NCBI GenBank assembly: GCA_963818475.1
Contig: CAWFSF010000002.1
Coordinates: 786,497-850,496 of the forward strand
Source of the DNA: Nitrospirota bacterium
GTDB taxonomy: Bacteria; Nitrospirota; UBA9217
Length of the DNA: 64,000 bases
Direction of reading: 5' to 3'
Under the pieces are notes generated by a model. That model did no database searches and was not told the DNA's origin. It was given only the letters and a program-made list of their open reading frames with translations. This document shows, piece after piece, positions 1 through 64,000 of the stretch (its first letter is position 1; each line of letters starts with the position of its first letter). The translations under genes were made by a program, and so were the position numbers.

Positions 1-396
1 GTCCCGGGCGTAGGTTTCGTCATGCCCGATGAGGATGCCGTTCGTCTCCAGGATGAAGAGGTACTCTTCCGGGATCAGTTCGAGAACTTTGAGAAGATGC
101 TCGCGGCAGAGGGTGGGCTCGTTCCCGCTGATCCTGAGCCTCGTGAGCTTCTTTGCCTTCGCAATCCCGATGAGCCGGTGCGCAACGTCCCGGGGCGCGT
201 AGAAGGAGCCGACTATCTCCGGACGGGTGGTCACGTTCCATGACCAGCAGAAGACGCACCGGAGGTTGCAGCCCACGCAGTCCGCAGTCGCTATGCCTCC
301 GTAGAACTTTGCCGGCCTGAAGCGGTAGTATTTCCTCCGGTCTCCGCTGCAGACGATCGATTGGGTTGCTTCCGCTGTCTTCAGGGGATCGTACAT
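1..396 (-). CDS. Radical SAM protein (COG5014-like), 3' end runs off the window
   Basis: Own translation from ATG at 396: MYDPLKTAEATQSIVCSGDRRKYYRFRPAKFYGGIATADCVGCNLRCVFCWSW...RISGNEPTL...FILETNG. Contains CxxxCxxC, a GGEP-like motif and ETNG. Not in the ORF track because it is open to the window edge. Confidence 0.85.
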   Translation of the reverse strand, partial: MYDPLKTAEATQSIVCSGDRRKYYRFRPAKFYGGIATADCVGCNLRCVFCWSWNVTTRPEIVGSFYAPRDVAHRLIGIAKAKKLTRLRISGNEPTLCREHLLKVLELIPEEYLFILETNGILIGHDETYARD

Positions 397-621
397 TGCA
401 CCCCCATTTCTTTGGAGATAGTCGGTGCATAATCTGCACCTTGCCATAGAGCATCTTCCAGAATACGGCTATGACTATGATTTTATCACGGGAAAAAGAA
501 GAGAGACCGAAGGATTGTCCTCCCAATAACTTTCGAGAGACCGGAAAAATGCCTGTGCTATGATAGAAGAGGAGAACGGACCGTCCAGCTGAAGATGGCG
601 GTGAACGTCAAAGAGGACACC

Positions 622-1161
622 ATGCAGGAATGGAACGCGCTCATCAGCGTAAAGGAGCACGGCTTCAGGCAGGCCCTCGATGTGTTCGGCGAGTTCGGCG
701 AGGTAAAGCGCACCGAATTCTATAATATTATACTGCTTCGGGCCAGGGACGTCGCGCACATGCTCGAAACACTGCGCGAGCGCTCGCAGAAGTCACCGGA
801 GTTCCTTGCTTTTCTCGCCAGGCTCATTCCCATAACCAGGACATTCATCTTCAATTCGCCGGAAGAGTTCGAAGACCGTGCACGGAGCGCGGTCCTCGGC
901 TGGACGCCGCAGCTTTCAGGCAAATCGTTTTTCGTGCGCATCCACCGGCGCGGCTTCAAAGGCAGGCTCTCGACCATGGACGAGGAACGGGCACTCGACA
1001 CCCTGCTGTTGGAAGAACTGGAAAAAACAGGCAACCCCGGAAGGATCGCGTTCGAGGACCCTGACATGGTCATCGCCATAGAGACGGTGGGCCAGTGGGC
1101 CGGGCTTTCCCTCTTCACCAGGGAAGAGGGAAAGCGATATCCGTTTGTTCGCGTCGAATAA
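622..1161 (+). CDS. THUMP-domain RNA-binding protein
   Basis: KSFFVRIHRRG...IAFEDPDMVIAIE is THUMP-like. AGAGGA RBS precedes ATG 622 (ORF track starts at 595). Confidence 0.75.
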   Translation: MQEWNALISVKEHGFRQALDVFGEFGEVKRTEFYNIILLRARDVAHMLETLRERSQKSPEFLAFLARLIPITRTFIFNSPEEFEDRARSAVLGWTPQLSGKSFFVRIHRRGFKGRLSTMDEERALDTLLLEELEKTGNPGRIAFEDPDMVIAIETVGQWAGLSLFTREEGKRYPFVRVE

Positions 1162-1547
1162 TCGGAACCCGTGCCTTACTGTTCGGCCGGTTCCAAACGT
1201 CCTTCGTCCCTTTCTCTTTGCCTGACCGGTGAAGCAGCGTAGGGTCAGCTTTTTGGGCCATTCGCGGGAGAGGCATCGTCTCGCAGAGTGACAGCGGGAA
1301 GTCTTAAACTCTGGAGTTCCTGTGGCATGATTTGCAGAATGCTGCATGAAATAGTGATTCTCTGATATGTTCATTTCGCATTCACTTCTTCCTGTAGTCT
1401 GCGATCGATGCCGGTGATCAGATTGCGCACCTTACAAACTGTATCAGCGAATAGGTCGGCACTTGACGACGTGAATCATGGGTTGTGGTAAACTTTCCGT
1501 GTCTCACGAGAAATCTTATAATAACTTGTTCGCAAAGGAGACTCAAT

Positions 1548-2264
1548 ATGAACAAGGTTAGACGATTGTCAACAGCGACAGAGCAATTCGGACAAACAGC
1601 TGTGAAGATGTATAAGGGCCCTCTTGGCATTATTGCGCTCTTCATTGTCTTGATTCATGGCTTCGCTAGTATGGTGCTTGGATTCGCAGAGAACATCGGA
1701 GAGGAGAATCGCTCCATTCTAGTCTGGTTTCTGGTGCTGTTTCCCGTGTTTGTCTTCACGGTCTTCGCATGGCTTGTGAGTACTCGTCACCAGAAACTGT
1801 ATCCCCCAGGAGCTTTTCGGAATGAGGAGCTTTTCCGCGATCTGGCCTTGCCTTGGGGTGAGTCTGCTTTTGATATGCGGAACTCTTTAGCAAGCCCTCC
1901 TGAGAAAGCCACCTTGATTCCGAGCTATCTGGTGAACAGTGCGACGGGCAATTTGTATTGGCTGGGTCACGATCTCATGTGGACCGCGGACACGCTGCTG
2001 CGACAAGGCCCGGCGGAACAAGTCATTATCGGACTGGACCAAGCCTTACACCACCTAGTCCACGTGGGACTGGGGGAAACGCCATTCGAACTCGATCTAC
2101 AGGCCTTGCGTGCACAAATCCAGTCCTCGAAAGAGCTTTCGGCTTCGCTCCGAGACGAGTATGCAAACAAGATTGGCGCAATCATCGACAGAATAGGAGC
2201 GACACTGGAAGCGGCGCAGAGCGATTTCCAAGTGCCCCCGCATTGGAATCGCGTTCGAAGCTAG
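1548..2264 (+). CDS. Hypothetical membrane protein (2 N-terminal TM helices plus soluble domain)
   Basis: AGGAGA RBS before ATG 1548; two hydrophobic stretches (PLGIIALFIVLIHG, ILVWFLVLFPVFV). Confidence 0.6.
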   Translation: MNKVRRLSTATEQFGQTAVKMYKGPLGIIALFIVLIHGFASMVLGFAENIGEENRSILVWFLVLFPVFVFTVFAWLVSTRHQKLYPPGAFRNEELFRDLALPWGESAFDMRNSLASPPEKATLIPSYLVNSATGNLYWLGHDLMWTADTLLRQGPAEQVIIGLDQALHHLVHVGLGETPFELDLQALRAQIQSSKELSASLRDEYANKIGAIIDRIGATLEAAQSDFQVPPHWNRVRS

Positions 2265-2314
2265 TTGCCATTTGCTGGATAGGGCGAAGGAGGCTAGCGT
2301 CGTACGGGGACGGC

Positions 2315-2377
2315 CTCTGCAATCCCCTCATCCTCTCTCCTTCAGTTGCGTGAGCAAAGCAGGGTCCCTTTTCTCGG
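2315..2377 (-). repeat. 63-bp fragment of the group II intron (copy of 49781-49843)
   Basis: The reverse complement matches 49781-49843 with 2 mismatches. Confidence 0.9.
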
Positions 2378-2537
2378 ACATCGGGCGGGTGTTCCTGAAC
2401 ATCTGTGCAAGGTTCAGCCAACGAGGGTCGGCCATGATCTCCTCCAAGAAAGCGGGGCCTTAGTTGGGGTTATATGTGGGAGGTATATGTTAAGTAAAGA
2501 AAGAGTGGGAGAGAAGGAGGGGAGGGAGGGGGGGAGA

Positions 2538-2857
2538 GGTGACCTCCAGGATAAGCGTGATCTCCGTTGCCTGCTCCTTGCCCTCGGCTAGCGCGAGATG
2601 CACGGCCAGGCTGTGCGGCTGGCTATGGACCGAAATGATCGTTACGGGGTCAAGTACAGCATGCCATTGCCGAGTTTTTATTTCTCGACCTCCCGGGCAA
2701 CCTCCTGGACAGTGCCGATGTGTAAGCCCATTGCCGACAGGATTGCCATTCTCGATTCTTTCGAGATGAGGTGTCTCGTCCCGAAGATGTCGTAATACTC
2801 GGGTATGATGCCGACAAGTTCGGAGAGCTCGGCTATTATCTTATCGTAGTGTTCCAT
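2538..2857 (-). pseudogene. Truncated N-terminus of 4-alpha-glucanotransferase (MalQ-like)
   Basis: MEHYDKIIAELSELVGIIPEYYDIFGTRHLISKESRMAILSAMG resembles the MalQ N-terminal domain. It continues after a frameshift for about 45 codons and then ends. Confidence 0.6.
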
Positions 2858-3103
2858 ATAAAGAAAATAGTACCACGTCCTATCAAAATATGCTGACCAG
2901 GCGCGTTGCAAAAAAAGCGCTGCCGCTTCCCCCGGCGCATCCCCTGGGCCTGGGCGGCCTACGGCTGCTTCTCCGTGCTTGCCCGATCCTCGCGATCATG
3001 CTTGCCTTGGCAGGGTACCAATACGTGCTGCTCTGCGGCGCAGCGGCTCCAGGCCATCAAATATTAGCCAAAAATGGTATAATCACCGTCAAAGGAGAAA
3101 CTT

Positions 3104-3517
3104 ATGAAAACAACAGCGGGTTTGTGGATTGACCACAAAAAAGCAGTGATCGTGGTGGTTACAGCCAAAGGAGAGGAAATAAAACTGATAATATCAAAGG
3201 TTGAAAAACAGCCCGGACGTTCTGGTGGTGTACGTACTACGGCTCCCTATGAACAGCAAGTTCTGGCAGATGACAGTCTGGAGAGAGTGTTTAGGGGACA
3301 TCTTAACGTTTACTATGATGCAGTAATTGCGTGTATTCGTGGCGCAGAGGCTATCCTGATATTTGGTCCAGGTGAGGCAAAGGGCGAATTGAAAAAACGT
3401 ATCCAGAGAAGTAAGCTCAGCGGACGCATCGTAGGAATTGAAACTGTTGACAAGATGTCTCATCGTCAAATTTCAGCTAGAGTTCGACAGCACTTTTCAA
3501 ATAGAGTTCGGCAATAG
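3104..3517 (+). CDS. eRF1/pelota domain-2-like (host-attachment-like) protein
   Basis: GLWIDHKKAVIV and ILIFGPGEAKGEL motifs; AAGGAG RBS; followed by an attC-like site. Confidence 0.7.
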   Translation: MKTTAGLWIDHKKAVIVVVTAKGEEIKLIISKVEKQPGRSGGVRTTAPYEQQVLADDSLERVFRGHLNVYYDAVIACIRGAEAILIFGPGEAKGELKKRIQRSKLSGRIVGIETVDKMSHRQISARVRQHFSNRVRQ

Positions 3518-3534
3518 GATCGAGATAGAAGAAC

Positions 3535-3594
3535 CGACGAGGAACTGCAGTGGACGCGAATAGGCCGTGCCGCTGAACGTTCCAGTCGTTGATC
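3535..3594 (+). mobile_element. Degenerate attC-like site
   Basis: GACGA-GGAAC-TG-CAGTGG-ACGCG / CGTG-CCGCTG-AAC-GTTCC-AG-TCGTT imperfect palindrome ending in GTT, just after a stop codon. Confidence 0.55.
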
Positions 3595-3866
3595 GTCAAT
3601 GATTTAAAATCCTCGAAATCGCTCGGCAGTAAGTGTTTATCATAAATCCAAACAGAATCTATCAGAAGTGAAAAATACCGGCTGAAGTATGTAGCGCATT
3701 ATCCTTCCTGGACTCGGTATAGATGCATTTCTTTGAAACATATCGCGTTACATTCTGCACTAGTTGGAATTCCTTTAAAATACTCATTGCTGACGATGAT
3801 ATACGCTTAAATAAGACGTATAGCTTATCGCCTCTCGCGGTTCTGAAGGTCATCGGAGGAATACTA

Positions 3867-4550
3867 ATGAAACTTATTCTGTCATCTATCGTTGCTTTAT
3901 CTTTTTTATGCCTAACCATGGAACTACAAGCACAAGAAAATCATTTATTTTATAATTGTATTAAAGATGCATATAGGGACTCAAATTTAAACTATAATTT
4001 AAAAAGTAGAACGCACATTGTATAGTAAGAGGCCAAAACCACAAGATTCACTTGATCAGAGCGGCCTGAATGCGGAAATTCCCACTCCAAAAAACAAAGA
4101 AGAAGAACTAATCCAAAGACAAACCATTGAAGCTTTGTACCGCCAATTTTTTAGAAACGTTAAAGCAGGAAAACAATATTATCCTATCAGTGAGATAAAA
4201 AAACTGTATGGTATGACACCGGAAGCACGTATAGGTGTTTCTTCGGGAGGATACTACCGATTATTTGTTGCATACTGGACATTAAAGGCTAAGTTAAGGG
4301 AATATCAAGAAACAAATATTGAAAAGAATGGATACGCTAATATTTACTATGTTGACAATTTACTCTTTTTTGTAGAGTCAACCTTGGCTGGAGCTTTTTT
4401 CCCAACTCTGGTCCTGCGCAGATTCCTGAGTCTTTACGCCGTCAAGGAATTCAACAGATGTTAAATGCCTTTGCCCCGAATATGACAATAAAGGAACTCT
4501 ATGAAGGGGCAGATGCTCAAAAGGCTAGATGGCCGGTTCTAAAATAATAA
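3867..4550 (+). CDS. AT-rich secreted hypothetical protein, probably one ORF split by frameshifts (3867-4025, 4018-4464 and beyond); end approximate
   Basis: Signal peptide MKLILSSIVALSFLCL with GGAGGA RBS; overlapping ORFs on the same strand. Confidence 0.45.
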
Positions 4551-4728
4551 GCAGATAACCAATTACTACACTGAATGCAGTGAGTGCATCATTGAGTCTG
4601 TAGAATAAATCATTTTGGACGAAATAAGCCTTAAGAACATCAAATACTTATGAACCACAAAAATGTGAATCTTGGGCTTTTTCTGCAGACTCGTTGGGCA
4701 ACACTCACGCTCACGAAAGGATAACCGT

Positions 4729-4926
4729 ATGTCTTTGCCGCAAGACTTCTGGGAACAACTACCAGAGAGGACGGATGAGGAATTGTATGGCATGCTTGCT
4801 CACCCAGACGACTACCGGCCAGAAGCTCTCGAAGCGGCGAAAGAGGAGCTTCGTAAACGCAATCTCGCGCCGGTGCGGACGGCCCAGCTTGAAGCCGTTG
4901 CTCAGTCACAAAAGACAGTGAGGTAG
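4729..4926 (+). CDS. Small hypothetical cassette protein
   Basis: MSLPQDFWEQLPERTDEELY...Y.PEALEAAKEEL.KR; stop codon immediately before an attC-like site. Confidence 0.55.
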   Translation: MSLPQDFWEQLPERTDEELYGMLAHPDDYRPEALEAAKEELRKRNLAPVRTAQLEAVAQSQKTVR

Positions 4927-4928
4927 GG

Positions 4929-5051
4929 GCACAACAAAGTTGGTTTAGCGAACCGCTGCCTATCTTTTTCGTTCGACGCCGGGCAGTAATTTGAGAGTGT
5001 ATGCGCTCCACCGTCCCTTTTGGCGGCGGTCGCTCACCCCTATCGTTCTTG
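4929..5051 (+). mobile_element. attC-like site (long)
   Basis: GCACAAC ... AGCGAACCGCTGCC / GGCGGCGGTCGCT ... GTT; AAC and GTT ends with a paired inner stem. Confidence 0.6.
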
Positions 5052-5068
5052 CCGTCGCTTCGCGTCGA

Positions 5069-5183
5069 CAAGAACCCCCGGGTGATCGGCTGAACCGTTC
5101 TTTCTGGAAAACAGCGCGGAGGAGCAACCGGTTCGATACCGCCTTTGCTCCTGCCGGGCAAGCCGATCACCCGGGGGTTAGTG
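5069..5183 (+). mobile_element. attC-like site
   Basis: Perfect 19-bp IR AACCCCCGGGTGATCGGCT / AGCCGATCACCCGGGGGTT, ending GTTAGTG. Confidence 0.65.
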
Positions 5184-5417
5184 TTTCATACCGGTGATTC
5201 TGGCTAAAAATGAGGAGGCATGCCAATGGAATTTCGTCACGGTCCCTTTTGGAAGGACTTTTTTTTTATGCTGGCGATTGGCGTGGCTGTCACTATAATC
5301 AGATCAATATATTAGAGTGCGAGAAAGAAATCGGAGAATGAAAAAGAACACAATTACGTAGGTAAATCAGGAATAGGTCTGACGCTGAGAAATATATTGG
5401 AAGACTAATTAGCACGC

Positions 5418-5984
5418 ATGAATATGAGAAGAAACCCAAAAGGACAGGAAGGTTTAACCGAGAAGCAAAAAGCACTTTATGATACTATCAAATCCATCGA
5501 CAACGACCATCCTGGTGAATTGATCAGTAATAAGCAAATTACAGAAAAATATCAACGCAGTCACGGTCCACTTAACCTCCTACCGACGGATTTTTGCTAT
5601 AACTTAGTAAATGTAGGTCCCGATTTTGTAGCAAAATTTTTGATGAGCGTTGAAAAAGGAATGTTTAGATTTGTTGATTTTCAGTGGCAAGCAAAAGATG
5701 ATCATGTGGATATAACATGGACGCCCAAGGGCAAAGATGTGCCTGAAGAACTGAAGGGGAAATTTTTTTCGGTAGGCATGTACCACAAAGGTGAATATAG
5801 CTGGAACTTTTCGGATCTTACCAGTCAATTCCAACACTCCCCCCGTTACGCAGACTCTATAAAAGTCGATAAAGAAATTAAGGCACAGACAAAACCCTCA
5901 TCTTGTGAACAGTGCGGTCATACTGATTTTACATTCGATGGCTTTGAATATTCTTGCGTCAAATGTGGATGGAAAACTATATAG
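5418..5984 (+). CDS. Hypothetical cassette protein with C-terminal zinc ribbon
   Basis: LPTDFCYN motif; CxxC-x12-CxxC at the C-terminus; AT-rich; attC-like site downstream. Confidence 0.65.
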   Translation: MNMRRNPKGQEGLTEKQKALYDTIKSIDNDHPGELISNKQITEKYQRSHGPLNLLPTDFCYNLVNVGPDFVAKFLMSVEKGMFRFVDFQWQAKDDHVDITWTPKGKDVPEELKGKFFSVGMYHKGEYSWNFSDLTSQFQHSPRYADSIKVDKEIKAQTKPSSCEQCGHTDFTFDGFEYSCVKCGWKTI

Positions 5985-6011
5985 TTAATAGGTATGTCCA
6001 AAAAGATTATG

Positions 6012-6074
6012 TTCTAACGAAAACGTTCGAGAGGGTCGGTCAAGAAACGCCCGCCCCTCAACTCATTGTTATCT
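6012..6074 (+). mobile_element. attC-like site
   Basis: TTCTAAC...GTTCGAGAGGGTCGG / CCGCCCCTCAAC...GTTATCT. Confidence 0.7.
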
Positions 6075-6195
6075 TTGAAAGGAATGGGGCTTGCGTCTTC
6101 ACTATTCAGCTTGTGATGATGCAGCAAAGCAAGTGAAACGAAGCGACTACTTAAAAACAATTGAAGGTCAGGTCGGCCTTAGGCGAAAGCGCAGG

Positions 6196-7423
6196 ATGCA
6201 CAGATTGCACTTCATGCTTGATGGTCAGGAACCGCAAAGCAAGAAAGCTATTTCTGAAGCAGAGAAAGAAGCTTTTCAAAATGCCATCCTGAATAAAATG
6301 GTAGAGCGGAAACGCAGGCACTTCAAGGCTCCAGTAGCAATTGAATTCGACTTTTTTCCAACCAAAAATAATCCACCTGCTTTACATACAATGCCAAAAA
6401 ATTATCTCGACCTGCTTGAGGGACCCCGCGCAGGTGTCGCTTCTAAACGCAAACGAATTGTTTTTGAAAATGATAGGCAGGTCAGTTACTTGGCGGCAAA
6501 GTACCACTTACCCATAGACCAGTCTGGACCAAGCATCTGGTTAAAGGTGGCACCTTACCGGAATTTTGTTGCTGACATTGCATTACTAGACAAGATTCAG
6601 CGAGAGGAGCTGAAATCAGCGTCGGGTGGGCATGTTAATCAAAGACCATCATGGGGTGATCTGCTTGAGAATGACGACGATGCCAGGCAGAACTATGATC
6701 CTGTTGAACAATTGCGGGAGCATGAAAATAATAAACAATTCTGGGTCTCACGTTTCGGCCAGGATGTTTATGAAGCATGGCGTGAGATGCATATGCGGGA
6801 CGTTCAGGATCAACTTTTAAAAACACTTGCATTGACTCCTGGCAAATTTATCAGCTTATTGTCACCTCTTTTTTCCGAACAACCGCCGGAACTTGAGAGG
6901 ATGCATGGGATAGACTGAACTCGATCAAGTGAACCTTTTGCTATTGATTTGAAGCATTCAAATCTTGCAGAAGGTGAATCGTCACAGTACAAGGCTTTCG
7001 TAAAACGCACAATGGCTTCCTATAGAGAAAAACACAGCGGCCTGTTTCCGCTAATAGCTCAAGTTGGCATAACAATACTTTTCAGCCACCCGCAACGGGC
7101 GGCATCGATCTCGACAATCTCGCTCGAAGAATTGTACCCTTTGTAAACGAAGAGTTAAAGCCGCCAGCAGTCTCCTAATGACCGTTAATTCTGACCGATG
7201 TACAGATTCCAATCTGAGGCAGTGGTATCAGGAAAAGCAGAGCGCGATTAAGAAAATGCCCAAGCACTCGATCACCCATTACCAAGTTGTTCAACTGCCA
7301 CGTCTCACCACTGATAGTCAGAATGGTTTTGTTCGACTCATTTTAGAGCCAGGTGAACACGTCGAGAGCCTCTGGAGCAAAGTAGAGAACTTGGCAGATA
7401 AGTGGCTGGACAATTTCACTTGA
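6196..7423 (+). CDS. Protein with two RusA-like segments, split by apparent frameshifts
   Basis: PVAIEFDFFP...KNYLDLL...ENDRQV, then in a shifted frame GITILF...GGIDLDNLARRIVP. ORFs 6091-6918, 6949-7146 and 7178-7423 are contiguous. Confidence 0.5.
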
Positions 7424-7518
7424 TAATTCACTTGATAGTAGACAAAATAATTCAGTTTTTTCAATGTTGATAACTTGGAGTGGAAGGATTGGCAGAACCA
7501 AGTAGAACCCGACAATAA

Positions 7519-7578
7519 TTCTAACCATTCGGCTTGAGAGGGTCGCGAAAACCGCGTCCCTCAGCTGTGCCGTTCTTC
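7519..7578 (+). mobile_element. attC-like site
   Basis: TTCTAAC-CATTCGGCTTGAGAGGGTCGCG-AAAAC-CGCGTCCCTCAGCTG-TGCCGTT; similar to the site at 6012. Confidence 0.7.
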
Positions 7579-7626
7579 ATGTTTCAAGCCGGAACTCTTA
7601 TTCCGCCATTCTATCGCGTAGGGGAC

Positions 7627-7702
7627 CTTGGGGACGTTGTTACTTAGCTTGCATAACTGAGTTCTATACACTGAAAGCAATGTAAGTAACAACGTCCCCA
7701 AG
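7627..7702. repeat. MITE/REP-like element with 20-bp perfect inverted repeat
   Basis: CTTGGGGACGTTGTTACTTA (7627-7646) / TAAGTAACAACGTCCCCAAG (7683-7702). Confidence 0.75.
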
Positions 7703-7814
7703 TCTCCGAAAATATTTGGTCAACAAAATTCAGCGACAAATAGACCGAATAATAAGAACAGGTGAATGGTTGTCAAAAATAAATCAACCACCTGATTAGC
7801 ACTAGTGGGTTTGC

Positions 7815-7873
7815 TAATAACCAGCGGCTCAAGACCGACGCGCAGAAACGCGCGTCTTAGCCGCGCGTTCATG
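7815..7873 (+). mobile_element. attC-like site
   Basis: TAATAAC-CA-GCGGCTCAAGAC-CGACGCG / CGCGCGTCTTAGCCGC-GC-GTT, with an extrahelical base as in attC sites. Confidence 0.7.
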
Positions 7874-8149
7874 TGCAATTTACAACCTGTAGTTGTTGGT
7901 TGTTTCGCTTAATGGAAATTACAACCTTGTGCTGTTTGGATCGACGAGGCTAGCGAGAAAGCGGTGAATACCGTTTGAAGTGTACAGTCGAAAGTCCATC
8001 CTGTTCCTTTTGTATAGAGGTTGGTAAAATTCTTGTGGAGTACAAACTGAACTTAGCAAAGAGGGGACCGCTGCTAAGCGGCTCACACGTGCGCTAGACA
8101 CTGATCTCCGGAGCATGGCAACGGTCGTAAATTGTGGGAGGAAAGAGCA

Positions 8150-8581
8150 ATGAATACAAAAGAGACGCTCGATTACGGATGGCGTTGGTTCGAGTACCAC
8201 GCGGGGCAGAGAATGGCTGCGTTTCGATTCTTCCTTATTCTGTTAGCAGCTCTTGTGCTGGGTGTTACAACTGCGTTCAAAGATGGAGAATTCCATCTAA
8301 TGTCGACGCTCGCAGCGTTTGGATCTTTCATATCCTTCGCCTTTCTGATGCTAGAAATTCGAAACGAAAACTTGGTCAATATAGGGCGGAAAGCCTTGAT
8401 CCATATCGAGGCTTCTGACGAATCTCTTAAATCAACTCCGATACTCCAGCTATTCCACATTGACCAAAAGCGGAAATTTTTTATAAGCCACAAGTGCTGG
8501 TTTAGGGTGATCTATTTGGTGTGCATAGTGCTTTTCTTATTAATTGCTGTAGACCCGGCAATCGTTATCTCGCCGCGGTGA
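8150..8581 (+). CDS. Small membrane protein (3 TM), cassette-like
   Basis: W..FEYHAGQR...FRFF followed by hydrophobic helices. Confidence 0.65.
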   Translation: MNTKETLDYGWRWFEYHAGQRMAAFRFFLILLAALVLGVTTAFKDGEFHLMSTLAAFGSFISFAFLMLEIRNENLVNIGRKALIHIEASDESLKSTPILQLFHIDQKRKFFISHKCWFRVIYLVCIVLFLLIAVDPAIVISPR

Positions 8582-8660
8582 AGCCAGCGAACTGTACCGT
8601 GCGGCTGACATGTTTAGAGCCCATCACCCGTATCAACTATGCGGAGAAGATGTGGATTCA

Positions 8661-8943
8661 AGTGAACACGCCGAAGAGGGAAAATCTTGCCTGGCGAGGC
8701 GAAAGGTCCTTTTCCCGTGACCCGTCTTAGTGCGTGTGTTTTGCAAAGATCTCTTCGAGCCCGATGTACTGGTCGAATGTCTCTCTCATTTCGGCCGCCA
8801 GATCAGCCGAAGACAACAGGCCTACTACTTTTCCGCTCTCCGTCACCGGCAGCCTGTGGATATGAGCCTTGTTCATCACTCTCAGGGCGGTCTCAACATC
8901 TGCATCGGAATTGATCGTTACAGGGTTCGGTCATGACGTCGCG
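8661..8943. repeat. ~285-bp direct repeat of 10437-10722 (3' half of the CBS gene plus downstream DNA)
   Basis: Near-identical from aagtgaacacg to catgacgtcgcg, with scattered substitutions. Confidence 0.9.
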
Positions 8944-9199
8944 AAAATATAAATCCTTCATACTGTCGATGGTTGAGGGCATCAAGACAGACTCTAAGTG
9001 CAGTGAACCGTAAACAATCTAACTTTGCGGCCAAGCGGACGCCATGTTACAGTCTTCCGGATGTACCCGGCATCACCACACAATATAGAAAGATCGGTGT
9101 GAGATGCAGGCTCGGCTGCTTTGCATGAAGAGCTGGTGAGAAAGGAGCAAAATTATGAAAAGACAATCGGCAGTCGATCAAAAAGGCGGCGCTCGTTAT

Positions 9200-9904
9200 A
9201 TGAAGAGCCTATTGACATTTCTGATCGTTATGATCTTTCTTGTTCTTACCGGGTGCGCTACGATGACGGGCGCCGATTTTGTGAAGCCCATCGCGCTTAA
9301 TGATAAAACAAATGCGCTGGATCTCCAGAAGGAGTCCGTAGCCCTCTTAACGCTAAAGACTTCGAATCAGTACAAGCCGGGATACCAGCCGGATGTGTGG
9401 GGAATTTACGTTCTCACTAACGATGGAAAAGAGAAAAAAGAAATTTACAGATTCGGCCCCAAAGTTTATAGCTTAACACCATATGACAAAGTTAAGAAGG
9501 AGTTCAATGAATATCTGGTCAGCATTAGTCTTCCTGCCGGAAAATATAAGCTGAGACATATAAACGGCACGGGCGGAGTTGTTCCTGTCCGCGGGAACTT
9601 TGTCATTCCTGTGTACTCCGATTTCGATCTAGCGCCGAACAAAGTAATTTACCTGGGCAGGATCGAGGCAACGCTTAGAGAGAGAAAGAGCGACGACGAG
9701 TTGAGAGCGGGTCTTGCAATGCCGCTCATTGATCAGGCGGCGTCGGGTTTTTACTCAGGGACGTTCGATATCAACATCTACGATAATTATGAAAAGGACG
9801 TTTCCCTGTTTAAGAAGGAGTATCCTATACTCAATAGCTTTACCATTGAGAAGCTTGTCCTCTCTCCCTGGAAGAAACCGACGGAAGAAGAGTTGAAGAA
9901 TTAG
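9200..9904 (+). CDS. Hypothetical lipoprotein
   Basis: MKSLLTFLIVMIFLVLTGC lipobox; LPAGKY and NKVIYLG beta-sandwich motifs; start follows GTTATAT (attC-end-like). Confidence 0.75.
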   Translation: MKSLLTFLIVMIFLVLTGCATMTGADFVKPIALNDKTNALDLQKESVALLTLKTSNQYKPGYQPDVWGIYVLTNDGKEKKEIYRFGPKVYSLTPYDKVKKEFNEYLVSISLPAGKYKLRHINGTGGVVPVRGNFVIPVYSDFDLAPNKVIYLGRIEATLRERKSDDELRAGLAMPLIDQAASGFYSGTFDINIYDNYEKDVSLFKKEYPILNSFTIEKLVLSPWKKPTEEELKN

Positions 9905-10013
9905 GGGAGCCAGCTTTTTCCCGTCCCACCAATCTGCTTTGAGAAGGGATTTACTCGGGACTATGAGCTGTGGTTTTTTTGGGATAGGTAAAAATGCGAA
10001 GAGAGAATATTTT

Positions 10014-10440
10014 CACCCATTTAAAGGGCACCGTCAAGCGAAAAAAGCTATTACCCCAAAGTTCCCTTAAAAGCCAACCTCTTCGCTCTCTAAAAACGCT
10101 TTTCTGAACCACAAGTTGAGTGCGTAAATCAATGTTTATTTTTCGGCCCATAATGTCTCTTGCCTTTTTTGAATTTGTGATAACGTTTCTGTAAACCAGA
10201 GAGTTTGTCTGTGACGCTCCTCGCCCGCGGCACCCCGCGCCTCAAGCCTGAAGTCTGCGAAGGATCTCTTCCAGCACTGCGACCTTGTCGTTCCGGTCCT
10301 TCAAATCCCTGGCAACTACGACGAGCGAGGCGGTGTTGGCGTCCTCGACCACGAGAACCTTCCCCTCCCTTAATTCCCAAGTATGTGACATGGCTGCCAC
10401 CTCCTTCGCACGCAACCAATCCGCCCCCAACCTTTAAGTG
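10014..10440 (-). mobile_element. IS110/IS1111-type end plus possible non-autonomous element
   Basis: 10014-10051 is nearly identical to 63737-63774; partial inverted end CCTTTAAGTG at 10431-10440; small internal ORF at 10242-10391. Confidence 0.5.
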
Positions 10441-10502
10441 AACACGACGAAGAGGGAAAATCGTGCCTGGCGAGGCGAAAGGTCCTTTTCCCGTGACCTG
10501 TC

Positions 10503-10929
10503 TTAGTGCGTGTGTTTTGCAAAGATCTCTTCGAGCCCGATGTACTGGTCGAATGTCTCTCTCATTTCGGCCGCCAAATCAGCCGAAGACAACAGGCCTA
10601 CCAGTTTTCCGCTCTCCGTCACTGGCAGCCTGTGGATATGCGCCTTGTTCATCACTCTCAGGGCGGATCTCAACGTCTGCATCGGAATTGATCGTTATAG
10701 GGTCTGCGGTCATGACGTCGCGGACGCTGATCGTTCTTGGATCTTTCGTGTCTGCGGCAACCGTCATGGCAATGTCCCTATCGGTCAGGATCCCTTTCAG
10801 TTTCCAACCCTCCTCAACAACGAGAACCGATCCGACATGATGCTCTTTCATCTTCACCGCTGCGTCGAACATGGTAGAAGAGGGGAGGATCGTGATAAGG
10901 TCCTTCTGCATGAGTTGTCTCGCTAGCAT
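10503..10929 (-). CDS. Stand-alone CBS-pair protein (one apparent +1 indel)
   Basis: MLARQLMQKD...HVGSVLVV...KGILTDRDI...VRDVMT...IHRLPV..GKLVGLLS. The duplicate at 8661-8943 lacks the extra base near 10667. Confidence 0.9.
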
Positions 10930-10972
10930 GGCGCCCTCCTTTCTTCGGGCTGTGGCCTCGCCAGGAATCCTT

Positions 10973-11021
10973 AAAACGAAAAGCCGGACTTGCCGATACA
11001 TGTTCCTTCGGCAGCCCGGCT
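10973..11021 (-). terminator. Riboswitch expression-platform terminator
   Basis: AGCCGGGCTGCCGA...TCGGCAAGTCCGGCT followed by TTTCGTTTT; overlaps the 3' strand of the aptamer. Confidence 0.7.
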
Positions 11022-11085
11022 GTCTTCTTCTCAAGACCCGTCGCTTTCCGCGCCCTTCTCGCGAAGGGTTCGGCTTTATCGGGAA
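11005..11085 (-). promoter_or_regulatory. c-di-GMP-I (GEMM-I) riboswitch
   Basis: CGAUAAAGCCGAACCCUUC-GCGA-GAAGGGCGCGGAAAGCGACGGGUCU...AGACAGCCGGGCUGCCG matches the GEMM-I consensus (GNRA-capped stem, GAAAGC junction, GGUCU/AGACAGCC stem). Confidence 0.85.
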
Positions 11086-11099
11086 TGGATCATACTTCA

Positions 11100-11128
11100 A
11101 GTATGATACCGGTGAACGGTTCTGTCAA
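11100..11128 (-). promoter_or_regulatory. Sigma70 promoter for riboswitch-CBS transcript
   Basis: TTGACA-N17-CATACT on the minus strand; palindrome ATCATACTT-C-AAGTATGAT (11089-11107) overlaps the -10. Confidence 0.7.
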
Positions 11129-11181
11129 CGGGGTAATTAGTTGCACTTTCTGACAGACGAATACCGGTGAAGAGAATCGAG

Positions 11182-12198
11182 CTAAGGCGCAAACCTCCCG
11201 GGAATTATTGTGCCGCACGCCGGGCACGTGCCGTTCTTGATCTTATTCTGCCTGACGTCGAATATATACCGCTCGATCAAAAGCTCGCCGCATCCATGGC
11301 ACCAGGTATTCTCCCATCGATGGCCGGGCACGTTGCCGAGGTACACGTACCAGAGCCCCGCTTCTTTTCCCAAGGTCCTTGCTTTCTCCAGCGTGCGGAT
11401 CGGCGTCGGCCGGATATCAAGCAGTTCATGATGAGGATGGAACCTCGTCACATGCCACGGCGTAGCAGGGCCGAGGCTGTTCTTGATCCATGCCGCGATG
11501 TCCCGGAGCTCCTTTTCATCATCGTTGTATGCCGGGATGATGTTCGTAACGACCTCCACATGCATCCCGAGCTTCTGCGCCTTTTCCGCGGCTTCAAGTA
11601 TGCCCTTGAACTTCTGAATATTCCCGATCCTCAGGTACGTCCTGTCGGAAAACCCTTTGATGTCCACCCGGTAGACGTCGAGGTACGGGGCAATCATGTC
11701 GAGCGCCTCTTTCGTGATATACCCGTTCGTTACATAATTGGTACGGAGCCCTCGTGCTTGGGCGATTTTTGCCGAGTCGAGGGTATATTCGAACGAGAGC
11801 GCGGGCTCGTTGAATGTCCACGATATGCCGAGGCAGGCTGAATTTTTGGCCTGATCAACCGCGTTTTCCGGCGAGATGTATTCGGTGTCCATGGGCCCTT
11901 CTTTCCAGTGGGCAATGTCCCAGTTCTGGCAGCCCGGACACCGGAAGTTGCATCCCACGCTTCCGAGGGAAAGCCACCGCGAACCCGGATAGTAGTGGAA
12001 GACCGGCTTTTTTTCAATGGGGTTGATCGAGATCGACGAGACTTCGCCGTAGATCAGGCTGTACAGCACGCCGCTTTCATTTATCCGTGTTCGGCACCAG
12101 CCCGTCTTGCCTTCCGGGATGATGCATTCGCGCTGGCAGGTGTGGCACCTGATCGCATTATCGCGGAGTACGGTATATATATATGCTTCTTTTTTCAT
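11182..12198 (-). CDS. amrS: AmmeMemoRadiSam system radical SAM enzyme
   Basis: CHTCQREC...G.CRTR, PIEKKPVFHYYPG, GCNFRCPGCQNWDI, PWHVTRFHP, YVYLGN and C-terminal CxxC pairs. Confidence 0.9.
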   Translation of the reverse strand: MKKEAYIYTVLRDNAIRCHTCQRECIIPEGKTGWCRTRINESGVLYSLIYGEVSSISINPIEKKPVFHYYPGSRWLSLGSVGCNFRCPGCQNWDIAHWKEGPMDTEYISPENAVDQAKNSACLGISWTFNEPALSFEYTLDSAKIAQARGLRTNYVTNGYITKEALDMIAPYLDVYRVDIKGFSDRTYLRIGNIQKFKGILEAAEKAQKLGMHVEVVTNIIPAYNDDEKELRDIAAWIKNSLGPATPWHVTRFHPHHELLDIRPTPIRTLEKARTLGKEAGLWYVYLGNVPGHRWENTWCHGCGELLIERYIFDVRQNKIKNGTCPACGTIIPGRFAP

Positions 12199-12297
12199 GT
12201 TCGTTGTAATGCGAATTGACCGCGAATATGAAATGAGGGTTTAAGAAGAACCAACCGGCCGGCATGTCCGGTATTTCCCTCAATATTTTGCTGATGA

Positions 12298-12600
12298 TCA
12301 CTCCTTGTGCTGTCCAAGATAATCCAGTACAACGACAACGGCGTGTGCGCGCCTGTTAATCACGCCGAGAACATTGTCGAACTTCTCGATGGGATCGGTA
12401 AGAGAGGGGTCGATGAATTCCTCGGCTGCTTCTTCGACGGTCTTCAGGACTCGGAGCCCCTCGGGCGTCTTGCGCAGCGCATCCTTCCACGCATCCTTGG
12501 CCAGGAGCAATGACCCCAGCAGCATTTTCCTGATCTGCTCCGCCTTGATTTCGAGGAACATGAACCGGTCATCCTGCATCGTATCGTGATAATTCCTCAC
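12298..12600 (-). CDS. Hypothetical protein
   Basis: GTG start with AGGAGA RBS; host-like codon usage; same strand as amrS. Confidence 0.6.
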   Translation of the reverse strand: MRNYHDTMQDDRFMFLEIKAEQIRKMLLGSLLLAKDAWKDALRKTPEGLRVLKTVEEAAEEFIDPSLTDPIEKFDNVLGVINRRAHAVVVVLDYLGQHKE

Positions 12601-12901
12601 CTGCGCTGTCTCCTGTCTTTGCGGGGTTTAGTGAAGCAGGTGGACATTTCTAATTTTACATTCGTAAGTGAGATGGTCAATGATTTCGTATGGCACAAGC
12701 TGCACTCTGCCATGAGCCTCCGCTCTCCAGCACAGCATCGGAGCAGATACGTTTAAAGTCCGTCGAATTGAAGCAGTCTATGAATAGATTGTACCACTGG
12801 AAGGAAGGGGGCGAAGCACTGAAGCATTACACCAATGTAATTGCGACTAAAAGTCTTATTCAAGCTCATCCTGATTTAATTGCTTTGAATTGCGGCCTTC
12901 T

Positions 12902-12930
12902 TTGACAACGCACATATCCGTTGTTATAGT
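12902..12930 (+). promoter_or_regulatory. Sigma70 promoter of cooS with overlapping palindrome
   Basis: TTGACA-N17-TATAGT with TG extension; ACAACG-N8-CGTTGT palindrome at 12905-12924. Confidence 0.7.
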
Positions 12931-13006
12931 TGTTATATGAACAATGCGTGATAACCATCAACTGGGGATGTTTTTTTTAGACGTTCAACATGAGGAGGCA
13001 GCTATC

Positions 13007-14881
13007 ATGGATCAATACCAGGAATTTTCCATCGCGCCCGATGCGCAATCAATGCTGAAAAAGGCCCATGACGACGGCGTGGTGACCGCCTGGGACCGGG
13101 CCAGATTGCAACAACCGCAGTGCCAGTTCTGTAAATCAGGGTTGTCATGCCGTGTATGCGCCATGGGTCCCTGCCGGATCGATCCCCACGGTAAAGGCGC
13201 GCATTACGGCGTATGCGGAGCTGACGCCGATATCATTGCGGCGAGAAACCTGTCACGGATGGTTGCGGCCGGTTCCGCGTCCCATTCGGATCACGCCCGC
13301 GAGCTTGTCGAGGTGCTGTATAGCGTGGGCAAAGGCAAGGCAGCGGGATATGAGATAAAAGACCCGGAAAAGCTGAAGAGGGTAGCTACTGAATACGGCA
13401 TTGCGATCAACGGTCTCAGCGACAAGGAGCTCGCGGTCAAGCTGGCGGAATCAATGATGGAAGATTTCGGGATGAAAAAAGGACGGGTGACCTTTGTCAG
13501 CAGGGCGCCGAAACAGCGAATCGAGCTCTGGGAAAAATTGAACGTCGTTCCGCGCGGGATAGACAGGGAGACCACTGAAACGATGCACCGCACACACATG
13601 GGCGTGGACAACGATTACGTCTCCCTGCTGCTTCACGCGGTGAGGAACAGTCTCTCCGACGGCTACGGGGGGTCGATGATCGGCACTGAATTGTCCGACA
13701 TCCTCTTCGGGACGCCGAAACCCGGTCTTTCCACGGTCAACCTGGGGGTATTGAAAGAGGACCACGTCAACATCCTGGTTCATGGCCACAACCCCGTCGT
13801 GTCCGAGATGATCGGGCTGGCGGTCGAAGACGGCGAAATGATCAAACTTGCGCAGTCGAAAGGCGCAAAGGGCATCAACCTCGCCGGTTTGTGCTGTACC
13901 GGCAGCGAACTCATGATGCGCAAAAAGATACCGATGGCCGGCAATCATCTCATGACCGAACTGACGATCGTCACCGGCGCCGTTGAAGCTGTCATCGTGG
14001 ATTACCAGTGCGTCATGCCTGCCCTCGGGCAGGTGGCGCAGTGTTATCACACAAAGCTGTATTCCACATCTAACAAGGCAAAATTTCCTTTTATGGAACA
14101 CGTTGAATTCAACCCTGAGAACGCAAAGGAACAGGCCTTCAAAGTGGTACGGGCATCGATAGAAAACTATGTCCGCAGAAACAAGGACAGGGTATCCATC
14201 CCCGTCTCTCCGGTCAAGACTATGAGCGGATTTTCCGTGGAGTCTATTGTGGGGGCGCTGGGCGGTAGCCTCACGCCTCTGATCGACGCGATCAAGGCCG
14301 GGAAAATAAAAGGTGCCGTAGGTGTGGTCGGATGCAACAACCCGAAAATAAGACAGGATTACGGTCACGTAGGGCTGATCAAACGCCTCATAGCGAACGA
14401 CATCCTTGTTCTCACCACGGGATGCGCGAATGTGGCTGCGGGAAAGGCCGGTTTGCAGCTGCCGCAGGCAGCTAAATGGGCCGGTCCCGGCCTGAAAGAG
14501 ATCTGCGGCCTTCTCAATATACCTCCCTCACTTCATGTCGGCTCCTGTGTAGATAATTCAAGGATTGTCGTTATCGCCTGCGCATTGGCCAACGCACTCG
14601 GCGTTGACATCGATAAACTGCCCCTCGCCGGTGCGGCCCCGGAGTGGTATTCTGAAAAGGCCGTTGCCATTGCCTTCTATGTTATGGCCAGCGGGATTTA
14701 TACCGTTCTCGGGGTAATGCCGCCTATCGGTGGAAGCACGAATGTAACGAAGCTCGCAACGTCCGGGCTGAAGGATGTCTTCGGCGCCAGCTTTGCTGTA
14801 GAAGCCAACCCCGACAGAGCAGCTGATCTTATCATTGCCCACATTACCGAGAAGAGAAAGGGATTGGGTTTGAGTGCTTAG
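13007..14881 (+). CDS. cooS: Anaerobic Ni,Fe carbon monoxide dehydrogenase catalytic subunit
   Basis: CRVCAMGPC...CG (B cluster); HGHN, CCTG, DYQC, GCNN, TGCA and GSCVD (C-cluster ligands); SEKA; GAGGAGG RBS. Confidence 0.95.
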   Translation: MDQYQEFSIAPDAQSMLKKAHDDGVVTAWDRARLQQPQCQFCKSGLSCRVCAMGPCRIDPHGKGAHYGVCGADADIIAARNLSRMVAAGSASHSDHARELVEVLYSVGKGKAAGYEIKDPEKLKRVATEYGIAINGLSDKELAVKLAESMMEDFGMKKGRVTFVSRAPKQRIELWEKLNVVPRGIDRETTETMHRTHMGVDNDYVSLLLHAVRNSLSDGYGGSMIGTELSDILFGTPKPGLSTVNLGVLKEDHVNILVHGHNPVVSEMIGLAVEDGEMIKLAQSKGAKGINLAGLCCTGSELMMRKKIPMAGNHLMTELTIVTGAVEAVIVDYQCVMPALGQVAQCYHTKLYSTSNKAKFPFMEHVEFNPENAKEQAFKVVRASIENYVRRNKDRVSIPVSPVKTMSGFSVESIVGALGGSLTPLIDAIKAGKIKGAVGVVGCNNPKIRQDYGHVGLIKRLIANDILVLTTGCANVAAGKAGLQLPQAAKWAGPGLKEICGLLNIPPSLHVGSCVDNSRIVVIACALANALGVDIDKLPLAGAAPEWYSEKAVAIAFYVMASGIYTVLGVMPPIGGSTNVTKLATSGLKDVFGASFAVEANPDRAADLIIAHITEKRKGLGLSA

Positions 14882-15130
14882 AATAAGTTTTAGACGGCAA
14901 TGGCCCCGACGACTCCGCACTTCGCTGGTACGATCTCTTGTGGCTGGAATTAAATATCCTCTGGGACGTGGAAAAGATATGTACGAAGGGAGTATTTTAA
15001 TTAAACAACTCTGACCCTTTGTCGCTCCGGAGCGTACCGGCCAAGGGGTACTAAAGTGCTAATAAGGTGGTTGTTTTTCGTTTCCCTACATCTTTTTAAT
15101 ATCACCGCTTGACAAGGTGTGGTATATAAT

Positions 15131-15440
15131 AATTAGGCGTTGCCGGACCGACACTGAGAAGTGTCAAACGTATCATTAACTTCCGTTGAGGGTCTTAAGC
15201 GCCAACCGGGCGTGATCCGGAATCGGCAAACAGCAGTCCGTAAGGGCTGTTAACCCGCCGGTTTGCAGATCACCAAAGGCTGGAAAGCGGAAAGCCCCTG
15301 AGGCTGAAGGAGAATTCGGCGAAGGAAACGAATTGCTTCAGGATTGGCGAGAGCTGATCCCAGAGTGATCGTGGATCTTCCCGAATATCCCGAGGTTCAA
15401 CGGAATGATTAAGATGCGGGTCTAAAGCAACGCCGTAATT
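15131..15440 (+). ncRNA. Unassigned large structured ncRNA candidate (~300 nt)
   Basis: Nested long-range helices close the 5' and 3' ends; multiple GNRA hairpins; TATAAT just upstream; terminator downstream; no ORF in the track. Confidence 0.7.
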
Positions 15441-15462
15441 TATCGTCAAATATGAAAGTATG

Positions 15463-15500
15463 AAAGCCGGCAGGGGTTAGATGTTCCTGCCGGCTTTTTT
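15463..15500 (+). terminator. Intrinsic terminator
   Basis: AAAGCCGGCAGG...CCTGCCGGCTTTTTT. Confidence 0.85.
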
Positions 15501-15709
15501 CGTTCCCTCATCAGAGAAACCCTTCTCGACCACATCATGAGCCTGGCAAGTTCAGGAAGACAATCGTAACTGCGGAACGGTTGCAATCACCTCCCCCTCA
15601 TGAGGTTTCAACAACTGGCAATTTGATTCATAAGAATGCAATAACTTCTATTTCTCAAAGTTGAAGCACGGATCGATCCCGGGGAAGTGCTAATATAAGA
15701 GCAGATACC

Positions 15710-16083
15710 ATGACAACAGTCAAATTCGTAACCGAATTGGCCACTAATTGCATGTGGCACTACAAAGGGGGATTGCTCACGACTAGAAGAAAATAGGTGA
15801 ACTGGTCCCTCCAGTCGATCGGCAAGGGGAATACCGTAATGTCGTTCCCTTGGGTGCAAAGTTCGTGAAAGGACCCATTCGGCAGCGGTATATCGAGAAA
15901 TTCGCAACCAATAATGTGGCCAACTTGGAGGCCATCGAGCAGTTCAACTTCGTCGCAGGGATATCGATAAAGATGTCGGCCGGATTCGTCCAGGGGGCAA
16001 CTGATAGTGAAAGCGTTACGCAACGGGTGCAACAACGTCACCCGGGTGCCTCAACATTGTTCAGGCATGCAACTTTCCCATAA
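15710..16083 (+). CDS. Hypothetical protein, possibly interrupted
   Basis: ATG 15710 (MTTVKFVTELA...) may join ORF 15850-16083 across an indel or stop. Confidence 0.3.
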
Positions 16084-16154
16084 ATGAAGAATCATAAAAA
16101 AAAGACGGACGCGGGAAACAAACGATACAGAGGCAAGGGAGGGAGGATCTTTAA

Positions 16155-16862
16155 ATGAAAATAAAAATTTTAACAAGTATCTTAACTGTGTGCATTTCCA
16201 GTGGCTGTATGGTAACGCACAGCGAAGTACAACACTTTCGGACAGACTACGACCCGCCTAATTATTTTCGCCTATCTATAGAGAGCACAGGCTTTCTTTC
16301 AAGAGCCAAGTACTCATCAGGCTTCTATGATGAAAAAGCTTTGGATATCTTTCTCAACGAGTTTGGCAGTAAGGATTACGCGAAATCCGGCCAAGTGAGC
16401 TCTATATCCCAATCTGATGAAAAAACAATGTTCGACAAGAGCACCGCAGAAACTACCAGCAAAGACGGCCATGTGCAACTAAAACCGCTGAGTTCGAATG
16501 GTGTTTATGCCTACATTTTCAGCACAAATGCTGATGATATCGCGAGGACTATCGGTGCGTTCGCTGAAAATCAAGTTGTCGCCGACTATATCAGCGCCCT
16601 GATAAATAAGGAAAAGTTAACAGCGCTCGATGACAAGGAGAAAACGCTGAATCAGAAGGCGGGTGCCATAGCGTCCATTCGTATGGAGTTAGAAGGTCTG
16701 ATAAGCCAAGTCCCAGACCAACCCGGCAATGACGCGCAACCTGATTTAAGTAGCTATATCTATCTACTTACCGCCATCGCACGAGGCGTCGATTTACAAG
16801 CTAGTTTCAAAAATCTGGACGAAGCCAAAGCCTTCTTTGACGCATTGCCATCGAAACCATAG
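16155..16862 (+). CDS. Hypothetical lipoprotein
   Basis: MKIKILTSILTVCISSGC lipobox; GGAGG RBS. Confidence 0.75.
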   Translation: MKIKILTSILTVCISSGCMVTHSEVQHFRTDYDPPNYFRLSIESTGFLSRAKYSSGFYDEKALDIFLNEFGSKDYAKSGQVSSISQSDEKTMFDKSTAETTSKDGHVQLKPLSSNGVYAYIFSTNADDIARTIGAFAENQVVADYISALINKEKLTALDDKEKTLNQKAGAIASIRMELEGLISQVPDQPGNDAQPDLSSYIYLLTAIARGVDLQASFKNLDEAKAFFDALPSKP

Positions 16863-16873
16863 GAGACTCGAAA

Positions 16874-18060
16874 ATGCTGAGACATCTTATCTTCGCGTTA
16901 TCAGGCATCTTGGTTTTATTAGCAGGATGCGGTTCTATTATAACAAATGTTTCCGTTTTGAAACCATCATATCTAGATGGTATCAAAATGGAGCAAATGA
17001 AGTACGCTGAATTGCGTGCTGCCTACGAACAGGATCAAACTTTTATTGAAAATCGATACAAAGCCGATATCGAAAAGCTTGACGAAACCTATAGACGATT
17101 GGCGAATGAGTACGGCAAGAAGGCTGCAACCTTGAAAACTGATGATCCAAGCCGTACTACTTTGACAATCGCTTCTCAAAGGTGGTTAGACGAGGCTGGG
17201 TCAGAAGGAGAATTTAATAAAATTCTACAAAACCGCATTCAAAAAATTATCGAGTGGAATGAAAAAACACGCATTGAGGTATCGAGAGAAGCCAATTACA
17301 TTAGTGTCCTAAGAGGTGATGCGCCGATACCAAGCAAAGTAGTCACTATTTTGAACAACCAACGATTCGAGAGAGAATCCCTGGGCAGCCTTATTGAAGG
17401 TCAAAGAAAGAATTTAAACAAGGCGTTGCGAGCAGATGAAAATTTAAACGTTAAGGAAAAAAAACAGAGCAGTCAGAGAGATTGATAAACGCTTCTCTAG
17501 TATGGAACAGACGACGCTTCTGACTTTAGGAGGGTGGAAGGCAATACATGAGGATCCGGTTGCTTACTCTGTTGCATCAGCAAAAGAAGAAATGTGGGCG
17601 ATACGCTATAACGACGTCAAAGGATTCGGATTGTTTGGAAATACCGATTTCATAATAGTGCTGGATAAACGAGGCAATTTTCGAATGAAGGGAATCTCGT
17701 TCGATCCCAGCAAAGTAGCCGAGATGGCGTCAAAAGTCACTACGCAAGCATTGATAGCAGCAGTATCGATCTCAGGCGTACCGGTCCCCAAGGGTTGCTG
17801 CGAATTCAAACTCCGGAGAGAAACAAGCGATGGCGAATAGTAATGACGCTCTTTTAGCGAAACAGAATGCTTTGAACACTATCGAGAATCAATATGTAAA
17901 CTACCGACGCGCTCTGATTGACATCGCAAAATCGATCGTTGAGAAAAAAGACGATCTGAATGACAAAGCAAAGTATGCAGCCGCCACCACTGCTATCAAA
18001 CAAACATTTAATGCCCATAAAACTCGACTGACGTTATCACAGGAGAGCAATAATCAGTAA
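16874..18060 (+). CDS. Hypothetical coiled-coil lipoprotein, probably one ORF with two indels
   Basis: LLAGC lipobox; first break at the poly-A run near 17460; ORFs 16874-17485, 17502-17840 and 17830-18060 are contiguous. Confidence 0.6.
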
Positions 18061-18097
18061 GCAGTAAAAACATATTATTTTATGAGGAGAAAACACC

Positions 18098-18387
18098 ATG
18101 TCTTTTACAAATGGAGATATTGTTAAAATGAAAGGAGCAGGCGCGGGCGGCAAGGTAGGAAGGATATGTTCGGTCGAGCCGGAGGATACTGGGTCTATTT
18201 TCGAGGATTGGTTGTCGTTATGTTCCCTTGGCCTCCCTGGAACATGCTGCTGGTCAGGCGCCACAATGTCCGAATAATTGTCCTCCTTAGGATAAGTAAC
18301 GGAATAGTCGAAAGAAGGAAAAATGGCAGCCCGCTTTCCGATGTTATTCCAGAGGATGCGGCAGAGAGTAAAGATAAAGAGGCTTGA
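18098..18387 (+). CDS. Small hypothetical protein (KOW/SH3-like start), frameshifted
   Basis: GAGGAG RBS; MSFTNGDIVKMKG...GRICSV. Confidence 0.35.
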
Positions 18388-18607
18388 ACATGACACGATC
18401 GAGTCTTTCAGTGAAATTAGTATCAAAAGGAAAAAGCAACGAGATATAGGGACAAATTTAAGTCATACTTGGAGGGCTTAGATATTTCTTAATCAAGCTA
18501 TGCTGTTCCGACATGTGGACTGAGCTTGACAGGCTCAAGCTATCTATCCCTAACGGACACAGTTTATCAGTATTGTGCCTCATGCAGTTTTTTAATAGGA
18601 GCTCCAA

Positions 18608-21094
18608 ATGAGAAATAGATCGAATATAGTGATATTCCTCGTAACGGTAAGCTTGACTATACTCCTTGTTGTACCCTATGCACCAGCTGCTAAACAGCCA
18701 TCTGCCCCGATCACTGAACAAGCGGCCTGTTCTCAGGCGGAGGCATATCTAAAAGACGGCGCCCTCGATCTCGCTGAAAATAAATACACGGAAGTCCTTA
18801 ACAAAAAAACTAAATCTGAATGTGCCTTGGCCGGTTTGCGTAGCGTTGCTGAGAAAAAGTGTGATGTAGCGATGCAGCTGGCATCCGCTGGCGACCTTGA
18901 AGGCGCAAAAAATCTATTTTCAAAAATGCTCAACTTATATCCGGATATGTACTGCGCTGCCGCCGGACTCGAATGGATCCTGAATAGGGAGATTGAAGGC
19001 CTGATCAAGATTGGGAACTATGATGAGGCCTGGAAAAGGATTAGTTCTGCTAGAGCGGTAAATCCGAAGAATGTTGAGTTGAAGAACTTGTCCAAAGGTT
19101 TGCCGATTATGTCCCGCCGTTTCTATATTCTGCTGAAAGAGGCTTTGAAATGGTTAGCGATAGTATTCATATTGACGTTGGTGGTTTGGCTAGTTCCCTG
19201 GTGGTTAGGCATTTTATTTAAGATGAAAATCGATGTTGGCGAATTTACGCTGGGGTCTGCTCTGTTGAAAAAGGATGCAAACGCAAGTCCAGACCCGAAT
19301 AAGGCTCTTCCGGCAATATTTGAAGAAAAGTTGTCTGGACTCTGCAAAGCGTGCAGGCTTAATAATCCTGACATGATCGATGGGCCCCTTCAGATACCTC
19401 AGCTACCAGGCGATTTTTCATCTATGCCAAAAGAAGCAAGTGACTTATGGAATTTTATTACGAAGTTTATCCCAGACAATGCGTTGACTATAAAAGGAAG
19501 CTTGGAGTACGAAGAAATAGAAGGGGCTGGTCTTTATGTCAAGCTCATCCACAGCAAAGGAAACTCGTTATGGGCGTCCTTCACCGTTTGGCAAAGTGAC
19601 GTTGATCCAGAGTTCAAGGTTGGAGCTGGGGACCCTGGTTTAAATGATTACATGCGGCTGGTTAAACCTGCTGCCGCAAGGGCGTATTGGACGATATATA
19701 AAAAGCATAGAATAACGTTTCGCGATGTGCGTGGCGCCTTCAAGTATATAGAGCCGGGTGATTTGATCCACATCCGTAAGTTGCTTGAAAGAATGAAGCT
19801 TATTACTTTACATAACGTATTCGGAACGGAAGAGGTAGAGAGCCATATTTACACTCAAATTGCATTGCGCCAAAAGTCGACAAATATTGACTTAATGAAG
19901 AAAACACTAATTAGAGCTCTGACCCACGATTACAAGAATTACCTTGCCAGGTTTACTTTGGCAACGATTGAAGTCAGCGAGGCTGACAAGTGCATCCGTC
20001 AAGAAATGGATCAGCTAAAGATTCCAGATGCAAAAAAAGAATACGAGAATGCCGTATGGAATTTTGAACACGTTAAAAGGCAGACGGGCAAAGACCAGCA
20101 GAACAAGGCTCATTTCTTAGCAAATTATTGGTTGGGAGTCATTGAACTCTATAAGTATGGTGTCACAAAAGAAACACAAGGAAACCTTGCTCGTGCGGAG
20201 GAATTGTTAAGACAAGCCGTTAATGGTGCAAAGGAAGCACATAGGAAGAATAAATGCGCAATAACTGATGAGTTGTTAATTATGCTAGAAATTCCTTATC
20301 TGGGCGCCCAAGCATTGAATTTGGTTGCCAGAGTGCATACTAATCCTAAAAAATACAAACCTAAAATGAATATAATTTTGGACAAGATAGAAAATATTGA
20401 AAATCACCACTACGCCTCATCTCGCATTCTATACAACCTAGCGTGTTTTAAGAGCAGATCGGTCCAGTATCAAATATATGCAGGAGACCCTTCGGACCGG
20501 GAGCTGGTGGAAAATGCAGTGTCCCACTTGAAGAAAGTCCTCAAAGTAGACCCTTACCGTTATAAAAATATGATCATGACGGATCCTGCGCTTAGGACAT
20601 TGCGAGACAATAAAGAGAAAGGGAAAGAGTTGCTAGATATGTTGAAAGATATAGCTCCCGAACCATCTGCCCCTGTTAAGCCTAAGTCATCTTCTATCGC
20701 TGATCTTGTAGGAGGCGAAGCGCGGCGATCCTGCAGAAGGCCAACATACAGTTGTCAGAAGACTTGTTGAGAGAAACAAGAAAACATGCGTCCAGAGAGC
20801 ATTTGGCCAAGCAATGCTATTTGAACGAGAAACAACTATTACAGTGGGCAAGAGTTGTAGAGTTAACGCGTATCAAAGGGATTGATATTGGTGTCGCTGC
20901 TCTATTTTATGCGGTCGGGATAGAATCAATTGATGAGCTTAAGCGCTTCAGAGAAGAAAGAACGAGAGTTGCTGTGTGAACTCAAGAATGCGAAAGAAAC
21001 GCGACAAATAGTTGTAACGTTGCCTGAAAGTGACAAGCTTGCACGGTGGATAGAGGAGGCAGTGCACATGACGTCGTTGGTTGAGCTGTCATGA
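18608..21094 (+). CDS. Membrane-anchored TPR protein with C-terminal DUF4332 (HhH) domain, two indels near the 3' end
   Basis: Signal peptide, Cys-rich TPR-like helices, TM segment, LYNLAC TPR end; shifted frames give DLL...R..LA...LLQWA...ELTRIKGI...A.L..VGI.S..EL...WIEEA (DUF4332-like). Confidence 0.65.
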
Positions 21095-21100
21095 ATATCA

Positions 21101-22947
21101 TTGGGATCAAGGGGGTATCGCATAAAACTCTTGCCGCTTGATAAACTCGGTACTCGGGAGACGTCGCCCGGAGTGATTGACTTCGGGCTCTTCCTGCCCT
21201 GGGTCTCGGCGCAGGAGTTCCTCCAGGAGATCCAACCGCTCCTGTTCGAGCTCTCCCACTCGCCTGATCCCGATTACCATGATTACTGGTCAGGAAAAGT
21301 CACCATCGACCCGGGCGGAAGACCTCATCCGAAGTCCGCCTGGGGCGATCCGGGCAGATATGTCTACCGGTATGTGCTCCAGAATCCGAATAGTCCCGAA
21401 CTTATCGATTGGATCATAGACCCCTTTGCCAGGGAGTTCGGGGTGGGCAAGCTGTCTGCCTTTACGCTGGGGTACGATAAGTTTGAGAAGTACAAATGGA
21501 GTGATCAGGAACAGGTATGGAAGACGCCTGCACTCGAAGATCTTGTCTTGTATGAACTCATGATCAACGAGTTCGGCGGGGACATCGACGGCACGATCGC
21601 CCGTCTCGATTATCTCGCTGACCTGGGGATCAACTGCATCGAGATCATGCCGGTGTCGAACGTTTCCAATACCGTGGATTGGGGATTCCTGCCCATCGGG
21701 TACTTCGGCGTTGATGAGCGTTTCGGTAAACGGAAAGATCTCCAGAAACTAGTCGATGCGGCCCACCAGCGTGGCATTGCAGTGATCCTCGATGCAGTAT
21801 ATGGCCACACGAGTGAAAATTTCCCCTTTTGTTACGTCTATCAGAAGCTGGCATATCATGAGAACCCTTTCATGGGCCCTTTTGCCAAAGACTACTTCGG
21901 TGTGAGTACAGATTTCAACCGGGCGTTCACGCGCGACTTTTTCTTTACCGTGAATCATCATTGGCTCGATTGCTATCATGTGGACGGGTTCCGCTACGAC
22001 TGTGTACCCAATTACTGGGACGGCCCGCTGGGGAACGGCTATGCCGCTCTGATCTACCATACCTATCAGACCGTAAAGGCAAATCGGACGAGTCAATCCA
22101 TTGGCAGCGCTTCTTCGAGAGCGGCATCATAAATCTCATCCAGTGCGCCGAGCAGCTCGAAGGCCGGGACATTTTGGATAAAAGCTACAGCACCTGCACC
22201 TGGCAGAACGAGACGCTGGATGCCGCTCAAGGAGTGGCACAGGGGAACCATGACGAGATTGTGAATCTCGGTTTAAGGCTCGGTCTCTTGGGCTACCCCG
22301 GGGCCATCACGTGCAACGTGGATACGATCAAAAAAACCGCGCTCCAGTACATTGAAAACCACGATCACTCCCGATTCGTCTGCAATTTCAGCATCACCGG
22401 CAGTGACAATGAACTTCTCTGCGAGGGAAACCGGGCACTGTGGTATAAGGTCCAGCCTTATCTGATAGGCATGCTGACTGCCCGGGCATTCCCATGCTCT
22501 GGCAAGGACAGGAGTTTGGCGAAAACTATTACATTCCGGAACAGGGAATGGGCCGGGTCGCGCTCTCAGGCCGGAGCGCTGGGACTACTTCTACGATGCG
22601 ATCGGCAAACAGACGATTGGCCTCGTTCGCGAACTCATCAAACTGCGCCGAGGTCTTCCGCAGCTTCGCACCGGAGACCACTTCTTTTACAACCACGATG
22701 ATCGCTACCAGTCAAAGAAGGTACTGCTCTTTTCCCGTTCCTCCGGCAGGAACTTCACCCTGGTTGCGCTGAACTTTGGCGACAGGATCAGCGGATCTCT
22801 TTACCTTTCCCGCAAGCGGGGTATTATGAGGAAGAACTTCACGGTAAGGAAGATGACCGTCTCAACCTGAAAGAAATCGTGACCGGTGCAGACACGTGGC
22901 TTCTCATCCCGAGCAACTACGGACGGGATTGGTCGCTTGCGTCATGA
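21101..22947 (+). CDS. GH13 alpha-amylase-family glycosidase; frameshifted, 5' end appears damaged
   Basis: DPFARE, LDYLADLGINCIEIMP, WG, AVILDAVYGH, DGFRYD, ENHD and PMLWQGQEFGE motifs across three frames. Confidence 0.8.
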
Positions 22948-23094
22948 GTTCGGAGCGGATCGCCGTCTACCACGAATCAAGGTTGAATCTGATATAATCA
23001 AACATAAGTACGACAGGAGCGGTCGGGAAGCGGGATGGAACCATGATCTGCAGAAGCAGAGCGGCATTTTGATGCATTTTGAGGAGATCCTGTC

Positions 23095-23948
23095 ATGAGT
23101 TCTGCACAATTTTGTCCGATATCCATACTTGACAGGCTGCTGTTGGCCACGGACCGGTCCGCATTCAGCGAAGGAGCGGTGAGAGAAGCAATAGACTTTG
23201 CGCAAAGAGGTGTTCAAGCTGGCTCTACGTAATGGCTGTTATGGAATCAAACCCTGAATACGAGACCATCGGGGCCAGTGTTTTTGAAAAAGAGGAAAAA
23301 GAGGCATTGGCATACCTTGAAGCCGTAAAAACACGGGCTGTACACGAAGGGGTATCCTGTTCTACCATTTTACGCGAGGGGGTGACACCACATCAACTGA
23401 TCACCGATGAGGCTGTCGAGAAAAAGGTCGACATGATCGTCATCGGCAGGCGCGGCCGCAGCGGCTTGATGAAGGTGTTGATGGGCAGTGTGGCTGCAAA
23501 AGTCATCGGTCATGCGCCCTGCAAGGTCCTCGTCGTTCCCCGGGCCGCACGGATCGAATGCAGGAATATATTGGTTGCCACGGACGGCTCAGCGCACAGT
23601 ATCGCCGCGGCCGCGGAAGCGATCGGGATCGCAAAACGCTGCGGAGGCAATATTATCGCTCTGTCCACCATGTACGTTCAAGAAGGTTTCGAAGAAGCAA
23701 AGGGCAAATGTCGGCGCCGTCGGTTGGGATCGGCCCGGAAGGAGGGCATTCCCGTGGAGGCATCGACCCCGGCAGGCAGGTCTCACGAGGTGGTCGTCGA
23801 AACCGCGGGCGGCAGGGGCGTTGATTTGATCGTCATGGGGGCCTACGGGAAAACAGGACTCAAGAAAATTCTCATGGGAAGCTCAACGGAAAAGGTCATC
23901 GGCCATGCGAATTGCGCCGTTCTGGTTGTCAGGGCGCCGTGTCCTTGA
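23095..23948 (+). CDS. Tandem universal stress protein (USP), frameshifted
   Basis: LLLATDRS, DMIVIGRRG..MGSVAAKV, ILVATDGS, DLIVMG...GSSTEKV..CAVLVV. Confidence 0.85.
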
Positions 23949-24122
23949 TAAGTAAAAAGTGGAGAAGACCGTTTTTGCGAGCGTACGGCATCGATCTGGT
24001 TGATTCGTAGCTGTCTGATAAATCGGATTCCGTTTCGCTCCACTCTTCGCAAGGACAGCTGTGGGACTTCTTATGAGACCATCATGAATAGTGAAAAGTA
24101 AAACCTTTTCACTTTTTACGTT

Positions 24123-24659
24123 TCACCCTTCAATTAAGGAACGGACATGGCCGGCGATATCCCGCAGGAGCGTGTCCCGGTTCCTCTCCGTGACCTCGAA
24201 CAGAAGAATGCCCGGACGGCGTTTCACTTCATCGATAAAGCCGCCGGCCTTCAGGGCAATGGTCGCAATGACTGGAGCAGGCGCATCGAGCAGCGAGGTG
24301 ACAAGGTCGCGGAATTTTGCGGAGAGGCACTCCATCTTGCCGATCTCATCGATGATGACAAGCCGTGACGAGAGGTCAGGCAGCGGCAGCGCTCCGAGAA
24401 ACCGCTCAAATCCAACTAGATCAACGCCGTATTTGCCGACCCGGTGCTCCTTGATCTCCACATGCGCAAGTATGCCCGTTCTTTTGAGGTCGAGGCTCGT
24501 GAGCCGGAAGCCTGTTCTCGCGGCCTGCGACCGCATCTCATCGGTGGTGAATCCTGCGGGTTCGTATTCCCGAAGCTCATCCGCAAGCTTCTTTATGATC
24601 GTGGTCTTACCGCTTCCCGGCAGGCCCGTAATAAGAATGTTCTTCGCTATGCTTGCCAT
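24123..24659 (-). CDS. THEP1-type nucleoside triphosphatase (COG1618)
   Basis: ITGLPGSGKTT, GF.T.E, VGKYGV, IIDEIGKME. Confidence 0.9.
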   Translation of the reverse strand: MASIAKNILITGLPGSGKTTIIKKLADELREYEPAGFTTDEMRSQAARTGFRLTSLDLKRTGILAHVEIKEHRVGKYGVDLVGFERFLGALPLPDLSSRLVIIDEIGKMECLSAKFRDLVTSLLDAPAPVIATIALKAGGFIDEVKRRPGILLFEVTERNRDTLLRDIAGHVRSLIEG

Positions 24660-24729
24660 GGTTATTTTTTGTACATCCCATCAGAATAAAGATGCCCATT
24701 AACTTGTTATCTCCCCCCATACACACCTG

Positions 24730-24910
24730 CGCACTTTGTCACCTTTCTTGCTTGCCCAAGAAAGGTGACCCAAAGAAGGGCACCCGGCGGAAATTCTTAA
24801 CGCCATGCTCGGTCGTCCTCGGTACATTTCGGAAACTCGCCCTTCGGGCTCAGACAGTCCGAAATGCTTCACCCTCGGACTCGGTCGCCTGGCTAAATTT
24901 TCGCATGGGA
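24730..24910. repeat. Structured intergenic repeat (REP/MITE-like)
   Basis: GTCACCTTTCTTG...CAAGAAAGGTGAC hairpin, followed by further nested stems (CATTTCGGA/TCCGAAATG, GCCC-TTCG-GGGC-like). Confidence 0.6.
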
Positions 24911-25014
24911 ACATGCAAGAATCTCCAATTCTAATCTTTACCCCAAACCCCGCATGCCCCGGAGCGGACCTACGAAGTTAAGGATCTCGAACATCATAGA
25001 TGATCGCGACGTTT

Positions 25015-25719
25015 CTATACGTCCTTACGTTTCACGCTTCCAGGCGTACTGTTCATTCACCGATCGATGAAGCTTAAAGGGCCTGATGCTGTCGCTCAAA
25101 CGTTCTCCGAGAACCTCTATCTTTTTCAGATCAGCTTCACCCATGCCCTGTTCCGCGCAGTAATGCAGGTAACCGACGTCATGAAAGTCAACGCCCATGA
25201 TCTCACAGGCGACCCGGTCCGCTGCGAGTGCGTCAATGCTCGCTATGCCTGTTCCAGATGGACCAGATAGCCGCTATCAGGACCATCTCCTTCCATGCCT
25301 TCAAAGCCGTCGATGATTGCCAAACCCGGCCAGACGCGTCCGGCAAGTTCGGCAATAATAAGTGGTCAGCCTGACTCCCTGGTGTACGGCTTTCTTGTCA
25401 TTTCCTGATGCTCCCCACGGCCATGTTTTTGACGGACAAGGTCACCACGACGGTATCATGCGTCTTCATTTTGGCGGCCAATGATAAAATTATCTTTGTC
25501 CCGTAACAGGCTGGAGAGCCTCACGGCAATCGTTTTCTTATCCCGGTCGATGAGCGAATACGTGCTCTGGGCCCTTGTTCAAGTCGATGAGCTCTATGTT
25601 ATCTCCTGAAGAAGGCGCTCATACCGAAGTTCATAAATGCATTCCGGGTATCAGTCGCACGCTGCATCACGCAATTACGATCTTGTACCGGTAAATGCTT
25701 GTAAAGAGATCAAGGATGC
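25015..25719 (-). repeat. Degenerate tandem copy of 25726-26439 (3' ~700 bp of the DUF362 gene)
   Basis: Near-identical sequence, with indels accumulating toward 25719. Confidence 0.9.
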
Positions 25720-25735
25720 ATTATACTATACGTCC

Positions 25736-26614
25736 TTACGTTTCACGCTTCCAGGCGTACTGTTCATTCACCGATCGATGAAGCTTAAAGGGCCTGATGC
25801 TGTCGCTCAAACGTTCTCCGAGAACCTCTATCTTTTTCAGATCAGCTTCACCCATGCCCTGTTCCGCGCAGTAATGCAGGTAACCGACGTCATGAAAGTC
25901 AACGCCCATGATCTCACAGGCGACCCGGTCCGCTGCGAGTGCGTCAATGCTCGCTATGCCTGTTCCCAGATGGACCGGATCGCCGCTTATCGGACCATCT
26001 CCTTCCATGCCTTCAAAGCCGTCGATGATTGCCAAACCCGGCCAGACGCGTCCGGCAAGTTCGGCAATAATGAAGTTGGTCAGCCTGACTCCCTGGTGTA
26101 CGGCTTTCTTGTCATTTCCTACGATGCTCCCCACGGCCATGTTTTTGACGGACAAGGTCACCACGACGGTATCATGCGTCTTCATTTTGGCGGCCGAAAT
26201 GATAAAATTATCTTTGTCCCGTAACAGGCTGGAGAGCCTCACGGCAATCGTTTTCTTATCCCGGTCGATGAGCGAATACGTCTCATACGGGCCCTTGTTC
26301 AAGTCGATGAGCTCTATGTTATATTCCTGAAGAAGGCGCTCATACCCGAAGTTCATAAATGCCTTCCGGGTATCGTAGCACGCTGCCTCCGCAATTACGA
26401 TCTTGTCCCGGTAAATGCTTGTAAAGAAATCAAGGATGCCCCGTATCTGCTCGACATGGCTCGATGCGAGCTGTTTTGTTGAAGAAACGAAGTTGGGTTT
26501 TATTACGGGTCGCCGGGAAGCCAGTCCTCTGGTAATGTCATCGGCGATAAGGTCGAGGGACCTCCTCGCAATTTCTCTCCTATCGCCGCCTTTTATGAGT
26601 GATACCCGTGCCAT
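25736..26614 (-). CDS. DUF362-domain protein
   Basis: VIKPNFV, AKMKTH..VVTLSVKN, IIDG..GMEGDGP..G, ALAADRV. Confidence 0.85.
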   Translation of the reverse strand: MARVSLIKGGDRREIARRSLDLIADDITRGLASRRPVIKPNFVSSTKQLASSHVEQIRGILDFFTSIYRDKIVIAEAACYDTRKAFMNFGYERLLQEYNIELIDLNKGPYETYSLIDRDKKTIAVRLSSLLRDKDNFIISAAKMKTHDTVVVTLSVKNMAVGSIVGNDKKAVHQGVRLTNFIIAELAGRVWPGLAIIDGFEGMEGDGPISGDPVHLGTGIASIDALAADRVACEIMGVDFHDVGYLHYCAEQGMGEADLKKIEVLGERLSDSIRPFKLHRSVNEQYAWKRET

Positions 26615-26774
26615 GTGATTTTATTGTAATGGGTCTTCTCCTTTTTGGATGGGTAAGTAAACCTACCGCCCCTGCATCCCGTGAGCATCGCTGCGAACTG
26701 CGGTGCAGAAAAAAGAAAGATCTCGCTCCTCCTGAAAAATGTGCCGTATTGTCATTCACCGCTTGAAGCATGCA

Positions 26775-27776
26775 TCATCCCTTCAACAATAAGGCTGTCA
26801 ACCTTTCAGCATACTGCCTGCCTGCCGCGTCATCCGTCACGATCTCGATGTCCTCGGGACGTGATACGCCCAGTCCGAGTTCAACGGCCCTCGCAATCTG
26901 TTCCTGCCCAAAGATCTTCTTCTCCATTATGGCCTTGTTGCTGCCCAGCTCTTTTAAGATCGACAGCCCGACGGCGTCGATCGCGATCCGGTCGGTCCCG
27001 GCGAGTATGACGTTCCCCTGTTTCACGGGGCCGTGCGAAGGGCCTTTGTCCACAAAGGCATCGATGCCATCCAGCAGGATCAGGGAGGGCCGGTAGGCCG
27101 TGTTGATCTCGGCGATCATCTTGCGCATGTTGAAAAAAGAGGTATGGAGCTCAGTCAGGTTCTTCTTGTTGGTGACGCCCACGGAGAGCTTGAGCGACAG
27201 GGTGAAAACCCCGCCATAACCGTGCGTCTTGAGGCAGCAGGTCGTCACGATGCACGGTGAGTCGACCACGGGTTTGGCGACGAGAAAGCCGTTCCGCCAG
27301 TTACTCCCTTCGGGCTGGAACCGCACCCATGCATTTTGCGTCAGGTCCTCGAAATTGATGATGCGGACATCGTGTTCTTTGCAAAGCTCGTAGACACCTT
27401 TCTCCCGCATTACGTCGGCCGTATCGGGGGGCCCGCTCCGCTCGCCGAGGGTGATGCTTTTTGCGCCCATTGCCTTGAGCTTCAGTATGAGGTGGACGAG
27501 TGTGTCGTTATGGGTCGAACCGGGGAACGGGTCCGCGGTATTGAAGTTCGGCTTGAGCAGAACGTCCTTTCCGTTCACCGGATCAGTGTTCAGCAGGTCA
27601 ACGGCCCTGCTGATGGCTGCAGCCCTGTCTCGGGTCCTCACCAGCGATACGGTTGCTTTGCTGCGTTTCGGGCCGTTCTTCACCTCTTTGCTCACTTCAG
27701 TGCCTCCCCTGGCCTTTCCTGCAGCAGCGGAGATCGCCCCGCCTGCCATGGTCATCAAAAACTCTCGCCTGTTCAT
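26775..27776 (-). CDS. Tat-exported DUF362-domain protein
   Basis: MNRREFL twin-arginine signal; VLLKPNFN, LKTH...FTLSLKL, DRIAIDAVG. Confidence 0.85.
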   Translation of the reverse strand: MNRREFLMTMAGGAISAAAGKARGGTEVSKEVKNGPKRSKATVSLVRTRDRAAAISRAVDLLNTDPVNGKDVLLKPNFNTADPFPGSTHNDTLVHLILKLKAMGAKSITLGERSGPPDTADVMREKGVYELCKEHDVRIINFEDLTQNAWVRFQPEGSNWRNGFLVAKPVVDSPCIVTTCCLKTHGYGGVFTLSLKLSVGVTNKKNLTELHTSFFNMRKMIAEINTAYRPSLILLDGIDAFVDKGPSHGPVKQGNVILAGTDRIAIDAVGLSILKELGSNKAIMEKKIFGQEQIARAVELGLGVSRPEDIEIVTDDAAGRQYAERLTALLLKG

Positions 27777-27779
27777 GGC

Positions 27780-28352
27780 TCACCTCTGTATGCCCCCGTC
27801 CGGGCATTTTTCCAGCGCCGTGTTTTTTATGACTCCGCACCGGCTCCTGCATGCGAAGCAGAATTCCGGCTCCTTCACGTCCGTGTCCCTGAGACTGTTC
27901 GAGAAATGCATGACGCACCGGGGGTCCGGGCAGTGTCCGAGACCGCAGGCGTGGCCCACTTCGTGAATTGCTTCTTTCGCTGCCCTTAGGAGAAAGAGTT
28001 CCCGGTCCGGTTCGAGACCATAATACTCCTGCCGCAGCCGCGGGAGCTCGATGATCGCGGTCCGGGCGAGCATATCCGCCTCGCCGAACACGAAGTTGAG
28101 CTCCGGAACGTAGAGGTCTTGATCGATCACGCCGAGAACGATGTCGCACCCTCCGGGTTTCAAGGCCTCCAGTGCTTTCAAGATCCTCGTTGAATGATAC
28201 TGCCCTTTTCGTGCGTTATAGGTCTTGTCCGGAATCGGCACCGCATCGCCGATACCGGTCTCGCTTCCGTAGATTTCCCGCAGCGCGCTGGCGATGGAGT
28301 CGAGGGTGTTTTGATCCGCTTCGCCGATGGGGATAATAACGATCTTTATCAT
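27780..28352 (-). CDS. Archaemetzincin-family Zn metalloprotease
   Basis: DLY..LNFVFGEA, HEVGHACGLGHC....CVM, FC..C. Confidence 0.9.
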   Translation of the reverse strand: MIKIVIIPIGEADQNTLDSIASALREIYGSETGIGDAVPIPDKTYNARKGQYHSTRILKALEALKPGGCDIVLGVIDQDLYVPELNFVFGEADMLARTAIIELPRLRQEYYGLEPDRELFLLRAAKEAIHEVGHACGLGHCPDPRCVMHFSNSLRDTDVKEPEFCFACRSRCGVIKNTALEKCPDGGIQR

Positions 28353-29092
28353 GGCATCTCCTGCTCAAAAACGCCGTAGGTTCCGCGCAGGGGAATGTAG
28401 AGCACCTGGCAAATGACCGTCCGAGCCATGCCCTGTTCTGTTCTGACGAGCATCACGAGGTTCTGTATTCCCTGTTCGACCACAGGACCGATGATCCGGC
28501 CGCCGACCGCGAGTTCGTCGATCAGCGGGGGTGGCATTGCCGCGCACGCAGCGGTTATGCAGATGCGGTCATAGGGCGCCCGGTCAGGATATCCGAAACC
28601 TCCGTCGCCCTGTACGAGTATGATGTCTGTGTAGCCCGCCTTTTCGATATTGTTCTTCGCGAACTGGTACGTGAGGGGATCGATCTCCACGGACACGACG
28701 AGACCACGCTCCCCCACGATCTCCCGCGCAAGCGCGGTGCCGTAGCCCGAGCCCAGGCCGATCTCAAGGAACCGGTGGCCTTCGTCCAGGCCCAGAGGCT
28801 CATAGAAGAGCGGGTAGCTGTGCGGGCATGAGATGGTCGCCCGTTCCCCCGGGAGCCGGAGCGGCACCTCCCGGTAGGCGTAGTCCCGGAACAGGCGCGG
28901 GATGAACTGCTCTCGCTGGACCGTGAGCATCGCCTGTCTGATGCGGCCGGAGTGGAGAAATCCGCGCTGCATCAGCCACCGGACCTTCTCTTCCCGTTCT
29001 TCCCTGAACTCCTCCACCGTCTTCGTCGGCTCCTTCGGCGGAGGCACGACCCAGCCCTGTATCGTCCAGGGACTTCGCTCCTTTTCGTTCAT
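28349..29092 (-). CDS. pcm: Protein-L-isoaspartate O-methyltransferase
   Basis: TIS.P, LEIGLGSGY, GDG..GY...APYDRI.ITAA; ATGA overlap with the archaemetzincin gene. Confidence 0.85.
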   Translation of the reverse strand: MNEKERSPWTIQGWVVPPPKEPTKTVEEFREEREEKVRWLMQRGFLHSGRIRQAMLTVQREQFIPRLFRDYAYREVPLRLPGERATISCPHSYPLFYEPLGLDEGHRFLEIGLGSGYGTALAREIVGERGLVVSVEIDPLTYQFAKNNIEKAGYTDIILVQGDGGFGYPDRAPYDRICITAACAAMPPPLIDELAVGGRIIGPVVEQGIQNLVMLVRTEQGMARTVICQVLYIPLRGTYGVFEQEMP

Positions 29093-29377
29093 TGCCCCCC
29101 TCCGCCGGTCCTGCGGCGCCGCTTTTTTCCGACAAGCATGAGTGAGAGCGGCTGTTCCTGTTCAGGAAGATGGAGAACTGTTCGTACTTGTTCGTCATGG
29201 AACGAACCGATGACCACGGCACAGAGTCCAGTTGCATGGCCTGTCGGACATAGGAGTATTGTAGCACGATCCCCGCGGTCTGCGCCGATGATCGCTTCTG
29301 CTGACGCCCGATCGGTGTTATCATAAGCTTAGCAAAAAGCGGCATACTATTTTTCAGGATCCGGATGCGGCGGGCAA

Positions 29378-29568
29378 ATGGAACATCGGAACTTCATACT
29401 GGCCTATCTCAAGCTTCCTTCCGGCATATTGACGGAAAAGGCCGAAATTGCGGAAAAAATGCTCAAGAGCTGCAAACTCTGCCCCCGTGAGTGCAGGGTC
29501 GACAGGACCGCAGGCAAGCGGAGATTCTGCAGAACAGGGGACAAGCCCTTTGTTTCGAGCTGGGGAAC
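29378..29568 (+). pseudogene. Truncated N-terminus of PflX-like radical SAM protein
   Basis: L.SCKLCPRECRVDRTAG..FCRTG...VSSWG, after which similarity is lost. Confidence 0.7.
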
Positions 29569-29733
29569 TGCTGGGTCGTCCCGATCCGCTTCATTCGATT
29601 GTTTTCGTCTTTCGGTGAGCGCAATTTGGTGACCTGCATCACAGTAAAAATTACCTGGCCGGGCTATTATATCGTACCGGAACTTTTGTCCGCTGACGGC
29701 ATCGGTCCCGTGAAGGCGAAATGCGAGGGAGCA

Positions 29734-31530
29734 ATGATTAATTCGAAAGGCCTGTTAAAACTGATTGCCCTCCTGGGCATCGTCGCGGTGATCGGCTGCT
29801 GCATCTACGCATGGCAACACTATCAAGCCGGCGAGAAGGACCGGATCAGCTACACCGCTTTCATTGACAAGGTAAATTCCGGGCAGGTCGCGAACGTCAG
29901 GATGGAAGGCGACGAGATCACGGCCGACGGGAGGTCCGGGGCGAAGTACCGCCTCTTCAGGCCTCTGGACGCTGAGCTGTCGAAGCTGCTCCTCGCGAAG
30001 CATATCGATCTTTCCGCAAAGCCCCGGTCCACGCGCATGGGATGGTTCGAGCTGGCCATGGTGCTTGTGGTGATGACGTCCCTTTTCTTCGTCATGAAGA
30101 AGGTGGCCGTGTTCGGCCGAAGCAAGGCGAAGCCCGTGGACGGGTCGCTTTCAAAAACGTATTTCCGGGATGTGGCCGGGGCAGTAGAGGCAAAAGCCGA
30201 CCTTCTGGAAACCGTCGACTTTTTAAAGGACCCGATGAAGTTCACGAAGCTCGGGGGCAAAATGCCGACCGGCGTGCTTCTCGTCGGCCCTCCGGGTACG
30301 GGGAAAACCCTGCTGGCGCGGGCCGTAGCAGGCGAGGCGGGCGTCCCGTTCTTTGCGATGTCCGGATCGGAATTCGTCGAAATGTATGTCGGCGTCGGCG
30401 CTTCCCGGGTGCGAGATCTTTTTAAGGAAGGAAAAAAAGCTTCTCCCTGCATCATCTTTATCGACGAGCTCGACGCGGTGGGACGCCGGCGCGACGGGGG
30501 CGGCAGCGGCGCAAATGACGAGCGTGACCAGACCCTGAACCAGCTGCTCGTGGAAATGGACGGGTTCACCATAAACCCGGGAGTCGTCGTGATCGCCGCC
30601 ACAAACCGGCCCGAGGTGCTGGACCGGGCGCTTCTCCGTCCCGGCCGCTTCGATCGCCAGGTGGTTGTCGGCGCCCCTGATATCAGGGGACGCGAGGAGA
30701 TCCTCACGGTCCATACCCGCACGGTCCCCCTGGGCGCGGACGTCGATCTGCGGATACTTGCCCGGGGAACACCCGGCCTCTCGGGAGCCGATCTTGCCAG
30801 CGTGGTGAATGAGGCAGCGATCCTCGCGGCCCGATCGAACAAACCCGTCGTTGAAATGGCTGACTTTGAAGCCGCGAAGGACAAAGTGGTGATGGGCGCC
30901 GAGAGGAAATCAATGGTGCTCTCGGAAGCATCGAAATTGCGAACGGCCTGGCATGAAGCCGGCCACGTGATGGTGGCGAAGCTGGTCCCCGGGTGCGATC
31001 CGGTCCATAAGGTGTCGATCATCCCGAGGGGACGGGCGCTCGGGGTCACCGTGCAGATCCCGGAAGAAGACATCCTGTGCTACACGAGAGAGATGCTGGT
31101 CGGCCACCTCAAGGTGCTCATGGGGGGCCGGGCCGCCGAGGAACTGGTGTTCCGTACGACGACGACCGGGGCGGGCAACGACCTCGCGCGGGCGACGGAG
31201 ATGGCGCGGAAGATGGTCTGCCAGTGGGGCATGTCGGACGCATTCGGGCCGGTCGCGTTCGGCAATCACGACAGCGCCGGTTCCAATGAGGACGGGGGGC
31301 AGGCGATGAAGAATTTCAGCGATGCGACGGCGCTCGAGATCGACTCCGAGATCCGGTCGATCGTGACCGCGGCGTACGCTGACGTCCGGACGCTCCTGCA
31401 GACGCACATCGAGATGCTGAAGGCCCTTGTTGCGGAACTGGTCGCGAATGAAACCCTGACCAGCGCTGAAATAGATTCGATCCTGGAACGGACGCCGGCA
31501 GGGGCCGTAAAGGCAAGTCACCGCAGTTGA
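29734..31530 (+). CDS. ftsH: ATP-dependent zinc metalloprotease FtsH
   Basis: Two TM helices, [41 protein letters not shown]. Confidence 0.95.
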
Positions 31531-31534
31531 TCCG

Positions 31535-31637
31535 GCTGATCGAACATGGCCCGGCCACATGCGGTCCTGTTGCATTATTTCGGCCTGTCATGGTATAGTA
31601 CGCCGGTCTATGAAGAACCTGCACGAAATGCCCCTGC
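31535..31637 (+). promoter_or_regulatory. Duplicate of the mfd promoter and first codons
   Basis: ~100-bp direct repeat of 33462-33563; TTGCAT-N18-TATAGT with TG extension; ATG 10 nt after the -10. Confidence 0.8.
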
Positions 31638-33466
31638 TCGCATTGTTCTCTTCATCCAATTATTCCTTTAATCTCCATGCAGTCCCCCCGCTCATCACGG
31701 CCTTTTCCGTATTACTTCTCGGTTTGATCGTTGTTGTCCGGGAAAAGGGGTCCCGCGTCAGCCTGCTCTATCTCAGCTACACCCTGGCTGCCTGTGCATG
31801 GCTCTTCTCCGCTTCCATGGCTTTATTTATGTCGTCGGAAGAGAGCGCATTCGAATGGATGAGGTTCGCCAACGCGGGAGTCACGGTGATTCCCGCCGCG
31901 CTGTACCACTTTACCGTCGTGGTGCTGGGGCTGGAAAAGGGGCACCGAACGCGCATCTGGTTCGCGTGGGCGGTTTCAACGCTCTTTCTGGCGATCTCGC
32001 TGCTGACGAACGTCCTGTTCGACGGGTTCCATCACTACTCCTGGGGCATCTTCCTGAAATTCCGGCGGCCTGCTTTTCTGTTCATATTCTATTTCTTCGT
32101 CATGACGGCCGACACGCTGAGACTCTATTGGCTCGAGTACCGGAAGGCAGACCGGAATACGACGAAGCACCGCCGTGCACGGGAGTTTCTTATCGCCTTC
32201 AGCATCGGCTATCTCGGCACGCTCGACTTCCTCCCCGCCGTCGGGGTTCCCTATTACCCCCTCAGCTCTGTCCCGATGATCTGTATGCTTATCCTCGTTT
32301 CACGCGCGATCTGGCGGTATCGTCTCGTGGACATCACTCCGGCGTTCGCCGCGCGCGAGATCATCGATACCATGAACGATGCGCTGATCGTGGTGGATCC
32401 CGAGAGGGTAGTCAGACTGGTCAATCAGGCAACGTGCAGCCTCCTCGGCTGTCGTGAACAGGACCTCATCGGCAGGCGGCCCGTAGAAGGCATGGCAGCG
32501 TGCCGGCAATTCGCGGAACAGTTCGAGACGTTCATCGAGAAGGGCGCGGTCGGGAACATTGAAGCCGAGTGCTGCCCGCACAACGGCGTTTTTCGAACGT
32601 TCAGCATGTCTGCTTCCATCATGCGGAACCCGAGTGGAGAACCGGTGGCAACCGTCTGCCTGGTGAACGACATCACCGACCGCAAGCGTGCCGAAAAGGA
32701 GCGGGAGCATCTGATCGAACAGCTTCAGGAGGCGAACGAGAAACTTCAGTCGATCGATAAAATGAAGACGAATTTCGTTTCCACGGTCTCCCACGAGCTT
32801 CGTACGCCGCTCACCACCATTAAGGCCTTCGTCGAACTGCTGCTGATGAAGCAGGGCATGCCGGAAGAGAAAAAAGTGAAGCTGATGAGCACGATCAATG
32901 CCGAGACCGACCGGCTTGCACGCCTCGTCACGGAGCTGCTGGATCTGGCCAGGATCGAGTCCGGTGCCATGAACTGGACGGTGGAAGAAGTGTGCCTCGA
33001 AGAAGTCATCAGGAACGTCATGAGGAGCATGGAGGTTTTGTTCGAGAACAAAGGTCTTCGGGTGAGCACTGCGTTCAGCTCACCCCTCTCCCGTCTCTCC
33101 GGTGACCGCGACCGTCTCATTCAGGTCGTGACCAACCTCCTTTCGAATGCGGTCAAGTTCACCCGGACGGGAGATGCGATCCATGTTGCAGTACGGCAGG
33201 AGGCTTCCCCGGCGCAGATCGTGGTCGAGATCTCCGATACCGGCATTGGCATACCAGAAGAGGATCTCGGGCTGATTTTCGAGACGTTTCAACGGTCGGA
33301 AGACAAGCGAATTGCCGCGATCGAAGGCAGCGGTCTCGGCCTTGCCATAACACGCCTGCTCGTCGAACACCATGGCGGCAGGATATGGGCCACGAGTACG
33401 TACGGGAAGGGGAGTACGTTCACGTTTACCCTGCCCCTTCCGACTCCTCCTGCTCAAAGATGCTGA
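31610..33466 (+). CDS. 7TM-PAS sensor histidine kinase
   Basis: Multi-TM N-terminus, PAS (DITDRK), VSHELRTPLT, NLLSNAVKF, DTGIGI, GSGLGL. Confidence 0.92.
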   Translation: MKNLHEMPLLALFSSSNYSFNLHAVPPLITAFSVLLLGLIVVVREKGSRVSLLYLSYTLAACAWLFSASMALFMSSEESAFEWMRFANAGVTVIPAALYHFTVVVLGLEKGHRTRIWFAWAVSTLFLAISLLTNVLFDGFHHYSWGIFLKFRRPAFLFIFYFFVMTADTLRLYWLEYRKADRNTTKHRRAREFLIAFSIGYLGTLDFLPAVGVPYYPLSSVPMICMLILVSRAIWRYRLVDITPAFAAREIIDTMNDALIVVDPERVVRLVNQATCSLLGCREQDLIGRRPVEGMAACRQFAEQFETFIEKGAVGNIEAECCPHNGVFRTFSMSASIMRNPSGEPVATVCLVNDITDRKRAEKEREHLIEQLQEANEKLQSIDKMKTNFVSTVSHELRTPLTTIKAFVELLLMKQGMPEEKKVKLMSTINAETDRLARLVTELLDLARIESGAMNWTVEEVCLEEVIRNVMRSMEVLFENKGLRVSTAFSSPLSRLSGDRDRLIQVVTNLLSNAVKFTRTGDAIHVAVRQEASPAQIVVEISDTGIGIPEEDLGLIFETFQRSEDKRIAAIEGSGLGLAITRLLVEHHGGRIWATSTYGKGSTFTFTLPLPTPPAQRC

Positions 33467-33535
33467 TCGAACAGGGTCCGGCCGTACGCTGTCCTGTTGC
33501 ATTATTTCGGCCGGTCATGGTATAGTGGGCGGCCT

Positions 33536-36500
33536 ATGAAGAACCTGCGCGATATGCTCCTGCCTGTTGTAAGCGAGATCCGGGCGGGAAAAAGAACGAT
33601 AGAAGTGAGCGAACTCTGGGGGGCCTCAAAGGCCCTTTTTTTGTTCGGCCTGCAGCAAGAGACCCGGAGCCCCCTCATCGTGGTGACGGCAACGGGTGAT
33701 GAAGCGGAGACGCTCGTTTCGGACCTGGAGTTCTTCGGCAGGACGATCTTCGCAAAAGAAGGGCAGCCCTTGCCCGAACTCCGCAGCTTCCCGTCCTGGG
33801 GACTTATTGCCCTTTGAAGCCGACTCGCCTGACAGCCGCACCGTGGGCGAGCGCATGCATTTTCTCTACAGCCTCATCTCCGGCCTGCCGGGCATCTATG
33901 TGGTGCCGGCCCAGTCGCTCCTGCAGAAGCTTCCGCCCTGGGAGCTCTTTGTCGATTCCGTCAGAACGATCAAAGCAGCAGCCCGGCTCGACCCCGAAAA
34001 CCTTATTGCTTCGCTCGTGGCAACTGGCTACGAATCGTCCTCGCTCGTCACGCGCGTAGGCGAGTTCAGCAGGCGCGGCGGCATCGTCGATCTCTTTTCT
34101 CCGCTCCATGAGCAGCCTGTGCGCCTGGAGTTCTTCGGCGACACCATCGAGTCCATGAGAAGCTTCGATCCCGAGACGCAGCGCTCAACGGGAGACCAGT
34201 CCGAGGTGGTGGTGCTGCCGGTGCGTGAGCTGATCGTCACGGACCAGGGCAGAGAGCGCTTTCAAAGCCGCGTCGACGATGAAGCTCTGCATGACCAGCT
34301 GAGCGAAGGCACGCTCATGCCCGGCGTCGAAAGCCTGGCCCCGTTCTTCTACGACATGGAAAGCCTGTTCCGCTATCTGCCGACCGAAAGTCTTGTAGCG
34401 CTGATCGAGCCCGACGATATCAACAAAGCGATCGATGAGCAGGGGCAGAAGATAGAAACCGGACGCGAAGAAGAGATCGAGGAAGGCAGGGTCCTGCCGG
34501 AAACTGGCAGAACTCTACCTTGACCAGGAAGGTGTTCGTACCGGGCTTTCAAACTTCCCCGTGCTCGACCATCCGTCTGCTCGGCACCGGGGTCGGACAC
34601 CGTCTCGATACGAAGTCCGCATCGTGGCTCGGCGTGCGGCTCACCAAACCGATCAGCCTGGGAGAGCAGGAACGGGAGCGGGAGTCCCTTGAAGGGACCA
34701 TGGCCGGACTGGTGGAGAAGCTGAAGCGGTTGCGAACGGAAAGCCGCGTGGCTGTTGTCTGCGGCACTGATGAGGCTGCCGCGCGGCTCAAGAAGCTGTT
34801 CTGCTGAATACGGCCTGAGCGTGGTGGTCAGCGATCATGTGACGGGCCAGGAGACCGGGCCCTGGCCGATCCTGGTGATGGTCAACCGGCTGTCCGAAGG
34901 GTTCCTGTGGCAGGAGCTGGGCCTCGCCTTCATCACGGAAGAGGAGATCTTCGGCAGGAAGGTCCATCGCCCTGCTGCGCCGCGGTCGAAGGTCGCGCCC
35001 TTCCTTTCATCCTTCAAGGAGCTGAAGCCCGGCGATTTCGTGGTGCATACGGATTACGGCGTGGGCGAATACCAGGGCCTGACGCACATCAGCCTGGACG
35101 GGTTCGAGACGGATTTCCTGACGCTGCGCTACGAGCCTGACGTGAAGCTGTACGTCCCGCTCTACAGCCTCGACAAGGTGCAGAAGTACATCGGCGTCGA
35201 GGGCTCGGCGCCGAAGCTCGACCGGCTGGGCGCGCCTGCCTGGGCAAAGACCAAGGCGAAGGTGAAGAAGGACATCCTTGCCATGGCGCAGGAGCTGGTG
35301 GCGATCTACGCCGCGCGCGAGGCCCAGACCCGCGCTGCCTTCACCCCGCCGGACAATCTCTACCGCGAGTTCGAGTCCGCCTTCCCCTATCGAGGAGACG
35401 CCGGACCAGCAGAAGGCCATCGATGACGTGCTTTCCGACATGCAGCGGCCGCGGCCCATGGACCGCGTGGTCTGCGGCGATGTGGGCTACGGCAAGACCG
35501 AGGTCGCGCTCCGGGCCGCGTTCAAGGCCGTGGAGGACGGCATGCAGGCTGCCGTGCTCGTGCCGACGACGCTTCTGGCGGAGCAGCATTTCCGCACCTT
35601 CTCGGAGCGGCTCGCGCCCTTCTCGATCCGCGTGGAGATGCTTTCCCGCTTCCGCACGCAAAGCGGAGCAGCAGGAGACGCTCAAGGGCCTGAAGAGCGG
35701 GACGGTGGACTTCGTGATCGGAACGCACCGTCTGCTCCAGAAGGACATGGTGTTCAAGAACCTGGGCCTTCTGGTGGTGGACGAGGAGCACAAGTTCGGC
35801 GTGAAGCACAAGGAGCGCATCAAGGAGTTCAAAAAGCTCGTGGACGTGCTGACGCTCACGGCCACGCCGATCCCGCGCACGCTCCATATGTCGCTCGCCG
35901 GCATCCGCGACCTCTCGATCATCCAGACGCCGCCGCTCGACCGCCAGGCCATCCAGGTGGTCGCTGGCGCGCTTCGGCAAGCGCGTGATCCGCGAGGCGA
36001 TCCTGCGCGAGCTCGAGCGGGGCGGCCAGGTCTTCTTCGTGCATAACCGCGTGCAGGGCATCGAGCGCATGGCCGATTTCGTCCAGAACCTCGTGCCCGA
36101 GGCAAAGGTCGGCATTGCCCACGGCCAGCTGAAAGAGGACGAGATCGAGGACGTGATGACGAAGTTCATCGCAGGCACGAGCTGAACGTGCTCGTGACCA
36201 CGACGATCATCGAGTCAGGCATCGATATCCCCACGGCGAACACGATCATCATCAACCGCGCCGACCGCTTCGGTCTGGCGGACCTCTACCAGATCAAGGG
36301 CCGCGTCGGCAGGAGCAGGGAGAAGGCCTACGCGATCCTGCTTGCGCCGGCAGACGAGGCGCTCACGGAAACGGCGCGCAAGCGGCTCCGGGCCATCCAG
36401 GAGCTGTCCGAGCTCGGCGCCGGCTTCCGCATCGCGGCCCAGGACCTGGAGACCCGGGGCGCCGGCAATCTGCTCGGCAAGCAGCAGTCGGGCCATATCG

Positions 36501-37018
36501 CGGCCGTGGGCATCGATCTCTACACCCAGATGATGGAGGAGGCCATGGCCGAGCTGCGCGGCGAGGAGACTCGCTGTGGAGCCGGACACGCAGATCACCA
36601 TGCGCGCCTCGGCCTTCATCCCCGAGGACTACATCAACGATCCGAGCCTGCGTCTGGCGGCGTACAAGGAGGTGTCGAGCGTGGCCGATGAAGCAGCAGC
36701 TCCGCGACCTTGCCGACGAACTGCGCGACCGCTACGGCCTGCTGCCCGAGCCCGCGGCCAACCTGTTCGAGATCATGAGCGTCAAGATCATCGCCAAGAA
36801 GGCGCAGGTCGCGCGGATCGACGCGGGCAAGGACCATGGTGCAGATCACCTTCGCCGAAGGCGCGAAGATCTCGCCCGAACGGGTCATGCTGCTGCTCAA
36901 GAAGAACAAGGGGAAGATCAAGCTGGTCCCCGAGTATACGCTGCAGCTCGTCCTGGGCGACGAATCGCTCAAAACCGCGTCAAATGCGGTGAAAAAGTGC
37001 TTGCAGGAACTGCTGTAA
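33536..37018 (+). CDS. mfd: Transcription-repair coupling factor (about 10 apparent indels)
   Basis: [11 protein letters not shown], CarD-like [48 protein letters not shown] and TRCF domain across successive frames. Confidence 0.92.
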
Positions 37019-37103
37019 AGTGTTATATACAAGAGCGTCCCGCACGCGGTGACGCGCATTCATTGCAGCAAAATAACGCATAAAACCTATCGGAGGAATC
37101 TTC

Positions 37104-37811
37104 ATGAAACTGTTTTTCCAGACAGCCGCAACGGTAGTTGTGCTTGCGCTCGGCCTTGTCGGCTGCAACAAGGGCACTGACAGCGCCGTGCTTGCCAAGG
37201 TGAACCGGACCACGATCACGATCGCCGATTTCAAGAAACAGGTCAAGGACCTGGATCCGCAGGTCCAGCCGATCGTGACCACCGATGCCAAGGCCCGCAA
37301 GGAGTTCCTCGACCAGATCGTCGGATACGAGGTGGCCATTCAGGAGGCAAAGCGGCTCGGGCTCGACAAGGACGCGGACTTTAAAAAGCACGTGGCCGAG
37401 TACCGCGAAGAGATGGAGCGCAAGGTCCAGGAGGCGATGAAGTTCGAGCTGCTGTCCAACCTGGTCAAAAAAGAGCTGGCGAACAAGATCACGGCCCCCA
37501 CCGACCAGGAGGTCAAGGACTACTACACCAAGAACATCACCCGCATGCGTACGGCCGACGGCAAGAAGGTCAGCCTCGAGCAGGCCGCGCCCGTCATCAA
37601 GGAGCGGATGGCCAACGAGCGGCAGCGCGAAGCCTTTGTCGGGTATGTGAAGGGCCTCAAGGAAAAGGCCAAGATCACGATAGACGAAAAGGCCCTCGCT
37701 TCGCTCGGCACCGATACCGCCGAGCTGCTGCCACAGGAAGGCCAGAAGCCGTCTTCCGCGACGGAGGCGCCTGCAAAGGACGCGGCCAAAAAGGAAGCGT
37801 CCGGGAAATAA
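37104..37811 (+). CDS. SurA N-terminal-like lipoprotein chaperone
   Basis: LVGC lipobox; VLAKVN..IT; EAKRLGLDKD; LKEKAKI. Confidence 0.8.
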   Translation: MKLFFQTAATVVVLALGLVGCNKGTDSAVLAKVNRTTITIADFKKQVKDLDPQVQPIVTTDAKARKEFLDQIVGYEVAIQEAKRLGLDKDADFKKHVAEYREEMERKVQEAMKFELLSNLVKKELANKITAPTDQEVKDYYTKNITRMRTADGKKVSLEQAAPVIKERMANERQREAFVGYVKGLKEKAKITIDEKALASLGTDTAELLPQEGQKPSSATEAPAKDAAKKEASGK

Positions 37812-37821
37812 CGCAGGAAAC

Positions 37822-38818
37822 ATGGCTAACCATCGGTTCGTGACATATATGGCCCCGGCGCTTTTTCTGGGGCTTATCTTTTTTTCGTGCACGAAAAAAG
37901 AGGAGGCCGTTGCTCCGGCCCCGGAGCAGGCACCTGCGGTCTCGCCTGACGTCAGGGTCGTGGCGACCGTGAACGGCGACCCCATCTACGCTGGCCGAGT
38001 TCCAGGAACGGCTGGTCCGCGCAGGCTTCAAGTCCGGCAAAGAGGTGGAGCCGGAGGTCAAGGAAGAGCTGCTGAACCGCCTGGTGGAGCGCAAGATGCT
38101 GCTGCGCGAAGCCCAGCGGCGGCGGATCAAGATCGGGCTGCCCGACATCAATAAACGGATCGAGTCGTTCCGGGCAGAGCAGGGCCAGGAGGTCAAAGAG
38201 GTCCTGGCGGGCCAGGGCATCGATTTCGAAAAGTGGAAGAACGACATCTGGGAAGACCTGATGATCGAGCGCTTGCTGGCGCGCGAGGTGAACAGGCAGG
38301 CCGCTGTTTCCGGCGCCGAGGTCCGCAAGTACTATCAGGACAATCTGCAGCAATTTGAACGGCCCGAACAGGTCCGGGTGCGCCAGATCGTGGTCTCGAG
38401 CGAGACGGAAGCACAGCAGGCGCTGGAACAGCTCCAGGCGAATCCGGATTTTGCGGCGGTCGCGCGCGAGCGGTCAACGGCGCCCGAGGCCGAACTCGGC
38501 GGCGATCTGGGATATTTTTCCCGCGGTGACATGCCCGCGGAGTTCAATATTGTTTTTACCCTTCCGAAGGGCGGCGTGAGCGGCGTCGTGAAGAGCCCCT
38601 ACGGATTTCATATTTTCAAGCTCGAGAACAAACGGCCTGCCGGAGTGATGGGCCTCGAAGAGGCATCTCCGGCGATCCGGGAAAAGCTGCTGCAGGAAAA
38701 GCAGGACCGCAGGTACCAGCAATGGCTAAAGGAGCTTCGGTCCCGGACGAAGTTCGAGGTCAATTATCAGGCGCTGATCCAGGAGCAGCCTCCTGGGGGC
38801 GATCTGTCAGGGAAGTAG
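37822..38818 (+). CDS. PpiC-type peptidylprolyl isomerase (one indel)
   Basis: VVATVNGDPI; VRVRQIVV; FAAVARERS...GGDLGYF; VKSPYGFHI. Confidence 0.85.
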
Positions 38819-38843
38819 CAGGACAAAGCGAGTGGAGCGAACA

Positions 38844-39780
38844 ATGAAAAAACATTTTTTGATCATAGCGGCAGTGTGCGCCATGCTATTCGGTCCGGCA
38901 GAACAGCGTTCAACGATCGCGTCCGTTGTCGTCGACCGCGTGGTGGCGGTGGTGAATGACGAGATCATTACGCTGAGCGATCTGCAGCGCGAGGACCTGA
39001 AAAAGAGCAGCGCCGCACGGGACGAGCGGCTGATCCTCGAGGACCTGATCGACCGGAAGCTCCAGCTGGCAGCTGCCAAGCGGTCCGGCATCGACGTGAC
39101 GGACGCTGAGCTTGCCGAGGCGCTGGCCGAGATCATGAAGCGCAACACCATGGACCGCAAACAGTTCGACGCAGAACTGGCAAAGGAGGGGCTCACCTAT
39201 GACCAGTACCGGTCCGAGCTCCGGGAGCAGATCACGCTCTCGCGCATCTTCAACAAATACGTACGGTCGGGGCTGGGCCTGGACGAAGCCGAACTGCGCG
39301 CCTATTACGAGCGCAACCAGAAGGCCTACGCGCTGCCCGAGGAGATCCGCGTGCGCCAGATCTTCATAAAGCAGCCGGACAACGCGACAGCCTCCCAGGC
39401 GGCTGCTGCCCGTGAGCGCGCCAGGATAGCTTCCGAACGCGCCCGCAGGGGAGAGGATTTCGTCGGTCTGGTGCGGGAACTGTCCGCGAGCGAGAACGCG
39501 GCCGAAGGCGGCGACCTCGGTTTCATGCGCCGGGACCATGCCCTTCCCGGAGATCGAGCAGGCCACCCGGTCGCTCAAGCCCGGCGAGATCGCCGGTCCG
39601 CTCCAGTTCGCCGGCGGCTACCATATCATCCGGCTCGAGGAGGTCAGGACCCCGGTCATGCCCTTTGACCGGGTGAAGGACGAGATCCAGTCCACCCTGT
39701 ACCAGCAGAAGCTCGATAACACCTACCGTACCTGGCTCCAGACCCTGCGGGGCGATTCGCACATCGAGAACAGGCTGTAA
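38844..39780 (+). CDS. SurA-family peptidylprolyl isomerase (one indel)
   Basis: VVDRVVAVVNDEIITLSDL; GGDLGF; GYHII. Confidence 0.85.
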
Positions 39781-39895
39781 ATGAGAAGTCAGAAGTAAGA
39801 AGATGAGAAGTAAGAAGACCAGATGTATTCAGAAGCAAGTGCTTAGAAGTCGCAAGGTGTTAGTCTAACTTCTTACCTCTTACCTCTGTCCTTAT
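39781..39895. repeat. Heptamer tandem/inverted repeats (AGAAGTA-type)
   Basis: agaagtc-agaagta-agaagat... opposed by cttacct-cttacct. Confidence 0.6.
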
Positions 39896-39906
39896 CCCCC
39901 CCACTT

Positions 39907-41071
39907 ATGAAAACCGTACGCCTGAAAAAGAAAGAAGAGCGCCGCATCCTGCGCGGCCACCCCTGGGTGTTCAGCAACGAACTGCAGGGCATCCCCGCCG
40001 GGACCATGCCGGGCGAGATCGTGGACGTGCTTGATTTTTCGGGCGCGTTCATCGGCCGCGGGTACATCAACCCCCATTCGCTCATTTGCGTGCGGCTTTT
40101 GACCCGGAAGCAGGAAGAGATCGATCAAGATTTTTTCCGCGGCCGCATCGCGCGGGCACGCTCCCTGCGCACCCTGCTCGGGTTCGGCGATTCCTTCCGC
40201 GCGGTCTTCGGCGAAGGCGACGGCTTGCCCGGATTGATCGTGGACAAATACGCGGACACGCTCGTGCTGCAGTCCACGACCGCGGGCATCGAAGCACAGC
40301 TCGACCCGATCCTCGCCGCACTGATCGACGAATATGCACCGAAAGCGATCGTGCTCAGGAATGATACGGCCTCGCGCGAACTTGAAGGGCTGACGCAGGA
40401 AACGCGCGTTGTCCGCGGAGAGGTCACCGGCCCGGTGGCCATCGAAGAGTCGGGCATCACGTATACGGTCGATGTTCTCGAAGGCCAGAAGACGGGCTTC
40501 TTTTTTGACCAGCGCGAGAACCGGCAGGCGCTCAAAGGCCTGGTGCAGGGCACGGCGCACCCTTGACTGCTTCTGTTATGTCGGGGCCTGGTCCTTAAGC
40601 GCCGCGCGCTACGGCGCAGCAGAGGTGATCGGCGTCGACTCGTCCCAGAAGGCCGTGGACCTGGCTTCGCGAAATGCGGCCCTGAACGGCCTGTCGGCGC
40701 GGTTCGTGAAGGCCGACGCCTTCGAGGAGCTGCGGCGGCTCGACAAGGAGCGCGAACGCTTCGGCTGCATCATCCTCGACCCGCCGGCATTCGTGAAGAG
40801 CCGGGCCAAGGTGCGGGAGGCGCTCAAGGGGTATAAAGAGATCAACCTCCGGGGCATGAAGCTGCTGGAGCCCGGCGGGGTGCTGGTCACCTGTTCCTGC
40901 TCGCATCACATCGACGAGGACCTGTTCCGCGAGATGCTGATCGACGCGGCCCAGTCGGCCGGCAGGCAGGCGCGGCTCCTCGAGATGCGCTCCCAGGCGC
41001 GGGACCATCCGATGCTGCTCGCGGCGCGCGAGACGCAGTACCTGAAGTGCGCGGTGCTGGTGATCGAATAA
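39907..41071 (+). CDS. RlmI-like class I SAM-dependent rRNA methyltransferase (one indel)
   Basis: GHPWVFSNE (PUA), EGDGLPGLIVD, GQKTGFFFDQR, IILDPPAF, TCSCS, YLK. Confidence 0.88.
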
Positions 41072-41072
41072 T

Positions 41073-41150
41073 AAAGCTGAAGGCGGGAAGGTTAGAGGTA
41101 AGTGGAAAATAACCTTCAGCCTTCAACCTTCAACACCTGAACTACCTACT
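41073..41150. repeat. Heptamer inverted repeats (CCTTCAA-type)
   Basis: gctgaagg...gaaggtt opposed by ccttcag-ccttcaa-ccttcaa. Confidence 0.55.
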
Positions 41151-41202
41151 GAATTTTATCTTGACTAAGCAGCATGCCCTGTGTTAAAAAGTATCCGTTC
41201 CC

Positions 41203-41277
41203 GGGCGATTAGCTCAGCGGGAGAGCACTGCCTTCACACGGCAGGGGTCGCAGGTTCAAACCCTGCATCGCCCACCA
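41203..41277 (+). tRNA. tRNA-Val (anticodon CAC)
   Basis: GGGCGAT/ATCGCCC acceptor stem, CTGCC-TTCACAC-GGCAG anticodon arm, GGTTCAAA T-loop, encoded CCA. Confidence 0.97.
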
Positions 41278-41286
41278 TGATAATCA

Positions 41287-41319
41287 AAGGGTTACAGCAT
41301 TTTGCTGTAGCCCTTTTTC
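41287..41319 (+). terminator. Intrinsic terminator after tRNA
   Basis: AAAGGGTTACAGC-ATTTT-GCTGTAGCCCTTTTT. Confidence 0.75.
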
Positions 41320-41470
41320 ATTGGCTGTGTCCTTTTTGTGCCCCCCAGCGCCACTCTCTACAGAAGCACGACTAAAGGCAGGATATCTGTTGCAGCAGCT
41401 GCAAAACAGCGAACGGTTGTCATGAGGTATTCGAAAAGAAAAGCAGGCAACGCCGAAAAACTTCTTTACT

Positions 41471-41704
41471 CCTTAAAAAAGCATTTGGACACGGATTAAC
41501 ACGGATAAAAGCCGGATAACGGCGGATTATTTCTTTTCTAAGAGGTTCACCCAATAGGTGAATGCTTTAGAATTTATCCGCGTCGCTTAGAAGCGCCTAC
41601 TTCTGGTAATCAGATGTTTCCGATTCTTCCGTGTCCAAATGCCGTTTTTAGGTTAATCCTGAATGCCTGATTTTATCTGCGTGAATCTGCGTAAATCTGC
41701 GGCC
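41471..41704. repeat. MITE-like inverted-repeat element plus short tandem repeats
   Basis: GCATTTGGACACGGA / TCCGTGTCCAAATGC IR; acacggat(ta) and atctgcgt(ga) tandem units. Confidence 0.65.
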
Positions 41705-41861
41705 AACTGCAGACAGTCTGCCTCACTTCCTCCTCTTGCCAGACCTGCGGCGCATTGAAGCGCTGATTCGGGCTGGACATTTGCAACGAACTGGAGTAAC
41801 GTTTGTAATTATTCAATCATTTACGCTATGTGGTACGGCCGCATTTCAAGGAGGTATATTC

Positions 41862-42173
41862 ATGGTAAAATACATTTTGTGTGCTGCAGTGCTTGTGGTG
41901 TGCTCCCTGGCGGTGTATGCTCCCAACACGTTTGCCGATGAGCAGAAGTACGAACTGAAGTCCGCGGCAGCAACGGTCAGGGACGTTCTGGCGGAAAACA
42001 TGGGCAAGCGGGTGATCGTGCGCATGGAAACCGGCGACGATCTGGAAGGCACCGTGAGCAGGGTCGGGGACAGCCTGGTGCATATCTCGAAGCTCTCAGG
42101 CAGGGATTTCTACGATGCCGTGGTCCGGATGGATAAGATCAGCGCCGTCCTGTTCAAAGTGCGGGGCAACTGA
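41862..42173 (+). CDS. Small secreted protein (Sm/SH3-like fold possible)
   Basis: AGGAGG RBS, signal peptide, GKRV.V....G..LEG.V. Confidence 0.75.
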   Translation: MVKYILCAAVLVVCSLAVYAPNTFADEQKYELKSAAATVRDVLAENMGKRVIVRMETGDDLEGTVSRVGDSLVHISKLSGRDFYDAVVRMDKISAVLFKVRGN

Positions 42174-42335
42174 CTCTCCTCGTTCCGGAAGGTAGTGGTA
42201 ATGAGCAAGACTTTATGGTTCAATTAAGCCTTGAGGAATTCAACAACTTGAAATTCCATTTTGGAACATCAAGTCGGGGTGGGACATGACCCGATGGATC
42301 TGAAAACGACCATTAAAAAGGAAGGAGAATCGATC

Positions 42336-43007
42336 ATGAAACGCAAAATAGGTGCTCTGCTGTCATTCTTTATCTGCCTTGTTTTATTGTCTTTGGTCCA
42401 GGCTGCGTCTGCCGGCAATGCAAGTGCGGAGCAGAAAGAAAAGGCGGCGATTTACATCTTGTCCACGACCGACACGAGCAGTGTTACAGACGGGGAGCTC
42501 GCACGGGTCTACCGGGAGGCTGATGCCAGTTTAATATATCAGATCAGGGACGGGCTCGCATCACGGGGAATGAAAGTAAACATCATAGGGTCCGAGCAGG
42601 ACATCGCAGCGGACCCCACACGGTTTATTCTGCTCGTCAAGGTGGAAAAAATAGAACTGGGCGGGAAAAGGCCGTTCGGCCGTACCGCAAAGGTGAAGGT
42701 CAGCTATACCGTGCAGAACAAAGACCGGATCGATCTCATCGGGAGATCTCATGAAGAGACGTCCGTTCAGCGATGGGAGAATTGCGTAAAAAAGATCAGC
42801 GAACAGCTCGTGGACGATGTTTCCAATGATGTTGCAAAGAAGTCCGTCTCCACCAGGCCGGAAGTTAAGCAGGATAAAGAAAAAGAGGCGCCGGCAGGAT
42901 CGTCGGCTGAGGCAAGACTTCAGGAACTCAAGAAACTGAAGGCCAAGGGTCTGATAACGGAGAAGGAATACGAAATAAAGCGGAAAGAAATTTTAAAGGA
43001 GTTGTAA
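42336..43007 (+). CDS. Secreted SHOCT-domain protein
   Basis: Signal peptide; C-terminal RLQELKKLKAKGLITEKEYEIKRKEIL. Confidence 0.85.
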   Translation: MKRKIGALLSFFICLVLLSLVQAASAGNASAEQKEKAAIYILSTTDTSSVTDGELARVYREADASLIYQIRDGLASRGMKVNIIGSEQDIAADPTRFILLVKVEKIELGGKRPFGRTAKVKVSYTVQNKDRIDLIGRSHEETSVQRWENCVKKISEQLVDDVSNDVAKKSVSTRPEVKQDKEKEAPAGSSAEARLQELKKLKAKGLITEKEYEIKRKEILKEL

Positions 43008-43048
43008 TTGGCTGGCTGGATGAAGGCGAAAGGGTTGAACAGGAAGGC

Positions 43049-43591
43049 ATGTTGATACTTGATCCGAAAGGCAAGCGCGGCTATCGCTCCGTTGTATTCG
43101 ATGTAGAGACCACAGGGTTGTCAACAAGGCTGGGGGACCGGGTCATCGAGATCGGCGCTGTTGCCATCGAGGGGAACAAGGTCGTTGATGAGTTCCACAG
43201 CCTGATACAGGTCAACCAGCCGATCAATCCTTTTGCCCAGGCGGTGCATGGCATTACGGAAGAGATGCTGAAAGGTCAGCCGACCGCCGATCTCGTCATG
43301 CCGAAATTCCACAAGTTCATCCGGAAAAGCCTTCTGGTGGCGCATAATGCGAGTTTCGATGTTCGATTCATGAGCCACGAATTTTCCCTGCTGAAATTCG
43401 ATCTGAACAACGTCTGTTTCTGCACCTTGAAGCTCGGAAGAAGCATGTTCCCCGCGCTGGCAAAACATGATCTGGTAACGCTCTATCAGCAGTTTTATAA
43501 GAAGCCGCCCAGGGAGATGCATCGTGCGCTGCAGGACGCGCGAACCACTGCCAAGATCTGGGTGAAGATGGAGCGTAAGCTGCTTGTCTGA
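43049..43591 (+). CDS. DEDDh 3'-5' exonuclease (DnaQ-like)
   Basis: VFDVETTG, VAHNASFD, HRALQDA. Confidence 0.9.
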   Translation: MLILDPKGKRGYRSVVFDVETTGLSTRLGDRVIEIGAVAIEGNKVVDEFHSLIQVNQPINPFAQAVHGITEEMLKGQPTADLVMPKFHKFIRKSLLVAHNASFDVRFMSHEFSLLKFDLNNVCFCTLKLGRSMFPALAKHDLVTLYQQFYKKPPREMHRALQDARTTAKIWVKMERKLLV

Positions 43592-43805
43592 ATGAAGTGA
43601 AGCATTCGGTGGAGAAGGTAAAGGGGACCAGTCAGAAGGTATTAGTTCCCCGGGTAGTGAGCGGTCTGGCGGGAACAGAGAACTGGCCGTCGATGTTTTT
43701 GACAAGCAGTAAACGGTGGATGTCAAAATAAAAGAAACCCTAAGAAGTCCTCGACCATGAAAATCGAACGTGACATATTCGATTTTCATGGTATACTTAC
43801 CGCCG

Positions 43806-44990
43806 ATGATAAAACGTGAAAAACTGATGCAGGAGGTTCGGTCCGCCATAAGGAGGAGCCGTGCGGTTGCGCTCATCGGACCGCGGCAGTGCGGGAAGAC
43901 CACGCTGGCGCGGAAGCTTGTGTCTCCCGATTCCCCCAATTACCTCGATCTTGAAGACCCGTCAAGCATTGCCCGCCTTGATCAACCCATGATCGCGCTC
44001 GGCAGTCTGAAAGGGCTCGTGGTCATCGATGAAGTTCAACGGAGGCCCGATCTATTCCCGGTGCTTCGGGTGTTGGCGGATCGGAAACCCCTGCCTGCCC
44101 GTTTCTTGATCCTGGGCAGCGCGTCGCCTGAACTGCTCAGGCAGTCATCTGAATCCCTGGCCGGACGGATCGAAACAATCCCCATGAGCGGTTTCAGTAT
44201 GGCCGAGGTCGGGAAGCCCGCGCAGCCTCGACATTGGCTGCGGGGCGGTTTCCCTCCCTCCTTTCTTTCGCGGGCCGAATCGGACAGCCTGGCATGGAGA
44301 AAGAACTTCATTCAGACCTTCCTGGAGCGGGATCTGCCCCAGTGGGGCTTCGGGGCGCCATCGGCAGCGATGCTGCGATTCTGGACCATGCTTGCTCACT
44401 ACCATGGCCAGATCTGGAACGCAGCGGAGCCCGCACGATCCCTCGGAGTGAGCGAGCCCACGGTGCGGCGATATCTCGACATTCTCTCCGGGGTATTTAT
44501 GGTGCGCCAGCTTCTCCCGTGGCATGCCAACCTGAAAAAGAGGCAGGTCAAGGCGCCCAAGATCTACTTCCGAGACACGGGTTTGCTGCACCACCTGCTG
44601 GGCATCCGATCGGAAAAAGAGTTGCTGGGCCACCCGAAAAGCGGCGCATCCTGGGAAGGATATGTGATCGAAGAAACGATCAAGGCGATTGAACCTGACG
44701 AGGCCTACTATTGGGCAACCCACGGCGGGGCTGAGATAGACCTGCTCCTGGTGAAGGATGGCCGCCTCCTGGGAGTGGAATGCAAGCGCATGGACGCACC
44801 GCGAATGACGCCATCAATGCGAACTGCGTTGGAAGAGTTGAAGCTTGAACAGATCGCAGTGGTGTATCCGGGAACGAAGCGGTATTCACTGGGAGACAAC
44901 GTGGCCGCTGTTCCTCTTGAAGCCGTGGCAGATGGAATGAAGGGGCTGTTCCCGAAAAAGAGCAACCCTAACAATGCCAGGGTGCGGTAA
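43806..44990 (+). CDS. AAA_14 ATPase with DUF4143
   Basis: GPRQCGKTT, IDEVQ, LGSAS...ESLAGR, GGFP, KIYFRDTG, EIDLL...ECK. Confidence 0.9.
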   Translation: MIKREKLMQEVRSAIRRSRAVALIGPRQCGKTTLARKLVSPDSPNYLDLEDPSSIARLDQPMIALGSLKGLVVIDEVQRRPDLFPVLRVLADRKPLPARFLILGSASPELLRQSSESLAGRIETIPMSGFSMAEVGKPAQPRHWLRGGFPPSFLSRAESDSLAWRKNFIQTFLERDLPQWGFGAPSAAMLRFWTMLAHYHGQIWNAAEPARSLGVSEPTVRRYLDILSGVFMVRQLLPWHANLKKRQVKAPKIYFRDTGLLHHLLGIRSEKELLGHPKSGASWEGYVIEETIKAIEPDEAYYWATHGGAEIDLLLVKDGRLLGVECKRMDAPRMTPSMRTALEELKLEQIAVVYPGTKRYSLGDNVAAVPLEAVADGMKGLFPKKSNPNNARVR

Positions 44991-45112
44991 ATACCAAAAT
45001 AAAAGACCTGACACTCGGGTCCTGACACTCGGGTCCGTGCCGAGAGCAGGCGATTGAAAACGAGGAATGTCAAGCCGCAAGACTGACCCCCGGAGGGTTC
45101 CCAGGAGTGAAC

Positions 45113-46102
45113 ATGCTTACGGCAAGAACGAAACTCTCACCCGTGTTTTTGCTGTTCGGCGCGGCACTTTTACTCGTAGTATTGACCACGCTTGCGCTGG
45201 GCGCCCTGTGGGGAAATACACCGTTCGTCAATGAGCCCCTCCATTCAGCGCTCGAGGCCCTGGGCGCGATGGCCGCGGTCGTCATGGCGATATTTCTTCT
45301 GCAGGGCAAATCAGAACAGGATATCGAGAAATATTCTCCCCTCGCCATCGGCTTTCTCTCCATGGGCATCCTGGACGGCTTTCACGCCGTCTCCGGACGC
45401 GGACACAGCTTTATCCTGTTTCACAGCGTCGCAAGTCTCGCCGGCGGTCTCGGCTCCGCGCTCATCTGGTCACCCCACTATGTGAACCGCTCAATAAAAA
45501 CAGACAGGCAGCTTGCATGGACGATCGCGGGGAGTCTGATCGTACTCGGAGTCCTTACGGTCCGGTATCAACAATGGATCCCGGCGATGGTGGAAAACGA
45601 CGTTTTTACCCCGGCCGCAATAACGATCAACCTCGCTGCCGGGGTTTTGTTCATCGCCGCCTTCGTTTATTTTCTGGTCGATTTCTTCCGCTTTCATAAG
45701 AGCGAATCCTATCTCTTTTCCTGCCTGTATCTACTCTTCGGTCTGGCCGAGCTGGAGTTTCCCTTCTCCGCGGCCTGGAACGCGCAATGGTGGTTCTGGC
45801 ACTTGCAGCGCCTGGGAGCATATCTTGTCGTCCTCTATTTTCTGTTTCACACGTTTCATCGGATCGCGCTCGAAAGAAACCAGCTTATCCTTCAACTCCA
45901 TGAAGCTTTCGGGGAAGTCAAGCAGTTAAGCGGTTTACTGCCGATCTGCTGCTCCTGCAAAAAGATACGGAACGACAAGGGCAGCTGGAAACACATAGAA
46001 GCCTATATCAGCGAACATTCGGAAGCGGAGTTCACCCACGGACTGTGCCCTGAATGTTCAAAGAGGGCTTTTGACGAGTTGAGCGAGCTAACAAAAAAAT
46101 AA
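45113..46102 (+). CDS. Membrane sensor (MASE3-like) with C-terminal Cys-rich domain
   Basis: About 8 TM helices, HSALE and MGILDGFHA; C-terminal LLPICCSCKKIR...W...E.Y...H..AEFTHGLCPEC. Confidence 0.75.
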   Translation: MLTARTKLSPVFLLFGAALLLVVLTTLALGALWGNTPFVNEPLHSALEALGAMAAVVMAIFLLQGKSEQDIEKYSPLAIGFLSMGILDGFHAVSGRGHSFILFHSVASLAGGLGSALIWSPHYVNRSIKTDRQLAWTIAGSLIVLGVLTVRYQQWIPAMVENDVFTPAAITINLAAGVLFIAAFVYFLVDFFRFHKSESYLFSCLYLLFGLAELEFPFSAAWNAQWWFWHLQRLGAYLVVLYFLFHTFHRIALERNQLILQLHEAFGEVKQLSGLLPICCSCKKIRNDKGSWKHIEAYISEHSEAEFTHGLCPECSKRAFDELSELTKK

Positions 46103-46129
46103 ATCAGAGACAGGAATGGTAGAATATCT

Positions 46130-46417
46130 ATGACGATGGCTTGGAAGGAAGTGACCGTTGAGGAGCTGGCAAAAACGCTGGGCGCAAATGTCGCCGGGGC
46201 GCGCGAGAAGCAGCGGCTGGTCAAATTGATCGTCAAAACGCGGAAGGACAAGGACCTGTCGCAGGCCGCTCTTGCAAGGAAGCTCGGGATCAGCCAGGCG
46301 CGGGTGGCGCAGATCGAGTCCGGCGTCGGCACGGCGAAGGTCACCTTTGATGTGCTCTTCAACATGCTGGTCGCCCTGGGACTTGACTATAAAGTGGTGA
46401 CGAGGAAGGCGGCGTAA
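46130..46417 (+). CDS. XRE-family HTH antitoxin-like regulator
   Basis: LSQAALARKLGISQARVAQIESG. Confidence 0.85.
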   Translation: MTMAWKEVTVEELAKTLGANVAGAREKQRLVKLIVKTRKDKDLSQAALARKLGISQARVAQIESGVGTAKVTFDVLFNMLVALGLDYKVVTRKAA

Positions 46418-46583
46418 GGGGAAATGCTACAAAGGAGACCTGATCCTCTGCGGTCTATTTTGACATTGCCTGGCATTTATGTTAGATTGTTTTACCTCAA
46501 GGCGCTGATTTTCTATGGAAATAAAATATTCAGAAAGAGCGGTCAAATAGCTTTCGAAGTAAAGCACAGGCAAGAGGCATACC

Positions 46584-46769
46584 ATGATTAAGACTCAGAT
46601 CGTGAAAGAAAACGACAAGCCGGTTGCGGTTGTCCTCGATTATAAGGAATATCTGCGGCTCAAGGAAATCGAACAAGATAAAAAGGACTATTATTCCGCG
46701 TTGCAGGTGAAAATGAAGAACAAAAAATGGACAAGTCACAAGGATTTAAAGAAAGCGATAGGACTATAA
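46584..46769 (+). CDS. Phd/YefM-like antitoxin (orphan)
   Basis: KPVAVVLDYKEYLRL and C-terminal S..DLKK.IGL. Confidence 0.7.
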   Translation: MIKTQIVKENDKPVAVVLDYKEYLRLKEIEQDKKDYYSALQVKMKNKKWTSHKDLKKAIGL

Positions 46770-46905
46770 TATAAGAGTGTTAAGCAAAGACTTGACAGGT
46801 GCGCGGTCGTTTACTGTCGTTATAAGAATAGTCCAAGCCGGTTAAAATGAGTAAAATCATCTTTGACCGGCTTTCCTTTTTTCAAAGAAAAATCCACAGG
46901 CTTTC

Positions 46906-46979
46906 ACGGAGCAGGCCATCCCGCGGCGCGAGTTGGATATCATCGATAAGAAGTTGAAGGAGATATGACCATGGCTTGG
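46906..46979 (+). pseudogene. Toxin-antitoxin junction remnant
   Basis: TEQAIPRRELDIIDKKLKEI* (HigB/Gp49-like C-terminus) overlapping by ATGA into MTMAW, the same start as the 46130 protein. Confidence 0.55.
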
Positions 46980-47083
46980 ACACCTGTCATTTCCGACAGG
47001 TGACATCGAGTACTCAATCAGCTATACTCATGCAGCAAATTGTCGAGCCTGACCCTGCGAGCGTTACCCCATTGGAGGTTCCC

Positions 47084-47350
47084 ATGAAAAAAACAGCGAT
47101 CAGTTTCCTTGTAGTCACTCTGCTCCTGGTTCTGGCGGGTGCAGCGCTCGCGGGCGAGAAGCTCGGGGCCGTAGCGGCGGTTGATGTAGAAAAAGGCGTG
47201 ATAGTACTCAAGGACAATACGCAGTTTGACGGCGTGGCGGCATCGCTGCTCAAGGGGTGGAAGAACGGCGACAATGTAATGGTGATCTACAAGGAAGAAG
47301 GCGGAAAGAAGGTCGTGACCAGGATAATGCCGCCGCCGATCGGCTGCTGA
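47084..47350 (+). CDS. Small secreted OB-fold-like protein
   Basis: GGAGG RBS, signal peptide ending ALA, G.V.AVD and GD.V.V.Y. Confidence 0.7.
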   Translation: MKKTAISFLVVTLLLVLAGAALAGEKLGAVAAVDVEKGVIVLKDNTQFDGVAASLLKGWKNGDNVMVIYKEEGGKKVVTRIMPPPIGC

Positions 47351-47604
47351 GCTGGAGAGGCTATTGGGGATCCCGCTCGATGTGTGACATGCTTTTTATC
47401 AAGAGTAAAGAAGTGCCCCCAATAACCGACGAGAAGGACCTGTCTATAAGGGGCCTGAGGTGCTTCCGGGAAAATGGTCAGGAAGAAAGATAAACTGACC
47501 AGGGGTTGGGTCGAGTGGGTAGATAACTCATGTTTTAAGTCTGCATCAGCCCCGAATCGGCCCGAGTCGGCCTCCGCTGTAAGACTCATCGGAGAAGTTT
47601 ATAA

Positions 47605-48420
47605 ATGCCAAGCGGAAAACCATGGACAAACGATGAACTCATGATTGCGATGAATCTTTATTGCAAACTCCCGTTTGGTCAGCTTCGTCACGGGAATCCC
47701 TTGATAATTGAGGTTGCGCGGAAGCTAGGTAGAACGCCGAGCAGTCTTTCGATGAAGCTTTGCAATCTCGCTTCTCTAGATCCATATCACCAAGCACGCG
47801 GGATAAAGGGCCTTAGCAGCACAAGTAGAGCGGACAGGGAAATATGGAACGAGTTTAACTCTGATTGGGCAAGGTTGGGCGTGGAGAGCGAGGAGAAATT
47901 GCAGTTGCTTCTTGGAGAGATTGTTGAGGATGGGCCAAGTATTTCTGCGACAAAAAGAAGGCTCAGAAAACAAGCAACCATAAAAATGCCCACGTATGAG
48001 CCTACTGGCCCAACGGAAACGTTTATGACAGCTAAAGCACGATTAGGCCAACGATTTTTTCGTCAGAGCGTGCTTGCCTCCTATAACTGCCGGTGCTGCG
48101 TTACTGGCAATCCTATCCCGGAACTGCTTGTTGCCAGCCATATTCTTTCTTGGGGTGATTATCCGGAGCATCGACTAAATCCCAGAAATGGACTATGTCT
48201 TGCACAAACACAAGACGCCGCTTTTGACAAGGGGTTGATTACCTTTGACGAAGATTATAGACTCGTTCTAGGTCCATATCTGAGGGAATTTCTTCCGAAC
48301 GAAGCCTTGAAACGGAATTTTCTTGCCTATGAAGGAAAACAGATACAAATGCCGGATAAATTCTTGCCCGTGTCAGATTTTATGCAAAAACACCGCGACG
48401 AAGTATTTCATCGGAGATAG
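47605..48420 (+). CDS. HNH endonuclease (putative restriction nuclease)
   Basis: R.GQ.FFRQSVL.SY..RCCVTG, LLVASHI, NPRNGLCL, AFDKGLI. Confidence 0.85.
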   Translation: MPSGKPWTNDELMIAMNLYCKLPFGQLRHGNPLIIEVARKLGRTPSSLSMKLCNLASLDPYHQARGIKGLSSTSRADREIWNEFNSDWARLGVESEEKLQLLLGEIVEDGPSISATKRRLRKQATIKMPTYEPTGPTETFMTAKARLGQRFFRQSVLASYNCRCCVTGNPIPELLVASHILSWGDYPEHRLNPRNGLCLAQTQDAAFDKGLITFDEDYRLVLGPYLREFLPNEALKRNFLAYEGKQIQMPDKFLPVSDFMQKHRDEVFHRR

Positions 48421-48429
48421 TGATATTTT

Positions 48430-49281
48430 ATGCCCCTCGATGAATCCTACATTTACCGAAAGGAAGTCGATTGGTCGTTACTCCACGAGGGGTTGACGAT
48501 TCCAGTTCGCCTTCAGATTGCATTTAGGAGTCTGCTCGATGTATACGAGCGGGGCGTTGGCAGAAAAGTCAGTCTTCTCGTCGATGGTCAGCCGTTCGAG
48601 GCGATGCTGATAAACCAAGCTTTTGACCGCGAGAAATTTGCTCATCATTCTGATGTGGTGCAGATTCGGTTTACTGCAAAGAGTGGCCTGCCTCGGAAGC
48701 TCCAGGAAATCTTTTCAGCAAGCTACAATTACCTTAAAAAAGAACGAGAACAGGCGCAGGGAAGAAGGACCTTTGTACGCCTGCCGGAGGACAGCCGGGA
48801 ATATTTCGTTCTTTATGCAAGCGCACGCCCAGAGGTCTTTGTTGTGGAGACGATTATTACGTCTGAAGTTAATGCGGTTAACACCATGCTAGCGGGGCTA
48901 ACAGAGGAGGAGTTCGAACGGTATGGTGAATTTGCTCGTCGTGACGAATCTGCTTCAATCGTAATGCGCCCGCAATTGGCAAAGGTTCGTAAGCTTGACC
49001 GTTCGATTGGCGAAGACTTAAAGACGCTCTATGATTTTCGGTGCCAAATCTGTGGCGATAACTTCGGTAAGCCCTTCGATCAGCGGATTGTCGAAGTTCA
49101 CCACATTATCCAGTTTGTTAGCTCTATGAACAATGATTATGACAATTTAATGGTGATTTGCTCAAATCATCACCGCGTCATCCATAAGGCTTCTCCAATT
49201 TTCGACCGTCAATCGCTGACACTGTCATATCCAAACGGCTATCAAGAGGTCTTCAAACTGGATATGCATTTCAATGCATGA
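48430..49281 (+). CDS. HNH endonuclease (McrA-like C-terminus)
   Basis: CQICG, EVHHI, NLMVICSNHH..IH. Confidence 0.85.
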   Translation: MPLDESYIYRKEVDWSLLHEGLTIPVRLQIAFRSLLDVYERGVGRKVSLLVDGQPFEAMLINQAFDREKFAHHSDVVQIRFTAKSGLPRKLQEIFSASYNYLKKEREQAQGRRTFVRLPEDSREYFVLYASARPEVFVVETIITSEVNAVNTMLAGLTEEEFERYGEFARRDESASIVMRPQLAKVRKLDRSIGEDLKTLYDFRCQICGDNFGKPFDQRIVEVHHIIQFVSSMNNDYDNLMVICSNHHRVIHKASPIFDRQSLTLSYPNGYQEVFKLDMHFNA

Positions 49282-49351
49282 TTCATATCTCGGGTTCATA
49301 TAGGGTCACTTCTTTGACCTTGACAGGCATAGCAAGGATAAAGAAGCGACC

Positions 49352-51265
49352 GTTCGCAGTAACAACTGATTATCTCGCGGGTTCAAGTCCCGCCCAAGGA
49401 GTTGTCCGTACACCTTGGTAGCACGAGGGAGCGGCGTCTGAGCAATCAGAGGTCGTGAGTTCCCAAACGGCAAAGCTACAGGCCGCAGCGAAAGCGAACC
49501 TACACGTAGCCTCGTAACTTATTCGGAGATGCCGACCTTGTGGTCAAATGGGGAAGGCCGATGCGCGCTGATTCAGACAACGGAATCGATCTGTGCGATC
49601 TCCCGGGGTAGCAGGGGCGGCATGCAGCGGAAGATAAGCAGTCCAGTGCTGGAGACCCCATACAGTGATGTTAGAGGAACATCAACCGGTGCGTATAAGG
49701 AAACGAAAACGCACTGGGCTGTATCGGGAGTCGGAGGGGTCCATAGTATCGTTTGAAGGTATGGGACAACATAACCCTGCCCGAGAAAAGGGACCCTGCT
49801 TTGTTCACGCAACCGAAGGAGAGAGGATGAGGGGATTGCAGAGATGCTAACAACCCCAGATACAATCAGGACACTCCAGAGGAAGCTCTACCGTAAGGCC
49901 AAGCAAGAACCGGCCTACCGCTTTTACGCGCTCTACGACAAGATACACCGGGCCGACATCCTCAGTCACGCCTACCATCTTGTCAGGGCCAACAAAGGAA
50001 GCGCCGGCATCGACGGCGTCACCTTCGAGGCCATAGAGACCGGAGAAGGGGTAATCGCCTTTTTGGCGGAGCTGCAAGAAGCACTGAAGAGCAAGACCTA
50101 TGCACCAAACCCTGTAAAGCGCGTCATGATCCCCAAAGGAGACGGCACAGAGCGTCCCTTGGGAATCCCGACCATTAGGGACAGGGTGGCCCAGATGGCC
50201 GTAAAACTGGTCATCGAACCGATATTTGAAGCGGATTTTATAGACACCTCATACGGATTCAGACCCAAGAAGTCGGCCCATGATGCAATCGAAGACATAT
50301 CGTATGCCCTTAACTGCGGTTATACGGAAGTCATCGACGCCGATGTGTCCAGGTACTTCGACACCATTCCCCATGCCAAACTCATGGCCGTGGTCGCCGA
50401 GCGCATCGTTGACAGTGCGATTCTGCACATTATCCAGATGTGGCTCAAGGCCCCCGGTTATGGAAGTGGACAAGGACGGAACGAAGCGCAACATCGGCGG
50501 CGGCAAGGCAAACACCAAAGGAACACCGCAGGGCGGTGTCATCTCGCCGCTCCTGGCCAATCTCTATCTGCACCTGTTAGATAGGATATGGCATAAGAAG
50601 AAGCTTCAGTATAGGCTCGAAGCGCGTCTTGTCCGGTATGCCGACGATTTTGTCGTGCTGTGCAGAAAGGGAACTGAGCAGCCGATGGCGGTTGTGCGCC
50701 GGGTGCTCGAACGACTGGGACTTGTACTCAATGAGAACAAGACCCGCATGGTGAACGCCAAGCAAGAAGGCTTCAACTTCCTTGGATTTGAACTTCGTAT
50801 GGGGAAAAGTCGGAGAACGGGCAACCTTTACCCCCTTATACAACCGTCACGAAAAGCCCTGAAGAAGATCAAAGACAGCGTTACCGCTCTTACACACAGG
50901 CGGATGACGCCGAAGCCGCTTACTATGATAATCGAAGATATCAATACCGCCCTCCGGGGCTGGGTCGGGTACTTTCATTACCGCAATAGCAGCAAGGCGT
51001 TCAATCGTCTCAAGTTTCATGTGGAAGCGCGAGTGCGCACGCATCTGCGAAAGCGGCATAAGATCAAAAGCAGGGCAGCGGGGTTTACCAGGTTCACCAA
51101 CAGGTCTTTGTACGAGAAGTATGGGCTCTATAAAGTGCCGACGACAGCGGGCTGGCTGAAGGCGCATGCCTTGCGGTGAAGAACATCGGAAAGCCGTGTG
51201 CGGGAAAACTGCATGCACGGTTTGATGAGGGAGGGCTGGTCAATACGACCAGCTCTCTACTCTAC
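49352..51265 (+). mobile_element. Group II intron
   Basis: Probable 5' end GTTCG; domain V AAGCCGTGTGCGGGAAAACTGCATGCACGGTTT; domain VI ending CTCTAC; internal RT ORF. Confidence 0.88.
49844..51179 (+). CDS. ltrA: Group II intron reverse transcriptase/maturase (one indel near 50455, no En domain)
   Basis: RPLGIPTIRDRVAQ, SYGFRP, GTPQGGVISPLLAN, RYADD, FLGF, GW.GYF. Confidence 0.92.
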
Positions 51266-51598
51266 CCAACCCTGTCGCCTATCAAATGGAATATAGACTG
51301 ATTTGGCACCCACAAAAACGCGGACAGGTAAAGGACCACCTTGATTTCAGTATCGGATCTCTTGACGACATTTGCGATTTATACATGCGATAGAACCTGC
51401 AAATGTACTATCCTTAGAACAGTGTTTTCAAGAAGGCTGAAACAAGAAAACTATGCCGAAGAAAAGTATCTTGGAAGAGTCGCAGACAGCAGTCTCAACC
51501 ACCCCGTACTCGGAGTTGTTGCGAGGATTCTTTATTATTGAGTAGACAAACTGCTAGTGGAAACATCTTTCAGGATTGAATAAATTGGGCATCATACT

Positions 51599-53080
51599 AT
51601 GAAACTGATTCATAGGGTCACAAACAATCACGGTTTGAGAAGCCAGACGACATGGAAACTACTGGCCGCCAAAAATGCGCCAGCAATCATCGGAATTCTG
51701 CACACCCATCTTTTCGGAGACGAGCGGCGACTTTCGAGCTCTATTCTGCATGAACGGATAGCTCAAGATCTGCGCTTGCTAAAAGAATCTGGATTTGAGG
51801 AGCTTGAGAATAAACTTGAAGCCAAGGCCTATTTGCAGCAGTGGCTATCCGATGGATATCTTGAGCGATCATATGACGCAAAGTCCGGCGAGGAAGTATA
51901 TGAGTTAAGCGCCGGGGCAATCCAGGCGATCAGGTTTATAGAAACCCTTTCTCAGCAAAGATCGGTCGCAACCGAAAGCCGTCTCTCCATGGTGATCCAG
52001 CAGCTTACCCAACTTACGACAGAAACAGACCCGGATCCCGAATCACGGGTTAAAAGTCTGATAGAGGAACAAGCGAGAATCCAGACAAAAATTGACGCTA
52101 TCAGGTCAGGAGACCAAAAACCGCTTGCGGAAGACCGGGCTTTAGAGCGGTTGAGGGATATCATTCTACTAGTATATGAACTGGCAAATGATTTCAGACA
52201 GGTCAGGGACAAATTCAACCAGCTGAATCTTCAATTGCGCGAAAAAATAATTGAAAGTGAAGAGTCACGCGGAGGAGTGCTGGAGGAGCTTTTTGCGGGA
52301 GTGGATGTTATTGCTGAAAGCGATGCAGGCAAGACATTTAGAGCATTCTGGTCATTACTCACCGATCCCCAACAAAGCATGGAGCTGGAAGTGTCACTGG
52401 ACCAGCTCACGGAGAGGGAGTTTTCAAAATCTTTGAGTCGCGAGGAGCGGAAATTCTTGTTAGGAATGACAAGACTCTTGTTGGTACGCGGAAGTGATGT
52501 GCATGAAACGCTGCAGTTCTTTGCCAGGAGCCTGAAGCAGTACGTGACAAGCCGGGAATACCTTGAGCACCGGAGATTCAGTCAAAAAATAAAAGAAGCG
52601 CAACGCTTGGCCTTGGAAATAAAAAACAGTGTAAAGCCTACGGACCAAATAGGTTACAATCTCCGCCTCACCAGCATCAAGCTCTCCTCTGTATCTCAAT
52701 TAAAGTTAAACGACCCAAGTCTCCATTATTCCAAAACCGGTATAGACCTCGCGGGCCCTCCAAGAATTTCCCTCGAATCCGTCAGCGAGATGGTCGCAAA
52801 TTCCGAGATCAACTTCAGGCAGCTCAAGAAGAATATTCAAGCCATAATCATAAACGGCAACCTGGTTACCATTAAGGATATCCTGGATAAGTATCCCGCA
52901 GAGCAGGGCCTTGGGAGCGTAATAGGATATCTGTCAATCGGTACACGGCATGGCGTATTGTCGAGAGACAAAGAAGAAATAGTGCAATGGAAGGGTATGG
53001 ATGGACAGTATCGCATTGCCCGGATCCCTTGCATCTATTTTCAGAAAGGCTGTTTCGATGGCAGACAAAAAACAAGATAG
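51599..53080 (+). CDS. jetA: Wadjet JetA (DUF3375)
   Basis: WKLLAA.NAP, W..DGYL, TESRL, DF..V...F, SDAGKTFRAFW; operon context. Confidence 0.88.
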   Translation: MKLIHRVTNNHGLRSQTTWKLLAAKNAPAIIGILHTHLFGDERRLSSSILHERIAQDLRLLKESGFEELENKLEAKAYLQQWLSDGYLERSYDAKSGEEVYELSAGAIQAIRFIETLSQQRSVATESRLSMVIQQLTQLTTETDPDPESRVKSLIEEQARIQTKIDAIRSGDQKPLAEDRALERLRDIILLVYELANDFRQVRDKFNQLNLQLREKIIESEESRGGVLEELFAGVDVIAESDAGKTFRAFWSLLTDPQQSMELEVSLDQLTEREFSKSLSREERKFLLGMTRLLLVRGSDVHETLQFFARSLKQYVTSREYLEHRRFSQKIKEAQRLALEIKNSVKPTDQIGYNLRLTSIKLSSVSQLKLNDPSLHYSKTGIDLAGPPRISLESVSEMVANSEINFRQLKKNIQAIIINGNLVTIKDILDKYPAEQGLGSVIGYLSIGTRHGVLSRDKEEIVQWKGMDGQYRIARIPCIYFQKGCFDGRQKTR

Positions 53081-53723
53081 CCAGAGCTCTTTATCCGATA
53101 ACGTAAAGAATGAACCGCTCTATCCAGGCGACACGGGATCCCTTCCTGGGGATGCGCGAAGGGTATTGACGCATCTGCTGGCGGGACCGTCCTTGGAGGA
53201 AAAACGTCATGCCATCATGTGGCCGACACTTCTCAGACATGAAAAGGAAATTCGAAGCAGGCTTTCCGAGTTGTTCCTGGACCTGGAGGTCGACAAAGAA
53301 CTGGGTGTTGCATTCATTCGTCAGGCGCGAACCGGCGATCTGGATGCCCCGATCCTGGTTCGTCAGTTGTCCCTGACCTACATGCAGTCGGTCCTGATAC
53401 TGTATCTTCGAAAGCTGCTTATGGATGCCATTGCGAGAGGTGAGGCGGCGATTACTTCTCATACTGAAATCTCCGAAGAAATGAAATTGTATGATACCGC
53501 CGACAATACAGATCGCGCAGGCTTTGAAAAACATGTGTCTTCGGCGATCGACAAGATGAAGAAAAACAGCATATTGAGTCTTATCCGCGGGAGCGAAGAC
53601 CGATATGAAGTATCGGCAACTTTAAAGTTATTGTGCACGCCAGAGGACGTTGATGCTTTTACCCGCCAGTATCAGAAGCTTCGAGACGGCGGGTTCCAGG
53701 AAACCACCGGGGGAGTGGAATAA
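53058..53723 (+). CDS. jetB: Wadjet JetB (DUF4194)
   Basis: ARRVL..LLAGP, IRSRLSELFLDL.VD...GVAF; lies between jetA and jetC. Confidence 0.88.
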   Translation: MADKKQDSQSSLSDNVKNEPLYPGDTGSLPGDARRVLTHLLAGPSLEEKRHAIMWPTLLRHEKEIRSRLSELFLDLEVDKELGVAFIRQARTGDLDAPILVRQLSLTYMQSVLILYLRKLLMDAIARGEAAITSHTEISEEMKLYDTADNTDRAGFEKHVSSAIDKMKKNSILSLIRGSEDRYEVSATLKLLCTPEDVDAFTRQYQKLRDGGFQETTGGVE

Positions 53724-53724
53724 A

Positions 53725-56700
53725 ATGTCCGTGAATGATAAATGGCGGGAGCAGCAGTTCCGGATGAGACGTCTCCAGGTTTGTAACTGGGGAACATTCT
53801 CCGGTCTTCATATCGTACCTATTTCCGAGAAAGGGCACTTGTTTATCGGCCGATCAGGATCAGGCAAGAGTTCTCTTCTTGACTCAATTTCTGCCCTACT
53901 GATCCCTCAACGATGGCGGGAATTCAATGCTGCGGCAAAAAAGGGTGAAAAAGGGAGGCACGATAGAAACTGGGTATCTTACATCCGCGGAGCTTGGAGT
54001 GAACAAACCATGGATGACGGCCAGATCGCAACGCAGTTTCTCCGGATGGGAACGACGTGGTCGGCGCTCGCGCTTGAATATGGAAACGAGCAGGGGCAAA
54101 TTGTTAGTCTTATACAGCTACATTGGATAAAAGGTAATTCTAATCAAGAAGGTGATGTAAAGCACCATTTTATGATCGCAAAAAGATCATTTGATGTAAA
54201 AAAAGAGTTGGAAGGTTTTCAGGACACAGATATCCGCAAACTGAAGCAAAGACTCGTCGAAGTTAAGCCCTTCGATACATTTGAATCCTATGGTGAACAT
54301 TTCAGACAACTTTTCAGCATCGAAAACGACATTGCTCTTAAATTGCTCCAAAAGACACAAGCGGCAAAGGATCTTGGCAGGGACCTGAACGAATTTTTAC
54401 GTGATTTCATGCTTGATACACCAGAAACATTTGAGGTCGCGGATCGGCTGGTTGAAGGTTTTACGGAGTTGAATTCTGCGCATTCAGAGGTTGTCGATGC
54501 AAGAAAGCAAATCGCAGTGTTGATTCCTGCAAGGGAAGACTACCGGCAGCATAAAATTAACGAGGAGAAGATTGCTCAACTTGCTGACTTGGAAGCATCA
54601 GTAGAACCATATAAAAATCGGCAAGAAAAAGTGCTTGCGGAAGATGCAATTGAGAAGCTGAATACACAGGATAAGGGGTTGGAGGCACAGGAAAAACAGC
54701 AGCTTCAAGAATATCTCGATCTGTCCAAACACCTTAAACTGCTCGAGGATGAGTACGGCGAGAAGGGTGGCGCCCGCATACAGGAATTAGAACGCAGTAT
54801 ACAGGAAGCTGAACGTGAGAGAGGTGATAGAGCTGCAAAGGAAATCCAAGCAGTTAATGCATGTAAAACCCTGGACCGCATCTTGCCGAAAGAACCTCTC
54901 GAATTCTCAGAGCTTGCTTCAGAAGCAAGGGGAATATTGGACAGACGTAAGGAGTCTAGCAGGCAGGACAGTGATAAACTCGTAGGTTTAAGCAAACGTC
55001 TGGACGAAGTCGAAAAGAAGTTCGAAAATACGGTTCGTGAAGTCAATATGTTGAAGCGAAAACCGTCCAATATAGACGCAAACATGCATGAACTTCGGTC
55101 GCAGGTTGCCACTGCTGTAGGCATTCCCGAAGATGATCTGCCATTTGTCGGAGAGCTGATAGAGGTCAAAAAGGAAGAATCCGCATGGCGTGGCGCAGCT
55201 GAGCGACTTTTGAGGGGATTTGCATTATCTCTTCTTGTAGACGATAAAAATTATGCGGCCGTGTCAAACTATATCAATAACACCGACCTGAATAGGCGAC
55301 GCTTAGTTTATTACAGGACAACACCTGAAGGATATGGTCTTAGTCGTTCCACAGATGATCAGTCATTGTTCAACAAGTTGATTATTAAGGAGACTGTTTA
55401 TAAGCCATGGCTCGACTCTGAATTAAAAAAGAGATTTGATTATATCTGTGCTCGTGATATGAAGGAATTCCGACAGGCCGACTACGCTATTTCCCGGGAA
55501 GGCCAGGTCAAACATGGTAAATCTAAACACGAAAAGGATGATCGTAACTTTATCAACGACCAAAGCCAGTGGGCGTTAGGGTTTGACAATAGTGAAAAAA
55601 GACGTCTCTACGAGGGGCTGGCAAAACAGCAGGCAGAAGAAATATCGGGTCTCAGTAAACAGCATAAAAAGCTTCAGGAAGAAATTGAGAACCAACAGGA
55701 CCGTCTGATAGCATGCCAGACTCTTGCCAATCTCCAATGGCAGGAAATAGACGTCAGCAGCGTTATGGGTCGGATCAAGGAATTATCGAAGATGAGGGAT
55801 GATTTGCGTAATTCCGCCAGTATCACATTACAAGAGATCGCAGACCGGATCAGTCATCAAAAGCAGGAACTCAGCGATGCCGATGCTGTATTACGTGATA
55901 TAAGGGTTGATCGCAAGGCTATAGAAAAAGATAATGATAAATTGCTAAAAAGGCTGGAAGAGGTACGTATCAGAATCGCAGATACGTTATTATCAAATGA
56001 GCATGAATCAATGCTGTCTACACGATTTGAATCAGCGGGTGTACTTACGCTTGATAGCCTGGATAAGCTGCAGGGGAAGGTAAGACTTGGAATTGTTGGT
56101 GAAAAGAATGACTTGATCGCTGAACAAGCGAAAAAGAAAGCAGCTATAGAAAGGTGCTTTCGTGATTTTCTTGGACAGTGGAGAGGATTCGATAGTAACT
56201 TCAAAGATACCCTGGATTTTGCACCGGATTTTATAATACATCTGGAAAAGTTGGAATGTGATGGGTTGCCAAAGGTCGAGGACCGTTTTTTTGCTTTGCT
56301 TAGTGATCAGGGAACTCAAAATATTACTGCTTTAAACAGCTATATTTCAGAAGCACGAAAGAAAATCCGGGACCGGATGGATGAAGTCAATTCGGTCCTC
56401 GAGACGGTGGATTACAATTTGGAAACATTCCTTCAGATTGAAGTGAGTGATCGTCATTTATCGCAGGTTCAGGCCTTCAGGGAACAGATTAAACAGGTGC
56501 TGAATAATAGCTGGATTACCACTAAGGATGACGCCGAGGCACGATTCGAAGTATTACGCGGGTTGGTGCATAAACTTGGTTCTGAAGAAAAGAGCGATCT
56601 GCAGTGGAAGAAGCTCGTTCTTGACGTTCGTCAACATGTTGAGTTTGTGGGCAAAGAATACGACAAGGAGAGCAAACAGGAAAAGCAGGCGCACCGCTCC

Positions 56701-57057
56701 GGCGCCGGAAAATCAGGCGGGCAGCGTGAAAAACTGGCAGCAACTATTCTGGCCGCAGCCCTTCGGTATCAGCTTGGGAGTGCCGACAACGAGCCGCCGG
56801 TCTACGCACCTGTGGTTATTGATGAAGCGCTCGCGAACAGCGACAATGAGTTTAGCGAGACGGTAATTAAAATCTTCATAGGTATGGGTTTCCAGCTTGT
56901 TCTCGCCACGCCGCTCAAGAGCGTGATGACGATCGAGCCTTATATCGGCGGCGCCACTTTTATCGATATCGTCGAGAATAAACAATCCAGCACGCTACAG
57001 ATCGAATATAACGAGGACAAGCAGCGCCTGAACTTGCCAGAGACCGTAAATGGGTAA
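53725..57057 (+). CDS. jetC: Wadjet JetC SMC-like ATPase
   Basis: NWGTF, GRSGSGKSS, long coiled coils, LPFVGELI, KSGGQ, VVIDEA. Confidence 0.92.
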   Translation: MSVNDKWREQQFRMRRLQVCNWGTFSGLHIVPISEKGHLFIGRSGSGKSSLLDSISALLIPQRWREFNAAAKKGEKGRHDRNWVSYIRGAWSEQTMDDGQIATQFLRMGTTWSALALEYGNEQGQIVSLIQLHWIKGNSNQEGDVKHHFMIAKRSFDVKKELEGFQDTDIRKLKQRLVEVKPFDTFESYGEHFRQLFSIENDIALKLLQKTQAAKDLGRDLNEFLRDFMLDTPETFEVADRLVEGFTELNSAHSEVVDARKQIAVLIPAREDYRQHKINEEKIAQLADLEASVEPYKNRQEKVLAEDAIEKLNTQDKGLEAQEKQQLQEYLDLSKHLKLLEDEYGEKGGARIQELERSIQEAERERGDRAAKEIQAVNACKTLDRILPKEPLEFSELASEARGILDRRKESSRQDSDKLVGLSKRLDEVEKKFENTVREVNMLKRKPSNIDANMHELRSQVATAVGIPEDDLPFVGELIEVKKEESAWRGAAERLLRGFALSLLVDDKNYAAVSNYINNTDLNRRRLVYYRTTPEGYGLSRSTDDQSLFNKLIIKETVYKPWLDSELKKRFDYICARDMKEFRQADYAISREGQVKHGKSKHEKDDRNFINDQSQWALGFDNSEKRRLYEGLAKQQAEEISGLSKQHKKLQEEIENQQDRLIACQTLANLQWQEIDVSSVMGRIKELSKMRDDLRNSASITLQEIADRISHQKQELSDADAVLRDIRVDRKAIEKDNDKLLKRLEEVRIRIADTLLSNEHESMLSTRFESAGVLTLDSLDKLQGKVRLGIVGEKNDLIAEQAKKKAAIERCFRDFLGQWRGFDSNFKDTLDFAPDFIIHLEKLECDGLPKVEDRFFALLSDQGTQNITALNSYISEARKKIRDRMDEVNSVLETVDYNLETFLQIEVSDRHLSQVQAFREQIKQVLNNSWITTKDDAEARFEVLRGLVHKLGSEEKSDLQWKKLVLDVRQHVEFVGKEYDKESKQEKQAHRSGAGKSGGQREKLAATILAAALRYQLGSADNEPPVYAPVVIDEALANSDNEFSETVIKIFIGMGFQLVLATPLKSVMTIEPYIGGATFIDIVENKQSSTLQIEYNEDKQRLNLPETVNG

Positions 57058-58216
57058 ATCAATCCTACTCGGGAAAAAAGAGATCACCCAGAAGTTGCGT
57101 CAGAAATACCAGAACAACCACCGGGATTGGCTGGCAGGGGAAGGTGTCTGGCCTGTTGTGCTTTCTCTTGGACTACCTGTTGAGCGTAATGCTGCGGAGA
57201 ACATAAAAGACGTTCAGGAATGGCAGCAGCATTGGCATACATGGCGAGGGGAAGGCGAGATCGTCTGGGTGGAGCGGCGATGGACGGGCCTGGGAAACCA
57301 GCATTTACCGGAGAAGATATTGTTCCATACGCCGTCGCAGGTGGTAGCCTGGATAGGCGAATCAGAGCGCTGGATACAAGCTGTCACGCGATACAGTAAA
57401 ATGACCTTGTCATGGCCCTGCTTGTCAGGAGTGCTTCAAAAGCATTTTGAAGTCCTGGCTGATTATCAGGAGGACGAGTTTAATCGCTTGGTCGCAATGC
57501 TCATGTGGCTTGAGGTCAATCCTAATTCCGGGCTTTATATCCGTCAACTACCGGTAATAGGTCTTGATACAAAATGGCTTTCTAACCGCGAATCAGTTGT
57601 CTTCTCACTATTGCAAACCATTGTTGGCGTTAATGAAAAAAAGGACCTTTATGGCCTGGCCGGACTGCGCAAGGAGCCGACTTTACTCCGTTGTCGACTT
57701 CTGGACCCCGATCTGAGGCGCATGTTTGGTGGAGTAGGGGATATTTCTGCGCCAGTGGAAGATCTGGCTACTTTGCATCTGCCGGTAAAATACGTTTTCT
57801 TTGTCGAAAATTTGCAAACCGGCCTGGCATTCTCTGACCTGCCCGGTTCAATTGTATTTATGAGGGCTGGATATGCGGTGGACCTGTTTGGTAAACTTCC
57901 ATGGCTCCGACACTTGCCATGCTATTACTGGGGCGACATCGATACCCACGGTTTTGCCATATTGAATCGCATGCGTAATCACTTTTCTCAGACCAAATCA
58001 GTGCTCATGGATAAAGAAACGCTTCTTCAGAACCGAGATCTTTGGGTAAATGAAGGGAAACCGAAAAAAAATGCAGACCTGACTTTTCTAACGGACGACG
58101 AGAGGGAAGTGTATATTGCTCTGAGCAACGATCAATGGAACATCAATCTCCGGCTGGAACAGGAACGGATTCCTTGGGCATATGCGTGGCAACAGTTGTG
58201 TTTACTACTTCAATAG
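57050..58216 (+). CDS. jetD: Wadjet JetD Toprim nuclease (DUF3322+DUF2220)
   Basis: YIRQLP..GLDTKW, VENLQT, YWGDIDTHG, RLEQE. Confidence 0.92.
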   Translation: MGKSILLGKKEITQKLRQKYQNNHRDWLAGEGVWPVVLSLGLPVERNAAENIKDVQEWQQHWHTWRGEGEIVWVERRWTGLGNQHLPEKILFHTPSQVVAWIGESERWIQAVTRYSKMTLSWPCLSGVLQKHFEVLADYQEDEFNRLVAMLMWLEVNPNSGLYIRQLPVIGLDTKWLSNRESVVFSLLQTIVGVNEKKDLYGLAGLRKEPTLLRCRLLDPDLRRMFGGVGDISAPVEDLATLHLPVKYVFFVENLQTGLAFSDLPGSIVFMRAGYAVDLFGKLPWLRHLPCYYWGDIDTHGFAILNRMRNHFSQTKSVLMDKETLLQNRDLWVNEGKPKKNADLTFLTDDEREVYIALSNDQWNINLRLEQERIPWAYAWQQLCLLLQ

Positions 58217-58357
58217 CAGAATCTAAGAAGCTCATAGGAAGCTCATAGAGCTCAGGGGGCTTTTGGGGTCTGACTTTAGAATTGACATTCTCCTATTAGC
58301 GACACCCATGAGATGCGAACTCCTAGTGCAGTCTCTTCGGTTTGACGCTATGCAGTT

Positions 58358-59020
58358 ATGGTGACCATGTTCTTCCCCCACCCAAATAAAAAGCTCCATG
58401 ACCACTTTTCCCTCAAACCCTACCAGGGCTCAAATCCCTCCTCATCCCGCTTTCTCTTCTTCGGTCTTGATGCGAACTACGATCCGGAGATAGAAGACAA
58501 GCCATACTTCTCCGAAATAATTTCCTACCTAGAAGACGGTGTCGACTATTGGAAACGGCGCGGAGTGCATCATCCGTTCCGGCTTCCGCACTATCGATGC
58601 GACGGCGCATTGTATCATCGGCGGTTCGCAGAGATCGGATTCGGGCCTGAGCATGCGGAGCAGGTTTCGTTTGTCGAGCTGATCGATGTCCCCACGTACG
58701 GCACGAGCAAACTGGTATTGAATGACTTGAAATCCACGCACATAGACCGACTGCTTGATTGGGTGCAGAACGGCAGCGCGGAATTTATCTTTATTCCGAT
58801 CGGCGTTGCCCGTCTGCTCAAGCGTACTTCGCAATTCTCATGGCTTCCGGATAGATCAATGGGACACTACAAATCCTTGCCCATCCTTTTCCGCTCGGAT
58901 AGCAAGACCGTGTTCTCTCCGTATCATTTCTCGTGCATCGGCCGCGGCTGCCTGAAGAAGGACCGCGATCTTCAGATCAGGGATATTGGCGCGCTTATCA
59001 GGAACCAAAGATCACGGTAA
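58358..59020 (+). CDS. Hypothetical protein next to Wadjet
   Basis: 220-aa ORF with KPYQG, FLFFGLDAN, HHPF and SFVEL motifs. Confidence 0.65.
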   Translation: MVTMFFPHPNKKLHDHFSLKPYQGSNPSSSRFLFFGLDANYDPEIEDKPYFSEIISYLEDGVDYWKRRGVHHPFRLPHYRCDGALYHRRFAEIGFGPEHAEQVSFVELIDVPTYGTSKLVLNDLKSTHIDRLLDWVQNGSAEFIFIPIGVARLLKRTSQFSWLPDRSMGHYKSLPILFRSDSKTVFSPYHFSCIGRGCLKKDRDLQIRDIGALIRNQRSR

Positions 59021-59320
59021 TCAATGATTATCTTGAAGAGCGGATCACGTTCTTTGGAGAGCAGGTAAAGAGCTTTGAGACCGCGAAAGAAACGCAGCAC
59101 CAAACAGAACCGGTGCATCATGCAAAACAAAAAGCAACGGATAACCGACCACATGGCTCGCTGGCAGCAGCGTCGAACGTCTTCTACCGATACCAAATTA
59201 ACTTTAAGTTGGTGAAAGGCTAAAAGGCCGCCTGTAAAATAAGAGGTTGCCTTATTTTAGTTTTTGTGTAAAATCTAAAACAGCAGTGTTCCTAATTTTA
59301 GGTAGCCAAGAGGCTTCTTA

Positions 59321-59400
59321 ATGAAAAACTTCCAATCCGGCAAGCTTGTTCAGCAAGACCTACAAAAGCTTTCAACCGAATCCAATCAATAATGCCTGGT
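59321..59400 (+). pseudogene. Fic-family N-terminal remnant
   Basis: MKNFQSGK.VQQ / YKSFQPNPIN..W across one indel. Confidence 0.5.
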
Positions 59401-59414
59401 CTCGAGACCTCTTA

Positions 59415-59548
59415 GGGTCTTGCGGCTTGACATTTCCCTTTTCTTAAGCTATTTTCCCGTCCCCTTCGCATAGAATATCCTGGTGCCGTATACCACATCA
59501 CTTCCCGCGGCAACGAGAAGTAGCCCGTCTTCAAGGACGATCAGGATC
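59415..59548 (+). pseudogene. REP-associated (Y1) tyrosine transposase 5' remnant
   Basis: SRPLRIEYPGAVYHITSRGNEK*PVFKDDQD, preceded by GGGTC...TTGACA. Confidence 0.8.
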
Positions 59549-59617
59549 CCGGGCGGCCCTCTGTCAGCACCCTGATTTCCCCTCAACTAATAGAAAACAA
59601 TAGCTATGATATAATAT

Positions 59618-59756
59618 TTATGATGGTCTCGTAAGAAGGCTCCTCTGCCGTCATTGCGAGGAGCGGAGCGACGCGGCAATCTCGTTTTTTCAGGCGGTTA
59701 CAAACTGCGAGATTGCTTCGCTTTGCTCGCAAAGACGGCTTAAAGGACTTTTTACG
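59618..59756. repeat. REP-like structured repeat
   Basis: GTCATTGCGAGGAGCGGAGCGACGCGGCAATCTC / GAGATTGCTTCGCTTTGCTCGCAAAGAC, inside the IR TCGTAAGAAG / CTTTTTACGA. Confidence 0.7.
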
Positions 59757-59805
59757 AACACATCACTTATATGCACTATATCCAGGTGCACAAAGGAGGC
59801 GCGCG

Positions 59806-59955
59806 ATGGGACACAAGGGCATCAAGAAGGGCAAAGGTCAGAGCCAGAAGCAGAAAACAACGAAGCCTGCGCATGAGATGCATCAGAAGAAGGACCGTCG
59901 CACCACGAGAACGCTTGAAGTAAAAGGCGGCCTTTTAGGGTCGCGAGTATCTTGA
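59806..59955 (+). CDS. Small basic protein
   Basis: AAGGAGG RBS; Lys-rich 49 aa. Confidence 0.45.
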   Translation: MGHKGIKKGKGQSQKQKTTKPAHEMHQKKDRRTTRTLEVKGGLLGSRVS

Positions 59956-60251
59956 CGATCTGATTCCGCTGGGGAAGCCGTGTGCCTATAGGGCAGGTCT
60001 CTTTTGTTGCATGCAGCTCGTTTCGCTGCAAGGGCTTAAGCCCGTTAATGTCTGACTTGATTCTGTAGTTATTTCAACTAAGCCTTGCAAGGCCGGAGAG
60101 AACGCTCTCTGGCCTTTTGTTTTGCAGTGATTTACGAAAGCTCCGCCAGCTCGCTTAACCGCCGAACGTCTCGAAGTCTCGTCTGTACTATTGGACTTTT
60201 ATTTAATATTCTGATACCCTTTTCCAGTCGCATCAGAGAGGGTGTCAAGGA

Positions 60252-60818
60252 ATGCCGTCTATTGTAACCCACACAGCCGTGCCGATCGCTGTTGCCTGTG
60301 CTGCCGGTACCCGCAAAATCCCGCCCCGCTTGCTGGTGGCGGCCATGGCGGCCTCGATGCTTCCGGATGCCGACGTGATCGGGCTTGCTTGCGGGATTCC
60401 CTATGCCTCTGTCTTTGGCCACCGCGGTTTTTTTCACGCGCCTCTGTTCGCTCTCCTCATATGCCCGCTGGCTGCCTTCGCATGGCGCAAGGTGAGAACG
60501 AGCTACCTGTCCGTCTTCGTTGTGTTGTTCCTTTCCATGGTGTCGCACGGGGTGCTCGATGCTGCAACGAGCGGCGGTCTCGGCGTCGCGTTCCTGAGCC
60601 CCTTCAGTAATCTTCGCTACTTTTGGCCCTGGCATCCCATTGCTGTTTCGCCGTTCGGCGTAAGCCGGTTCTTCGGCCCCTGGGGCCTCAGGGTAATTAA
60701 ATCCGAGTTCCTTTGGGTGTGGGTGCCCTGTCTTGTTATAAGCGTTGTCGGCATCTTTCTGAGAAACTACATGATGCCTGTTCGTCGGCAACTTCTCAAG
60801 GCTCTTAAAATTCTATAG
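60252..60818 (+). CDS. Membrane metal-dependent hydrolase (YdjM/YbcI family)
   Basis: MPSI.TH, LPDADV, FGHRGFFH, SHGVLDA.T.GG.GVA. Confidence 0.9.
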   Translation: MPSIVTHTAVPIAVACAAGTRKIPPRLLVAAMAASMLPDADVIGLACGIPYASVFGHRGFFHAPLFALLICPLAAFAWRKVRTSYLSVFVVLFLSMVSHGVLDAATSGGLGVAFLSPFSNLRYFWPWHPIAVSPFGVSRFFGPWGLRVIKSEFLWVWVPCLVISVVGIFLRNYMMPVRRQLLKALKIL

Positions 60819-60861
60819 AGGCACCGGCTCAAACGCAATGAAGCGGGGAGAAGGGAAAAAC

Positions 60862-61041
60862 ATGCATCGAAAATTTTTGGGCTCGACGATGGCGCTTGCA
60901 TGTGGAATATTTTTTCTATTCGCGATCGGCTCGCCGAGTCCTGATGGGCTTGACACTTTTTTGACCGGACTTGTATTCATACTAGGCGCGGTAATATATA
61001 AGTCGGCGAAGAAAAGAAAATTAGGCATTGCGAGTAGATAA
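60862..61041 (+). CDS. Small 2-TM protein, possibly truncated
   Basis: Two hydrophobic segments followed by YKSAKKRKLG. Confidence 0.4.
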   Translation: MHRKFLGSTMALACGIFFLFAIGSPSPDGLDTFLTGLVFILGAVIYKSAKKRKLGIASR

Positions 61042-61356
61042 TGAACCTTGACGATATCATTAAGGACAGACGCAGCGTGAGGGAGGTCAAGGACCAGGAG
61101 ATCCCCGAGAGTGCTATTGATTGTCCTCATCGAGGCCCTTCGCTGGGCGCCGAGCGCCGGGAACCTCCAAAGCAGACAGTTCTATTTTGTCTTTAACGAA
61201 GCTCTTCGGAACAAGCTTGCACAGACGGGCCTGAGACACGACTACGTCAGCTTCATTGCACGGGCACCGCTCTCGGTCGTCGGATGCGCGGACCTGCGCA
61301 TTGCCTCGCGCTACAAGGAACGGGGCACGGACCTCTACTGCGAACAAACGTTATAA
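61041..61356 (+). pseudogene. Truncated nitroreductase
   Basis: I..RRSVR and APSAGNLQ motifs; the C-terminal half is missing. Confidence 0.75.
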
Positions 61357-61655
61357 CTGGATCTATCCATCATGCCATCCCTCTCATCATATCTCCCATG
61401 AAATGTGACCTTAGTATTAAAAAATAAACATTTCTTGACTATTTTACTATTTCAACGAAAGTTCCCGCCCTCCTCAAAAGCAAAACGGATTGCCCCCTCC
61501 CGATTAGTTGCTATATTAAGAGTAAGAGGCTGTTTGAATGAGTTTCTTATTATCCTAGATACGGCAGTTGGCCACATAAGTCACAAAATTCACATGGTAA
61601 CATCTTCTTAACACAAAAAGCATAGTCACTTTCTTGGTGAAAGGAGGCGAATTCG

Positions 61656-62120
61656 ATGAACAGGGCCAGAACCTGGACCGTTATTAAAGTTATTGTTCTT
61701 GTCTGCATCGCCGGGGCCGCAGTGATGGTTTTCCTCATGTTCGGTCCGCCCAAACTGCTTGCCAAATCGGAGTCTCCTGATTTTTGCTCCAAATGCCATG
61801 TGATGGGGCCGGAGTTTGAAGCGTGGACGCACATGGGAGCGCACCGGAGAAAATTGTGCGTGGACTGCCACTTGCCGAACGGAAACCTGGGCATCCACTA
61901 TATCTGGAAGGCTTTGGACGGATTGAAAGATGTGGTGTTTTTCTACTCCGGCAGCGTTCCGGAACGGATCATACTGACTGCTCACGGCGAGAAGGTATTG
62001 CAGGCCAACTGCATCCGCTGCCATGAAAGCACGGTCGAGTTCATCAATCATGAAAGAAAGTGCTGGGAATGTCACCGCAGGCTCATTCATACCCGGAGCG
62101 GAGCAATGGAAACACTATGA
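61656..62120 (+). CDS. nrfH: Cytochrome c nitrite reductase small subunit (tetraheme)
   Basis: N-terminal TM and four CxxCH motifs; directly upstream of nrfA. Confidence 0.93.
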   Translation: MNRARTWTVIKVIVLVCIAGAAVMVFLMFGPPKLLAKSESPDFCSKCHVMGPEFEAWTHMGAHRRKLCVDCHLPNGNLGIHYIWKALDGLKDVVFFYSGSVPERIILTAHGEKVLQANCIRCHESTVEFINHERKCWECHRRLIHTRSGAMETL

Positions 62121-62171
62121 CCACGTCAATCTCAGCGAATATCAACCTGGTCCTCTGAAGGAGGTTCCGCC

Positions 62172-63641
62172 ATGAAGAGATCACCTGTCGCACCAATGTT
62201 GTTCGTGCTGTTCACAACCGCTTTATTATCCCTATCCCTGTTCGGGTGTGCCCCGCCCGAAAGCAAACCCGTCAAGACCGTAACCATTCCGGACGGAACG
62301 ATCGAGCCCGCCGAATGGGGGAAGGCCTATCCGACGGAATACGAGCTCTGGAAAAAGACGGAAGTGCCTGAGCCGGCGGGAAAGAGCAAGTACAAGCGGG
62401 GATTTGACGCTGACAGGGTCACGTACGACAAGCTGGCTGAATTTCCGTACATGGCGCTTCTCTTCAATGGATGGGGATTCGGCGTCGAATACAACGAACC
62501 CCGGGGCCATGCGAACATGCTGCGTGACCAGCTCGAGGTCGACCCGTCGAGAGTAAAGGCCGGCGGCGCCTGTCTCACCTGCAAAACGCCTTATGCCCCG
62601 GCCCTGGTAAAAGAAAAGGGGCTCGATTACTTCTCCAAGCCTTACAAAGAAGTCCTCGGCTATATCCCCGAGAAGCACAGGACGCTCGGCGTTGCCTGTA
62701 TCGACTGTCATGACAACAAGGACATGAGCCTGAAATTATCGAGGGATTTTACGCTGGTCGTTGCGCTGAAGGACATGGGTGTCGATCCCGCCAAATTAAC
62801 GCGCCAGGAAATGCGGACCGCTGTATGCGCACAGTGCCATGTGACCTATGTTGTGCAAAAAGACAAGGACATGCATTCCACCAACGTCTTCTTCCCCTGG
62901 CAGGGAAGCACGTGGGGCAATATCACGGTCGAAAAGGTCATCAAGAAGATCCGCAGCGATCCGTCCTATGGCGAATGGAAACAGACGGTGACGGGCTTTA
63001 AGCTTGCATTCATCCGCCACCCCGAGTTTGAAATGTTCTCGATGAACAGCGTCCACTGGAAGGCCGGGGCAGCCTGCGCGGACTGTCATATGCCCTATAC
63101 CAAGGTCGGTGTGAACAAGGTCTCAGACCATCGCGTGATGAGCCCGCTCAAGAACGACATGAGAGCATGCATGCAGTGCCACACGGAAACTCCCGAGTGG
63201 CTGAAAGGACAGGTCATCGCCATCCAGGACAGGACCGTAGCGCTTTTGCTGCGGGCAGGCTACGCTACGGCAACAGCGGCAAAGCTGTTCGAGACCGCTA
63301 ATGCTGCCCAGGCAGCAGGGAAGGCCATTGACAAGGCCTTCTACGACAAGGCCAGGGACTATTACGAAGAGGCCTTTTACCGGGGTGTGTATGTCGGCGC
63401 TGAGAACTCCGTCGGCTTCCATAATCCCACGGAAGCGCTGAGGATCCTCGGAGATTCCATCGCCTTCGCCGAAAAAGCCGAAGGCCTGCTGAGACAGGCG
63501 CTGACAAAAGCCGGGGTCAATGTGCCGCTCAAAGTGGACCTCGAACTGAAGAAATACCTCGACAGCAGGGGAGAAAAGAAGCTCAAGGGTAATCCTGCTT
63601 TTGAGTTCAAGGACCCGTACGGTATTCAGGACCGGATGTAA
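62172..63641 (+). CDS. nrfA: Ammonia-forming cytochrome c nitrite reductase
   Basis: CLTCK (CxxCK) plus four CxxCH; YNEPRGH; RHPEFE; AENSVGFHNP. Confidence 0.95.
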   Translation: MKRSPVAPMLFVLFTTALLSLSLFGCAPPESKPVKTVTIPDGTIEPAEWGKAYPTEYELWKKTEVPEPAGKSKYKRGFDADRVTYDKLAEFPYMALLFNGWGFGVEYNEPRGHANMLRDQLEVDPSRVKAGGACLTCKTPYAPALVKEKGLDYFSKPYKEVLGYIPEKHRTLGVACIDCHDNKDMSLKLSRDFTLVVALKDMGVDPAKLTRQEMRTAVCAQCHVTYVVQKDKDMHSTNVFFPWQGSTWGNITVEKVIKKIRSDPSYGEWKQTVTGFKLAFIRHPEFEMFSMNSVHWKAGAACADCHMPYTKVGVNKVSDHRVMSPLKNDMRACMQCHTETPEWLKGQVIAIQDRTVALLLRAGYATATAAKLFETANAAQAAGKAIDKAFYDKARDYYEEAFYRGVYVGAENSVGFHNPTEALRILGDSIAFAEKAEGLLRQALTKAGVNVPLKVDLELKKYLDSRGEKKLKGNPAFEFKDPYGIQDRM

Positions 63642-63736
63642 TACCCTCATTTACGCCGCAGAGGTCCCCCTTTGTATCCGGCTTATGACGAGGGGGCGTT
63701 CAAGTTCAGGGCAAGCTGTGTTTGAACCTATAGGGT

Positions 63737-63985
63737 CACCCACTTAAAGGGCACCGTCAAGCGAAAACAGTTATCTTGTGGCGAGAAACGAAACGTTTCT
63801 CGCCGAGCCTTGTCGTTATCTTCATCCGTACCACTGCCGCAGTAACTGTTGCTTGAATGCAAATCTATTCCTGTGTACAATCTCATAAAGCACCTTCCTG
63901 GGATAGGATTGGTCTCTTCTCCCAAGAGCATATCAGAGCTTAACCGTTCTGGTATGCTCTGGAGGTGCCCTTTATATGGTTATAC
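63737..63985 (-). mobile_element. Miniature IS110/IS1111-family deletion derivative
   Basis: Sub-terminal IRs CCACTTAAAGGGCACC (63740-63755) / GGTGCCCTTTATATGG (63964-63979); transposase start MRLYTGIDLHSSNSY at 63886, with the rest missing. Confidence 0.75.
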
Positions 63986-64000
63986 AGGTCTTTCTTCTTG

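Follow-up and report, generated by a model that had tools for sequence, protein, structure and literature searches.

This analysis concerns the interval 15135-15435 of the window, that is, of the whole 64,000-nt stretch of DNA, and the elaborately folded RNA predicted there. The original prediction, made from the letters alone, described an orphan RNA of about 300 nt with a terminator of its own. Its main inference, a structured ncRNA with several junctions that is transcribed independently and lies outside the described families, was supported here, and the RNA is discrete, structured and conserved, has a recurrent copy pattern and is independent of its neighbours. It is no orphan, as the source genome holds four paralogues and members are spread over an entire Nitrospirota order. 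The interval is probably one paralogue of an uncatalogued family of structured ncRNAs of about 310 nt that would be stable, end-trimmed and trans-acting (Table 1).

The minimum free energy of 15135-15435 on the plus strand was -135.9 kcal/mol, against -94.5 ± 4.6 kcal/mol in shuffled sequences (z -9.07; 0 of 100 shuffles as good), whereas the minus strand reached a z of only -4.33. The plus strand was the better folder in 53 of the 64 family members, and the expectation that G-U pairs would fit this strand was borne out by 547 G-U cells over 207 A-C cells in the 64-sequence alignment A4, which had itself been fitted to the plus-strand model. Covariation among homologues, which had been proposed as a check, was found: the structure is backed by compensatory changes in three alignments, namely a 19-sequence MAFFT alignment (A3), the model-fitted A4, and a MAFFT-only alignment of both clades (A5). 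Both sides had changed at 30 pairs in A3, compared with 14.4 ± 2.9 in shuffles (0 of 500) and 15-18 when slid. In A5, 83.4% was paired versus 35-45% when slid, and both-side changes were seen at 59 of 78 pairs versus 39.7 ± 3.2; the corresponding count on the model-fitted A4 was 96 of 105 pairs.

Most of the predicted helices lay exactly where they had been placed, including P1, GGACC/GGTCT, CGTATC/GATGCG, TTCCGTTGA/TCAACGGAA and AATCGGC/GCCGGTT, as did the three hairpins capped by GAGA, GTAA and GAGA loops; these elements were paired in 74-98% of cells in A3 and 79-99% in A4. One long-range helix and two local stems, on the other hand, had been mis-assigned. The pairing of GATCAC (15268-15273) with GTGATC (15365-15370) held in only 60.7% of cells family-wide, and an alternative with GTGATC at 15212-15217 held in 87.4%, with many pair types. 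The stems CTGAAG/CTTCAG (76% in A3, 66% in A4) and AATTCG/CGAATT (66% and 49%) fell below the consensus helices of their domain (Arm B helices 12-14, 86-92% in A3). P1 is invariant in sequence while the other helices covary. Its core, GGCGUUGC/GCAACGCC, is near invariant, and in A4 it was paired in 500 of 503 cells with both-side changes at none of 8 pairs; a second count on A4 gave 4 of 9 pairs that never vary and a both-side change in 1 of 9. P2 was paired in 87-89% and P2a in 87-88% of cells, and both sides had changed at all six pairs of P3 and all nine of P4 (A4). The inner part of Arm A is missing from four short family members (240-247 nt). Junctions and loops hold long stretches of conserved sequence, such as GGAAGAGCCGAAAGCCCC and GCUUCACAGGGUC, and the loop AAGUUGA in the core copies.

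Table 1. Features of the RNA locus in window coordinates.
Feature	Position	Strand	Description
Upstream block	15049..15134	+	Kept among window-type copies though neighbour genes differ (11- and 64-sequence upstream alignments); contains TACTAAAGTRCTAA, CGTTTCCCTACATC, TTGACA (15109-15114) and TG-extended -10 TGTGGTATATAAT (15118-15130)
RNA proper, about 300 nt	15135..15435	+	Long closing stem P1-P4 splitting into two arms; MFE z, models R2 and R3, covariation, contig cover in four runs
P1 5' strand AGGCGTTGC	15135..15143	+	Pairs with 15427-15435; originally predicted as GGCGTTGC (15136-15143) / GCAACGCC (15427-15434)
P2 5' strand GACC and hairpin P2a	15146..15165	+	P2 pairs with 15419-15423
P2a GACACT-GAGA-AGTGTC	15150-15165	+	From helix map
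P3 5' strand	15169-15176	+	Pairs with 15411-15418
P4 5' strand TTCCGTTGA	15181-15189	+	Pairs with 15397-15405 (TCAACGGAA)
Arm A	15190..15297	+	Helices 15190-15200/15287-15297, 15202-15207/15278-15283, 15212-15227/15257-15273; ends in conserved junction GGAAAGCGGAAAGCCCC
Arm A hairpin	15232-15239/15244-15251	+	GUAA loop
Arm B	15303..15396	+	Helices 15303-15305/15394-15396, 15309-15322/15378-15390
Arm B helix	15328-15348/15353-15372	+	GAGA loop
3' strands of P4, P3, P2, P1	15397..15435	+	RNA contig cover ends here
A/U-rich linker, P1 to terminator	15436..15461	+	Near-absent from RNA-library contigs
Intrinsic terminator	15462..15500	+	15-bp stem 15462-15476/15484-15498, 7-nt loop, U run
Downstream block CGTTCCCTCATCAGAGAAA	15501..15520	+	Kept among window-type copies; resembles upstream CGTTTCCCTACATC

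The predicted TATAAT was present at 15125-15130 within a -10 element of the TG-extended type. The suspicion that the TTGACA lies too near to it was justified: the arrangement TTGACA-N8-TATAAT is not a standard sigma-70 promoter, and a consensus promoter scanner found none with 16-18 nt spacing upstream of the RNA. The strong terminator proposed at the 3' side was confirmed by folding (-25.7 kcal/mol, z -5.58) and is kept in the second genomic copy and in relatives; a simple terminator scanner reported none at the locus. In the core copies described below, a U run directly follows P1. The claim that the interval is free of ORFs needs qualifying, as two minus-strand frames of 59 and 46 aa overlap the RNA, and these are the only ones.

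Independent transcription agrees with contigs from RNA libraries, which match the predicted RNA and not its flanks. In four runs from four studies they stayed within about 15135-15435: depth was nil at 14950-15117 and at 15454-15650, and it was already present in the bin 15118-15141. Run X1 contributed 1,801 contigs, 347 of which were at least 99% alike, and none of them extended into the flanks; its library carries the label 'RNA? (probably DNA)'. Summed depth dropped from 57,722 (X1), 676.6 (X8), 325.8 (X12) and 0 (X2) in the bin before 15430-15453 to 92 in X1 and 0 in X2, X8 and X12 in that bin itself. The contigs derive from relatives that are 85-100% alike and have one depth figure each, so that transcript ends are approximate; such contigs are no proof of where transcripts start or end, or of how strongly they are expressed. 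The linker 15436-15461 was presumably removed by trimming.

The predicted lack of signatures of known RNAs was upheld by searches against Rfam 15, which reached no described family. At the gathering score, the whole window gave nothing on the RNA; the matches elsewhere were a tRNA, a c-di-GMP-I-GGC riboswitch and two group II intron matches, and the group II intron of the window (49384-51265) is unrelated to the RNA. At E<=10 over 14900-15700, the best match on the RNA body was CsrC, with 16.7 bits against a cut-off of 61, and the others were chance matches on the terminator hairpin. Two core copies gave nothing consistent at E<=10, and the loci of eight relatives gave nothing on the RNA at E<=0.01. 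A divergent housekeeping RNA was rejected, since the genome has its 6S RNA (C6:2028120-2028299, 87.6 bits), large SRP RNA (C2:679561-679816, 84 bits), type A RNase P RNA (278.3 bits) and tmRNA (189.6 bits) elsewhere. Searches of the literature on structured RNAs of Nitrospirota yielded nothing relevant.

OLE, raiA, GOLLD and ROOL are orphan large structured bacterial ncRNAs. The present RNA is like them in being a stand-alone gene of several hundred nucleotides with its own promoter and terminator, in its multiple helices, GNRA loops, conserved junctions and strong covariation, and in being restricted to a lineage where the neighbours do not reveal a function. It is unlike them in its several paralogues per genome, its sequence-invariant terminal helix, the head-to-tail joints in contigs and the absence of any match to an Rfam 15 model. 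For raiA (RF03072), the window scans list no match and the source genome had none, although the control also matched in 0 of 14 control genomes. With 6S RNA (RF00013) the family would share abundance, stability and the action in trans proposed here, and it is likewise largely double-stranded and closed by a terminal stem; it is, however, about 120 nt longer, branched and without an RF00013 match. CsrB/CsrC (RF00084) are of about the same length with a terminator at the end, and the CsrC similarity was the sole one above noise in Rfam (16.7 bits, E 0.011, 15151-15509); in contrast to these RNAs, the nine GGA motifs in 310 nt lie mostly within helices and not in hairpin loops.

Two covariance models, one of the full length (R2) and one of the 5' domain (R3), were used to trace the family. 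Within one Nitrospirota family, which makes up the whole order, R2 detected the RNA in 56 of 64 genomes and R3 in all 27 that were sampled; no convincing match was obtained in 123 genomes of 21 other Nitrospirota families. As far as searched, the RNA is thus confined to this one family. Six weak, short R3 hits outside it (E 2.6e-4 to 0.0095, 34-176 nt) were treated as noise. Pattern matches in Clostridia, Proteobacteria, Actinomycetota and others were coding-sequence coincidences upon inspection of the sequences, and R2 run on 47 loci of the pattern scan matched nothing outside Nitrospirota records, the single significant match being a Nitrospirota locus. Each genome carries one copy at a conserved locus, where nearly every genome has an orthologue, and a tree splits these syntenic copies from accessory copies. 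The copy in the window belongs to the accessory clade, in which neighbours vary. The two window-type copies of the source genome are 87% alike.

We infer the trimming route, the action in trans and the protein partner of the family as follows. Transcription would start at about 15135 from the TG-extended -10 promoter and stop at the hairpin 15462-15500, after which the A/U-rich linker and the terminator would be cut away to leave a mature end flush with P1. The product would be a very stable, abundant RNA in which the long P1-P4 stem bears two arms, and it would work in trans as a protein-binding particle, much as 6S, Y or OLE RNAs do. The invariant P1 could be recognised during end-processing or by a binding protein, and the functional core may consist of the conserved junctions and loops; a ribozyme or ligand-sensing function would be equally compatible with that core. 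The copy at the fixed locus would be ancestral, and the extra copies with their own promoters may provide additional or condition-specific supply.

A cis-acting leader, either a riboswitch or an attenuator of a downstream gene or of the divergent chorismate-binding enzyme gene at the core locus, would fit the size and ornate structure, which are like those of large leaders. At most core loci, 82-204 nt separate the RNA from the start of the opposite-strand chorismate-binding enzyme gene, and one genome has a second copy placed in the same way, 123 nt from an ABC-transporter fusion gene. However, the plus strand is favoured by the fold, and the RNA therefore diverges from the chorismate-binding enzyme gene; a minus-strand leader of this gene was ruled out on the strand evidence. 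The genes downstream are unrelated to one another (sensor kinase, GGDEF-EAL, NmrA-like, sugar nucleotidyltransferase, thioesterase) and often on the opposite strand, and at the core locus the downstream gene has its own promoter-like TCGACA...TATTTTA. Furthermore, the RNA ends at a terminator or at P1 plus a U run, the contigs stop at P1, and no T-box or riboswitch model matched the RNA. At the core loci no alternative leader/trailer pairing was found, nor any conserved leader/trailer processing stem beyond pairing of an A-tract with the U run. On the evidence of strand, neighbours and ends, a leader is highly improbable. A self-processing ribozyme, self-cleaving or self-ligating, that makes trimmed ends or a circle might explain the long conserved stretches in junctions and loops as well as the precise apparent ends and the head-to-tail joints. 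Against it, the hammerhead, twister, pistol, hatchet, HDV, hairpin and group I/II models gave nothing at E<=10 over 14900-15700 or in two core copies, the 5' end falls where transcription is expected to begin, and the single cut that is then needed could be made by ordinary RNases, which leaves such a ribozyme quite unlikely.

The window-type copies could also be small non-autonomous mobile cassettes of about 0.45 kb (promoter, RNA and terminator), spread by insertion or horizontal transfer, with an RNA serving the element and not the cell. Their distribution is patchy (16 of 64 genomes by blastn), their 16 contexts have differing neighbour genes, some genomes have neighbouring or tandem copies, and their flanks are conserved over 85-140 nt on the upstream and about 20 nt on the downstream side, with the similar motifs CGTTTCCCTACATC and CGTTCCCTCATCAG. 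The many-copy behaviour of a MITE was nevertheless not seen, with only 1-5 matches per genome across the family; the copies have no conserved transposase or integrase next to them, and the conserved flanks may be regulatory DNA. Neither plasmids nor phages were matched by blastn, and a viral pattern scan gave 117 stretches at chance level, with R3 matching none of the 80 loci listed. The orthologue at a fixed locus in nearly every genome points to a cellular function, and the cassette reading is accordingly unlikely.

A further reading adds to the trimmed, trans-acting RNA and does not exclude it: the mature RNA may be a covalently closed circle, in which the ends held by P1 are ligated after 3' trimming by RtcB or another ligase. 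Such a circle would be viroid-like and exonuclease-resistant, which would explain the abundance. Contigs from two studies contain 3'-to-5' junctions for which no DNA counterpart was found. A 240-nt contig of X8 (depth 600.9) covers 15383-15422, continues with 13 letters that finish with GCAACGCC plus CA, and re-enters at 15135-15319 ('goes back 288'); some relatives have this CA, which precedes AGGCG, as their genomic 5' flank. X1, from another study, holds the joints 15421->15135 and 15419->15159; in the latter, GCAACGCC is directly followed by GGGCGTTGC in a contig of 319 nt; by our inference, a circle of about 289 nt would yield this length in a k=31 graph. The junction occurred in 0 metagenome contigs versus 10 that had the window-type 5' end with one copy each, and junction-like matches in the 64 family genomes were unrelated hairpins. 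The invariance of P1 also fits ligation, and RtcB is encoded in the source genome and in 25 of 27 family genomes. On the other hand, the joints are known from contigs, each with one depth figure for its whole length, and the head-to-tail junction could be a reverse-transcription artefact: the enzyme may jump from the template 5' end to the nearby 3' end, and when an RNA is this abundant and its ends are kept close, a de Bruijn contig could take up rare cDNA chimeras. RtcB does not act directly on a primary 5' triphosphate end. RtcB is common phylum-wide (117 of 151 genomes) and the RNA_ligase PF09414 occurs in 1 of 27 family genomes; therefore, no ligase tracks the RNA. The circle is a tentative reading that nonetheless carries some weight, and the fuller proposal of order-wide chromosomal RNAs of about 300 nt that are trimmed to an invariant helix, ligated into covalently closed, viroid-shaped circles of very high abundance and active as conserved cellular ribonucleoproteins or regulators is rather doubtful.

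A precedent for the circle is DucS of Bacillus altitudinis, a chromosomal ncRNA for which linear and circular forms and permuted 3'-to-5' junctions are described, with the circularisation mechanism given as unknown (PMC10504365). The present RNA resembles DucS, as described there, in being a bacterial chromosomal ncRNA with permuted junctions; it differs in that an order has kept the family together with its invariant end helix, and in that circularity is only a candidate property. Viroid-like covalently closed circular RNAs have been reported from metatranscriptomes (10.1101/2022.07.19.500677), as have Obelisks of about 1 kb (PMC10827157). Like the viroid-like RNAs, the present RNA has about 300 nt, is highly base-paired and gives apparently circular contigs in environmental RNA libraries; unlike them and the Obelisks, it is branched and not a plain rod, it matched no self-cleaving ribozyme model at E<=10, and bacterial chromosomes encode it in a DNA gene that has a promoter and a terminator. 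A viroid-like RNA replicon was rejected, because 56 of 64 genomes and 10 metagenome contigs carry the gene as DNA.

Few large structured RNAs are both conserved and of unknown function, and such RNAs have repeatedly opened up new biochemistry. The one described here occurs in every one of the 27 sampled genomes of an uncultured Nitrospirota order (5' domain model), has a syntenic core copy with expanding accessory copies, and ranks with the most heavily covered sequences of some environmental RNA libraries. These properties suggest that its role in the cell is an important one, in a group of organisms seen almost exclusively in metagenomes. If the circles are true, the family would be a conserved, chromosomally encoded class of structured circular ncRNAs in bacteria and a possible source of 'viroid-like' circles in metatranscriptomes, and it would warn against reading circular contigs as RNA replicons. 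The covariance models built here would allow annotation of the family and its proposal as a new RNA family.

No conserved neighbour gene hinting at a partner was found among the copies compared. The position of the window copy beside cooS and an AT-rich stretch, to which the original prediction had drawn attention, is incidental because neighbours differ between copies. The ORFs of the AT-rich stretch itself (16155-20770) had no Pfam match other than TPR and no PHROGs match, and 17830-18060 gave one weak PADLOC hit (PDC-S02, E 0.0016).

The plus strand of 15131-15440 folds with a minimum free energy of -135.9 kcal/mol, as compared with a mean of -94.5 ± 4.6 in dinucleotide-preserving shuffles (z -9.07; 0/100 as good). 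The minus strand reached -112.8 kcal/mol (z -4.33), the plus strand gave the better fold in 53 of the 64 family members, and G-U cells outnumbered A-C cells in the 64-sequence set (547 vs. 207). The plus strand is thus supported by both fold preference and G-U excess. The only ORFs overlapping the region are frames of 59 and 46 amino acids, both on the minus strand. The original prediction of a multi-junction noncoding RNA at 15131-15500 agreed with the sequence, with every named motif at its position; the feature is real, and its anatomy is largely as first described.

Consensus elements of the RNA in the window copy
Element	Coordinates	Strand	Source
P1	15135-43 / 15427-35	+	window map
P2 (carries hairpin 15150-65)	15146-49 / 15419-23	+	window map
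P3	15169-76 / 15411-18	+	window map
P4	15181-89 / 15397-405	+	window map
Arm A	15190-15297	+	window map
Arm B	15303-15396	+	window map

P1-P4 make up a closing stem, which carries the two arms. In a MAFFT alignment of 19 sequences (A3), 90.7% of the cells were paired, vs. 35-41% with the 3' partner slid, and both sides changed at 30 of 105 pairs, vs. 14.4 ± 2.9 in shuffles (0/500) and 15-18 after sliding. A second alignment made by MAFFT only, with 42 sequences of both clades (A5), gave 83.4% vs. 35-45% slid, and both-side changes at 59 of 78 pairs vs. 39.7 ± 3.2 in shuffles (0/500). The corresponding values for 64 model-fitted sequences (A4) were 87.6% vs. 37-45% and 96 of 105 pairs, in an alignment that leans towards the model. 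The P1 core GGCGUUGC/GCAACGCC was paired in 500 of 503 cells with no compensatory change, being near-invariant in sequence, whereas the other helices covaried freely. Most of the long-range helices drawn at first were recovered, except GATCAC (15268-73) with GTGATC (15365-70), which was paired in just 60.7% of cells; an alternative pairing of the same GATCAC with GTGATC at 15212-17 was found in 87.4%. The proposed local stems CTGAAG/CTTCAG and AATTCG/CGAATT were weaker than the consensus helices. Four short variants of 240-247 nt in clade B (L055, L058, L059, and L096) are missing the inner portion of arm A but retain P1-P4 and arm B.

No membership test that could be run placed the RNA in a known family. 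The predicted absence of a recognized family held when cmscan compared the entire window with Rfam 15: no match fell on the RNA at gathering scores; at E ≤ 10 over 14900-15700, the sole match on the RNA body was CsrC (16.7 bits, cut-off 61), and the remaining matches were chance similarities to the terminator hairpin. Canonical 6S, large SRP, type A RNase P, and tmRNA genes lie elsewhere in the same genome, excluding the RNA as any of these, and a raiA search of this genome, run without a positive control, had no match. The RNA shares with 6S its abundance and stem closure; the orphan ornate RNAs OLE, raiA, GOLLD, and ROOL are presumably closest to it in way of working. Literature searches on structured RNAs in Nitrospirota gave nothing relevant, and supplementary lists of candidate motifs or circular-RNA clusters could still include it.

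The RNA had been called an orphan, yet its genome carries another copy, identified by blastn at 87% identity, promoter and terminator included. Of the 64 genomes in the same family, 16 had blastn homologues; in a sample of 61 relatives, the 24 that belong to other families of the phylum had none. A full-length covariance model (R2; 19 sequences, 105 pairs) matched 56 of the 64 genomes of the family, which constitutes the whole order, with four matches in the window's genome (329.5, 292.1, 53.7, and 28.3 bits) and none in 123 genomes from 21 other families. A model of the 5' domain only (R3; 42 sequences from both clades) detected the RNA in every family genome sampled (27 of 27), with E values from 1e-27 to 1e-52, and gave weak, short matches in 6 of the 123 outside genomes (E 2.6e-4 to 0.0095). 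True matches in a pattern scan of genome contigs were Nitrospirota MAGs; the others were rejected as coding-sequence coincidences.

Phylogenetic analysis of 64 sequences (FastTree) separated two clades. Clade A has about one member per genome, located next after, and diverging from, a chorismate-binding enzyme gene in a syntenic block with holB, tmk, and an SMC_N/AAA_23 protein gene, all on the strand opposite to the RNA; thioesterase and methyltransferase genes usually lie beyond. These core copies have a TG-extended -10 about 55 nt upstream of P1, a leader with a conserved GRTCTTTGAAA motif, and TTTTTTATT directly 3' of GCAACGCC. The leader motif GATCTTTCTAAAG (e.g., L079, 6990-7010) presumably resembles the 16S rRNA 3' tail minus the anti-Shine-Dalgarno core, which may be coincidence. 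Clade B comprises accessory copies, including that of the window and the short variants, and its window-type copies have the -10 immediately before P1 and a separate terminator. In some genomes, copies are separated by 0.1-8 kb or follow one another as a group of three. One 18-kb contig (L034, G006:C90) carried four members (4680-5002, 11689-12001, 12084-12402, and 12565-12888), three of them consecutive, 82-162 nt apart and from different tree clades.

In the window, TATAAT (15125-15130) within TGTGGTATATAAT forms a TG-extended -10, and TTGACA (15109-15114) lies just 8-10 nt upstream; at this TATAAT, a consensus scan listed no promoter whose spacer is 16-18 nt. In both clades (window, 15109-15130; core copies L085, L094, and L111), TTGACA precedes the -10 hexamer by only 8 nt. 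This spacing is conserved and does not suit a sigma-70 -35 element; the motif may be an operator or belong to a promoter of unusual form. A hairpin at 15462-15498 followed by a U run (-25.7 kcal/mol, z -5.58) forms the terminator, where a simple consensus scan listed none.

Cis-regulation is disfavored: the neighboring genes of window-type copies are unrelated across 16 contexts, and in clade A the next gene has a separate promoter-like sequence before it. Window-type copies share about 85-140 nt of upstream and 20 nt of downstream flank. In the window these flanks are 15049-15134 and 15501-15520; they are kept across genomes and are similar to one another, with CGTTTCCCTACATC upstream and CGTTCCCTCATCAG downstream. 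This resemblance hints at duplication or insertion of a whole cassette; a mobile cassette is possible but unsupported, as is a self-processing RNA.

An index search found small shares of the stretch in 20 runs from 13 studies, nine on record as RNA. Contigs of four runs from four studies, mapped at a likeness of at least 85%, covered only about 15135-15435 in every run, with zero depth in bins 14950-15117 and 15454-15650. Run X1, labeled 'RNA? (probably DNA)', placed 1,801 contigs, 347 of them at a likeness of at least 99% and none extending into unlike sequence. Summed word depth was up to about 1e6 in X1 and hundreds to thousands in X8 and X12, although depth on contigs says little about expression level, and transcript ends cannot be fixed from contigs. 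Because DNA of these organisms would cover the flanks too, the pattern is read as a discrete, abundant RNA with the 3' linker and terminator removed.

Several contigs joined the RNA head to tail. In X8, 15422 was followed by 15135 (going back 288; depth 600.9, not a depth at the junction itself), and the intervening letters ended in GCAACGCC plus CA. In X1, joints ran from 15421 to 15135 and from 15419 to 15159, the latter with GGGCGTTGC directly after GCAACGCC in a 319-nt contig, a length that a k=31 graph would be expected to yield from a circle about 289 nt around. In some relatives, CA flanks the RNA on its genomic 5' side, consistent with a 5' end where transcription starts. No DNA explanation was found: metagenome contigs contained the window-type 5' end in 10 cases, single copy each, and never the junction pattern, and junction-like matches in 64 family genomes were unrelated hairpins. 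Circularization is a serious possibility, albeit not the probable one; alternatively, reverse transcriptase may have switched from one end to the other, the two lying side by side in an RNA of very high abundance. No ligase tracks the RNA, since RtcB is common throughout the phylum (117 of 151 genomes), whereas just 1 of 27 family genomes encodes a member of the ATP-dependent RNA_ligase family. The RtcB gene of the window's genome (C6:1410921-1412217, minus strand) is matched in two neighboring frames (positions 1-353 and 352-426 of the profile), which may reflect a frameshift or an assembly error. For a circle, the nearest precedents are DucS, from Bacillus altitudinis (PMC10504365), and viroid-like circular RNAs found in metatranscriptomes (preprint 10.1101/2022.07.19.500677); in contrast to those viroid-like RNAs, the present one has a chromosomal gene.

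Most likely, the RNA represents a new family that spans the order and consists of stable structured RNAs, trimmed at their ends and acting in trans, a significance wider than the original prediction could know. P1 would serve as a processing or recognition element, and the conserved junctions, which in core copies are GGAAGAGCCGAAAGCCCC and GCUUCACAGGGUC...GCAGAGCCGCAGAAGC together with the loop AAGUUGA, would form the functional core.

A low-GC stretch at 16000-21000 (GC 0.39-0.46 vs. 0.51-0.58 around) is not conserved beside other copies of the RNA. Its six ORFs had no Pfam or PHROGs match except TPR repeats in a 720-aa protein, and a weak PADLOC match (PDC-S02, E 0.0016) fell on 17830-18060. 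Elsewhere in the window, Rfam 15 matched a tRNA, a c-di-GMP-I-GGC riboswitch aptamer upstream of a minus-strand frame (11006-11083, minus strand; 67.4 bits, cut-off 59), and plus-strand group II intron parts (D1-D4, 49384-49618, 66.1 bits; domain V/VI, 51189-51265, 54.2 bits), which suggest an intron some 1.9 kb long that contains an ORF.
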